A DNA stretch of 63,963 bases, counting the filler, from Reticulomyxa filosa (lineage: Eukaryota > Protista > Foraminifera), in assembly GCA_000512085.1 (NCBI GenBank). It is 14 parts of 14 records of this genome, joined end to end, with 100 filler letters (N's around TTAATTAATTAA, not from the genome) between each part and the next. Parts side by side here need not be neighbours in the genome. Positions count along the whole stretch, not along the records: positions 19,986 to 26,730 come from ASPP01013509.1; 13 more parts are not named here. One strand, given 5' to 3'. Under the pieces are notes generated by a model. That model was not told where the DNA came from. It did no database searches and was given only the letters and a program-made list of their open reading frames with translations. Within the stretch, counting starts at the first letter, position 1, and each line of letters opens with the position of its first letter. Shown in pieces: positions 1 through 63,963 of the stretch. The translations under genes and the position numbers were made by a program.

Positions 1-55
1 TTTTTAAAAAAAAAAAAATTTCCCCCCCCCCCCCCCCCCCTCCAAAAAAAAAAAG

Positions 56-3000
56 GATCGTTTGAAAGTGTTGGAAGCAGCGTTTGAGGAGTTCAAGCGA
101 CAGGACAAAGTACTGAAACAAAATGAGACGCCTGTGCGAAACATAATGAAAGCGGCGGCTTATGTGTCAAGGAAAGAAACAAAAAAGGAATATTACCCAA
201 CGAAACGAGCCAAAGTGTCATTATTCGACGATGACGACATGATGATGGAAAATACATATGCCCCGATGATGGAAGACACATATGCCCCGATGACAGAAGC
301 ATATGTCCCGATGATGAAAAACACATATGCCCCGATGAAGACCATTACCCCATTCGGTGGTCTTGTTGATAGCAATAACAACAACAACAATAACAATAAC
401 AATAACAATAACAATGACGACGACAAAGAAGCCCCTACACAAGAGTTTGTGGATGCCCCTTCCAAGGTGTGTTTATAATTTGTTGCAAATATGTTTATTT
501 ATTTATTTTTATTGTGTGGTAATAAAAATCCCAAAAAAAAAAAGACGATTGTGGAACTGCTTCGACCGTACGTGAATAAGCAACGACTACGACGAATGCA
601 AGCGGAGCACGAGCTGAGTCGCGGGAACGAGAAGAGCATCAACATGGCATACCACTTGCTGTCGGGGATGATGGGCGACGGACACCTGAAGACGCTGCGC
701 GAGGAGGTGGTATTGGAATTCGAAAAGTCGAATGTGACGAATGTGAGCGTGAGCGAAGGGGTGCAATTGAAGCTGAAAGCAAAGAACGTGAAGCATGTGT
801 TGGTGAAGGTGTATCGTATGAACAGCATGAACTATTTGAAAAAGTATTTGTCAGAAATTGCGAGTGACTTGAATTTGGAAGGATTGAACAGTTCGTTTGA
901 GGATAAAGAGATCAGTGTGGATCAAGGTGACAACGTATACGCCATCAAAACAGTGGAGGTGGACTTGCAGGACACATTGCGAAATCAAAGAGGATTGTTT
1001 TTCGTCGACTGCATCGGCAATGGCAAGCACTGTCGTGCGTTGATCCGAAAGGGTGATATCAAGTTTGTCGAGCGCACATGCAGCAGTGGGCATGTGTTTA
1101 CATTATATGATGAGTTGAACCAGGTGATCACAAGAGCAGGAGTGATTGTGGACGGCGTGCGTTACGAAAGTCAGGATAAGAGCGGTGAAGTGTTGGTGCC
1201 ATTTGATAGCAAGGCCACGACCCCTCAGGGCATCCCGAAGAAGATCATTCTGTACAACAAGGACTGGACTGAAGACACGAGCGTGCTGGGCGAGTTTGAT
1301 CACGCCGTGGAGAGCTACGAAGTGAATACATGTCTGTGGATGGAGCGCGAGCAAATGCTAGACAAGAATATCTGTCACGTGTTTATCAATTGCGCCCTGC
1401 GAATGACCGGCATCGTCACATCCATCGAGACTCTGCTGTGTCAATCATCTCTCGATGTGACCATGCACACGTCCGCTGGGGACAATGTCAAGATCAATCG
1501 CTCCTTTGCCAATCTCGAACTCGTCGACAACAAAGACTGCGTCGTCAAGTTTGTCATGCCGACAGAATGTCAGCGAGTCGAACTCAAATTCAAAACCAAG
1601 ATCAAAAAGCTAAACGGGTCTTTCGAAGACGTCGTCAAAACCAGAGCTTATGATCTCAATGACATTAACAAGACTGCTGATATCGCTTGTGCTCATCTCG
1701 TCCCTCTTTCCGCTGGTCGCCAATACCAAATCCTGATCTGCGGCAAAAACGGAGAGCCCTTGAAACAGGTCAAGTGCAGGGTGCATCTTCAACACTATCT
1801 GCATGCATCCCTGGCCTTGTTCGACTGCGTCACCGACGACCAGGGCGTCATCACTTTGACCAACATGCAGGGCGTTACTCAGATCAGTGTGTGCATTGTG
1901 TCGACCGGTCGCCAGCAACAGTGGTCCACCGGCTCGTGGTCACAGACGTTGTTCCATCAAAAATATCAGATTTTGGACAATCAGACATTGCGTATTCCTT
2001 TTTCTTTGTTTGACAATAATAACAATAACAATAACAATAATGAAGAAGAAGAAGATCTCACGCATATTCGCAAGTTGGTGTTAATGGACACATGGGGTGC
2101 CAACGACTACAGCGACAAGGTGTCGTATTCCGACGGCTATGTGACGATTAGCAAGTTGAAGCCAGGAGACTATATGCTCAGCTGCGACTTCCACAAGTGC
2201 GTGGTGTTTGTCTACGTGTGTCCGAGCGAATCTCCGAGTGTGGTGATCGAGACGAGCAACAAGGCCAGAATATGTTTGGATGACAGCAAGATCTTTGAGT
2301 TGAGTGAGTCGGAGACATTGCAAATCCAAAAAGTGGAGCAAAGAGGAAGAAAGAGAAAAGAAAAAGAAGAAAAAGAAAAGAAAAGAAAAAGAAGATGAAG
2401 AAATAATACGTATCGAATTGGACGGCGTGAATCAATGGACAAGAGTGCATGTGATCTCCACCAACTTTATGCCATCGTTCCCAGTATTAAACGAGCTGAA
2501 AACGTGCGGACTGTTTGAATGCGAGAGCGGTGAGTACAACAGCGTGCCGTCGCTGTATTGCAAAGGACGTGAGATCAGCGAGGAGTATCGCTACGTGCTG
2601 GAACGTGCCGGCGCGAACAAGTACATTGGTAACAACTTGCAAAAGCCGTCCTTGCTCGTGAGACCGTTCAGTGATCGCACCACCACGACGCAAGCGCAAG
2701 AGGCGAGAGCAGGGGGTGTGATTGAACACAAGCAATACAAACAGCGTCGTCAAATGACCAAGAGCTACTTGTCATTTTCGTCACATCCATCTGCGACTTC
2801 GGATGGTAGTTGGCCTGTGTTGGAGTTCCTGGCCAACTGCTCCGCATCGACGTACTTCAACTTGCAATGTAAGCAAGACGACGTGAATACCAAGCGCTGC
2901 TATGTCGAGTTGAATCGAGCACTGCTGCATCAACAACATCGCGTACTCACCGTTGTGGCTATGAACAATAAGTACTTTAGCGTGTATACGCACGTGCTCG

Positions 3001-6000
3001 GGGATGCAACTGCACGTAGAGATGTCAAGTATCGCGATGTTCGATTGTATCCGGGCTTGAATCCGCACAAACACTTTGTCGAACAACGACAGATCGATGT
3101 GTTGTTGACAGCGAAAGACAAGGTGGTGGTGGAGGACTTTAAGACGTCGCAGGCAGAGGTGTTTGAGAGTATCGAACATTTGTTCAGCTCATATCGATCG
3201 CTAACCAGAAACGACAAACTCAACGAGTGGACGTTCTTGTTCCAATGGAACACTCTCTCCCAAACTGACAAGCTCAATATCTTAAACAAGTTCTTCAGTC
3301 ATGAATTCAACTTGTTCATCTATTGCAAAGAAAGACAATTTTTCGACGCCTTTGTCAAACCTCTGATCGAAATGAAGGTCCACAAACAGGTCATCGACTA
3401 TTGGCTCTTGGGAGACAGTTCCAATCTTCGTCCTTATCTCGACATGGGCGTCTTTATGCAACTCAACGCATTGGAGAAGATCCTCCTCTGCTTTGCCTTC
3501 AAACACGAGTTCAAACACAAGTTCCGCAAATACTTTGCCGACAAACACGAGTCGATCAAATTCGACCCTTACCAATTCAAAACGCTTTTCGAATTCGCCT
3601 TGGCCGAACGCAATTTCGCCGATACGCAGACTTTGCCTCCCGAACAACCCATCTCGTTGTCCTCCTCCTCCTCCGCCGCCTTTCTTTTGCTCCAAGGCTT
3701 GCTAATCCCTACTCGGCTGGCGATATCTTCAGCGCTAGCTCGCTCACTACACGGAACATCAATGTTAAGTGGTCAATGCACCAGCCTTTTAGATTCCTTT
3801 TGAAATGTGAAACATAATACATATATTCATATACATACATATATGTATATATGTATGTATATAAACGCAAACAAAAACACTTTAGTATAACGCGCTTTCT
3901 GCTCAAGTGCCCATGATGCCTGTCTCTCAAAATAATCCCTTTTTAACTGCACAATCGCAGGGCATGGTAAGAAATAACTTACTTTGACTTCTGAAAAAAA
4001 ACGCACCGACAAAACCGAGTATGAACCAATGTATACGTTATACATACATCTAACATTTAAATCTCATATACATATATATGTATACATATATGTATACGTA
4101 TAAGATTTCGTGATTGCAAAAAAAAAAAAAAAAAAAAAAAGTCGGAGCGTACTTTGATCGCGATCTGCGATATCGCGAAATCGGACTCAAGTATTACGAG
4201 GAGCTGCAGAACACAAAAGAGTTCCAAGAGACGCAATACTACGGCATTGGATACGACAAGCCGACGCTGTCGCTGGTGCCGCTGAACCAATTTTGGTGCG
4301 ACTTTGCGAAACATGTGCTCACAGACGACACATTGATAGGTGTCAATGCGAGAAAGGCGTTTGTGTCGCAGTACTCTGCATTGCCGACGAGTTGTCTGAC
4401 AGAAATGGTGTTTGCATTGGCGGTATTGGAGTTGCCTTTGCAAACAAATGGCGAGACAGTGAAGCGCGATAAAAACTTTGAGACAATGACAATGGTGATA
4501 ACGAGTGAGGAGCCTTGCATTGTGCTGAGTAAGCAATTGCGCGAGACAAACGAAATATCGATCCGTGTGCAAGTGTCGCAGCATTACTTTGATCCAGAGG
4601 ATTTGTACGAAATGTTTGACGGCGAGCGAACGGATAAATTTGTGCGACCGGATAAGATGACACCGAGCAAGCGCTATGGATGTCGTGCGATCATTACCAA
4701 TGCTAGCAGCGCGCAAATTCGCAACGTGGAGGTATTATATCAAATCCCTATGGGCTCAATCCCGGTGAATGGAGGCAAGTGGACACATACGCAGTTTGAG
4801 ACGATTCCATCATACTCGTCCAAAATCATTGAGTTTTATTTTTATTTTCCGACAGTAGGTGAGTATACGCACTTCCCAGTGCAGATCAGTAAAAATGGAC
4901 AGATATTGGGACATTGCAGTGATAACAGCAAGATGGTGGTGTCCATTCCCACACACGACGTGCAGATCAATGAAGATAATTGGCCAGAGGTGGCGTCCAG
5001 TGGAGATCTCAAAACGGTGATCAAGTACTTGGAAAAGCATAACCTGAATGAGACCGACCTCGGACAGATGTATTACATGCTGCATGATAAGACCAACTAC
5101 GTGGCCATAATGGATCTGCTCGAGTCGAGACATCACTTTGACAATGAGGTATGGAGATTCTCTGTCATTCATCGCAATATCCGACACTTGGCTCACTACT
5201 TACAATGCAATACTACCGTCTTGCGACATGTGTTCGAACCTTACTTCAAATCCGAGTGGGGTTTTGTCTACGACGATCAATCCTTGGGAAATCACTTCAC
5301 TACTCATTTGGAATATTTCCCTCTTATCAATTCTCGCAGTCACAAACTCGGCACTCAAAAGAAAATCCTCAATGGAGACTTGCGGAATACGTATACTACC
5401 TATCTACGTCGCATGTGCTATGTCAGCGTCGATCTCAAGCACATGCAGTGGCTCGATTTGATGCGCGGCTGCTACTACCTGCTGCTGCAAGATAGGATCA
5501 GCGAGAGCCAGTTCCTGTTCCGCGAGCTGATCGAAAAGGAGCAAAGCACGCTCAAAACAAAGTATGCCATGCAGTATGATTACATGCGCGCGTATCTGAG
5601 TCTGGTCGACGAAAAGGACGAAACGTGCGAAATCGTCCAGCAAGTATGCGACAAATATGTCAACGCAAAGACATTGCCCATCAACAAGCAACGTCTCTTT
5701 GAAGATATGCGACGACAAATGATCGACATGTATGCCAATACGAATGTTAATACTAATGCTAATGTCAAAGAGGGTCAAGTTGATAACAACAATGCCAAGA
5801 TAAAGTCCGAAGAGGGAAAACAAGGAGATATCGAAATGAGTACAGATAAAGATAAAGATAAAGATAAAGATAGTGGTGATGGAGATGATACTCTTGGCAA
5901 AAGGGAACGTCGCATGGAAAGACATGCCTCCAACGAACCGTCAATCGATTTTGAAATCGAAAATCGACAACTCGTCTTCCAGTACTCGAAGATTGACTCG

Positions 6001-6552
6001 GCTCGCGTCAACTTTTATCGCATGGATATTGAACTGCTGTTCTCCATGTCTCCGTTTTTAAGTCGGGGCCAAATGGATGCCTCGCAAAACGTGTTTTCGT
6101 TCATTCAACCCAATGCGTCCACCAATATCAAGTTCCCTGCAAATCACTCCAACATTCCCAAGTCTTACACCACCGGCATACCCAAATCATTACTCAACAC
6201 CAACATGTACTGCGAAGTTGTTGTCACCAGTCCTTCCACCTATTCCAGCTCCAACTCCTTGTCTCAGACCTTTTATGATCATCGCTTGCTAGTCCAGATC
6301 AAGGAGAGGTTCGGACAACTCAAGGTCTTGGACAAAGAGACAAAGAGGCCCTTGCAAAAGTGCTATGTCAAGGTATATGCGCGTGTCAATGGCTGTCCAA
6401 AGTTCCATAAAGATGGATATACTGACCGTGGTGGTGTCTTTGACTATGTCAGTGTCAGTTGCAACCATCTCACTTGCACTGACAAGTTTGCCATTTTGGT
6501 CAGTTCTGAAGAGCGTGGTGCTGTCGTTCAAACTGTAAATGCACCACAATAA
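56..6552 (+). CDS. Very large (~2,000 aa) multi-exon uncharacterised protein, possibly Dictyostelium AbpF-like with macroglobulin-like beta domains; 5' incomplete
   Basis: Colinear ORFs 62-478, 491-2398, 2304-3803 and 4114-6552. GT..AG intron 467-544 and a further intron ending at 4141 (aaaaag|TCGGAG). Frame switch in a purine-rich tract at ~2340-2395. C-terminal motif YVKVYAR...FHKDGYTDRGGVFDYVSVS; the family assignment is from recollection of this motif and is not verified. Confidence 0.6.
244..340 (+). repeat. Coding minisatellite, ~4 copies of 21-24 bp (MMENTYAP-like)
   Basis: Repeated atgatggaaaatacatatgccccg-like units. Confidence 0.75.
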
Positions 6553-7078
6553 TTTTTTTTGTTTGTTTAAAATCATTTTCTTTCATTTTCTTTCCTCGTT
6601 TCTGAGGACAGAGTCAGTCCAATGAGTCTTATACAGATTATGAACGTGATAAATCATCCTTTCATCACTCAAAACACAAATAATGCATCTCATTATATCT
6701 ATTCACACCTTTTTCGCTGAAGCTATTCATTCTTTTTCGTATTTTAAAGTCAAAAGTGTTTTTCTTCCGTTCTACATAAAGGGCTGTCTATGCAAGTGAA
6801 TTTTAGAATATTCATTTCAAAAAAATTGTGCAAAACGAATACTCTGCCTACGTATACATGGGGTGAGGAAAAAAAGAGAATATCAATATTTGTATTGTTG
6901 TCTTCCGATAAATGAAAATAATAATGAACTTTATTATCAAGAATAATATCATTTTAAAAAATATTATCTGAATTTTTTTATTACTTTTTGATTTAATAAT
7001 GAAGTTTAATCAAAAAAACTGTAGAAGACTTTTTTTCCTCATTTTGGTACAAAGCAAGCTGATTCTGAAACTGTAAGA

Positions 7079-7894
7079 TTGACAAATGCAGGTGATGTAC
7101 CCACTACAATTCATAATGTGGAGATGACCACACAATCGTCAAATCAAAATTCCAAAGTGGATGAGAATGAAGTCAAGAACGAAAATAAAAGTGAGAATAC
7201 AAATGCACATCGCAATCTATCATCTTCTCCTCCCTCAGTTGATCCATTAGTTGCTTTTCGAATGTGGTGTGATGTCCGTTTGCAACTTCTTATTGGCATT
7301 ACTTTTTATAGTGGTTATTTATTTATTTTTTTTAATTAAAAAAATAAATAAATAAATAACAATTAATTTTAAAAAAAAAAGGTCTTTCTCAAGCATTTGA
7401 ATTTGGTGAATTTCCTACTTTAATTAAAAATAATTCATTAAAGTTTTATACATTATCAATATTTGGATTAACAAATTCGTTATTTAGTTATATATTTGGC
7501 TACATAAGTGATTCATGGGGTCGATTACCAGTATTATTAATGGCTATTGGTAGTCATGCAATGGTGTATAATTTTTTTTTTTGTACCATCCTCCACAATC
7601 TGAGATATATCTTTATTTCATTGTTGCTAATTTTTAGCAATTGGTGATGCTGGATTTAATACACAACTCAGTGCTTTATTCCCTATGTTGTTATCTAGAA
7701 AACCTGAAACGTTTGCTAATTTTAAATTTTTTCAATCTTTGGCATCCACTTGGGGATTTATTTGGCATATTTATGTCTCCTTTTCTACCAAACTCATAAC
7801 ATATTTTTTAATTTTATTTGTGGCCACTGTCATCCTTTTTTCCTCTTCTCAAGTTAGAAACTCTCTCAAGGCTGTTTCTTCATCATCGGTTTAG
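7079..7894 (+). CDS. UNC-93-like/MFSD11 MFS membrane protein, C-terminal half (partial or degenerate)
   Basis: Splicing out intron 7314-7381 gives LLIGITFYSGLSQAFEFGEFP...FGYISDSWGRLPV...LAIGDAGFNTQLSALF...FANFKFFQSLAS. There is a frame irregularity near the poly-T at ~7575 and no N-terminal half is evident. Confidence 0.65.
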
Positions 7895-8201
7895 CTTTTG
7901 AGTCTTGTTGTATTCTTTTTTTTCAAACAAATAATCGCGTTGTGTATACAAATTGATTAAATTCATTTTTCTTAATTTGAAGATAATTAAAATTTTTAAA
8001 TCTGAGAAAGTACATAAAAAAAGATAGCAATTGAAATTATTAATCGTTTAGACTGTTTAAATTAATCATTAATGGAAAAAGAAGTACGAAAAACGCAATA
8101 CTGACAATATTCAATTCATTCGCTTTTTATCTCATATATTTTTAATGTGACAAAGTAATGCAATTTTTCAAATTAAAAAAACATCACACACACAATAGCG
8201 T

Positions 8202-11200
8202 TCATCTCAGTCCAATCAACAATTCAATCCAATTATCTTTGGTTTCATTCAATTTGTCTTTGATTTCTGGAAACAAAGAATCAATTTGAATTAATTTTTT
8301 AAATTCGGCCCTAGTTTGGCAAGTGAGCCATTCCTCATTTAGAGTTTTTAGCAATGCCTCCAATTCTTTCAATATATCATCCAAACAACATCTACAATTA
8401 ATTCCTACGAGATCTACACAATCTGCACAACTTCCAGTGTTGAATATATCAATAGCACCTGATTCTGACAGCAATACATCGCGAGATTTTTTGAAGATTT
8501 CTTGCAGTGCGTCAATCAATTTAAAAAAGATGAAAATTGGTCGTACAAGTCTATTGATACGAGAATCATACCATTTGTAAGCGTTTGGTGGAAATGATAA
8601 TGGTGTGTTCAGTTGAACACATGCATCACAGAAGAATTGCGTATTTGGAATTGCATGAATTTTGTTTTTAGATGAAGCATCAGTGCACTTCCAATACATC
8701 GCTTTGTCTCTTTCTTCTTGAATAAGTTGTTTACAGCGACCACAAATGATGGTAATATCTTGTGTAATATCATTCAATTCAGTGTCTTTGACCTTTTTCA
8801 AAGCGGCTCCACAGATGCATTCACGCTGTTTTTTCAATGAACACAAACAGTTAACATGTTACCAATCTCTTTGAAGCAACAACAAAAAAAATTTATACTA
8901 ACTTTATTTTCTGTAGAAGGTTTTGTTTCTAGCTCTGTTTCAATTGTTTTTTTCTCTGCTATTGTATCTTCTGTTTTCATTTCCAACGAATCTTTTGAAA
9001 TGGAGGTGTCTTCTACATCAACTTTATATTGGTCCATGTTATCCTTGGCATCCATTAAAGTATGTTTAATAAATTTGATTAATAAATCACCTTTGCATTG
9101 ATGCCATTGTGACAACGGCAACAACAGCAGTGACTCAGCCCAAATTACCTCAATAATATCCAGATTATACCAATCATTTTTATTTTCGCCTTCCAGCTCC
9201 ATTCCATTGTCATGCAAAACCAACAATTCAGACAAATCCGGTACGATTTGAGTCAATCGATAGTTCAAAGTATTTTGTACACTTAATCGATCTTTTGCGG
9301 TTAATTTTTGATTATATTCATGTACAGCAATTTGGACTAAAACGGGTAACAGTTTTAAGTTTGACAATTGTCCACCGCTAGTAAACGATTCTTCATAAGC
9401 AAATTTGCCTAACAAAGTACGAACATCTTCAACTACTACATCAAATAGTTTTCGATCATACTGCTCAAAGCCGGATACTCCACTCAAATTCCAGTAACGA
9501 CTCACTTCATTACTATAGTGATTGTCTGTTGATGAAGAGATTTTGGGTGTTGTTTTATCTACATGAGTAGATTGGATTGGTAACAGATTGTTACACGGCA
9601 TCTGACCATTACGTAATTGAGCACCATCCCATTCTTTCTTTGGAGGTTTCAGTGCCTTATCTCCTCGGTATGCCTTTCGTTTATTTTGGTTATATATTAT
9701 TTAAATCCCTTCAAAGTCTTCTTTTTTGAAATATATATATATATTTTTCTTACATTTTGATGACAGGTAAAGTGAATCAAATTAAAACAAGAAACCGTGC
9801 TCAACGAACAACTCATGACTGGATTTGCTTCGAGATTGTCAGTCAAGTTTGCATGCAGCAGACTTGGAGGCAAAGATTGTTGTACTCTTTGTAAAACGTA
9901 TACTCCCAATAATTCTGTTGGTTTGAAATGATATCCTTCATGACACACCATACACTTTAACTCTGATGGTTCATCCTAAACATAGATTCGATTAAGTTTT
10001 ATTTATTATGACAAACAAAATAGTTGATGTATTTTCTAAAAATATGTACACATAAGACACAGAGAAAGAACAAATTATACCGTTATTAAATCAGATGATT
10101 TTCCTAAAATTTTTTTGGAAATATTTTTCTTTGGCTTTGAGATTTTTTTCAACATTTTATTACGTTTTTCCAAAGCTTTCTTTTTTTTCATTTCCTCTGT
10201 TTCTTTTCGTAACGATAATACTTTCTTGGCAATTGTCTCATTGTGATACATCAATGCTTCTAACAACGTCTCTGCCATCGGACCAACTCTATTCTCTGTC
10301 GACACTTTTTCAATCGCATGCAATACAGGTATAATTTCCAGCTCCAATGCCAAGTTTTGAGATTCGTTGTGGCCTCTGACAAATCCAGTCAAAATCTGCA
10401 ATATCATAGGCAAGCCATGTGCATTATCGTTAATCAACTGAGTCTGCTCGGTTTGTTTCAATGACAATAAATTACCAAACACGTCCGCCAAATGCGACAT
10501 ACACGCAGCTAATAGTCCTTCATTTAATGCTGCGTCACGAATGACTTTAAATGGATCTTCACAACTATCAAATACGAGTGTAGATTTTCCCAACGTATCG
10601 CAAAGGATTAAGAACGATTTCACGTAAAACTCTGTTTCCTTTATTTATTTGTGCCCATTTATTGTCTTACATATCTTATTTTATTTAACATGCACACAAA
10701 CACATACCGGTTTTTTTTCTAAAGCTGAATTGGTGCGATATTTCTGAATGAACGCCGAAAAAAAATCTAAGAGCTCATGTGCCAATTCGGGATCTCCATT
10801 GACGAGATATGGACATATCTCCATCATGTACCGAACAATCAGCTCTGTGTTTTGAGTACTAGAGTCAGTGTTTTTCTCAGCATCCGCCATCTCAGCTTGG
10901 ATGTGTGGATGCGATAAACACGTTAAAAATTTCGACAATTTTTCAGTGTTACTGCTCGAGTCGAATTCTCTTATCACTGTTGGCAACTTTGACAACATTG
11001 AATGGTTATTTGATTGCGTGTTCATGCTTGTGTCTGGCCATTCCCTTGAAGGTAGTTCTTCTTTGGAGTCTTTTTCTTCTTTCCACTCTTTTTTCATCCT
11101 TTTCATCTTTTTCATCCTTTTCTTCTTTTTCATTTTGTTCTCGCCTAGATTTTTTCATTTGGACTGCTGATCGAACGTCTTTCATTTCCACATCATTTGC

Positions 11201-14200
11201 TCCAGTTTTTGCTATTTGATTGCTTTCCAACGCCATAACTTCCCTTTCATGTAAAATTGTTTTTAAGATCTGCAGTAAATGTTTGGCCATGGAAATGGTC
11301 TCTGGCGATTTCAGTGCTTCAATAGTCGCAGGCATTAGTGTCATGACAGCATTGTGTTTCAATAACAGCGAACGCCGATTCACTTGCAACTTACAACAGT
11401 AATCCAATACTTTCAACAACAGATTGACCAATTGTCTTTCAATGTCTTTGGTCGATATGTGTTGCAGACTGGTGAATGCTTGCAATATGATTCGCAGACC
11501 GTCATATTCATCCAGTGATCTCAAACACGAAAACTCCACTTCGGGGTCATTCACTCCACCACCGTGGTCATCTTTTAGAGAATTGATCACATCTTCCGTG
11601 GCTTCACCATTCAATCCTCGCAATCGATACACGACCGGCATTGGTCCAAAGTCTTGCGAGCTGCACGTAACGCCATTGTCTTCGTTGTCGTCATATTCAT
11701 CTTTCTGGTTTTCGCTTTGGCGTTTCTTGAAAAACTATTGACAATCGACAACAACGACAACGACAAACAAAAATAATAAAAATATCACATTGGGATAAAT
11801 ATTGAATGTTTATGTGTACCTTTTCATAGACGTCGACAATAGGTAAATCCAATGAAATAATGCAATTGTCTACCAATAATTCAATCATTTCCGGCGGGAT
11901 TGCCAACTCGCAGTCGGAAATGATCTTTTCTACCAAATGTTTCATCAACGGTCCTGGAAATTGATCAGACGAATAAGGATTCTTACGCATGGCCCCGCCA
12001 ATGAAATCTTCCTGTTGTCTGTCCTTCTTCAGATGAACATGGACTACCTGTGCTTTCGGTTCAGGTTTGATCACATTGCACAAATGTTTCAATATGAAGA
12101 TTTGCATTCTTCTTTCATTTGAGGCCGCCTTAAACGTTTCGATGTGAGCTTTTATTAACTGCAATTTGTCTTGTTGTGTGGTTGTGAATACACGTTCCAT
12201 CAGCTCTGACAAGATTGTCGCGCAGTCGTCAGATAACTTGGAGCGTTGTAAGACCAAACACTATTTGTGGAAAGTGATATACACACACACACACACATAC
12301 AATGCTTTGCAATAATTCTAACAACCCTCTTTCCTTCTTGCCCTTTGTTCATGACATATGAATCACAAACACTAAACTTTTAACCGTACTGCTGCATTGA
12401 GCACACTGTGCACCAACAACTGATCTTGTTTAAAATACTTGACAATTGCTGGGACATTCATAAAGTCTTTGAAGAGCGTGCAAAAGCCGAACAACACTTG
12501 TGGTGACGAAAACTTGTTGCCACAGTCGACAATTTGTGTCATGTCTTGTCTCAAAAATTGGTCTTGAATGTGCCACTCTTCTGCTTCTTTGGATATTAAC
12601 TGAATGATCAATTGGAACACTCCAATCACAGTCAAGTATTGCCTATTGTCTGTCTTCGACAGCAGCCGTCCAAATAAGTCAAAGTATTCCGTTGCATACG
12701 CACCATTGTCACGATGCAAACATTCTTCGTCCAACAGCAACTCCGACAGCACATTCAAAAACACTAACAATCTTGGGACATGATCATTCTTGCACAGCAA
12801 ACTTAGCAACGCGCACCATTGTTGTCGTAGCGCTCGTGAGATGGGGTTGAATAGCCATTGACGTAACCAGTTGGGTCTCGAAACTAATGCGATGACACTC
12901 TGCTTTTCCATCGGTTTTTTTTCTTTTTCCATTTCCAAACATTTCTCCACATAAGGAGTAAACAGGTCTTGTGTCGACTCCGTTTTTTGCAACATTACTT
13001 TTTGGAGGGCGTGTACGTTCGTGAACTGGACCAGCTCTTGTCCCGCAAACATTTGGAATTCCCTTCTGCCAATGTTGCCAATTTGTAAATCGGCCAACCA
13101 TTGTGCAAAGATAGTCAATTTGTCCTCTTTTGTCGGTGTCTCTGCCAATGCAGAGGTGGTCAGTTCCAAGGCGGGAATAGAATCAGGTCTCTTGGCTTGG
13201 CCCGAAGATATGCCTTGCATCAGGGTCGACGACGATGTGGACAAGCCTTTTTTGGTCCTTTCGCGACGAGACGGGCTAGGTCGTTTGCTGGCGAAATGAG
13301 GGGACTTCTTCGCAGAAAGAGGACCACTTCCGATGTTTGATCCTAATCGACCCGATGGCTCCGCTCGACGATGTGGAATTTTCCCTGCATTTGTAAGCGC
13401 TGGTTGGCGAGGAATCAAGTCTTCCAATTTCAAAATCACACGCAACACAGGCAACACCACTTCATTGATAACCAACTCTGATGAGTTTGCATGTTCCGAG
13501 GCGTAAAAGAAGATGGAAAACAGGCATATCAAACGGTCTTTCCATACTTGTTTGGAAAGGATTTCATCAAAGTAACGCCCTTGCAAATCTGGTGTCATTG
13601 CAATGGTAGGATATATGCCCGCAGGTGCAATGTTCTTTGCATCTCCGGTTGATTGCAGAATCTGTCTTGCAAAGGGCGCGGAAGAAGAAGAAGATGATGA
13701 TGATGAGGAAGAGGATGCTGAAACTGATGCTGACGACATCGACGACGACGATGGTCGATAGAAAACCATTCGTGCGTCCACTGCCATTCGACGAGTAACA
13801 TCTTTTCTCAAATAGTTAACGGTCTTTTCAAACGTTGCTAACATCACGCCAATGTAACGTTGTAACGGTTTTGAATATTCCCACGAATTGCCAACTTTGG
13901 AGACTTGAGAGATACATGCGATCAGCTCGTCATATAACAACTTTCCAATGAGACTATCTGTAAACGTACTTTGCGATAGCAGCTGACACACAATCTCTCT
14001 ATACAAGCCACACAACACAGATAAAAGGCTTGGCTGCTCGAGCGAACAACATTAGCTTGTTTATGAAATGGATTACAGAACTTGGCTGTATTGTAACAGT
14101 TTGGATATGGTTCATGCAGCATTTGAATTACAAATTGAGCCATGGCGGAATCGCTTTGCATACACTCTCGAATGATCGGCACTCTGGCCAGGGACGACAT

Positions 14201-16236
14201 CACAGCCACGGATTTTTCAACAAAGCGATGGGCACAGCCGTAGCACGAGTTTTGGCGATCGAAGCCTCTGTTTCCGAATCCCGCGAGATGGAGGGACGAC
14301 GAAGCGGAGGCAGTTTGACTGACTTCGTCCTTCAATTCACTGGATAAGTCATGGGACAAATACTTGGCCAAACGATTTCTGGCTGCAGTCAATTGTCGAT
14401 AATGTAACGACAACTCATTGTGAAGTTTTTCACCTTCGTTGTTGTAACGGTCTTGCAGTCGTTGTACCAACATCTTGTCGTCATCTTGGACAATCGACAG
14501 GGCAGATCGATGCAACGAACTCAAATGCATCGAACATTCTTTGGCCAAATTTCCCAAGTCATTCAATTTATGATGGATGTGAGTCGATTCATTTCCAATC
14601 ATTGAAATAATATTGTCGCGATCATTGTCATTTTCAATTTCGTCAATGTCAAAACACTCGGACGCTGTTACGTTCACGGTGAATTGATAAAATCGACAGT
14701 TGCCACACTCTGGACACAAAAAACCCTTTGGATTTTCATAGTTAATATTTCGACAGCGCCGACATTGAAACACGTGTTCACCGCAATTCTGACAATAGCC
14801 AGTGGCATTGCCTTGTTGTCCGCACCGAGGACAAATGCAAATGTCACTGCTGTCCGACTCATAAAACTCGGCAAACTCGATCATCATACACCAAGCTGGA
14901 ATTGGAATGCTCAAATGGATTCGCACTTCGCTGTCCGAACGTCGCACGTGCGCTTCTTTGCCGAGCATCCATTCGTGGAAGGCCAATGTTTTCGGGTTGT
15001 TGACGCTGCGATGATAGAAATACACTTTGATGGTTTTCATATGTCTTTTTGCAAATGCCACATTGTGCGCCTCTTCGACGTTATCTTTGATGCGGATCGA
15101 CACTTGTGAGACATTGAGTCGCGTTTTGAATTTGCACATTTTCGAAGAGTGCGTGTGCTTTATCTCATTACTCCATACTTTTAACTCTTTTGTATATTCT
15201 TGTGTGGTTGATGATCCACCGTGACATATCGTGCAAGCTACAGTTGTAAAGTAGAACCTGACAAACACACACAATCGCCATATTCAAACAAAGGAACATA
15301 TATTGACAACAGATTGAATTTACAAGGTCTTGTGGACAAAGTATTACAAAACTCCATTCGCATTTTTGGCACATATTGCATCAATCCACTATACAAGTGA
15401 TGGCAAGGATGATTCTTTACAACAGCGTATTGTTTGGACACATTTGTGGACAATTGTTGAATGGCTTGGATAATGTCCTCTTTTTTGATATATCGACCCA
15501 GACACAAGTGGCCACTAAACCACATGAGCTCTTTCAACATTGACATATAGCAATCTCCCTACGAACAAGATACACAGATACAACATTCAATACAGACACA
15601 AAATGATATAAATATAGACAAATATATACTCAACATGATGTCCCAACGTAGAAACTTGAGGCAACATGTTTTTGAATTTGATGAAAAATTCTTGGAGCAA
15701 CGCTTGGGCTTTTTTGGTTTCGTTTGCACTGATTTGCTCTGGACCCGACGACTCACTTGTGATCGGAATTGGCAATGGCTTTGTTTCTTGTGAGCTTTCA
15801 GAAATGCTATCTAAAATAGACGGTTTCGATTCTAATGTGTCTTTATGAGGAACACGGCGATATGAGTTTGAGTACGATTTATGCATTTGAGGGAAGTACG
15901 ACAATAAGGAATACCAAACATACAATAAGCACTCTTTCGCCTTGGATCGACGTTCATGACCATTGCTGCTTAGCAAAAATGTTTTGACAAAGTCCATAAA
16001 AAAATGTCCATGAATAAACGCCTGAATTGTCGCTAAATCCATTGCTATGTCCCTCCAATGGCTGTATCGCAATGGTCTTTGTATTTCTGCTGTCGTGATC
16101 ATTGGCATATTCCCTGAGGGCGTCGTGTTGGTCGATGACGCCGGTATGCGATTGGTTGTCGTTCCCAAGTGGGTATCAACGATCACACTTCGTCTGCCCC
16201 AGTTACTCGAAGTGGGCGCGTTTGTAATCGGCGCAG
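8202..16236 (-). CDS. UBR4: UBR4/BIG/pushover-family giant E3/E4 ubiquitin ligase, C-terminal portion (multi-exon, 5' truncated by contig end)
   Basis: Cys-rich CPRC...CQNCGEHVFQCRRCRNINYENPKGFLCPECG; QQEDFIGGAMRKNPYSSDQFPGPLM; PMPVVYRLRGLNGEATED; hemiRING CMVCHEGYHFKPTELLGVY...STVSCFNLIHFTCH...EWDGAQLRNGQMPCNNLLPI. All match hallmark UBR4 motifs. Confidence 0.92.
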
Positions 16237-16301
16237 CTAAATAATCAAAACATCACACATGATTCAATGTTTATGTATTGTTCAAAAAAAAAAAAAAAAA
16301 A

Positions 16302-16401
16302 NNNNNNNNNNNNNNNNNNNNNNNNNNNNNNNNNNNNNNNNNNNNTTAATTAATTAANNNNNNNNNNNNNNNNNNNNNNNNNNNNNNNNNNNNNNNNNNN
16401 N
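16302..16401. other. Artificial contig linker N44-TTAATTAATTAA-N44 (first of 13)
   Basis: Identical 100-bp linkers, with stops in all six frames, start at 16302, 19886, 26731, 28840, 30795, 34278, 35690, 44064, 45226, 46772, 48783, 61456 and 62864. Confidence 0.98.
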
Positions 16402-17249
16402 TGTTATGTTTTTGCGTGACGATTCTCGATCTCGCGAGATTTCTTGACTACCAAAATCTTTAATCTAAATCTCAAAATTTCTTTAAAAAATAAAAACACA
16501 TACTCTCATCGTCACTATACAATTTACATTGGATATTTTGAAAGAAAGTATTATATAAACCACAAAATCTTATCAATATGTATGACTGTCATGTCAATAC
16601 CGAAATGGATATGATAGCAGTCCTGCAGCAAAGACATTAAAAGCAATAAAAAATTCCATCAAGTCCATGAAAAAATTCCCAGTCAAGAGCTAAGAATATG
16701 AAATCAAACGCCAAAGAAACGACCTTTAAGCCCAAATTCGAAAAAAGAAAATTCTATTCAGTAGAAGCGCATTTTCGAGAACCAATCAGATTGGCTGCTC
16801 CCCTATGCAAGCAGCAGCCAAAGAAAAGGCCAAATAAGGAAAAAACACTAGCATTTTTATTATTTTTTTTATAGTGGCAATAGTTTTGTTTAAATTGTTA
16901 GATGAAAATTTATAGATGTTGAGTTTGCTCTCGTACTTTGACAAATATTTACATTTCTAGCATCGATTTCACCATCTGCTGTTGCCTCGAAGAATCTAAA
17001 AGTGATCCCAAATGGATCATTTGATTCCCTCTTAGCTCCACAGAAGAAAGGCAAGTGCCTTCGACAGCGTAATAATCATAAAAAGCTTGAAGTCCTCTTA
17101 CAATGAAATCAAATTGTTTTATTTTTCTTGCAAAACTTTATAAAAAACTATTTGATTTTGCTTAACAATATTACTTTTGTGACTGAGCTCAAGTTCTAAA
17201 GGGTTTGAAAAAATTTTTTAAATTTTTATCATTTCCTATTTTGAAAAAA

Positions 17250-17648
17250 ATGAAAAGCACTTTATCCTTAACATCACGCCATTATATTTTCGGTGGTAAA
17301 TTGTTCCATTATTCGCCATCCTTGTCTTCCCTTTCTTTGCGCCGTGTCTTCTCCACCAACGAAACCAACAAAAAGGAAGTCGAACAAACACAAGTAAAAG
17401 TAAATTATTACTATATACTAAAAATACCAGAGAATGCTACAATCGATGAAATAAAAACAGCGTATGCAAAAAGAGTAAATCGTTATGAAGACATGTTTAA
17501 AGTCTTATGTGACCCTAAACTAAGGCAAGGTTATGATTCAGAGAAGGATATACGCCCAGAAAGAGATTTTTTTTTACGTGGTGTATGTATTACGGTATTG
17601 ATATTGACTATATTTAACTTAAAAAAAAGGCAGCAAAAACCAAAGTAA
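17250..17648 (+). CDS. J-like (DnaJ-derived, HPD-less) small protein with putative mitochondrial presequence and C-terminal TM helix, paralog 1
   Basis: ATG at 17250. S/R/L-rich N-terminus, then YYYILKIPENATIDEIKTAY...FKVLCDPKLRQGYD, then hydrophobic GVCITVLILTIF. Confidence 0.7.
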   Translation: MKSTLSLTSRHYIFGGKLFHYSPSLSSLSLRRVFSTNETNKKEVEQTQVKVNYYYILKIPENATIDEIKTAYAKRVNRYEDMFKVLCDPKLRQGYDSEKDIRPERDFFLRGVCITVLILTIFNLKKRQQKPK

Positions 17649-17883
17649 TTCGTGTGTTGGCTTTCAATTATAATGACAACACAAAAAAAAGTTGATATTG
17701 GTTACTGAGTTTAATTAATAATTTTAAAATAATTTGCAATTTTACTTAGTCTTAATATTTTCCGATATGATCAACATAAACTTTTTCAAACAAAAAAGAA
17801 TTAAATCAATCACAATTGTTCGAAATCCTTGCGAGTGTTTAGTTCAAAAAAAAATTGGGATTTGTTTTTATTTTTTTGAGAGA

Positions 17884-18249
17884 ATGAAAAGTTGTTTGGC
17901 TTTGGCAACACGTTGTCATGTTTTCAGTGGTAAATTGTTCCATTCACCGTCATTATCCCCACGATCCGATTATTACCTGATCCTAGGAATAAAAAAGAAC
18001 GCCACAACCGATGAAATACGACAGGCGCACACTAGAGCAGTGCAGTTCAACGAATGTATGTATAAAACATTAAGTAATCCCGAACTAAGACAACGTTACG
18101 ATTCCGCATTAGCTGTACGACGAAAGCGTATCAAGATTTCTTTTTGGTTATTTGGTCTTCTGGCTGCTGTATTCGTGCCAATAATCACGATGCCACCTAT
18201 GATTTTAGAGGAAATAGAAAAGAAAGCAAAAAAAGGAATTTCTTCTTAG
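17884..18249 (+). CDS. J-like (HPD-less) small protein with presequence and TM helix, paralog 2
   Basis: ATG at 17884. DYYLILGIKKNATTDEIRQAH...YKTLSNPELRQRYD, then FWLFGLLAAVFVPII. Shares ggtaaattgttccatt with paralog 1. Confidence 0.7.
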   Translation: MKSCLALATRCHVFSGKLFHSPSLSPRSDYYLILGIKKNATTDEIRQAHTRAVQFNECMYKTLSNPELRQRYDSALAVRRKRIKISFWLFGLLAAVFVPIITMPPMILEEIEKKAKKGISS

Positions 18250-19428
18250 CCAGTCATGCCCCTTGTTGTGAAACTACTGTTTTTACTCAGTGTTCTATTG
18301 CATGCCCTTCAAAATTCAAGAATAGCTCTACTTTGATCATCAACGGTCAATTGAAGAAGTATAGTTCGCCCATAGTTTCTAATTCTACAAAATCTTGATT
18401 TAATTTTTTCAAAACTTGTTAATGACCGTGCCAATGCAGGCAATCAAATAAACAATAACATTGAGGAGAATATCCACATTAATAAAAGAAATATTTTAAA
18501 AATCTACAGTTAAAACAAACTGCCAACAAACTTAAAAAAACTGAAAAATAAAAAAATTCAAAAAAATCAATAAGCAAAATACTAATATTATAGAAAAAAA
18601 TGAAATGCATTTTGAAATACTTAAGGATTCGTAGATATTTTTAAAAAGTGATCTTGAAAAAAGTTGATTTTTGACATAGAAAATCGATCATCTTCATAAG
18701 ATGCCTTTTTGATTGCCAAGACTTTTATCCACCTGATTGTATCAGGTCCTTCTGATAATTCAGTAATATTTAGGATGCAAGTTCTTGAAAGGAAAGTCAA
18801 AGATTTATTGTTGTTCGGCGTTTTAATGTACAATTTTCTCAATTGTCAAGTGATCGTATCAACAAGTGGCTGAGAATTGTTTTATTGGATACTTTTATTT
18901 GATTATTTTTGAAAGCTTTATTATGGAAATTACAATGCCTTACCTTCATCCATAAAATAAAATTAATTTATTATTGTTATCATCATTGTTTATTACGAAA
19001 AGTAATGTGAAAAAAACAGTTTTTACAAAGAAAAAACAAAACAATATATGTAGATTCAATAGTTTTGATGGAGAGAATTGAAATATTAATAAATTGAAAG
19101 ATATTCAAGTATTTAATTTTTTCAAACTACTAAAACGAGGGAAACTTGCAATAGAGAGCAGTTCACCTTGTCTGAATGGCATTACAGGGCGGTGCACTTG
19201 GCACTTTACAATTTCTTTCAAGACATGAAATAGAAAAGAAACGTGAAATATATCGCCTTTCCTCGGGCCAGAAATCACAGACCCATAATTACAGATCTGT
19301 GGGACCTTGTTCAGTGAAAGTAAATAACTGCTGAGTGTGAGATGGTGACTTCAACAACAAAAAATTGAATAACTTGAACTGCAAACACGGGATAGGAATA
19401 CGCAATTATCCAGTTATGGGAAAAGACG

Positions 19429-19707
19429 TTGATGCAATGGGATCCAAACAATAAAGCGCTATCTCATCCCGTGAAAAAATTAGTGTGTAATTACAACATC
19501 CCCGAATGTATCCGCTTCAAAGTGTGGTATCAATTGAGTGATGTCCACACATTTATGAAAAAAATTGAATACGATAACAATAACGTCGCCAATAGCTACG
19601 GCGAGCTTTTAGCTAGTTCCAAGCTGCCAGCGTGTTTTCACCAAATTGAAAAAGACGTTTCCAGAACTCTTACGTCCTTACAAATGCAGTTGCTTCGTTG
19701 TGTTTGA
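19429..19707 (+). pseudogene. TBC (Rab-GAP) domain fragment, probably a pseudogene or partial gene
   Basis: IPECIRFKVWYQLS...YGELL...FHQIEKDVSRTL matches TBC motifs (IPxxxRxxVW, IxxDxxRT). It stops shortly after and has no intact upstream frame. Confidence 0.6.
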
Positions 19708-20011
19708 TGTGTCTATTAATTGCATCGGACAACAATCATCTTTTTGACACTGGCGTGAAAGATAACCATCGTGTTTTTGCTTTCAAAGTCGTTTGATTGC
19801 GAACACAGGGACACTGCAATGGTTGCGAAACTGCGACGGCTGTTGACAGGTTAACCGTATACGTAGTCTGCAATGAGGAGGAGGANNNNNNNNNNNNNNN
19901 NNNNNNNNNNNNNNNNNNNNNNNNNNNNNTTAATTAATTAANNNNNNNNNNNNNNNNNNNNNNNNNNNNNNNNNNNNNNNNNNNNAAAAAAAAAATTATT
20001 ATTCTTTGAAA

Positions 20012-21269
20012 CAGCTCCAAAGCCCAGCAGCTATGGAGGCAGCGAAAGTAATTGACGGGTTACGACGTGACAGTGCAATAACAGCGGAAGTGAGCAAAAA
20101 TATAAAAATATTGTGGAAGGACCCCGGCGTTTTGGCAGCCTTTGAAATGAGGGCCCGCTTTGCAACTCCGGACTCATGCAAACACTTTTTTGACGACATT
20201 GACCGCATTGGTAGAGAAAACTACGATCCCACCATTCAAGTTTTTTTAAAAATGTTTTTGTCAAAAAAAAAAATATATATATATGTATATATTGCTTTGT
20301 TCGTTGCAGTTTTTCTTTTGTTTGTTTTTTTTTTTTTTTAATGTTTTCAATAATGGGGGCTTGTTCATAGGATATATTGCTAGTTCGTAAAAGGACTACT
20401 GGCATCGTCGAAGAGCATTTCACCATCAATCTCACTCATTTTCACATATTCGACGTCGGTGGACAGAGGAACGAACGCAAGAAATGGATCCATTGTTTTG
20501 AAAATGTTTGTGCTTTTGTTGGTTTCATTTTGCTTTGTTTGAAAGATAAATAAATGAAAGGTTAATAATAAAAATAATACATATCAGTATGTTGCAACAT
20601 TTTCCACCCCAAATTATTATATCAGTAATTATGGGTCATTTGTGTATATATGTGTGTGTGTGTGTGTGTTGGTGATTGAGTGCTTGGACGGGGAAACAAA
20701 TATACATAATATAAATAATTATATGTATGCGATTATCATATATGTACATCCAGGTGACTGCTGTAGTGTTTGTGGCTTCTTTGAGCAGTTATGATGAACG
20801 ATTACTCGAGGACGAAAACGTAATAGTTATGCATGAAACGCTTAACTTGTTTGAGGAAATTTGCAACTCGCGATGGTTCACCAAAGCTGCAATGATCTTA
20901 TTTTTAAATAAGAAAGATTTATTTGAAGATAAAATCAAAAATGTGAAACTACAAGTGTGCTGGAAAGAGTACAACGGGAGCAATGACTACCTAGATGCTA
21001 TTGAATTCATTAAATCTGTTTTCAGGGCTAAAAATCATCAAGAAGACAAGCACGTATACATTCACGTATGTAAACTTGCCTCTGCATTATTTTTTTTTGT
21101 TTTGTTTTAATTGTCGGAAGTGAGCGCTCTTTTCTCGAATATTACTTTGCTTATGTCCCCTCCTCTCCAGGTTACAACGGCAACAGATCCTGATAACGTT
21201 AAAAGAGTCTTCAATGATGTACAACATACTGTCATCAATTCTCAACTTAAAACTGGAGGACTTTTATAA
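20012..21269 (+). CDS. Heterotrimeric G protein alpha subunit (5' truncated)
   Basis: Exons ~20012-20239, 20371-20505, 20754-21065 and 21171-21269 give [34 protein letters not shown] and C-terminal GGLL*. Confidence 0.95.
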
Positions 21270-21974
21270 AAAGAGCTGTAAAGTTCTTGCGAAAAATATG
21301 AATGTGTATTTTTTCAGTCAATGTCTTGTATGTTTGAGATTTGCCAGTTGTAGATTGTTGCTTTCCTGTCTTTAATTTTTTTAGACAGAATGAGTTTTCA
21401 TTTTTTCGAGTATAGCACTTTTTTATTGGAGGGTGGGTCAATAGCAACATTTGAGCTCAAAGAATACAACAATTTTGGCTACGGCATTGATTTGAGAAAA
21501 AACACCGTAATCTTCTACGGAAGACTGGAAGTGATATTACATAATTAATTTTAATTACGCTTTTGGTCGATGTGCTTTTTTGAACAAAGCAATTAAGATG
21601 ATATTAGTTACTTTTAACATGTACACCTTTTGGTCTATTTTTAATTTTTCAAAAAATTATTGAATAATAATATGTGAGCCGACTCAAATGGGTTAGTTTT
21701 TCTCTTAATTAAAAACGCTTCACAGTAAAACAACAGCGAAATATTGGTTGTGTAAACAAAAAAAAAGTGAAAATGAGTTTGATGTGGTAATACATACAAA
21801 AGAAAAGCCAACAGAAAGTTGGCATAGCAAATGTACATTGACTGTTGAACTTAAACAACTACATTGAGTGAATAATACCCAAGAGTCCATTTATACCCAA
21901 CAAAACAGTACATTTGCAGTGGCTCTTTTTTCCTCTTCCCTTGGTTTTCTCTCTCTCTCTCCAAAAAAAAAGTT

Positions 21975-23587
21975 TTACAAGGATGTATCATTAATGGCAC
22001 TTGTAAGTTCGTCGATATATTTGTGAACATCAGAGTGTTTGGAGAAGCGTTCTTTTTTGAGATGAATGAGAAGCATGTCGATATCGAACAACCGGAGTGC
22101 TTGAGCAATGCCCTCACTTCGAAAAACAAGTGTACCAGTGGTGACAATAGCTTTAATGGCCACACTTGCATCTTGTTCTTTGTCAAGACAATCAATCAAC
22201 AGATGAGAAACTTTCAAAGAGTCCAAAGATTCTTTTTCATTGGCGACATGCCAATAAAAGGCATAGCACGACAAAATTTGAACAAAAGCACTGCGAGTGT
22301 TCACGGCTTCACTTTTCATGCAAATTTTGGCGAGGGTTTCGACGGAAGGGAAATACGTTTTCATCGCTTGTCTGGTGACTTGTCGAGAGAATAAGTTGAT
22401 GAAAATGCGACACACCAGACATAAAATGGTGTCATTTTTCGAGTATTTCAAAGAGATTTGGACCAATTGGTCGACGTACGCTTTGTTTTTGGCATACGCA
22501 GCGCTGGCATTAGGATGCAGCACCAACACGCGAATCAAATCCAAGAGGACACATAAAGGTTTCTCCGGCCAGTTTTTGGCATAATTTGCAATCAGCTCAA
22601 AGTGTTTTTCACCGAGAGTGGACTGGTGATAGGTTGTCTTATTTTGCAACGTCTGCAAAATCTGGTCAATCAACTGCGCATTATCGGCGTTCTTGTCAAG
22701 TTCTTTATGGAACTCTAGCATTTTTTCCGCATCTTATCAAACGTGCTTTCGCATACACCGGGACGTTGTTGGCATTAATCGGAATGCTCTCAAACGGACT
22801 GGGCTTGTTCTGCTTCGTGTTCGGCTCCGACAGTGTCACATGCTTATCAATCAGCCGTTCCAACTGGCGCACATCCGCACCTGTCATTTCATCCACTTTA
22901 TTGCCACCTTTGAAAAACAGAAATTTCGGCATTGCGTCGATTCCGTACGATCGACTCAGGTTCGGGTTTTTATCCACGTCCACCTTCAAAAAGACGGCTT
23001 TGCTTTTGTGGAACTTGGCCAGTCGTACGTAGTCCCCTTTTATTTGTTCGCACGGGCGACACCACGTAGCGAACCAATCGATCACTATCAACTTGTCCGC
23101 GTTCTCCGATGACGATAGGATTCGCTTCAACTCATTGCTATTGTCACCCACCAATTCTTGGACGTCTCCAGATGAACTGTGGTCTTGATAGTTACTGCCA
23201 CTGCTGCTACTGCTATTCATCATGTTCATCATATTCATCGACCCACCTAAGCCTCCTCCTCCTCCTCCTCCTTGTTGCATTCTTGACATCTCGGTCACAA
23301 ACTCCATTACGTCGGGGTCTCGAGATTGCAACATTGCCATCGGGTTACTCATGTGCTGCTGCAGCTTTTGCATAAATCCTGGCCTCTGCATTAGTGCCAT
23401 CAATCGGGGGTTTGACATCACCATTTGCTGGATACGCGAAACGTCTTCCTTTTTTTTTTTTTTTTTTAAGGGGGGAGGGGAGGGGGGGGTTAAACGTGCT
23501 TTTTTTTTATCCTTCATCTTGTTCATTAAACTAGGTGAAACACATGCACACGAAACAACTTACCGGATTAAAATTCCCAACATTCAT
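21975..23587 (-). CDS. STI1/DP-like + thioredoxin (WCRPC) + PUL-like domain protein; apparent frameshift at ~22720-22740
   Basis: Exon 1 MNVGNFNP (23587-23564), intron 23449-23563. Then MSNPRLMALMQRPGFMQKLQQHMSNPMAM, DWFATWCRPC...FLKVDVD...MPKFLFFKGG, and helical WPEKPLCVLLDLIRVLVLHP...RIFINLF typical of PUL domains. Confidence 0.75.
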
Positions 23588-23985
23588 TTGAGCTAGAGGT
23601 TATTTTAGTAGATTGAAAAAGATATATGAACTAAAAAAATGCAATCAAGGAAAATCACCAGTAGTAAGCTCAAAAGCAAACCAAGTACTAAACATCAACA
23701 CTTTGGATCACCTCAATCTCCAGCAGTGTTTCTAGTCTTATGCTTTTAATTTTTGGAATGGAAAAGAGCACTAAGTAGTTTATATAAACACAGAACTGGC
23801 CTACAAAATTTAGATGGCAGTTTTTTTGCTTTTAAAATTTATTTTATGTTTTTCAACTATTGAACAGTGGACACTGGCATTGAAGTTGGAAAATAATTGA
23901 GAAACCGAAACATATACCCCAGTTTTGGAACATGTAAAAGCTTCTACAAACATTTGCATTTTTTTCATACAACTTGTTTTTTTAT

Positions 23986-24647
23986 TTAATAGTCCAAATA
24001 TTTTAAAGAATAACGCAAAGTGGCTCGTCGTTTGGTTTGACGAAAATATTTATGTGCAAATAAAGGAACAGGTTTCCAGTGAACAAAACTACAATAACCA
24101 CCTCTATTGCATGTGTACTCATCAAATTGACGACAGCTCACGTCTTCAAAGTTTGTCACGGGAGAGTATTCTGCTTTGACAATTTGTCCTGCATAGTAAC
24201 GTCCATGCAGATTGAATAATGCTTTTTCAGCTTGTCTCTCGGTTGCAAATTTTACAAATACATTTCCAAACTTTTTCAGAAAAAACAAGCAAATAGGGGA
24301 TGGGCAGTGAAAATACACACCTTCTGATTTTTTTGTTTTGTTGAATACATTACCATATGAAATGCTGCATTGTCACATACAACAAATTTTTCCACCTCTC
24401 CAAATTTACTCAGTTCATTTAAAACATCTTCATAAAAATGTTCATAGTGTTCGGAAGCATCTGATGCTTCTCCCCCACAGGGTGGCACATAGAAATGACG
24501 GAGCAGTAAGGTCTTGCTTATTTCTGGTTTTAGGTGCAGACGTCTACAATTGTTTCCATTACGACAAACCCCAACTTTCAGATAAAAAGTACAAGTAATC
24601 TTTTCGTTTTCAGTGCAACTTTTTGTTGCAGAAACAGTAAGGAACAT
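23986..24647 (-). CDS. U2AF1: U2AF small subunit (U2AF35)-like: CCCH-UHM-CCCH, no RS tail
   Basis: CTFYLKVGVCRNGNNCRRLH; FYEDVLNELSKFGEVE..VCDN; intron 24271-24353; GNVFVKF...GRYYAG...EYSPVTNF; CRQFDEYTCNRGGYCSFVH. Confidence 0.9.
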
Positions 24648-26830
24648 TTATGTGAATTATTAACAACAAACAATAAAACATTATGTTTGGTTCAAGTGAT
24701 GGAAAAAAAAAAAAAGAAATCATCAACTTGACATTGTACATTATGTTTGATGATTAAGGATACTATGATTAAAATAGCTTAAAGCCAGAACTGAACGTCA
24801 CAAGTATAAAAAAGGAATATTGAAATTACACAGTGAACCTTCAGTAATAATCGGAGAAATCGTTTAATATTTTTTCATGTAATTTTCGACGTTCTCAAAA
24901 CTACATTTTGTTCTCATTTTATTTAAAAAAATGTTGAACTTTATATAAGGAAAAGAAGAGCTGTACTTAATATTTTTTTGCAATCTTAAGAAAAAGATTC
25001 AAACCAATCAGTTTCGAATGAAGTTACTATTTCGGTAAAACAGATAGAATGAAAAAAATAATCTACCCTTTTCACAGTAAAAGAATATGTCTGTTTCGTT
25101 CTTGTATGAAAAATACATATTTTGAAGTCCGCTAAGAGATATGACGCATCGCTATCATTTTTGCAAAGTCGTCCATACGTAGAATCAACTTTTACTCGAT
25201 ACAGTTGAGATTTCAAAAGATAAACTAAAAACACACTTTTGTAGAACTAGGAAAGCTAAAAAAAAGCAAAGGAAAAGCAAAAGAAAAGGTAAAATTTGGG
25301 GCGACTGAGGCGCAGCCTTATTTTACTTTTTTTTTTCGCTTTTTCATTTATTTGCTTTTTTTTTAATGCGTTGTTAAATCATGTAAATTTTACTTTTATT
25401 TAGTTTTTTGTTTAATTTGAATCTTATTTAAAGGTTTGCTTATTTAATAAAATTATGTTATTTTTTTAATCATTTCATTTTTTTTCTTTGTAAATTATCA
25501 GCACATTGTTTCCGGAGTTCTTTTTTTGATCCGAATGGTCCATTTGTGAATACTTTCGTTTTCACTATCCACCACAGATTTTCTATTTGGTTCAGGTCTG
25601 GAGAATTTGTAGTGAAATTCAATACTTTGATAGCATTTGTTCAAACTATTTTTTGCTGTAATTTCTGTGTGGCTGGTGGCATTACCTTGCTGAAATATAC
25701 AATTTTCATTATCTTATAAGCCCAAATTAATGCTTTTTGAGCATTTCATCACATAAAATTTCTTTGTAAATATATGCATTTACACATCAATTAATGTTAC
25801 ATGCATAAACAGGTCCTAATACTACAAAGCAAGACCACCGATTATGCATCCACTACCAATTTGATATTTTTATAATGAACGTCAGCTTCAGTTTACGCAC
25901 ACATTTATGACTTACACAAAACTGTTTTGAAACTTTGCGCAAACTCCAGCACTGACGCAACAGGTCAACAGCATGTCTTTTGTCAAAATTCTCAATCATT
26001 TAGTAATTTTCAAAAAAATAATTAAAAAACTCAAATATTGAACTACATTGAGCTAAAAAAAAAAAAGAAAATAAAGGATAAAATATTGAAATAATTAGAA
26101 AAGATGTAATAAAAAAACTAAATTCAAAATGATATTTAAAAAATACACGATTTGTAGATTTTTTTTTTTAAAAATTAGGTCTAGATGTTGTTTTTTCATG
26201 GGAAAATCAATAATCTATATAAAGTGACGTTTTAGGTGTCAACTTTACTTTGCATTCTACTGTGTATATGGACATGAAGATTAGTTGGAATGATGCGTAA
26301 TGTAAGTTGAAGGCTCCAAAATGAGCTTTAAATTGAGTACAAACAGTGCATTGCGTGCGAAATAATGTGATAATGAAAATTTCGTTTAAGTTGTTTTTTT
26401 ATGTTTTCTTCTTGTTGTTTTTCTCATTTTACTTTATGATTAAAACAGTCAAAAGAAGAAGAGATCCAAATCATTAATCATCATTGGATTCGAACATTAA
26501 ACATTAAACTAGGATGGATCGAAGATTTCGACAAATTTGATGTCAATTATGTTAGTCCATTTGTTCTTTCTTTTTTTAAATACTAATCGGTAACACATTT
26601 CTCTCAAAAAAAAAAAAAAATTTATTACTATCATTGCAATCATTGGCTCCAAATAAAATGAGCATTATGACCAACCACTAAAATTAAAATCCAAAAATAA
26701 CGAACAAATAAAAGAAAAAAAAAAAAGTTANNNNNNNNNNNNNNNNNNNNNNNNNNNNNNNNNNNNNNNNNNNNTTAATTAATTAANNNNNNNNNNNNNN
26801 NNNNNNNNNNNNNNNNNNNNNNNNNNNNNN

Positions 26831-27490
26831 TTCATTTGTTGTAGCTTCATTTGTTGTTGTTGCTATTGCTGCTATTGCTGTTGTTGCAGCCTCATTTGTT
26901 TCTGCATTTTCTACTCCTGCTTCAGCTTGTGTTTGTTCTTGTCCCTGCTGTACTGGTGGTAGTTCGGTATGTGATTCGGCTTGAATATTTACATTCGTTT
27001 CTTCTGTTGGCTTTGTTTCTGATTTTGGTTCAATTTTTTTCTCAGACTTTGCTCTTTTACGATGAGCTACTACTGTAGTATGATATAACAAAGCCAATCT
27101 CTCTACCGTAAATAGCACCAAAAACGACAATGTTGCGAATACAAATGGCCATGGATATGTCCCATCTGTGTTTTTGTTTGTTTGTTTGTTTGTTTTTTTT
27201 TTTTTTGCTACGTGGTCTCCCATACTATACTCGAATTATACGTATATGCGATTCAAACATACAAAGGCAAAAAACGAACCGCCAGCAAGAGGAGAATCAA
27301 CAAAAGAAGCGCTTCCGTCTGCCAATAGGTGGACTAATCCGGCCGATAGTAACACACCCGCCGCAAATAGTTGTGCATACTGCAGTTTTGCCCCAGAAGG
27401 CTTGAATAAACGAGGAGAAACAATACCCGTCACTCCCAGAAAATAGATGACAACTATCATCACCACTTTTAGTGTCACCAATTCTGACAT
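26831..27490 (-). CDS. ZIP (ZRT/IRT-like) zinc/iron transporter, N-terminal part
   Basis: FAAGVLLSAGLVHLLAD and YPWPFVFATLSFLVLFTVE (ZIP TM2-TM3), followed by a variable loop; truncated at the linker. Confidence 0.85.
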
Positions 27491-27836
27491 GGTAGATGTT
27501 ATTCTTTGGGAGCACTATTGCTACAGAATAAAAAAACAACAAGGGACGGTACAAAAAAACGCCAGAAAACCTTTTCTGTTGCCATTACTGGCTAAACAAG
27601 AAGAAACAAAGACAGCTCGCCATAGTTATGACCAAAAAATTCCGGATGAGCATCGAGTCCGAATAAACATTTTGAAAGAGCATGAATCCCATACAGAGAT
27701 TTAAGAGTTAATAGTGTAAACATTAAGCAAAACTAAACAGCAGTGCGTATTTTGAGCCCAGCAAAAGAGTGAGAAAAAAACAACTCACTAACTATCGTGC
27801 AGAGTGGTGCAACGAAAGCAAAACAAAAATCATAGA

Positions 27837-28820
27837 CTACGTCAAATAAAAGCCTTTGGCTTCTTGAATGGCTTGCAATAATTTTTCCCTCAAAACACTT
27901 TTGGATGGATAGGTCGGTAGTCTGTTTTTATTTTCCACAAAACGTTGGAATTAATTAGTGTTATCCCCACACACACACACACACGCACATACACATATGA
28001 TATCATAATAATATAGCAAATGCAAACTTACTTCAACATGTTGAAACAGGTAGCGCTGGAAGGTAGAGGATCTTTGGTCGGTCCTTTGCTCTTTCCAAAG
28101 ACGGACGAGAGAGCACTGCCTACATAACTTGAGGCACTGTAGCCTTCGTCCGACACAGTGACAGGTTTGATTGTAAATGGCGGTCTGTTTTGTAAAAGGT
28201 TGAATATATATTTCGTGTTTGGAAATTAGATACAAGACATGCGCATGTTGACATATGTACAAAAAGTGCGTCACTGCAAATGTTTGAATCCCATCAGTGG
28301 AGGTCTACTCGTGCTTGTTGCAAACTGGAGTACTTTTTTCTTTTCTTCGGGAGTGAACCCTTTCAAGACCTCCCAAAAATTCTTGATGACCCGATGAGAA
28401 GCATGATAAGGGGCCTCGTATACTGTGTGTCTCTGCCAATCGTCCACATCAATATCCTGGTTTACTCCGCCAATCACTATTCAATGCAAGGATATCAAGC
28501 GCACTTATAAAACAGAGAGAGAGAGAGAGAGAGACAAAGAAAAAATAAAAGACATTGGATTGTTTTTATTTGTTTGTCAATGGTCAATACATTGAGCGAA
28601 TTCGTTAATGCTGAATAATTTGACATACTTCGAGCTAAGACAGCCAATCATTCACACAAGCATTGAATGGAATGCAGAGAGTAGCAAAAAAAAAAAAAAG
28701 ACGTACCTCAAAATATTGAAAAACCCACGCAAAAAAGGAGAAGTCAGCTCTCGCAGCTGCCCTTCCAATAAGTACTCGGCCATTTTATACACGTACTGTG
28801 ATCAGTTATCCGCAGCCATT
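27837..28820 (-). CDS. HECT E3 ubiquitin ligase C-terminus (UBE3B/UBE3C-like), multi-exon, 5' truncated
   Basis: DIDVDDWQRHTVY...VIKNFWEVL...LQFATSTSRPPLMGFKHL...[37 protein letters not shown]. Confidence 0.9.
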
Positions 28821-28974
28821 TATGTCACACACACACACANNNNNNNNNNNNNNNNNNNNNNNNNNNNNNNNNNNNNNNNNNNNTTAATTAATTAANNNNN
28901 NNNNNNNNNNNNNNNNNNNNNNNNNNNNNNNNNNNNNNNTTTTTATATTTGATTTTTGTAAAAAAAAAAAATAG

Positions 28975-29649
28975 AAATTGCACGTGGGTTATCAATGAAT
29001 GGAACACTAAAAAAATTACGAATGAATATCAATCGTGTTGGTGTTAAGGGAGCTCGCGTATTGGCCAAAGTGTTGCTGAAGAATAATTGTTTGGAAGAAT
29101 TGGAGCTGTCTTACAATGAAATATTTAATGAAGGTTATTGCCATATTTATTTGTAATGCATGCCCATATACACGTATACAAACCCCTTTCTTTTCCTCTT
29201 TGTACAATTTGAACATAACAGGCGTACAATATTTGTCACAAGGATTGCAACAGAATTATGGATTGAAATGTCTTGTTTTATGGTATAATGGACTGGATGA
29301 TCAATCGGCTCACTATTTTGCAGAGGTAATTAAAGATAGAGCTTTGAAACAAGACTACTTTAAAGATCAAATGTTAGAAGCTATTGTTTTCATTTTACGG
29401 GTTAAATATTATAATAGTGACAAATTAGCAGCTGCTGTTGGGGAAATTATTTTATCATTTACACCACGATACATGGAATTTGCATTGGATATTTCACACA
29501 ATCGCCGAATTGGTCGAACAGGCATTAATGCTCTGCTGGATGTTGGTGAAAGAAATGATGCTATTTTTGTCAAAGGATTCAAAGACTATTTGGTTGTTGA
29601 CAGAAAATTGAGAAATGAAATTGCTTTGGAAAATACATCTCTTTATTAA
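28975..29649 (+). CDS. Ribonuclease-inhibitor-type leucine-rich repeat protein, C-terminal part
   Basis: LKKLRMNINRVGVKGARVLAKVL, LEELELSYNEI and LKCLVLWYNGLDDQSAHYFAEVI repeats; intron ~29134-29221. Confidence 0.8.
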
Positions 29650-30894
29650 CTAAAAGGCGTAATCTCCCCCTCTCTCTATCTTATTTTTTATTTTATTTTG
29701 TTTGTATTTTTGTTTTATTTCATTTTGTTTGTTTCGCCTCTTTTCTCCTTCTAATCTATCTTATCCATTCTTTCCCAGGTTCAAGTTCAGCATCTTATTG
29801 CTGCAATTGGCAACAACAACAAGACAAAAACATATGCTAGGATATTACACAAACATTAATTAACAGCAAAACTTTCCGATACTTCATCTTTCTTTTATTT
29901 GTAAATATACAACTTGTTATTGTTGTTGGGTGTTTTATTTTTTTGTGGCAAGTTTCAAACATTGTCCGTGACTGGTTTCATGTTTGTTTTCTTTTTTTTT
30001 CATTTGAAATTTTTTGTGGCTGTTTTTTTTTCAAATTCAAAACATTTGAGCTCGAAGAAAAGAAGTCATCATTACACTTTGTGTTAGTGATCATGTTTTA
30101 ACAATTTTTGCATTAAAAGATTTTCAATTAATTCTTTTACATTTTTCCATTATTTTTCTTTTTTTCAAAGATTTGCAAATGAATATCGACAGAACTTCAA
30201 ATTTAATATTGAAAAAAATTTCTGAATAAAAAAAATATTGTTCATGAAAAGTTAAATCAAGTTTGATAAAACGCTTTCTTTTGTACTAGATAATCCACAA
30301 AATAGAAAAAAAACTTAGTGCAAAAGAACTCTTTTTTTTTTTTTACGATAAATTTACAATTTTAAATTTTTAAATTTTTTTTCGAATAAAAATACAGTTG
30401 CATACAAAAAGTATACCATCCCAGTGTGGAGTGTCTACTGAGAGAGCTACACTAAATGTAATACGAAAGGTTTTACTTAAATTGAGAGTGGCTTTCAGTA
30501 AAACAAAGTAAACTAAATAACCAAAATGAATAACTCAATAAGTAAAAAAGAAAGACCAAAACAAGAAGTGAAGAAAGTTTGTGGAGAAGTTTAACACAAA
30601 GTGGACTCAAAAAGTTTATAAAAACTACACTTTGTAAAATTCAATGTTTTGTTAAGAATTTTGCAATAGTAAATGGAATTATATCAATTACACTTACATT
30701 AGATAGCATACCTAAATGGCAATAATATTTTTGATCAACATAGAAAAAATTTATTATAAAACTAATTTCATATTTAAAAACTACAAGATTAGTANNNNNN
30801 NNNNNNNNNNNNNNNNNNNNNNNNNNNNNNNNNNNNNNTTAATTAATTAANNNNNNNNNNNNNNNNNNNNNNNNNNNNNNNNNNNNNNNNNNNN

Positions 30895-32330
30895 AATGGA
30901 TCGCCTTGATGGACTTCAGATCTCGATATAATTGTGTTATCATTTGGTAGAAAGAGCGGTGAATGATAAGCGTAGCATCCTTCAGCGTAGTTGTATATGC
31001 TGGGTGCATTGAGTCTGATTAGTTCCAACATTTTGTGCCTCTTACACATGTTAAATGCATTCTTGAAATCGATCTTCATCACTACTCCATTGTTCGTCTT
31101 GCATGCGTGGTTTACGACGGCCTTAAAACCATGAGAATTCCATTTTTGACGTTAAACTCCGAGTTGATTCGGACCCAAGAAGCTTTTTATCAGTTCGGAG
31201 TGTCTTGATATACAAGGATGGAGCCTGCCGACCTCCGAAACAGAGAGCCTACTGCGATATGTCTTGGAGAGCCATCTGGCTTTGTGATAGCAATAAGTCT
31301 CGCACCTTATGCGATGGCACGTGTCTTCGGGCAAATGTTGCCAGTGAGAAATAGGTAAGCTACCTTGGCCCAATTGAAAGGGTGCTTGATTCGGCTTCGT
31401 AAGGAACGAGATCGATAAGATGTTGCGCGGAAAAGAGGTCAATGCGTCCAGAGGATGTCCTTCCCCAGTTTGTTTATGTATTGAGACAATTCATCAACGG
31501 TGATTTTGGGATTGGCGGTAGATGGATAATGTTTGAATGCTGTTGAAGTGGTTGATTAGATCGAGAGGAGGTGCCTCGTCTGGATGTTTGTCTTGGAGCG
31601 CCATGACTACCTCATTGGTGTACCGGATCACCTTGGATGGTTGGAGAGCTTTGAAGGCCTTGGATAACTCGCCAATTGCTTCAAATTTGATGCATCTTTT
31701 GTTTCTTGTGGCCACGTTGTTTTCCTTCGTTATAATAGCCAACGAATTTTCTGCATCGGTTGACAATTTGCTGGAATGGATCATAAAATTGTTCCAAAGC
31801 TTTGGATAATGCCGTCCATAATTTTATTCGGTTGGAGATGATTTTGGACTTGGTTCCGGCGTGTGATTTCCCTCATCTTCCCGGGTCCCATAGGATCGTC
31901 CTAATCAAGAACATCCATTTGGACCAAGCATCAATGGTGTTCTTATGCGCTATTTCGGCAAGCGCGTGACCAGTGATAGAAGCGAATAGGTTTCTGATTG
32001 TCAAGGGCGCTCTTGCTACAATTTTGGTTGGATGTATGGCTATCTATTCGAATCTGGTGGAATGACCATTCCAGTTAGATGTTGGGATTGTTTGATTCCG
32101 TTGCGTTCGAGTCAGTCTTGGCTTCCGGGGAGGCGATGGTTGTGGTCGAATCAGTTTGATATTTTCTGCGTGCATGCATTTCGCATGCATGCCAGTCAGT
32201 GACAACTTGTACTGCATTAGGTGGAGAAGTAACTCGAAGGAATTGATGTGTTGGGGTCATTGGAGAGATTTGCATTGACGTGGTTATGCATGTATGCATC
32301 AATCTTGAAGTTGGTAGTATGATCGCATAC
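30895..32330 (-). mobile_element. Degenerate non-LTR retrotransposon (RT, CRE/R2-like early-branching type), frameshifted and truncated
   Basis: KIDFKNAFN (RT domain 3), HQGDP (domain 4), FLGPNQLGV and GELSKAFKAL in three broken frames. The segment is intron-less and higher in GC than its flanks. Confidence 0.85.
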
Positions 32331-32799
32331 TGGACACGACAGTAATCTATCAAGTCCAATTTGATAAAAGCGGCGTAAATGTTGAAAATCTTCGTTTGGT
32401 TTGTAATGTAGGCTATATGGTATTTGATGTGATCATACGTAATTATAATGATCGAAAATACTTTGTTTATCATCTTTTACATCATATGGTATCAACTTAC
32501 CGCTATATCAACATCTAATGCAACAGCTTACTGTTCAATATGTAGAAAATGCTGATATTGTACAACTGAAGGTAATGATCCAACAAAATAGAAGCAAAAT
32601 TATCTAATACTTTCAATGAAATTAACAACACCAACACTAATTGTACTGATAGTTTAACAGAACTTGAAGTATCATATGATCACAACTATGATGATAAACA
32701 AAGTGTTATGTTCTTGAAACAAGTCCTAAATAATGATAACACAAGGTGATGAAATGAAGCAGAAACTTCGAATAATGACTAATGTGAAGAAATTTTTTC

Positions 32800-33450
32800 A
32801 ATAGCATTAATTTAAAAGGTTTGTCAAGTAATGAACCAAATTTATCATTAAGTATACATAATAATCATCAGTCAATATTGAACAGTTTCTAATATTTGTA
32901 TTTGTTTCAACTGATGTTTCATAAACTTCTTCAATTCATCTTTCAGCTTTTTTAATTGCACTTACAATATCAACTTTTCATTTTGTACTTGTAATTTCTT
33001 TGATTCTTCCTTTATTTTTTTAAATAATATTTATTGTCATTATTGTTGAAAAAGATGATATAAAATAACTTGAAGTGATTGCATTGTTTGCTGTAATGTT
33101 TGAAATGATTTGATCCACTAAATTAAAATGAAATTGCATGTTTGAGATTAAATGTTGTTCTAGTTCATGTTCTAAACAATTATGATTGCATCCAAATGGT
33201 TTAAACTAGCATGGAGACAATCTCAAAGGACATAAATTTTCTAAAGATCTTTTAATTCAGCTATTTTTCCATTGAAATTACAATTGACTCTTTTTGCTTG
33301 CACTTGATCGGATATTCGTTACTCTTGTTCAATTGTAATGGATATATCACTTGCAATTTGTGAATGGATCGTTGTGCTAATTTGTTTCTTGCGTATTGAC
33401 AATCTTTATTTGTTTCAATTGGACAATAATTAGAATTTTGATTGAGATAA
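32800..33450 (-). pseudogene. TRAF-type zinc finger/coiled-coil protein pseudogene
   Basis: Manual translation NLCPLRLSPC*FKPFGCNHNCLEHELEQHLISNMQFHF (TAG where Trp would be expected), preceded by CNFNGKIAELK; further stops and frameshifts. Confidence 0.6.
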
Positions 33451-34377
33451 AATAAAATTTATGATCCAGGTATTCTATTATTTGTCGAATCCTTAAAACC
33501 ATTTTTATTTATATATATAATTAATTTTTTTCTTTATCATTTGCAGAAAACCAAATTTGAACGTTCAATAATATAATTTTTGAAATACTTAAATTTTAAT
33601 TATTATAATTAGAAAAAAATGAAATTGAGTATACATAAAGTTTAATCAAAAATGAAAAACTTGTATTATGTTTAAATCATGTTCAGTATTGCAATCATTT
33701 GTAAATTGTTAAAATTGTAAAATTGAATATGTAGTAGGAAAAAGAGTTTGCTACAATTAATAAACTTTGCATTTTATTTAAGTAAATAATTGAATCTTTG
33801 CATTACTAGCTTGATATTAAGAACTTTTCTTCTTAATTTATGAATCATTAATTTCACTTTTATATAATCATACAAATTATGTAGAAAACATAATTTTAGT
33901 ATTCTACAGTTATACACTAAATATAACAATTTTTCTAAATAGTATTAAAAGAAAACACTATGTGCATATATATTATCTGAATCCTGATTTTTTTCGACAA
34001 AAAAGTGTTTTCAAGGATCTGCATACAAGTTGTTATGACGACTTATTATTTTTACAAGTAAAATTATCAATTATTTATGCACAAATACTTAGCCTAAAAA
34101 ATAGTCAAATGATATACATTTTAACATAACAATAATCTAATATTGTGCATTAAATTAAATTGTGTTCATATCAAACTGATTGAACAAATAAAAGACATAC
34201 ATAAATGAAGTATACAATATTAATCAAAGGAAAAAATCAACACTTCATTTTCTAAAATCTTTTTCAAGTATAAATATNNNNNNNNNNNNNNNNNNNNNNN
34301 NNNNNNNNNNNNNNNNNNNNNTTAATTAATTAANNNNNNNNNNNNNNNNNNNNNNNNNNNNNNNNNNNNNNNNNNNN

Positions 34378-35689
34378 TCCCTTTCCCTTTCTTCCATCGT
34401 GAACACTGTGTCTGCAGCCTGGGGCAATTGGGCATGGCGCTGGAGTGACAGTTGTTGCAACGCATATAATTCGGTCAACTGGTCTAATTCTTCTCTGGAC
34501 GATTGTTGTGTGCTGTACCAATTGGGCATGTGGTCTTCAATGTTGCAAAGATCTTCTTCGGAAATATCCTCGGCTTGTTTGCCTTCCCACGTTTTCACGA
34601 ACATGGCACCATCGTCTGGTTCGTCGCTGTCGCTCACGTGTCTTTGGACAAGTCTTTCGTTGGGTTCGTAGCGTCTTCCATCTGGATCGGACAAATGTTC
34701 GACTAAATGGTGACAAGGTCTTTCTGTGGCTTCGTCGATGACTCTAAAAATCACCGACACACGCATATATAAATATATTGTCCCCTCCTGAATCGGAATA
34801 AAAAGCCCCTTTTTTAAAAAAAAAAAAAAAAAAGTAGTAATAACGTCATATATTGATCAATTTTGAAGGAGCGATAATCCGCTTCAAAAAATTGCTGATC
34901 GGGCTGTGTAGCATACGAACGACGGGACCCAAAGCCGGCCAAAAAAAGCAGTCCTTGCCCGCAGAGTGCGCTGATGTAACTCCCATTTGGGGAATGGCAA
35001 TGTCGGTGATCGGGTTAAGTGTGGTCATCGAAAACATCTTGATGATTCGACAGTCCATCATGTCCCAGATTATCAAGCGTCCATCGTCGCCACCAGTGAC
35101 ACCGATCCGAGGATCCATTGGATGCGTGCGACACACAGTCACCGTTTTGGAATGTCTGCAAAATTGTGTGAACAATGTTTCGTCGCAAATTCGAAATACG
35201 TTCACAATACCTTTGACGCCACACGCCAAGATATGGGAATCATCCGCATTGAAATCCGCAAAAAACAGTTCATTCGTTTTTCCACTCTCTTTTTTTTTTT
35301 TTTTTTTATGTTAATTGTTAATATGAGTGCAATAGAATATAATTCTTCTTATTTCTTTTAAAAAATAACAAACTTTTCAAAATGTCCTTTCGAATGAAAA
35401 ATCGACATCTGAAAGTATGGATATATTGGAATTGGGTGGCGCTTTTGGCGCGTTGCTTGGTCACATTCCAAACACAAACACTTCCATCACTCGAAGCTGT
35501 CATCATCAACTTTCCATCCTTTGAATACTTTAGCACGCATCTCACTTCCTCACTACACGTTCCCAAAAGAATAAGAGCAAGTAAAGGGAGGGATACACAC
35601 ACACACACACGCGCACGTACGTATGTGTATACTACGATGGAGATGAATTCAAGACATTACAATTCTTGCAGACTCGGAGAGGAAGGGGA
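34378..35689 (-). CDS. BRWD/PHIP-like WD40 repeat protein, internal fragment
   Basis: YSKDGKLMMTASSDGSVCVWN; HPMDPRIGVTGGDDGRLIIWD; PDQQFFEADYRPF...DEATERPCHHL (compare PHIP PDQMFFHTDYRP...DEQTQ). One frame break at ~34990. Confidence 0.75.
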
Positions 35690-35789
35690 NNNNNNNNNNN
35701 NNNNNNNNNNNNNNNNNNNNNNNNNNNNNNNNNTTAATTAATTAANNNNNNNNNNNNNNNNNNNNNNNNNNNNNNNNNNNNNNNNNNNN

Positions 35790-36228
35790 CTAATGCTAAT
35801 GCTAATACTAATGCTACTGTTACTCCTGCTGGTACTGTCGTTCGTCCTCATCTACCCAAAGTCTCCAAGTGGAATGGCTTTTGGTTCGCCAAAAAAAAAA
35901 TGCTTTCTGATCAAGATCTTTACGATCTTTCTCTACACAAATCTGAACATGCTCTTGAAATGGGACGCTGGGCTCCTGATGATGACAACATGCGACGTCG
36001 CAAAAGTAAACATGACTGGGGGGTCACAGGGGGGCTTCGCCGAAATCCATTCCCTCTGTCAACTGACAAAAAAGATGAACGCAACAAATTTGCCGACTCC
36101 AAACTTTTAAAACAAACAGAGTCTGACAAACTTCATTTCGATCCCCTCAAACGAACACTTGTCTCTGTCTCTGTACTGAAAGTCCTTATAGTAATCCTTA
36201 AACTCTCTCATCGTCGTGTTCTCACATA
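35790..36228 (+). CDS. Hypothetical protein, fragment
   Basis: Open frame from the contig edge (NANANTNATVTP...WNGFWFAKKKMLSDQDL...) with coding-like composition; no recognisable family. Confidence 0.4.
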
Positions 36229-37585
36229 CCTTTTTTTTTTTTTTTTTTTTAACGGGATTTTTTTTTTTTACAAAAAATTGTCTTTTAGCTGTGTTTTAAA
36301 AGAACGTGTCTATTTTCTTTTTTGGAGGTCTTACTTCTCCTTGTGCCATGATTCCCCCTCCTTTCTCTCTCTCTCTCCTGTCTTTGTCTTCACACATTTG
36401 CAGTCTTTTCTATTATTAACATCTTCGCATTCCAAAAAAGCATGTCACGTGAGTTTTTCACATAGCGGTACTGATCAACAGATATTAAAACACTTCTTTT
36501 CCCTGAAATTTGATCAGTGCTATAAGCTCCGTATCTACAATCTGCTTGATAAATAACCTTAAACAGCTTTCTTTTTCCAGTTTTTGAACTCAAACACCTC
36601 AAAGAAAAATAGGGCTACTTCTATGTAAGGAAAGTTCTTTAGAATATTCCACATTGTTGTGACGAACGCAACACAATTGGAGTAATACGAAATATTTACT
36701 CTTTTAAGTCAATTCCAACTAATGGAAATATCGAATTGAAGATTTTGAAAAAATCACGTGAAGTTTTAAAAAGGAAGCCATGAAACTTCAAAACTCACTT
36801 CCACTCTTAGAGAACTTGTCTTATGATTTGTATCAAAAAAATTAACTTTTCATCACATTTTTTAAGCTTAAAGAGTAATAATTCCATATTTGTGAAAAAC
36901 TTTTAAATACTTTATTGCCTTCCAACAAGATGGTTTTTCTCAAATGCTGCTAAACGAGTAAGAGGGAATTACACTTTAGATTAATTTCCCATTAAATGAA
37001 TGAGATTTTACAAAGTGCAAAGTTACCCGCGCTTTCAATTCAAAATTTAGTGAAGGAGTATCCTTTTTGATTATTTAGTCTTTCAGTTGGCAAGAAATTT
37101 CTACCTCCTAACATTCTGTAGCTATTTTTCAAGAGAAAAATAACTTCAAAACAAACTGAACTTTTCTTTATTCGCTCCCTTTCCAAGGCTGAAGACCTTC
37201 GCAATCCAGTTACTAATGTTTTTAGCCGTGTAAAAAAAGCTCTGCAGCTCCAGCGTGAAAGGAAATTTAGGCGAAGATTTAGAGATTTAATTACACTCAA
37301 AAAAAAAAACAACCAACAAAGAACACGCGCAAGTCTTTTGAAATTATTCCGCGTAGTGTCTTTTTTTGTTTTGCAGTTTGAATTGGGGTCCTATTCGGAA
37401 TGAACTGTTGTCATCATGATACCACCACCAAAATTGGGATGAAAAGTGGGCCACAGGTATAGATGCCAGCACTAACAGGGACAAGTGACGCTACAATTAA
37501 CCGTTTATTTACAAAAAAAAATATTAAAAAAAATCATTGTCCATAAATGATAATATTGAATGTTAATACATAAAGACAAATTGAT

Positions 37586-37852
37586 TCATTGAATTTTGGC
37601 CTCAAAATACTTAACTCCACCATCGTGTCGTGGGAAATATCTCCCATATTCGCGCAAAAAGCTTCTAATTTTGCCACCTTCTCTCAAGGAATCTGCCCAC
37701 TCTTCTGGGCTAATCCCATATTTGACGCTGAAAAACTTGGTGATTGCACGATAAGTTTTGTGGTCGTTGTATCGTAAATATCGAATCACAAAGCGTGCTT
37801 GATCACGAGATGGTCTAGTTGCTGCTAGCCTCCATACATGAATTAACCCCAT
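37586..37852 (-). CDS. Small hypothetical protein (88 aa)
   Basis: Compact ORF with globular-like composition in an AT-rich background; no motif recognised. Confidence 0.35.
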   Translation of the reverse strand: MGLIHVWRLAATRPSRDQARFVIRYLRYNDHKTYRAITKFFSVKYGISPEEWADSLREGGKIRSFLREYGRYFPRHDGGVKYFEAKIQ

Positions 37853-38098
37853 TGATAAAAGATTATAGGATCAGTAAGATTTGCAACGATATATAAAAAA
37901 TTTATTACTTGGGTTTGCCCTTTGTAGATTTTTGTTTCTGAAGAAATGTATTTACTTGTTTACTAAAAACCTCTAAAAAAAGATTGAGAACAAATCAAAA
38001 CGAAACAACAACGGTTTATTAAAACGAAAGCGGATGTTGACTACATTTGTTTCACTTTAATATAAACTAGTTGTCCCTTGGGAGGGGGGAGAAAAAAA

Positions 38099-39321
38099 AT
38101 GACCACCAATTCGTTCGGCTTTCAATTATTGCCCAGTTTACCGACAAAATTTTGTGGAACACAATGTATCTCGTTTAATAACGAAATCTTGATATGTGGA
38201 GGTTGCAACACGAATCAGTGTTACTCGTATCATACAAAGAAAGACAAGTACAAGTACGTTTGCAGCTATCCTTCGAATGTGCGACTGGACGGGCATGCAG
38301 TGGTGAAATATGAGACGAAGAACAAGAGCGGAATAGCAGTGTTATCGATCGGAGGAGGCAACAAGCAAATACTGACGATGAGCTACGAAAGTGTGTGGAG
38401 CAAGACGAACGAGCACAAAAATGAATGGACCGAAGCTCCATATAAAATCGGAGGCAGTGAAACAGACACAAGAAATGTGAGGGCAATAATCGGCGGTAGG
38501 AACAAGAACTTGTTATTTGTAGTACATTATCCAAATTGCATTTTTGTATTGGATTTACAGACGTCACGACAAATTGCACAAAGTGTGTTGCCCATCAATA
38601 ATATAATTGGAGGGAGTTGTTTTGTTCAAACGAATAACGAAATGATTTTATTCAATAAGCACTGTGGACTGTCCATTCAATTCGATGAATCCAAACAACA
38701 ATTTGAGTGTCACAAAATGCCCATTTGCTCCGCGCTAAAAAATTCTTGCTACTATTTCTACATCTATGTGCAAGGCTTTATCGTTCTGCTTGGGGGATAC
38801 GACAGCGGCACCGACAAATATATGGACAAAATCTATGCTTTCTCCGTCAAAACCAAAACATGGAGTGAGTCGTCCCACAAACTACCCATCCCCGCCGCCA
38901 CCAGTTTTGCCATCGTTGTTAATGTCGGTCACACTCCATCTCTGCACATTATTGGAGGCGATGATGGAAACAAAGATATCGTACAGCACTTACGAATTTC
39001 TATCGAAAATCTTATCGGAAGAGTTTTGTTTTTTTTTTTTTTTTTACTATCACTGAGTTATATATATATATATATATATATATTTATACGTACATATGTG
39101 TACATATACGTATATATATGTATGTACATACACACATATATATGTATATATATATATATATGTATATGTGAATGTTTATGTAAGTATAGACCGAAGAAGA
39201 AATAAAAATCATTCTCCAATATTGGCTGCGAAAGAGTAAAATGAAGCGGCTTGGCTGGATCAACGAATTCAACTTCATTATCAATCGCTTTTTGCTTTTG
39301 TTTGTTCGCAAAGTAACGTAA
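38099..39321 (+). CDS. Kelch-repeat protein with C-terminal W/GWI module
   Basis: [25 protein letters not shown]...TW and LHIIGGDD Kelch blades; phase-0 intron 39023-39189; last exon [34 protein letters not shown]. Confidence 0.85.
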
Positions 39322-39854
39322 TTGTTTCATTTCCAAATTTTTTTGTTTTGTTTTCCTGATTGCATTGTCTTTGGAAACATTGTTCGTTTTGCTCTTTGGT
39401 TAATTTTATCTAGTGACTGTCTTTCGTATCTTTCAATAAAATCTTTTTTTTTGTTTGTTCTGTATTTCTTCTTCGATCCTATTTTGCTCTTATGGCAGTT
39501 GGTGATGCAATACTTTTTTCTTTACCTCTTTCATTTGCCAGTATTTACATTTGTAACACAGCTCACGTAAGAGTTTCAGAATGATGGGCTTGCTTTCATC
39601 TGTTTGATGTTTTTCTCAAATACGTTAAAAATATCTTGTCCTTGCTTGATTTTTTTGTTTTTAAATTTTTTTGCGAAATATTTCACAATTTTTATTTGAA
39701 AACTCCCCTGTATTAAACAACGCGAAGATGTTTAAAAAAATCCTAAAAAAGCGGGGAAAAAAGGGACAATAAAACAAGAACTAGTTTTGTAATATCTTGG
39801 ATTTTTTTGTTTGACTAAGACGTGACAAACTCGAAAATTCTTTCTTCTTAAGGA

Positions 39855-40406
39855 ATGAGCGATCTTGAAAGAACTCGTAAAGTGGTGGTGTTATGTACGG
39901 CAGGTTTATTTTGTAAGTTTTTGCTGACATCATTATTACAAGGTGCGAAAAGAGTTCGTGCACCAGAAGATGGATTTCAATTATTAAAAACAAGTTATTA
40001 TATACATATATATATATTTAATATATTTAACATATATACATACATATATACACATATAAAAATAGAAAAAGATGATGATAAAAGTAAAGAAAAATTATTT
40101 GATACTGAAAAAAGATGGCAAAGAATAATATTAAATGATTTAGAAAATATACCAATAGGATTATTATTACTTTGGGGTGGATTAATTATTCCATCTTCTA
40201 ATAATAATACAACACGAATTTGTTCTATTGTTTTTCTTGTTTCAAGAATATTACATTCCTTTTTTTATATTTTTCAATTAATGCCATGGAGATTTTTTGC
40301 ATGGCTTTCAGGATTGTTGTCTATTATTGCCCACTTGTTAATTTGGTTTCTGCTGTTCTTTAAGCTTTTTTTTCTTTTGTTTATTCAATTCAAACCTTGT
40401 AAGTAA
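39855..40406 (+). CDS. MAPEG family protein (microsomal GST/PGES-like)
   Basis: RAPED...RWQRIILNDLENIPIG...FLVSRILHSFFY; probable (TA)-rich in-frame intron ~39994-40065. Confidence 0.85.
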   Translation: MSDLERTRKVVVLCTAGLFCKFLLTSLLQGAKRVRAPEDGFQLLKTSYYIHIYIFNIFNIYTYIYTHIKIEKDDDKSKEKLFDTEKRWQRIILNDLENIPIGLLLLWGGLIIPSSNNNTTRICSIVFLVSRILHSFFYIFQLMPWRFFAWLSGLLSIIAHLLIWFLLFFKLFFLLFIQFKPCK

Positions 40407-40636
40407 ATTTCAAACATTTCAAATTTAGATTAAATGCGCAAAAGTAAAATAAATTAAATATCATAACAAACTGGATGAAAGGAACAGATTACAAAAAATG
40501 ATAATGCACTTGTATTATGTCCTTTTGATAAGATGATAAGAATTTGGGAATGGTAGCAAAAAATTGGCTTGCAAAGCTTCTTGTTCAAAATAAATTTTTT
40601 TAAAAAGGCAGAACAATTCATCTGCAACTGTTACAA

Positions 40637-42302
40637 ATGGCGAACTGGAGAGCAAAGAATGCCGAAGATTTTAACGAATCAAAACGTTATAAACGAAGAA
40701 GAGTCCATGGATCAAGTTCTCTGAATTATTACAGTCAACAGAGACAAACCAAAGACCGTCGAAAAAGATATCATTACTTTGGATTTGAAGAAAATGAAAA
40801 CGCACGTATTTATAACCCAAGCCAAAACAATCACAGATCTTTTTATCAAAGAGATTTTGATGCTTATCAGCACACTTCGAATTTTCGTGGCAACAAAAAA
40901 TGGTCAAACAATAATTACAAGTACTACGGTAGAGTTTACAACAGCAGAAATTTTAATCAAATGCAAAGCCATAATTATCAGAACAACAGACATTACCAAG
41001 TACAATTCACACAAACAATGAACCAAAGTGTTTATCAATATCAAAGCATAAATCGACAAAATAAATACAATAGCTGTTATGGTAAGGATGCATTTTGGAG
41101 GAAAAAACAAAGACAAAGGAATTGGAATAGATCTTATGACCATTATCGAAAGTCATTGTATTCGGTAACTATAAAAAAAAAAGTGAAAAATATCAAATGG
41201 TTACTTTTTTCACAAAGAATTATAAAACAAACAAACAAAAAAAAAAATAGACAGAACAAAAAGCAAATCTGATAATAGAAAAATGGATTCGATTTTCGAA
41301 AATTAAAAGAGGATGGATTAAAGACTTTAACAAAATTATCGCAAAATATGTTACGTCCCTTAATTTTTTTTTTAATAAAGTTTTTTTGTTATTAACAAAA
41401 AATATTCCAAAATATAGACCAAACATTTTCAGTTACTAAGAACTTTAAAAGGACATGACAAAACAATAAACGATGTAAAATTCTCAGCAGATGGTCGTAT
41501 GATCATCTCATCATCGGACGATACAACAGTTCGAATATGGGATATTGCATCTGGACAACAAATTCAAACTTTCAATGGGCATTCTGAATTCATCAATTGT
41601 GCAGAATTTTCACCCGATGGAATTACTATCGTTTCCTGTTCGTGGGATAAAACAATTCGATTGTGGAATAGAATATCAGGATGTGAAATACAAAAATTGG
41701 GAGGACATTTAGGTACGATATATGGAGTAACATTTTCTCCAGATGGTAAAAATATTGCATCATGTTCATCTGATAAAACAATAAAATTATGGGATGTACA
41801 ATCTGGAAAAGTGATTCAACAATTGATTGGTCATTTTTCTATTGTGTTTAATGTACAATTTTCTCCAGATGGTCAAATGATTATATCATCGTCTGCGGAC
41901 GATACAATCTGTTTATGGGATGTGAAATCAGGCAACAAATTGAAAGAACTAAAAGGACATTCTAATTATATAAGATGCATACACTTTTCTTCAGATGGCA
42001 AATTCATTGTATCTGGCTCACATGATAGAACGATTCGAATATGGGATGTAGGAACAGGAAAAGAAGTAATGACATTAGAAGGACATTTAGATATGGTAAG
42101 AGGTGTGAAATATTTTCCAGATGGACAAAATATTATGTCTTGTTCTAGGGATAGAACAATTCGATTATGGGATGTAAAAACAGGACAAGAAATACAACAA
42201 TTAAAAGGACATGTTGGTTCAATAACAGGTATTGATATATCACCAGATGGAAATATTGTTGTATCTTGTTCTTCTGATGCAACAATTAGAATATGGGGAT
42301 AG
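40637..42302 (+). CDS. WD40 repeat protein with N/Q/Y/R-rich N-terminus and W/GWI module
   Basis: Exons 40637-41164, 41251-41349 and 41418-42302; seven GH...FSPDG...S.D.TIRLWD repeats. Confidence 0.92.
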
Positions 42303-43101
42303 CAAGACCTAATTCAAATGGAAATAAATATCTTTTTTTCTTTTTTTGGAAATTCAAAATTGGATGAATATAGTTTCTAAAGGAGTATAATGTGATAGAA
42401 ATTTTCCATTATAACGCAAGCACCTTTTTAAAAATATATTTCATAGAACTCAACTTTCACCAAAAAAAAAATCCAATTGGCAGTTCTTGTATTTTTTGTT
42501 TTTTCAAATATTTACACATTTTGCTGATTTATTTTGGATGTGTTTTAATTTACCTTAATTTATTTCATATTACAAAACGAATAGAGTGATTTTAAAATAA
42601 ACTGTGCTGTTGCTTATCTTTAAATAATTATTTATAATCTCTTCAATTTCAATATAAAAGGAAAAATCTTACAAGCACATTTTTTGAAGATTGTCTGTGT
42701 TTGATTATTGAAAAGTTCATAAATAACATCTAATTCTTATTTGTACCACCATGTAAGATTTAAAAAACGCAAATAAATTTGCTTATTAGCAGCTTTGATT
42801 CAAATTAAGACGAAGTAATAATTTTGACAAAATTGCTTCAGATTTGTTAAGAACTTGAATTACGATAAGACCAATTTTTTCATTATTTTTAAAAATATAA
42901 ACATAAAAAAAAGTTAATTTACACCACTTTGCACGAAAAAGTGGGATATTTTTTCAAAAAAAAAAGACAATTAGAAGACAAGAAAACAAATGTCATTGTT
43001 ACAATGGATTTCAATATATATATAAAATATAAATATGTAGATGTATATTTCCTTTTGTTTCCCTTCTGTTATATCAGAAACAAATCCTTGCACCAACTTG
43101 T

Positions 43102-43884
43102 TTACTGCAAAGTGTTTCCAGAAGTGATATTTTCCGGTACAATTATATCGTAGTTATCAGCTGTTTCATAATCTCCCTCCAAATTCTTAATAGTAAAAGG
43201 GTGAAATAGTTTTGTACTATTTTCATGTCCCTCCTTTTCTTCCTCCTGTTCGTCTTTCTTTTTAAAATCATGGTCATAGTTGTTGATATCATTTTCTTTT
43301 TCATACGGTGTTGGAAAATGGTTATTGGGCGTGATACCCTCAGGAGTAGTTTTGAAGACGGCAGGTTGAGGGGGAAGGGATAAGTCGTCGGCGGTTTTGA
43401 GAGCTCCAGGTTGTTCTTCAACAGCAATAGCTACAGTAGTCGTCCTTTGTAGGCTTAGATTGGCGTCTTGCTCGTTTTCGTCAGACAAGCTGGAAAAGAT
43501 GTCGGAAATGGAGAGGATGTTACCGCGTAGATGAGGTGGAATATTTGTTTCGGGACCTCCGTCTGTGTTCCCTGCTGTGATACCAGACATGCGAATTCCC
43601 ATTCGAACATTGGAGCCAGTGTGCACTGGCTCTTGTTCTTTCAGTCGCTCTGCTTTTTGTCGGAAGTCGTTTCCAAGGATGAGCTTTGGATTGTTCAGGA
43701 ATTGACTCCGCATTGAAGGATATTCCTCTATCACCAAAAATACCCATCGAACCTGCTCTCTTTGGAAGTCGCTTACTTTCCACTCTTTCTTCAGTTCCTC
43801 CGCCGCCAATCTCGACCACTCTTGCACATTTAACTTCGACATTACATGTATGTCTTCATCTGTGTCCAAGTTTTGAATTTGCAT
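43102..43884 (-). CDS. Hypothetical protein, C-terminal exon(s)
   Basis: 260-codon ORF preceded by an acceptor-like site, with upstream exon-like sequence near 43945-44010; no family recognised. Confidence 0.5.
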   Translation of the reverse strand: MQIQNLDTDEDIHVMSKLNVQEWSRLAAEELKKEWKVSDFQREQVRWVFLVIEEYPSMRSQFLNNPKLILGNDFRQKAERLKEQEPVHTGSNVRMGIRMSGITAGNTDGGPETNIPPHLRGNILSISDIFSSLSDENEQDANLSLQRTTTVAIAVEEQPGALKTADDLSLPPQPAVFKTTPEGITPNNHFPTPYEKENDINNYDHDFKKKDEQEEEKEGHENSTKLFHPFTIKNLEGDYETADNYDIIVPENITSGNTLQ

Positions 43885-44163
43885 TTTACAGTCTCATTCA
43901 CAAAACAAAACAAAAACCAGACTTCAATTTGCACTAAACTTATTTCTGTATTGCCAAGATCTTTCTTGTACTAATCAACACACAACATCATCACCAAGTC
44001 ATATACACTTGGGGGGGGAGGGGAGAATAAATATGTATATATAAAAGAAAAAACGAACTTTTTNNNNNNNNNNNNNNNNNNNNNNNNNNNNNNNNNNNNN
44101 NNNNNNNTTAATTAATTAANNNNNNNNNNNNNNNNNNNNNNNNNNNNNNNNNNNNNNNNNNNN

Positions 44164-44602
44164 GTATACAAAAGCGTTTGCGTGATTCCTAAAAAAAAAA
44201 AAAGGAGGAATTTGGAACAGAAATTGCATTAGAACATTCCGATGTTATATACTTTGGCGACTTTTTCCGAGATGACATATTGGACAAAGATACCGACGAA
44301 TTGATTGAAGTTGCACCAAAAATTTATGAGCTAGTGCCGTCGTTGTTAACCGCGCAAGAGCGTGTAGACATGTTTTTGGGCAAGTACAACAATGAGCCAA
44401 AATTGAAGTCCATGCCACTGGTGCTGTTCAGCGACGCTGTCAAACATTTGCTGCGGATTTGCAGAGTACTATCAATGCCAAGGGGACACTTGCTATTTGT
44501 TGGTATTGGTGGTTCCGGACGTCAATCATTGACCAAATTGGCAGCATACATTTGCCGTCACGAATGCAAGCAAATCGCTTTGGTATAGTTTCCTTGTGTA
44601 TT

Positions 44603-44637
<35 letters not shown>

Positions 44638-45135
44638 TTAAAAGTTGGTTTTATATGTTGTGCATATAGACCCGCACGTATAAAACATCTGACTTATTAG
44701 AAGATTTCAAGCAAATGTTTATTCAATGCGGAAGGTATGGCAAAAAGGTCACATTTTTTGATCACCGATAGCGATATCATAAACGAAGACTTTTTGGAGT
44801 ATATTAACATGGTGTTGGCAACAGGTATGATTGCTGGTTTGTTCTTGAAAGAAGAAAGAGACATGATGGCAGCGGAGATACGTCCCATTGCCAAAAAAGA
44901 ATTGGCTGACTTTGATGACAGTCATGACACCTTAGTCAAGTTTTTGCTGTCTCGCATTCGAGAAAACTTCCATATCGTGTTGGCCTTTTCCCCAGCAAAC
45001 CCCAAGTTTGCTGAGCGGGCACGTAAATTTCCTGCTCTCATTAGTGGTTGTACGATTGACTGGTTCTTGCGATGGCCCGTCGATGCACTTCAAAGCGTAT
45101 CCAGAAAGTTTATTGAAGGGGACCCCCAATTCGAG
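44164..45135 (+). CDS. Axonemal dynein heavy chain (outer-arm gamma/DNAH5-DNAH8-like), AAA4 region fragment
   Basis: LVLFSDAVKHLLRICRVL..PRGHLLFVGIGGSGRQSLTKLAAYI; FLITDSDIINEDFLEYIN; RARKFPALISGCTIDWFLRWPVDAL. Confidence 0.92.
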
Positions 45136-45325
45136 GTATGTCATATAGATAACTGGAAAAAAAAAAAAATTACCTTTCTTTTGATTTTATTTGTTTTATT
45201 ATTGGAAAAAAAAAAAAAAAAAAAANNNNNNNNNNNNNNNNNNNNNNNNNNNNNNNNNNNNNNNNNNNNTTAATTAATTAANNNNNNNNNNNNNNNNNNN
45301 NNNNNNNNNNNNNNNNNNNNNNNNN

Positions 45326-45363
<38 letters not shown>

Positions 45364-45431
45364 ATTCCTTCCTTAAACATTTGCTAACATCCAGACAAAA
45401 AGAAAGAAAGGAAAAAAAAAAAAAAAAAACG

Positions 45432-45620
45432 CAACGGGATGTCACCACCATCTTTGATGAGTTTGAAGTCATTAAATGGCATTCGTTGCAAATCTGGATA
45501 CTTTGTGTCGCGATATGCAACGTACACTTGGCTGAGGTCTATTCCCAAGTCGCTGTCGTGGGTCAAGCGCATCAGGATATCTTTTAATGTTCGTAATTTT
45601 ACTTTTTCTGTTGACGCCAT
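45432..45620 (-). CDS. MJ1316-like (RNA cyclic-phosphate end recognition) domain protein, first exon
   Basis: KLRTLKDILMRLTHD...VYVAYRDTKYPDLQRMPFNDF...GDIP resembles the MJ1316/LENG9 pattern (LRT..D.L.R..WD...VGY.DR...IP.HR); the rest is lost after an intron and the linker. Confidence 0.6.
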
Positions 45621-45992
45621 CTTTTTTGTTATTATTTGCTGCTAACTGAAAAAATTTAAACAAATTTTGAGTTTTTACAAACAAGTACCAAAAAAAAGTT
45701 TGAACTAGGCTCCCGTTGTATTTTTTCTTGTAAATCACGTGCCAAACGTATACAGTAAGTCAAAGTTCTTCCAAGAGCTTAAAGCTCGAATCGTGTGATA
45801 GGAATCAATTTTTGTCTTAGAGCTTGCATTGACAAAAATAACAAAACGTAGTAGCGTAATGCACAAAGTAAAAAAAAAACAGAATAAATGCAATTAAATG
45901 GACGGTTTGCTAAACCCAAATATGTTTTTGTGTGCACTTATGCAAAAAACTGAACGGAAAGTGGTCATTATTATTTAACTCATAAATATATC

Positions 45993-46670
45993 ATGTCAGC
46001 AGCAGCGTCAGCATACGTAGTCTTTCAAAACAAACGTTTTGCAGTGGCATCAAAATATAATGCAGTACCATTGACAATGGTGCTGCGCGAAGCTTGCAGT
46101 CATTTTCACATAAATAGCGCTGATCACACATTAGCAAATGCGGACGGCAAGGCATTAGAGATGATGAAAACGATGCGACAAGCAGGAATACCTCCCCGTG
46201 GACTAATGAAACTGATCCGCAAGCCAGCAGGTACATCTGCAACATCAATAGCACCAACGCAAAAAGAAAGCACAAATAATAAAACCGGGGTATCCGCATC
46301 CTCGCAATTGCAACAAGAGCAAGAACACAAGGCACAAAATAAAGAAATAAAGACATATACAATAGCGTTGGACATAATAGCAAGCAATGAATTGCCGACA
46401 ACAAACAGCAGCAACGAGAACAATAAGCGGCCAAAGCGACTAGTAGACAAAGTCCCCGCGGACTATTCTATTTGGCAAACGTTGGAACATTTTGAACAAA
46501 AGCATCAAAGCGACTTGAAATTGAACTTAACCCAAAGGTACATTGGACATGATAACGAACATGCAAATGACGAACAACAACAACAACAACAACAACAACA
46601 ATCATCCACATCCCTCCATACTATTATAAAAGGGTATTTTCAACCAGTTGTACAATTCATGAATTCTCGA
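45993..46670 (+). CDS. TUG/ASPSCR1/Ubx4-like protein, N-terminal ubiquitin-like domain (3' truncated)
   Basis: PLTMVLREACSHFHINSADHTL...ALEMMKTMRQAGIPPRGLMKL resembles TUG-UBL1; a second UBL-like segment follows (IALD...RLVDKVPADYSIWQTLEHF...QPVVQFMN). Confidence 0.65.
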
Positions 46671-46922
46671 GTTATTTCCAACAAACAAGCAATCAAATGA
46701 ATAGTCATCATTTTTTATTTTTTTTTTTCTTCTAAGTGAACTTTTTCCTTACTTTTTTTTTTTTATTTTTTNNNNNNNNNNNNNNNNNNNNNNNNNNNNN
46801 NNNNNNNNNNNNNNNTTAATTAATTAANNNNNNNNNNNNNNNNNNNNNNNNNNNNNNNNNNNNNNNNNNNNAAAAAAAAAAAATAATCGAGTTAATTAAT
46901 TACTGTTTTCATTCGCAATATT

Positions 46923-48740
46923 TTATGTAATTGGCAACGTTCCTTTTCGAAGAGCTTGTACCGCAACTTGCAATGTCCCTGTGAAGGAGATGTACAATTC
47001 ATTTGTTTTGCTTTTCTTTTTCATTGTAAAGAAACAAAACAAACTGAAAGAAGAGCCAGCTTCTGTTAATTCAATTTCTTCATCCAGAAAAATGTCAATG
47101 AACGCAATCTCGGAGTGAACAAGAGAGAGTTGACTTTTGATTAAACAATAGGCAAATAATGGTATCATATCATCTCCGCCTCTGTATATGTATACATATG
47201 TATGTATAATTTATTACGTAAGAATTATCTTATGTGATGTTTTTTTTTTTTTAACACATTAAACAATAGTATGGATTTACTACATGAGCACTTGTTTCAA
47301 TGCCGAATTGGATGGCTTATTACCATTTGGCGAGAAAGGCGCACGTGCAAGATTGTTCTGTGGATCATTGTCACTGACGTCACTGGATACACTGAGCAAA
47401 GAAACATTGACATCTTCCATTTCAAAACCGCCATGTGTTCGAAGGTCGGTTTTCTTGTTTTGTGTCGGCGGTCTTGAAATTTTTATTTTTTATTTTTTGC
47501 ACATTTGTATATGGTTATACGTACAACGGAAGTGTGCGTATGTGTGTATGTACATATATATGTATATATGTATATATGTATATAATTTAAAAGACAGTTA
47601 CATGTTAACATCTCCTGGAAACAATGGGAGTGCTTTATCTTCGGAAATTGGATCAATCAAGTCGAGAGTGTCTGCGTCGCATGTATCGTGGATGGGCTCG
47701 CACGTTGATTGTGCAGTCAAATGTTTGTGGTATCGATATTCGTCGATGCATGTGATAAGGCTCTCTTTGAACTTCAACAAACACTCAATTTTCTCCAAGG
47801 GGTCCCTCTGGTTCTTCCACGCATACAGTCTAAGTAGTTTGTATTATTCAATTTCATATTATCTACTGAACACAAAACAATCAAAAAAAAAAAAGCAAAC
47901 TGATCAAGGCAAGGTTGCAGTACTGATAATGTGATCGGTTTTTGCATTGACGACGGTGGGATTGTGTGATTGTCTAGTGTTTATAACAATACATATACAT
48001 ATACATATATGTATACGTGTGAAACAGATTATAAAATGGCAGACGTATACTAAGGATTGCACCATGCAAAATCCTGGAGTACATCTCTACCGCTCCAAAA
48101 AAAAAAAAAAAGACCTTTTTGGGAATGTGTCGATATTGTGTCGGAGAGATCATGGACGAAGGGAGCAATTTGACCTTGTTCTTGTGACAACGGGGAAAAT
48201 GGGGAAGCCTCGTCTTCATCGACTTGCAAAGGCGCAGGGAGACCATAGTCCTTTATTTGACAGCTTGCAAATCGCTTGGCTAACGTTTGGAACAGAGCGT
48301 CGTTTTTCCCGTGGATATTTTGCAGCAACATAAAGAAAATGTCGTACACTGAGTCTGCAAATACACGCCGACAAAGATGTCTTCGAACCAGCGACTGCAA
48401 CAACGATTGGAACTTTGGATGAGTCGATGATTTCTTCGTTTGCGCATCGAAACTTGGATTGGACTTTGCGCTGGAACTTTGTTCGTTGTCTCCTTTTTTG
48501 ATTTTGTCTATATCTTTATCATTATCTTTCTCTTTTTCTCGTCTTTGTTTTGGTCATTGTGACTCCAATTGGAATTCGAATGACTGCGGAGATGGCTCTC
48601 CATTTCATTTCTCTTAGGTAGCAGTACTGCCATCAATGACCGCTGCGCTAAAAATAAAAAGCACTTGACGTCTTCGACACATAAGCGAAGCACGTTTTTC
48701 ACTGGCTCTAGTTCCCAAGCTTTAATATCATAGTCGGGCC
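46923..48740 (-). CDS. VPS9-domain Rab5 GEF, C-terminal part (multi-exon)
   Basis: PMEKIECLLKFKESLI and GDDMIPLFAYCLIKSQLSLVHSEIAFIDIFL...EAG...TLQVAV (VPS9 motif). Confidence 0.85.
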
Positions 48741-48896
48741 TTGCAAAAAAAAAAAAAAAAAAAAAAAACAATGACCTTTTTTNNNNNNNNNNNNNNNNNN
48801 NNNNNNNNNNNNNNNNNNNNNNNNNNTTAATTAATTAANNNNNNNNNNNNNNNNNNNNNNNNNNNNNNNNNNNNNNNNNNNNAAAAAAAAAAAAAG

Positions 48897-49228
48897 CAAT
48901 GTGTCCCGGATGTCGAGTTCCAGTGTCCAAGACAGAGGGGTGCAATCATATGACCCATTTGAATTGTCCGCATCCAAATGACACGTGGACGCGTAGCACG
49001 CATTTTTGCTACTGCTGTTCCACACTGTTGTATGGTCCTCATCACAATTTGGAAGCCGATCAAACTCTTCATTTTCCCAACGGAGTCTTTGAAAAGTGTC
49101 GACATGCTATTGCTGGCAAACCAAGGGTCGTCTCGTTTCGTGACACCAATACCACCAACTCTGCTTCTTCTCTTTGTCGCTGTACTTGTTGCAGTGGCTG
49201 GAGTTACTTGTTCTGTCAACGTGAGTAG
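48897..49228 (+). CDS. RBR-family E3 ligase, RING2 (Rcat) C-terminal exon
   Basis: CPGCRVPVSKTEGCNHMT...HFCYCC. Confidence 0.8.
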
Positions 49229-49919
49229 ATCCTTTTTTTTTCTCTCTCTGTCTTGTGTTCAACGCTTAATTTATGTATATGAAATCATTCAATTTAGTTT
49301 ATTAACCTTTTTCTGCGCAGAACAAACAAGCTTTCTCATTTAGATTTTCTTCTTATCTTATCTTAGCATAAACTCGAATTTTCAACATGAAAATGGATTA
49401 GAAAAATGGAGTGGCAAACTTTCGAAAAACAAAACATAATCATAGGACGATAACATAGATTATTTATTTGTTTTGTAAGGGCTTTCACACTTATCAATTG
49501 TGTGAATGACAACTTATAGTTGATTGTTTTTTTTCTTGCAAGTTATACATTAGATGGACTTTTGTTTTCAACCTGTTTTTGCAAGGAAAAAAAAAAAAGC
49601 ACTGCGGTTCAAAAAAAAGTGCAGGACATTGCATAAACTATTCATAATGACAGCAGAGCCGAAGCAAACACCAGATCAAGTATTTTTTCAAAAAAAAAGC
49701 ATTTGCTTTATTGACAGCCAAATTTTTCTGAAGAGTCTTGAGAAACTTTTTTTTTAACAAAAAGAAGAGTGCTAATTTATAGAGGATTGTGGTTGGCATT
49801 GCTTTTGTTCACATTGCAAACTAGGCGAACCCACAAGTTGGACCATTGACCGATGAGGATCGGTTAACGGAATTGGTGTGTAATTAAGAGAAAAAAAAAA
49901 ACAAAGTAGCATATCTCTA

Positions 49920-50900
49920 AACGATAAAAACAAAAATGGCGTACCCCTCCAACAAAAAAAAATTACATTGAAAAATCTGAACAGAGCAAGGACAAACTCG
50001 ACACTCAATTCCAATGGAATATTTCAGGTATTGTTTTGATATCATTTGAAATGTATTTGTTTTTGTATAATAATAAATAATAAATAATAAATAATAAGAA
50101 TAATAAATAATGAATAGCTCCTGAGTATGTTGAAGATGAAGAAGAGAAGCAACCGACGCAAGTAGCGTCAACCGAGCCAGCGACAGAAAAGTATCAACCG
50201 TACGAAAAGTCAGACGTACAGGAAACAGAGCCATACGGAGGAAAAGACTTTCTCTTTGACGAGGAAGGCGCATTACCTTCGTCTGCACATGCACACGTGC
50301 ACATGCAATCATATACATATTCACCTTCACAGTCGTATGCACCTTCGCAGTCATATGCACCTTCACAGTCATATGCACCTTCACAGTCATATGCACCTTC
50401 GCAGTCGCGCCCGTATTTCCATTCCTCGCTGCACACGCAGTCGCACCCATACCCCCTCGCCCGTCCCTTTGCGCTTCCGCCGAACAGAGCGTCAAGTAGT
50501 AGTAGATATAACCTATCTGCGTTGATGTCGTTGGACGCGCCCTTGTCTTGCGTGTCAGTGCCCAAGCCAAGAAGAGAAGGAAGAAGGAGAGGAAGAGTAG
50601 GAGGAGTAGGAGTGGAAGAGGAGAGAAGAAAAAAAGCAGGAGTAAAAGGACAGTTATTCGGTCGCAATCGTTCATTGCCGGCGTCGAACATTGCAGCAAA
50701 CCTCAATACAAATCGGAAGCAAAACTTCAGTCGAGGCCGGCCGTTGTTAAAGTGGGTTTGCAAAAGTCGTACTTTTTGAAGTCGTCTTCGCCCCCGCCTT
50801 TGAGGTCTCAGTCATCGGCGCTCCTCCCTCGTGAAAAGGCCTTTCACTTGGTCCCACTCAAGTCTTTAGGTTTGCATTGTCTTTTTGTGTTTGATTACAC

Positions 50901-50935
<35 letters not shown>

Positions 50936-52535
50936 CAATCGTCTCTTTTTTTTTTTTTGTTTGTTTGCTTGTTTAAATGTAAATAAAAAAGGGGGAAGAG
51001 ATGGAAGTGGACGACGACATCTTCTCAGATTGAGACAAGTTTGGTTTAAGTTTTTCTTGTATGTATTGTGTGTATGTGTGTGTGTGTGTGTTTGATGACA
51101 TGCTATGAAAAGTCCATAACATTCCCTCTCCCTTCTCATAACCTTGCACGAAAAGGAACGCCGACATAAAAGTGTTGGACGGACACTGCGAAGCGACAGA
51201 CGGCAAATGGGAAAGAGACAAGGCAGCAAGACGAGAGAGCAGGTGGAGGAGCAAACACGTAAGGCGACGGAGTTGCAACAGGAGCTGGAGAAGAAGCGAG
51301 CTGCCAATGAGGTACAACACAAAGAACTTGCGCAAATGCAAAAAGATTGGGACGAGGGTGCCAAGCAACTCGTCCTTTCACTTTCACATCCCAGTTTCGA
51401 TTCCAATTCCAATTCCAATTCCAATTCCAGTTCCGATCTCGAGTCCTTGTTGGCCAAAATTCAACAACTTTGCGACACGCAAGCCGAAATTGACGCATGG
51501 CGACATACAAACGAAATGCTGCAGCTTTCCATTGATGTGCAGCAACAATATGCTCAAAAAAAAGAGCAAAGCTGGAATAAAAAAATTGACGTTTTGTCTT
51601 TTTTTTTTTTTTTTTTGCGAGATTGATGCACCTCTGTTAAGAGGAGGAAGGAAACAGGGGAGGGGAGGGGGAAAGATTATAAATAATTTTTTTTTTTGCA
51701 ACTCCAAAAAAAAAAAAAAAAAAAGGTGGAAAAGAAGGTCAGTGAACAAATGCACCGATACAACAAAGAAATCCAACAACAACTGTCAACATTGGAATTA
51801 AACGAAAAAAAACTAAAAGACTTGAAGCAGAACAAAAAAGAGGATGAAAAGGAAGAAAAGGAAAGAATACCAAAAATAATAATAACAACAACAACAACGA
51901 CAACGACAACAACAACGACAGCGACAACAAAAAAGAAACAGAAGAAACAAGGTGATAACGCTGATGACAATGACGACGACTATCCGTCTGAATCAGTCGC
52001 CGTGGAAAACTTGTTGCAGAGACAAGTCGAGTTTTATTTGAGCGACTGCAATCTGCAACGCGATAAAAGACTCCTCGAAAGGGTCATGAAACAAGGCGGA
52101 GGATTTCTCCATTTGGACGATGTCTTAAAGCTGACCAGAGTTCGTTCACTCTGCTCCGATAAAGCGCAATTGATCGCCGCCATCAAAAAATCCAAGCTTT
52201 TGATTTTAAAAGACGACATGTTTATATAAATTTTTTTTTTTTTTTGTATTAATGCTATTTTTATGTGTATGTTGACTTTTTTTTAAAAAAAAAAAAAAAA
52301 AAAAGGGTGGGTCGCAAGAACTTTGAACCGCGCGAACAAGACTTTCCATTTCGTCGCACAGTGTTTGTTTTTGGAATCCCTGCTGATGCAGACGACGCGT
52401 TTTTGCGCAGAATGCTGTCTCCATTTGGAGTAATCAAAAAAGTGCAATTCGATCAAGGCCCTGACTGTACGGAGCGAATTACCGCAAAAACGCTTTTAGC
52501 AAAGCGACGCGTTTATCAAGTTTTGTGTCCTTTTG

Positions 52536-52581
<46 letters not shown>

Positions 52582-53527
52582 GGATGGACTCTTGTTTTGC
52601 AACGAATTTTGTGTGCATATACATATTTAGCTGTTGGATCCGATGACACACGTGCCAATGCGCTTTGCTACAGAACACATGATGCCGGACGCCATTTGCC
52701 GCGAGTGCAAAAAAAAGAAACTAGTGAAAGAAGGCTTCTATGTGACCGAACATTGGAAGTATATCTGTTGCTCCCATTGTGCGGCTAAACTTGCTGATAA
52801 TCAACAAAATCTACCCACAGTTTAATTAAATACATAAATAAAAGAAATGTGTATAGGTATATACGTATATGATGTACACATTTATTTATAAATGACAGTA
52901 CTTGAATGAAGCACCTAGCGATTTGGACACACGCAAGACTGCTCTGGCTGTATTTGAGTCACAACGTCAAGCATCCAAATGTATTTACACACGTGCCCGA
53001 ATCGCTTTTGAAGGTGCGTTTGCCACTCACCTGCACTACTTTTCCAAAGCCAAAAAGAGCTCGACACAAGCCGTCCACTCTGGCGGTGAAGGTGGAAATG
53101 GAAGTACGCTTGCTCCGTCCTTGAGCACTCCCAATGCCCTACCTCAAAGTAGTCTGCCAAAGACACAAAAATCAAAAGAGGTTGTTTCGATTCATCAGAT
53201 TAATCCTGCTTCCGCGTCTCTCAATCCGAAATTTTCGCGCTCACAAGTTTTTTTTTTTTTTTTTTTTTGCTTCCTTCTTTTTTGCTCCTTACATTTACAA
53301 AAAAATTTTTAAAATTGTAACAGAAACTTCCTAAAAAATCATTGCCACCTGCAACCAATCAACAAAAGATATCTCGACCAATCCCAAAATATGGACATTT
53401 GGAAACAGCGAGAATGAGACCGCCACAGTCTTATCTCACACAACCTGGTCATCAACATCCCTCTTATCAATCTGCTCCCAGCTATCCACCATTTATGCAG
53501 CAAAAATCTGCTCCTGGAGGATTTTGA
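49920..53527 (+). CDS. La-related RNA-binding protein: low-complexity N-terminus, coiled coil, La motif, RRM with inserted Cys4 module
   Basis: La motif LLQRQVEFYLSDCNLQRDKRL...GFLHLDDVLKLTRVRSL; RRM RTVFVFGIP...TALAVFESQRQA. Frame-compatible introns 51591-51725, 52220-52305, 52520-52630 and 52820-52898. Linkage of the 5' exons (49920-51140) is less certain. Confidence 0.75.
50318..50407 (+). repeat. 5 x 18-bp coding tandem repeat (YSPSQS/YAPSQS)
   Basis: tatgcaccttcacagtca-type units. Confidence 0.9.
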
Positions 53528-54926
53528 GAATCAAATTCAACAAAACAAAAAACATAACAAAACGAACACAACATATTTTTTTTTTTTTTTTTTTGCAATC
53601 TTTTTTTTTTTGTAAATCCAAAAGTAACATTATTAAAAAAAAAAGGCACTATAAGTGCATATACAATTTTTGCGCCACGAAATTATTGAGTCGGGAAAGA
53701 ATGCTTCTTTGATTCAATTTTTTGAGCATTCAAACATTTGTGGATTGACAGGGAGGGGGGGGGGATGAAAAAGTTTTTTTTTTTCTTTTAAGATATGATA
53801 TTTCTGAAATGGAAAAAAAATCTCAAAACTTTTTTCATAGTGTTACTCTTTAAAAAAGGACTACTTTTTGCTGGCTTTGTTTGTTTGAAATGTTTTGTAA
53901 TTGCCGTACAAATGTCTTCAACGAACACTCAATCTCTGACACTGAAATTATCAATCCGAAGGAATTATCATATTTTAATGTTTTGGATTTATCTCATTTT
54001 AAAAAAGAAGAATGTGCAAAATAAGATTTAGGAAAATAGTCCTGGTGCATTATAGTATCATTTTTCATTTGTGACATATATTGCCGCGTTGTTTTCGTTT
54101 GTCGTTTTGTTTCTTTAATTCAACTTTTTGTGTTGGTTTTGAAATTAGCCCGAAAGAGCTATATTTTTGATTACACTTAATTCTCTCTAGTACGATCTCA
54201 TTACTCCTATTATTAAATTTGTGCTGTGTGCTGATAGCAACATGCACATTTATTCGAAAAGACGTACGCAAAGTAAAAAATTGAAGAATATTAATATGAC
54301 AAATACCCATATGCAGGGTAAGTCAGTGCCTTAACTCTCAAGGAATCTTGGAGTCCCTGTGAGTTAAACTCTCAACAATAGCACTTCTCTTTTCTTGTTT
54401 TCGTTGTATTCTTTGTCGTTTGTGAATTATTTTTATTTAATTATTTTCATTTTACTGAAATTTTGTTTCTTGGAACAAAGTTCGTTTCGTATTACACTTC
54501 GTCGTAACTCACTGTTCCTATACAGATGTCAAATTAGTATAATACCCAAATTTAGAGATTTTTTCATAGCAATGTAATTCAAAAGCTTTTAAATAAAGAA
54601 AAGACTTTTAATTTTAGTATTAGCCAATAATGATTCAATGCACAATGTTATGCTTGGGCTATAAATTGTCGATTTCATTTTAATTATGCAGGTAAATGTT
54701 GTCATTAAACTTTAAATGATTTTCTTTAAATGAATAGACGGAAGGTTGATTGTGATTAGTAGTATATTCAATGATGTAACAAATACAAAATTTTGTTTAA
54801 ATAGTCGCTTTTTCATGTTTTGTTCAACTGATAAACACTCGAAATTGTAGATCAAACAACCAAAGTTGTTTCATACAAAAAATTTGATCAAAAGCAATCT
54901 TTTATTTTTAATAAAAAAGAATGCAA

Positions 54927-56139
54927 TTACTTGAAAAGATATTTGTCGATTAGTGTGTCAAACTCATCAATCCATCCGGTGGGAGCACATAAGCTCTCCA
55001 TCCTCCAATTTTCAATCACTAGACTTGTTAGGCCCTCTGGCCACTTTCGATCCAGGCAAATAAAAAGAAAAAAAGGAAAAGTATATCCACATGTGTTCTT
55101 TTTTTTGTTTGTTTGTTTAAACAATATTTTTTCAAAAAAAAGTGTAATAATGCAAAACTTGAGTAAGCAATAAATGAGTGTTTTGCGCATCGGACTGGCT
55201 ATCTTCACCACCAATGACATGGAAGTGCAAACGATGAAGGACAGAGAAGGCGACAACAGAGAAAGAAGAAAGCGGAGAAGGGAGTTGGAAGGATGCTTGG
55301 AGCCACAGTTTGTTGTGGATGTCATAAATGAAAATGTGCGGAAGTATGTTAGTACCACCGCAATAGCCTCCAAACACAAAAATATGGTCATCCAAACGTG
55401 CACAATCAAACTTGGAGTAACTCTTTAAAAACGTGCACGGAGGCAGTACCTCGTATACAAACTCGCGTTTTTGTTCATTGTATTCAACGAACGTATTTGT
55501 GTGAGTGGAAATATAAAAAAATTGATTGGTTGATAGCGGCACAAGCGCATGGAACCAAGCCGATGCGTTTTCAGAGGATGGTAATACGTCGTTTTGGAGT
55601 GAGTCCAATCGACTAAGCGTGTCGATATCAATGACACGTATATTCTTGCCATTGTCCGAAAAAAACAAGAGATGATGCTGAGAGCCACCAATGATTGGAC
55701 TGATATCACTTAAGTCGTATCCTTCATATTTTCCAATTATATTCCCTGTTATGATATTCCATTCATTCTTATGATTACTTGCTTTTTTGGCCTCCTCTTG
55801 CATCCACACACTCCGATATTTCATCATCAATGTGCTGTATTTTACTCCCGAAATTACACTCCCTCCAAACGACAATAGTGTCACACTGTTGCTGTTATCT
55901 TCGGAGCTGCATGCAACTACTGAATGCTTCACTATTGGGATGTTAACGGGGTAGGAACATATTGGCTTATACTTCTGCTCATATATGTGATACGAAAAGC
56001 ATCGCTTGTCGTTCAGACCTCCGCATATCAGAATTTCATCACCAAAGTGAATACATTGCGCTCCACGGACCCGAAACGGTAATTTCGGGGTAAAGCAATT
56101 CAAAAAACGCTGTTTTGAGATGGCTTGTTTATTTTCCAT
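54927..56139 (-). CDS. Kelch-repeat protein with C-terminal W/GWI module
   Basis: ILICGG, LLSFGG, IFVFGGY..IFIYD...W and FHVIGGED; phase-0 intron 55044-55158; last exon WPEGLTSLVIENWRMESLCAPTGWIDEFDTLIDKYLFK*; paralogous to 38099-39321. Confidence 0.85.
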
Positions 56140-56436
56140 TTACCATAATATTTGAAGGGAGAGCAAAAAAAAAAGTCAACGACATTTTTAACAAAAACAG
56201 AAGCTAAATTTCGCATCCTCGAGTTCAATAGTACAAGAAAAAGAAAAAAGCACGCAGCCGATTTTTTCATTGAGTCAAATCCCAGAGAAATGTTTAGCCA
56301 CCTCAAAGGTGTTGGCTTTCAAAAAGGGAGAAGACGTTCCAATAGCAAAAAAAAAAATCTTTGAAATTTTTTTGTCTTCCAGTGTTAATCCCCACGTTCC
56401 TTTTTTTTGTAGAAATTTCTATAAAATCACAAAAAA

Positions 56437-57753
56437 ATGGCATCTTTATTGCAAGCAGAGACGTCGAAGGGTGTGGTGAGCTCACATCTATGTCCCTTTT
56501 TGGAGGTGTCTCAGTGGGTATCAGTAGCGAGTGTGTGTAAGATATTTTTAAGCGCATTTATGAAATATTTGGAGTCAAAAGAAGCAGCAGCAAAATTCGG
56601 CAAAGGTGTGGCTACAACAGCCCTAAAGCAATGGTTTCTTTCTCCATTTCAGCCTTCCATTGTGTTATTGCACCAGTTGCGAAAAAGTTAACATATTGCA
56701 AAAAAAAAAAAAAAAACGCAAACCTTTGCTAATAACCTTTTTTTTTTAATTTTATTTTCCCTTTGCATATGCATATTAACACTGTGAAAGGGGCAATGTA
56801 CATACACACACTTTCGTCGAAAACTAAAAAAAAAAAAAAAGAGGGCGTTGCATTTGGTCCTGAGCAGGCACCGGAGTTGGTGACACAACTGAAGAAATAC
56901 TTTGTGAAAAACGACAGAATAGGGATTCGAATGATGAGTCAATTTGGAGTTGATTGTCGGCCACTTTTGCCTTATATCTTCGACGTGTCGCGAACTTACG
57001 ACAGCGGCTGTGTGATCGAAATACTGCTTTCGCCAAGCGTCCCTTTTGCCAAAGGTTTTCGCGGAATTCCATTCCATCAATACTTTGTCTTATTAGGTTA
57101 GGTTTAAAAGAAGGGAGCAATTTGGGGGAGGGGGTATACGTATTCTACTTTTAATTGATTAATTATATAATTTGATAATTAAAATAAAAGAATTAAATAA
57201 CATAACAAAAATAAAAATATAAAATATAAAATATAAAATGAAGGGAAGATCGATTATTTGCGACAATTGAAAAAAAAAAATAAAAGACATTGACTTTAAT
57301 TACAAAGATCGCAACGACCAAAACTTGGCTTGTTGGGCAGTTTGCGCGCCGCAAAATGAACTGGCGCTGTTGGAGTTTTTGCACAAAGACTGTAACGTGG
57401 ATATGACATTGGGCGATAAATGGGGGGTCAATGCAGCCCTCACGGCGGTGATTCATAAGAAACTTGACTGCGTCCGCTTCTTGGTGGACAGGTGTGGAGT
57501 GGACATCAATTACACCAATAACGATGGCAGGACTTTGGCTCACGAGTGCGCCGAACGTGGCTGCGACGCTATTTTAGAATACTTGATTCAAAAGGGTATT
57601 GATTTGTCCATTAAAACAAAAACTTATGAAAAAGAAACTGCTTACGATTTAGCGAATGTTTACTTGCAAAAAAAATGCGTGGAGTTGCTTAAACCTTGGA
57701 AAGAAAAGCAAAAGGAACAAGACAGCGAAACCGAATCCAAGCAAAAAGAGTAA
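56437..57753 (+). CDS. Ankyrin repeat protein (multi-exon)
   Basis: GVNAALTAVIHKKLDCVRFLVD..GVDINYTNNDGRTLAHECAERGCDAILEYLIQKGIDLSIK; upstream exons from ATG 56437. Confidence 0.8.
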
Positions 57754-58284
57754 ATGTTTGCGCGCTGTTGATGTTTGCTGTATAACTGTTGTTTGATCAT
57801 TGCAACAGTTGTGGAAATATGTTTTAATGCAGTGGGATCCCCCCTTGCACACTACATAACACACTGGACCGATCAACAAACACAACAGCTATGTTTCATG
57901 AGAAGGAATATAAGTTTACCCTTTTGTTGAGTCACAATTTCACCAACATCTTCTTTGATTTTAATCAAGATAACGTGTCCTCATGCGACATCAAACATTC
58001 AACACCCTTGCTCTCTCTTTATTTCAGCACAGTGCACTTGCAACTCTGTTCGAAAAATATAACTGCTTATTTTTTCCTATCAAGTTCCCTTTTTACTCTT
58101 ACTCATAAATTTGATTTATTTTCAACGAATAATATATGCAACAAATAACGAGACTGTTTGAAGTTAATTTGGTGGAATGAGTAAATCAAGTTATTTAGAA
58201 AATCTCACTTAGGAAAATTATTAAGTGATATGAACATCAACGCCAAAACTTTTTCAATCTACACAGATCGTTTAGGTCTATCAA

Positions 58285-61115
58285 TTATGCGTCATTTTCA
58301 TCTAATTTTGGCATAATCATTTCTTGCCCAACGCTGAATACGCCTCGACCTTGGCTCAACAAGCCTGGTAAATGTGGCACGTACGCCACTTGTTTCAGTC
58401 CTCTTAATGCATCAGCTTGAACTTGCATTGCTGTGCACATTCACAAGGAAAAGGTTTTGGCTCAGTTACAAAGCAGTCACAACACACAGACAGATAAATG
58501 AGAATAAAATTAACCTGCCAATTGTCGACCCAAATTTGTCGATTCCACTTGTCTGTGAACAAAAGAAATTTGACCTTAACACGATCAAAATACCACACAA
58601 AAAAAGGTCTTAACTTTGCATAATCGGACTCACCCAATCCTTTTAATTTCAAAGCTTCTTTTTCTGCAGTAGCCTTAATGACAACGGCATCTGTTAATCA
58701 AATGGTGAGACAGTGTAATCTAGTAACTAAGCGCAGCTGCAAGAAATAAAAGACAACAAACCTGCGTCTGCCTGAGCCCTGGCTCGAATCATACCGGTTG
58801 CTGTATAACACACATCATTCATTTCCGCGTACTAACCCCCACATGCAATTCTAGCACAACTCTCACCCCTTCAAACATACCTGCTTCCGTGTCAATTCGA
58901 GTTTGGGTTGCTCTTGTTTCAGCCTCCACTGTAAACACATTACAAAATTAGTTCGATTGTTATATTTCTGTGTATGTTGAAAAAAAAAGCAAAAATTTCG
59001 AACCGGTGACAATGGCTTGTTGCTTTTGCAACATGATGAAACGGTTGTGTTGCTTCGTTACATCAATGGCTTGAGCACTGTTGTGTGGCCAATACAAAAC
59101 TCAACATTAAAATTTGCAAAAGTCAAGCTAGCTCCCTCCCCCCCTTCTTGGTCCTTAACCCTCGTCAATACAATACACTCCGAGACAGGCCGAGCAACAA
59201 ACCTGATATCTTTTTGCAATTGATCATCGTAGATCTTCAAAGATTCAATTCTATAATTTTGTCAACATTTGCGTCGATATTTAGCAAAATTAAAAAAAGT
59301 CTAACCAACCAACGAGAAAAAAAGTGCTATTTTTTGTTTTTTTAATACCGAATATTTTGGATTTCAATTCCCCAGCTGTTCAACACATGATCGTGTAACA
59401 AGGTAATGAATTCGTCTGTTTCAAGCAAGACAGCAACAAATCATCTGTTGTATCTAAGTGCGCTTTTTTCCCCCTTCTTCTCCAAAAATGCTTCCCCTTT
59501 TGCTCTTTTTTTTTTCCTTCTTTCCCCCAACAAAATCGAAAGAAAGAAAAACAACGACGTTCATACCGTGAACATGTTGAAAGAAAGGTTGTCCTGCTCC
59601 TTGGGTCACTATATGTTTTTTTTAAATGGGATCAAAAGTGTCAAAATCAAGTGTTTTTTTACTAAAGACAAGGAGGGAAAACAAAAGTTACCTGCTTGTT
59701 GAATATTTGCAGCTGTTTGCGCGTCCGCTTCTTTAAGGTCACCATCTTTTTTTTTGTTGTAGAAAGGCTGGGAGCGCGAAGCAACGTCCGACAGGGAAGA
59801 GCTTCGGATGATTCCTGCCAACGTAGCCACTGACGTTTCGGTGATTTGGTGTTGAATGTTTTGGATATTCAACAATGCTTTTCTTGCATCAAGTATTCGA
59901 TAGAACACAGCTGTTTCATTTTTATTTTTGAAAATCGCATTTTCAACAATAAACAACTGACAAAAAAAAAAAAAAAAAAAGCGTAAAGTGTTTGATAAAT
60001 GTCACATCATCGTTTATTTACCAGCTTTAATGGCCAAAGGTACGTAGTCCGATGTATCGTGCACGCCTTCAGGAAGATCTAATATTGACAACTGAGTGGA
60101 CAAAAAGTCGCCAAATCGGTCAGGAGGGGTAATCAAATGCAGTCCGGGTTCCAATATTTCCAAGTTTCCTGCGCGATAGCAATAGCCAATCCAACCTTTT
60201 TTTTTTTGTTACAATTATCATGTTACACGTTACAATTTTTTTTTTTTTTTAGAAATTCTTTTTGCTTTTGAAACAGTTTTAGCATATGTATACGTATTAT
60301 GTATGTTTTTTTAAAAAAATTAAGTACCCATTTCCACACGGATGACTTCGATTTGATCCAACAGCGTTCTTCGATCACGTAAGGTGACAAAGCCCTTGAA
60401 CAAAAAGGTATTCGATCGGATAATGTGTCTTCCTGTAGACCGTTAGGTTCGTCACAACAAAAGCAACACTTATGAGAGAAAGCTGGCGAAGGAGCATGCA
60501 AGGAACAAAGAAATCTAATTTTTTTTTTTTTAACCTTGAGACAACAGGATCGGATGTCCATCGTTCAAATCAAGGCCATAGCCCAATTCACCTCGTTTCA
60601 CTTTGATAATGAAAATTGGGCCGTGACGGATTACTTGATCGGTTTCGTTCACAATCGCCAAAAATTCATTCCACGGACTCAAAAGTGTGTGTCGTCCAGG
60701 GCCCAACAATTGTGGCTCATCACCGTATTGGGTAAGGCCAATTTGCCCCTTTTTTTTTTTTGAAAAAGATAGACTTTTTCTGTCAATGTTGATGTATTTC
60801 CCTACTCTCCCTTCGCTCCCTCTCTGATTTTGTTTGCTTTCTCTCCTCCTTTCCCTTTTTCTGTTCTCTTACCTGCTTTACGACAACCATACGGCATGCA
60901 GAGTAGCAACACAACACTGCGGACAGACACGAATGTAATGCGCTATATGCTGGACTGCGCTCGACAAAAGCGATCGTTTCTTTTGTATCTTGTGGACGAA
61001 CTACGTATTGTCGCAATCTAGGAGCGGTTCATTATTATTTTAATATGTTTGTTTATATATGTGTTATATACGTATGAAACTCGTGCTGCCAACTGTTGTC
61101 TCTTATGTCATTCAT
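58285..61115 (-). CDS. Vacuolin-like SPFH/band-7 protein (multi-exon)
   Basis: Repeated beta modules (GQIGLTQYGDEPQLLGPGRH, GELGYGLD, GYCYRAGNLEILEPGLH), SPFH core AVFYRILDARKALLNIQNI...TSVATLAGIIRSSSLSDV...WGIEIQNIR, and an alanine-rich coiled-coil C-terminus ending ...KLDENDA*. Confidence 0.75.
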
Positions 61116-61634
61116 TTAGTAAAGACTAAATAACTCCTTTGGCAGCTGGTGAATGAGTCTGTTGCCATTAGTAGAACACAACAATGCATTAACACAAACA
61201 TCGAATTTTCTGCTTCATGTGATGAGGAAGGTAGTGTACAACACAAACTTACGGGTCATCCGTTTCTGACTCAAATTTCTCGTCGTTCTGCTGTTGAGTC
61301 AACAATAATTTTTCACTTGTTGTCATGTTTTTGTAAACGAATAGGGCTTGGAAGGATAAAAGGGAACAGAACAAAAAAAAACTAACGCAAGGTTTGTTTC
61401 TAAAACACAAAATTTTTTTTTAGAAACACAAGACGTATCAAATGCTAAACTTGCANNNNNNNNNNNNNNNNNNNNNNNNNNNNNNNNNNNNNNNNNNNNT
61501 TAATTAATTAANNNNNNNNNNNNNNNNNNNNNNNNNNNNNNNNNNNNNNNNNNNNAAAAAGTATTTGTGTGGCAAATGAAAACACAAACACAAACACAAA
61601 AAATATTTATACAGCGATGGAAAATACAAATAGT

Positions 61635-61832
61635 CCAGAAAATCAAAATGAAAGTACGAATACAAAAAGTATTCGTGCATCAATGGGAAATGCAACCAAT
61701 CAATCTAACACAAAAAGTATTACAACAACTGGTCCAGAAAATCAAAATGAAATCACAAATACAAAAAGTATTCGTGCATCAATGGAAAATTCAACCAATC
61801 AATCTAACACAAAAAGTATTATAACAACAACT
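61635..61832 (+). repeat. Direct tandem repeat, 2 x 99 bp, in an N/T/S-rich low-complexity ORF
   Basis: ccagaaaatcaaaatgaa...aaaaagtatt at 61635 and 61734. Confidence 0.85.
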
Positions 61833-61999
61833 GGTGCAGCCATATCAAATTCAACCACTCCAAAAAATTATTACAAACAGTATTTACACAGCCGTCCAGC
61901 AAATACAAAGAAAATTACAACTAAAAAAAGTATGTAAATACATCACCAGTCCAGAAAATACAAATCAACATACAACTAAAAATTTTTTTGAATATAGGA

Positions 62000-62345
62000 A
62001 ATGGAAACGGAAATGGAAATAATAACAGAAACGGAGATGGTAATGGAAATAGTAACAATAATGGAAATGGAAACGAAAACGGAAATGACAATGGCAATAG
62101 AAATAACAACAGAAACGGAGATGGTAATGGAAATAGTAACAATAATGGAAATGGAAACGAAAACGGAAATGACAATGGCAATAGAAACAACAACAGAAAC
62201 GGAGATGGTGACGGAAATATTAACAGTAATGGAAATGGAAACGGAAACGAAAATAGAAATGGTAATGGAAACAGCAACAGCAACATCAACGGAAATGGAA
62301 ACAATAATTGTAACATCAACGGAAACGGAAACGTAAACATTAATG
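62000..62345 (+). repeat. GGAAAT/GGAAAC-based (Asn-Gly) low-complexity array with an 84-bp higher-order repeat
   Basis: agaaacggagatgg recurs at 62027, 62111 and 62195. Confidence 0.85.
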
Positions 62346-62989
62346 AAAATATCAAAGGAAATATAAATTATAATATCAATTGTAATATCAATAGTCAAAA
62401 AAAAAAGGTAATTTTCTTTTTATTAATATTAATCTTTTTACTACATTGTGTTTTGTTTTTATATAAAGAAAAAATGTAGAAAAAGGAAATTAAAAAATAT
62501 AATTGAAAATGATCAAGATCAAAGATTATTCGAACATGAATCGAAAGTATATATTATTGATGATGATGCTGATGCTATTGGAAAAAATATTGGTATTAAT
62601 GCACGAGTTTAGTCAGTCAATGGAATTTACTTTAATTTATATATATTATATATATAAATGTATAAAATTACATTATATAAAAAATAAAAAATATATAGAT
62701 TATTAAAAGAAATAGTCGTCATTAGATTGAATATTCAAAGCATATTATCAGATCAAATTAATGTTAAAGAATTAGAAATATCAAAATTATATGGATAGTT
62801 ATCAAAAGTATCTGGGATTTACTTGAAGTAAAAAAGCTGTTTGAAATCGAAAATAGTAACTGTNNNNNNNNNNNNNNNNNNNNNNNNNNNNNNNNNNNNN
62901 NNNNNNNTTAATTAATTAANNNNNNNNNNNNNNNNNNNNNNNNNNNNNNNNNNNNNNNNNNNNAAAAAAAAAAAAAAAAAATTTATAAC

Positions 62990-63923
62990 CGTTTTGATAA
63001 TAGTGACTTTGCTTTCCGAAAAGAAAGACGGGCTGAGCAACACAAATAAGTCCGATGACGGTGACAAGCAAGGAGATGAGATGAACGACCGACATATGTT
63101 CCTTCAGGAAGACGCGCCCGATGACGGCGGTGAAGATAGGATACAACGAGAACAACAACACGGCATCTCCCAAAGGGAGGACGGTAAGCCCCCAAAAGTA
63201 CAAAATGGCGCCACCCCCGCCAAAGGCCCCTCTGGCGAGCAAAAACGCCCACGTTCGCCAAGACATTTGCTTGCGCACAAACTTCCAGTGCGAAGTCACG
63301 TCGCTGTGAAAGAAATTTCCTTCGTTTTTCGACTTCAACTGTCGCTTTCGTTTCTCATGTCGCTCCTTCGACTTCCGTAACGACAGGCGATCCAGTCCGC
63401 CCCAGCGCAATTCGTTTCGATTTTTTATTGAATTCATTGTAAATAACTCGTGCTCACTTTCCAATTCATTCTCTTCATTTTCATTATTTTCAGTATTATT
63501 ATTATTATTATTATCATTGTTATTATCATTATTATTATCATTATTATATTCATTATTTATTTTAGTTGATTGCACCACAACTTTTTGTGGATTGTTGTTT
63601 TTATCTTTTTCCTTTTGCTTCTTTTTCTTGTCTTTTTGCTTAGTGCGACGCATACAATTGCAATTCATTTTCTCTCCACAGCTTCTACTACCACTACCAC
63701 TACCATCACTAGTACTACTACTACTACTACTACTACTACTATTAGCACTACTGCAGTTGTCTTGGTACAATACGTATACTACTGTCAACACCAACTGACA
63801 CAACGCACGACCCGCGCTTATTTCGCCCGACTTAATGCCAGAATGGGACGTCACTTGGACCAACAGTCCCATTATCGAAAAGAAAAACGCCGACACGATC
63901 ATTGAGCCCGTCCCAATTATCAC
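62990..63923 (-). CDS. EamA/DMT transporter (SLC35G-like), N-terminal half with a large low-complexity insert
   Basis: SAFFFSIMGLLVQ...EISAGRALCQ; LLARGAFG...LPLGDAVLLFSLYPIFTAVIGRVFLKE...GLICVAQPVFLFG. Confidence 0.88.
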
Positions 63924-63963
63924 ATCGCGATGGCTGCTCTGGGTGCTTCATCCGTCCAATCTA

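Follow-up and report, generated by a model that had tools for sequence, protein, structure and literature searches.

A U2AF small-subunit orthologue with three altered RNA-contact residues in the foraminifer Reticulomyxa filosa

The window analysed here is a stretch of 63,963 nucleotides of DNA from the naked foraminifer Reticulomyxa filosa (assembly GCA_000512085.1). Positions 19986-26730 of the window are the contig ASPP01013509.1 (6745 bases), and the minus strand of this piece carries a gene for the small subunit of U2AF (U2AF35/U2AF23), which extends from an ATG at 24647 to the stop codon TAA at 23988-23986 (gene 23986..24647). The U2AF small subunit, the partner of U2AF65, recognises the AG that terminates introns on their 3' side. 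Translation, tblastn and database matches divide the gene into two exons. Exon 1 (24354..24647) encodes a divergent N-terminal segment, the first zinc finger and the first half of the UHM, and exon 2 (23986..24270) encodes the second half of the UHM, the second zinc finger, a short basic tail and the stop codon. The intron between them (24271..24353, 83 nt) starts with GTAATG, contains a T-rich tract and ends in GAAAAAG, which gives it an AAG acceptor. The reading frame is open over ~192 codons in a piece with a G+C content of about 24-48%, and the splice signals are intact. A protein from this locus is present in the databases (P0001) under the name 'U2 snrnp auxiliary factor, small subunit [Reticulomyxa filosa]'. 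In the PDB, both exon 1 (E 1e-21) and exon 2 (3e-16) match S. pombe U2AF23 (4yh8/7c06), and the UHM portions of the exons also align to 1jmt. The AlphaFold2 model of P0001 has a pLDDT of 80.5 and a pTM of 0.78, and compares with the U2AF23 crystal structures 7c06/7c07/4yh8 at TM 0.72-0.84. Whole-protein searches and the AlphaFold2 model used the public P0001 sequence; the gene model preferred here on homology was searched exon by exon.

The public gene model and ours share the AAG acceptor and differ in the donor. The annotation behind P0001 uses GTGTGT at 24320, later than GTAATG at 24353, and thereby adds 11 residues to the UHM (24321-24353, minus strand). These residues are present in no homologue in our alignment (A1) and have a pLDDT <50 in the AlphaFold2 model. 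Across the junction 24354|24270, the alignment with homologues from foraminifera and elsewhere shows neither gap nor insert, and a tblastn search with residues 10-100 of P0002 stops exactly at 24354, so that the adjacent query residues 100|101 fall at 24354|24270. Because of the gapless alignment, the tblastn break and the lack of any homologous counterpart for the 11 extra residues, the intron 24353-24271 with the donor GTAATG appears to be the better gene model. The first-pass annotation had placed the intron at the same positions, ending in GAAAAAG, and the homologues bear it out. Its suggestion that the region upstream of the finger might be intronic did not hold: the ATG at 24647 yields an N-terminus of 18 residues up to the first Cys, compared with 17 in human, which aligns to homologues. 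An upstream exon, suggested by ...CAACAAAAAG before the finger, is ruled out by this alignable N-terminus of normal length, and the gene thus has two exons; the A-rich stretch ahead of finger 1 is coding, not an acceptor.

Zinc finger 1 (24534..24593, minus strand; Pfam zf-CCCH, E 1.8e-5) has the spacing C-x8-C-x5-C-x3-H with four of four ligands. Zinc finger 2 (24079..24135, minus strand) follows directly after the UHM with the spacing C-x7-C-x5-C-x3-H, and neither the UHM core nor any of the eight zinc ligands has been lost. Aligning the protein with S. pombe U2AF23 (4yh8/7c06) places Asn (AAT, 24558..24560) at the position of human His29 and Arg (AGA, 24543..24545) at the position of human Ser34, and translation of finger 2 gives Ser (AGT, 24088..24090) at S. 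pombe Asn164, which is human Asn170. The first-pass annotation had reported Arg34, Asn29, a second finger that retains the equivalents of human R156/Q157 while reading C-S-F-V-H, and the absence of an RS tail; all of these were confirmed, with the stop codon closing the frame after the short basic tail. Three RNA contacts are therefore altered in R. filosa rather than one (His29 to Asn, Ser34 to Arg and Asn164 to Ser in S. pombe numbering), and each of the three codons is one base away from a canonical codon. Other contacts persist: finger 1 keeps Phe20, Cys27, Arg28 and Arg35, and six of the seven residues that read -2A and -1G (Phe20, Cys27, Arg28, Arg159, Cys163, Asn164 and Phe165) are unchanged, the exception being Asn164.

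Crystal structures of U2AF23 with RNA show what these positions do (PMC7505975). His29 stacks on the U at -3, Ser34 forms hydrogen bonds to the same base with its hydroxyl and amide, and Asn164 reads O6 of -1G and packs on -2A. In vitro, the H29A mutant has reduced affinity for RNA; in S34Y and S34F the large ring stacks on the -3 base, and U, A and C are bound about equally. The use of AAG sites in human cells is raised by S34F/Y (PMC7505975). An engineered human S34R protein rescues a U2AF35-dependent event in the same manner as other large-residue mutants, whereas small residues and Thr fail (PMC4702124). Both of the residues that form the -3 pocket, His29 and Ser34, are thus replaced in R. 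filosa, by Asn and Arg.

From its sequence, we identify this as an intact two-exon gene for the U2AF small subunit of R. filosa, an orthologue that has both CCCH fingers and a UHM fold. Like S. pombe U2AF23 and human U2AF35 (U2AF1; 4YH8, 7C06, 7C07, 1JMT), the protein is built as finger 1-UHM-finger 2 with all zinc ligands, and shares with them Phe20, Arg28, Arg35, the Arg-Gln pair of human 156/157, Arg159 and Phe165. It resembles S. pombe U2AF23 in having no RS domain. It departs from both in Asn29, Arg34 and the Ser at Asn164 (human Asn170), and in the diverged N-terminal motif before finger 1. The Arg-X-aromatic motif of its UHM is Arg-Tyr-Tyr, as in the other Rhizaria of alignment A1, compared with Arg-Trp-Phe in human. 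A ZRSR2 or U2AF35-related protein, which would belong to the minor spliceosome, was considered and ruled out: ZRSR2-type proteins have Phe at position 29 where R. filosa has Asn, and the long N-terminal extension is missing. The ZRSR2-like protein P0132 is distant from the R. filosa protein in the tree, and no minor-spliceosome snRNAs have been reported in Rhizaria (PMC11347168).

When P0001 was used in a word search, closer relatives came up at 54-58% identity; by cluster look-up they are the rotaliid foraminifera Nonionella stella (P0157), Bolivina argentea (P0165), Globobulimina turgida (P0164) and Elphidium margaritaceum (P0160). Over the core, the R. filosa protein is 58-63% identical to the rotaliid copies, and it joins the four genera in the tree with weak support (87/53). 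Rotaliid copies resemble it in the motifs around the UHM and after finger 2, but those with an N-terminus have the canonical His29 and Ser34, and the finger 2 Asn is also canonical. The R. filosa gene stands out in its rate of change. Its terminal branch is 1.11, compared with 0.01-0.08 in rotaliids, and its identity to every outgroup is ~15 points below that of Nonionella, for instance 43% against 59% to a metazoan-like U2AF1, and 38% against 51% to the cercozoan protein. Because rotaliids keep His29, Ser34 and Asn, the three contact changes are specific to the R. filosa lineage, in which the gene has evolved fast. They may be part of a general drift, since ~40% of all residues differ between R. 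filosa and the rotaliid copies.

The C-terminus is also reduced. A long tail rich in Lys, Glu and Arg, with conserved motifs, is found in rotaliids, in Cercozoa sp. M6MM and in marine relatives, and is missing in R. filosa; a downstream exon for such a tail was sought by tblastn and not found elsewhere in the piece 19986-26730. Rhizarian U2AF35 proteins (P0157-P0161, P0002, P0032, P0025) have no RS domain (A1, columns about 300-433). Their tail carries the motif F-P-x-R-G-T-S-x-E-R-R...W-N, and foraminiferal copies have a conserved C-terminal end as well; the R. filosa protein has neither. The sister group of foraminiferal U2AF35, which comprises proteins from marine metatranscriptomes (P0002, that is L002, with P0032, P0071 and P0127), has Pro34, and one member has Tyr29.

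To place the three residues in a broader context, we counted them among natural relatives of the protein. A HMMER scan of 1.84 billion cluster representatives returned 1902 relatives, and positions were counted in the best 150 of these, finger 1 being recognisable in 127. Of these 127, 85 have Ser at position 34, 16 have Thr, 7 Asn, 4 Pro, 3 Ala, 2 Arg and 10 another residue. A residue other than Ser is thus common in protists (42 of 127 representatives), and Arg34, to judge by these counts, is rare at a position that is not invariant in nature. Position 29 is more uniform, with His in 111 and Asn in 7 of the 127 representatives. At the finger 2 contact, 96 of 104 representatives have Asn, and R. 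filosa is the only one with Ser. None of the seven Asn29 proteins has Ser34, which is present in 85 of the remaining 120; the partners of Asn29 are Asn, Arg or Gly. Entamoeba U2AF35 has Asn34, while the Entamoeba splice consensus is strongly UAG (PMC3561952), and therefore a residue other than Ser34 does not by itself predict the -3 base.

One further protein, P0112 from a marine metatranscriptome, combines Asn29 with Arg34, and has Gly at the finger 2 contact. It thus resembles the R. filosa protein in all three respects, the finger 2 contact being other than Asn in both, but its tail is long (622 residues), and the tree puts it in a different clade that is well supported. All Asn29 proteins besides R. 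filosa fall into one clade of the tree, which adjoins two Amoebophrya proteins and is distant from R. filosa. Given this separation, the Asn29/Arg34 pair had at least two independent origins, too few for secure statistics on a coupling of positions 29 and 34. The clade consists of marine U2AF35 proteins (P0035, P0063, P0068, P0100, P0111, P0112, also designated L001, and P0074), which have Asn29 or, in one case, Ala. In its Asn29 members, position 34 is Asn, Arg or Gly, and the member with Ala29 has Ser34; a residue other than Asn is often found at the finger 2 contact. The proteins possibly come from dinoflagellates.

Three other features share the contig with the U2AF gene. A gene for a G-alpha protein, truncated by the edge of the contig, lies at 20006-21269 on the plus strand. 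The annotation splits it into genes of 157 and 122 residues, which run on through intron sequence; homology to P0188 points to a single gene whose introns lie at 20240-20370, 20506-20753 and 21066-21170. On the minus strand, 21975-23517 encodes a protein of 500 residues that combines an STI1/HOP DP-like segment with a thioredoxin and a PUL domain. The gene has two long ORFs in different frames, which overlap at 22705-22721 next to an A-run. In the annotation they are joined by a 40-nt intron that could equally well lie in any of three places, and the overlap may be a homopolymer frameshift in the assembly. At 25470-25999 (minus strand), between the U2AF gene and the end of the contig, short broken ORFs resemble the terminal part of a Tc1/mariner-like transposase (DDE_3, E 9e-6), and a weak HTH match lies upstream of them; these are probably the remains of a decayed transposon.

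The first-pass annotation had described AAG acceptors as seen across the window. We examined this with introns located through homology, or through database proteins that map exactly, on two R. filosa contigs: the present piece and ASPP01003634.1 (L003), which was reached through the relatives of the G-alpha protein (three other NCBI matches belong to other assemblies). The three G-alpha introns in the piece, all on the plus strand, end in TAG (20240-20370), CAG (20506-20753) and CAG (21066-21170), and the U2AF intron on the minus strand (24353-24271) ends in AAG. L003 carries a paralogous G-alpha gene, 78% identical, in which the intron 519-628, mapped exactly with P0188, has a T-rich tract followed by eleven A and a G. 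It occupies the same position as the third G-alpha intron of the window (21066-21170), which ends in CAG. Four further annotated introns of L003, rebuilt from gene ranges and product lengths, all end in TAG. Left out of the count were the L003 gene 1988-3162 and one intron of the L003 gene 3576-4735, where TAG and AAG are both possible. The former is annotated on the minus strand as a WD40 gene of 359 residues, and one or two GT/GC-AG introns within its range do not reproduce that product; either its annotation or its intron type is odd.

The nine introns on the two contigs have five TAG, two CAG and two AAG acceptors, a sample too small to give the frequency of the -3 base. Poly(A)-AG acceptors are real, but a minority among these nine. 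In both AAG cases a T-rich tract is followed by an A-run, and the AG used is the first one after the tract. The claim of AAG acceptors across the window is therefore not upheld, as the homology-placed G-alpha introns show, and to the extent of this small sample the genome is not one of AAG acceptors. The accompanying proposal of a naturally rewired 3' splice-site system stands in part. The protein is a U2AF35 orthologue with both -3 residues replaced, its own intron has an AAG acceptor and one intron on L003 ends in eleven A and a G. Set against these are the predominance of TAG and CAG among the acceptors, the frequency of residues other than Ser34 in nature and the UAG consensus of Entamoeba with its Asn34. 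Since the other foraminifera keep His29 and Ser34, any such system is not a foraminiferal one.

Several explanations can be considered for the altered pocket. Arg34 and Asn29 could form a pocket adapted to prefer A at -3, having co-evolved with poly(A)-AG acceptors throughout the genome. The change of both pocket residues, the A-runs before the final G in the gene's own intron and in L003 519-628, and the raised use of AAG by S34F/Y in human cells (PMC7505975) would be in line with this. Seven of the nine acceptors, however, are TAG or CAG, three of them in the neighbouring G-alpha gene, and the paralogous G-alpha introns end in CAG here and in AAG on L003, showing that either is used at one position. 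With canonical residues in rotaliids and Asn34 alongside a UAG consensus in Entamoeba (PMC3561952), we regard a preference for A as quite unlikely, and rewiring towards AAG is unproven. At the opposite extreme, the substitutions could be neutral drift that has no effect on splice-site choice, if short introns with strong T-tracts use the first downstream AG and depend little on the -3 base. Position 34 varies widely in nature, and both AAG acceptors follow a T-rich tract and an A-run without an earlier AG. But few positions of the protein are as conserved as His29 and the finger 2 Asn (111/127 and 96/104), and H29A lowers RNA affinity in vitro (PMC7505975), which makes a change of no consequence improbable.

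The protein could also be a fast-evolving and partly degenerate extra copy, with a canonical U2AF35 encoded in the unassembled part of the genome doing the work. Its very long branch, the divergence of an otherwise conserved N-terminal motif, the loss of the Rhizaria-type C-terminal tail and the changes at three near-invariant contact residues would all fit such a copy, and the assembly is made of short contigs. The open frame of ~192 codons, the eight zinc ligands and UHM core together with the pTM of the AlphaFold2 model, and the intact splice signals argue for a working gene instead. In two word searches, which cover proteins between 112 and 355 residues long with words in common with the query, this protein was the single R. 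filosa match; the assembly is fragmentary, and a canonical second copy, or one annotated as shorter than 112 residues, would escape them. We consider an extra copy unlikely. A sequencing or assembly error in a Ser codon is scarcely credible: while a single base separates AGA from AGC or AGT, 4 of the 11 surrounding residues are not those of the rotaliid finger, and divergence over the whole protein is ~40%, so that an isolated error in this one codon is not to be expected.

The R. filosa protein, then, keeps its fold, its zinc ligands and most of its AG contacts, loses both side chains that favour U at -3 and has one contact to -1G altered. It is most likely a working orthologue with a rebuilt -3 pocket, and this pocket is probably less specific for U. 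We lean, at slightly better than even, towards a pocket that tolerates U, C and A rather than one that prefers A. Loss of the stacking platform of His29 and of the hydroxyl of Ser34 would remove the contacts that favour U, and the long planar side chain of Arg34 could cover the -3 base as Tyr34 and Phe34 do in the disease mutants, replacing the role of His29. With those contacts lost and the base covered, the pocket would have little base preference and would not be tuned to A. A tolerant pocket agrees with the acceptor sample, which is mostly TAG and CAG with a minority of A-runs followed by AG. The large side chain at position 34 is shared with human U2AF1 S34F/Y and the engineered S34R; the human mutants differ in keeping His29, so that their pocket and that of R. 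filosa are not alike. A bolder proposal, which we hold to be rather doubtful, is that the stacking platform has moved from position 29 to Arg34 while finger 2 changed to match, letting the pocket accept purines and making acceptors of an A-run plus G usable. Were this true, the pocket would be a natural counterpart of the S34F/Y disease mutants, and the same Asn29/Arg34 pair would have arisen independently in an alveolate-like lineage.

Ser34 of U2AF1 reads the base before the AG, and in myelodysplasia and lung cancer few splicing-factor residues are mutated more often. The occurrence of Ser34 in only about two thirds of the sequence clusters tempers claims that a residue other than Ser34 alone signals rewired splicing. 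The R. filosa U2AF35 is, as far as these comparisons indicate, a lineage-specific variant of a known factor, and the initial observation at position 34 extends to three contacts, an accelerated branch and a lost tail. A natural and apparently working Arg34 protein that lacks His29 and has a changed finger 2 contact would provide a ready-made test of how important the -3 contact is, and of which residue pairs can replace it.
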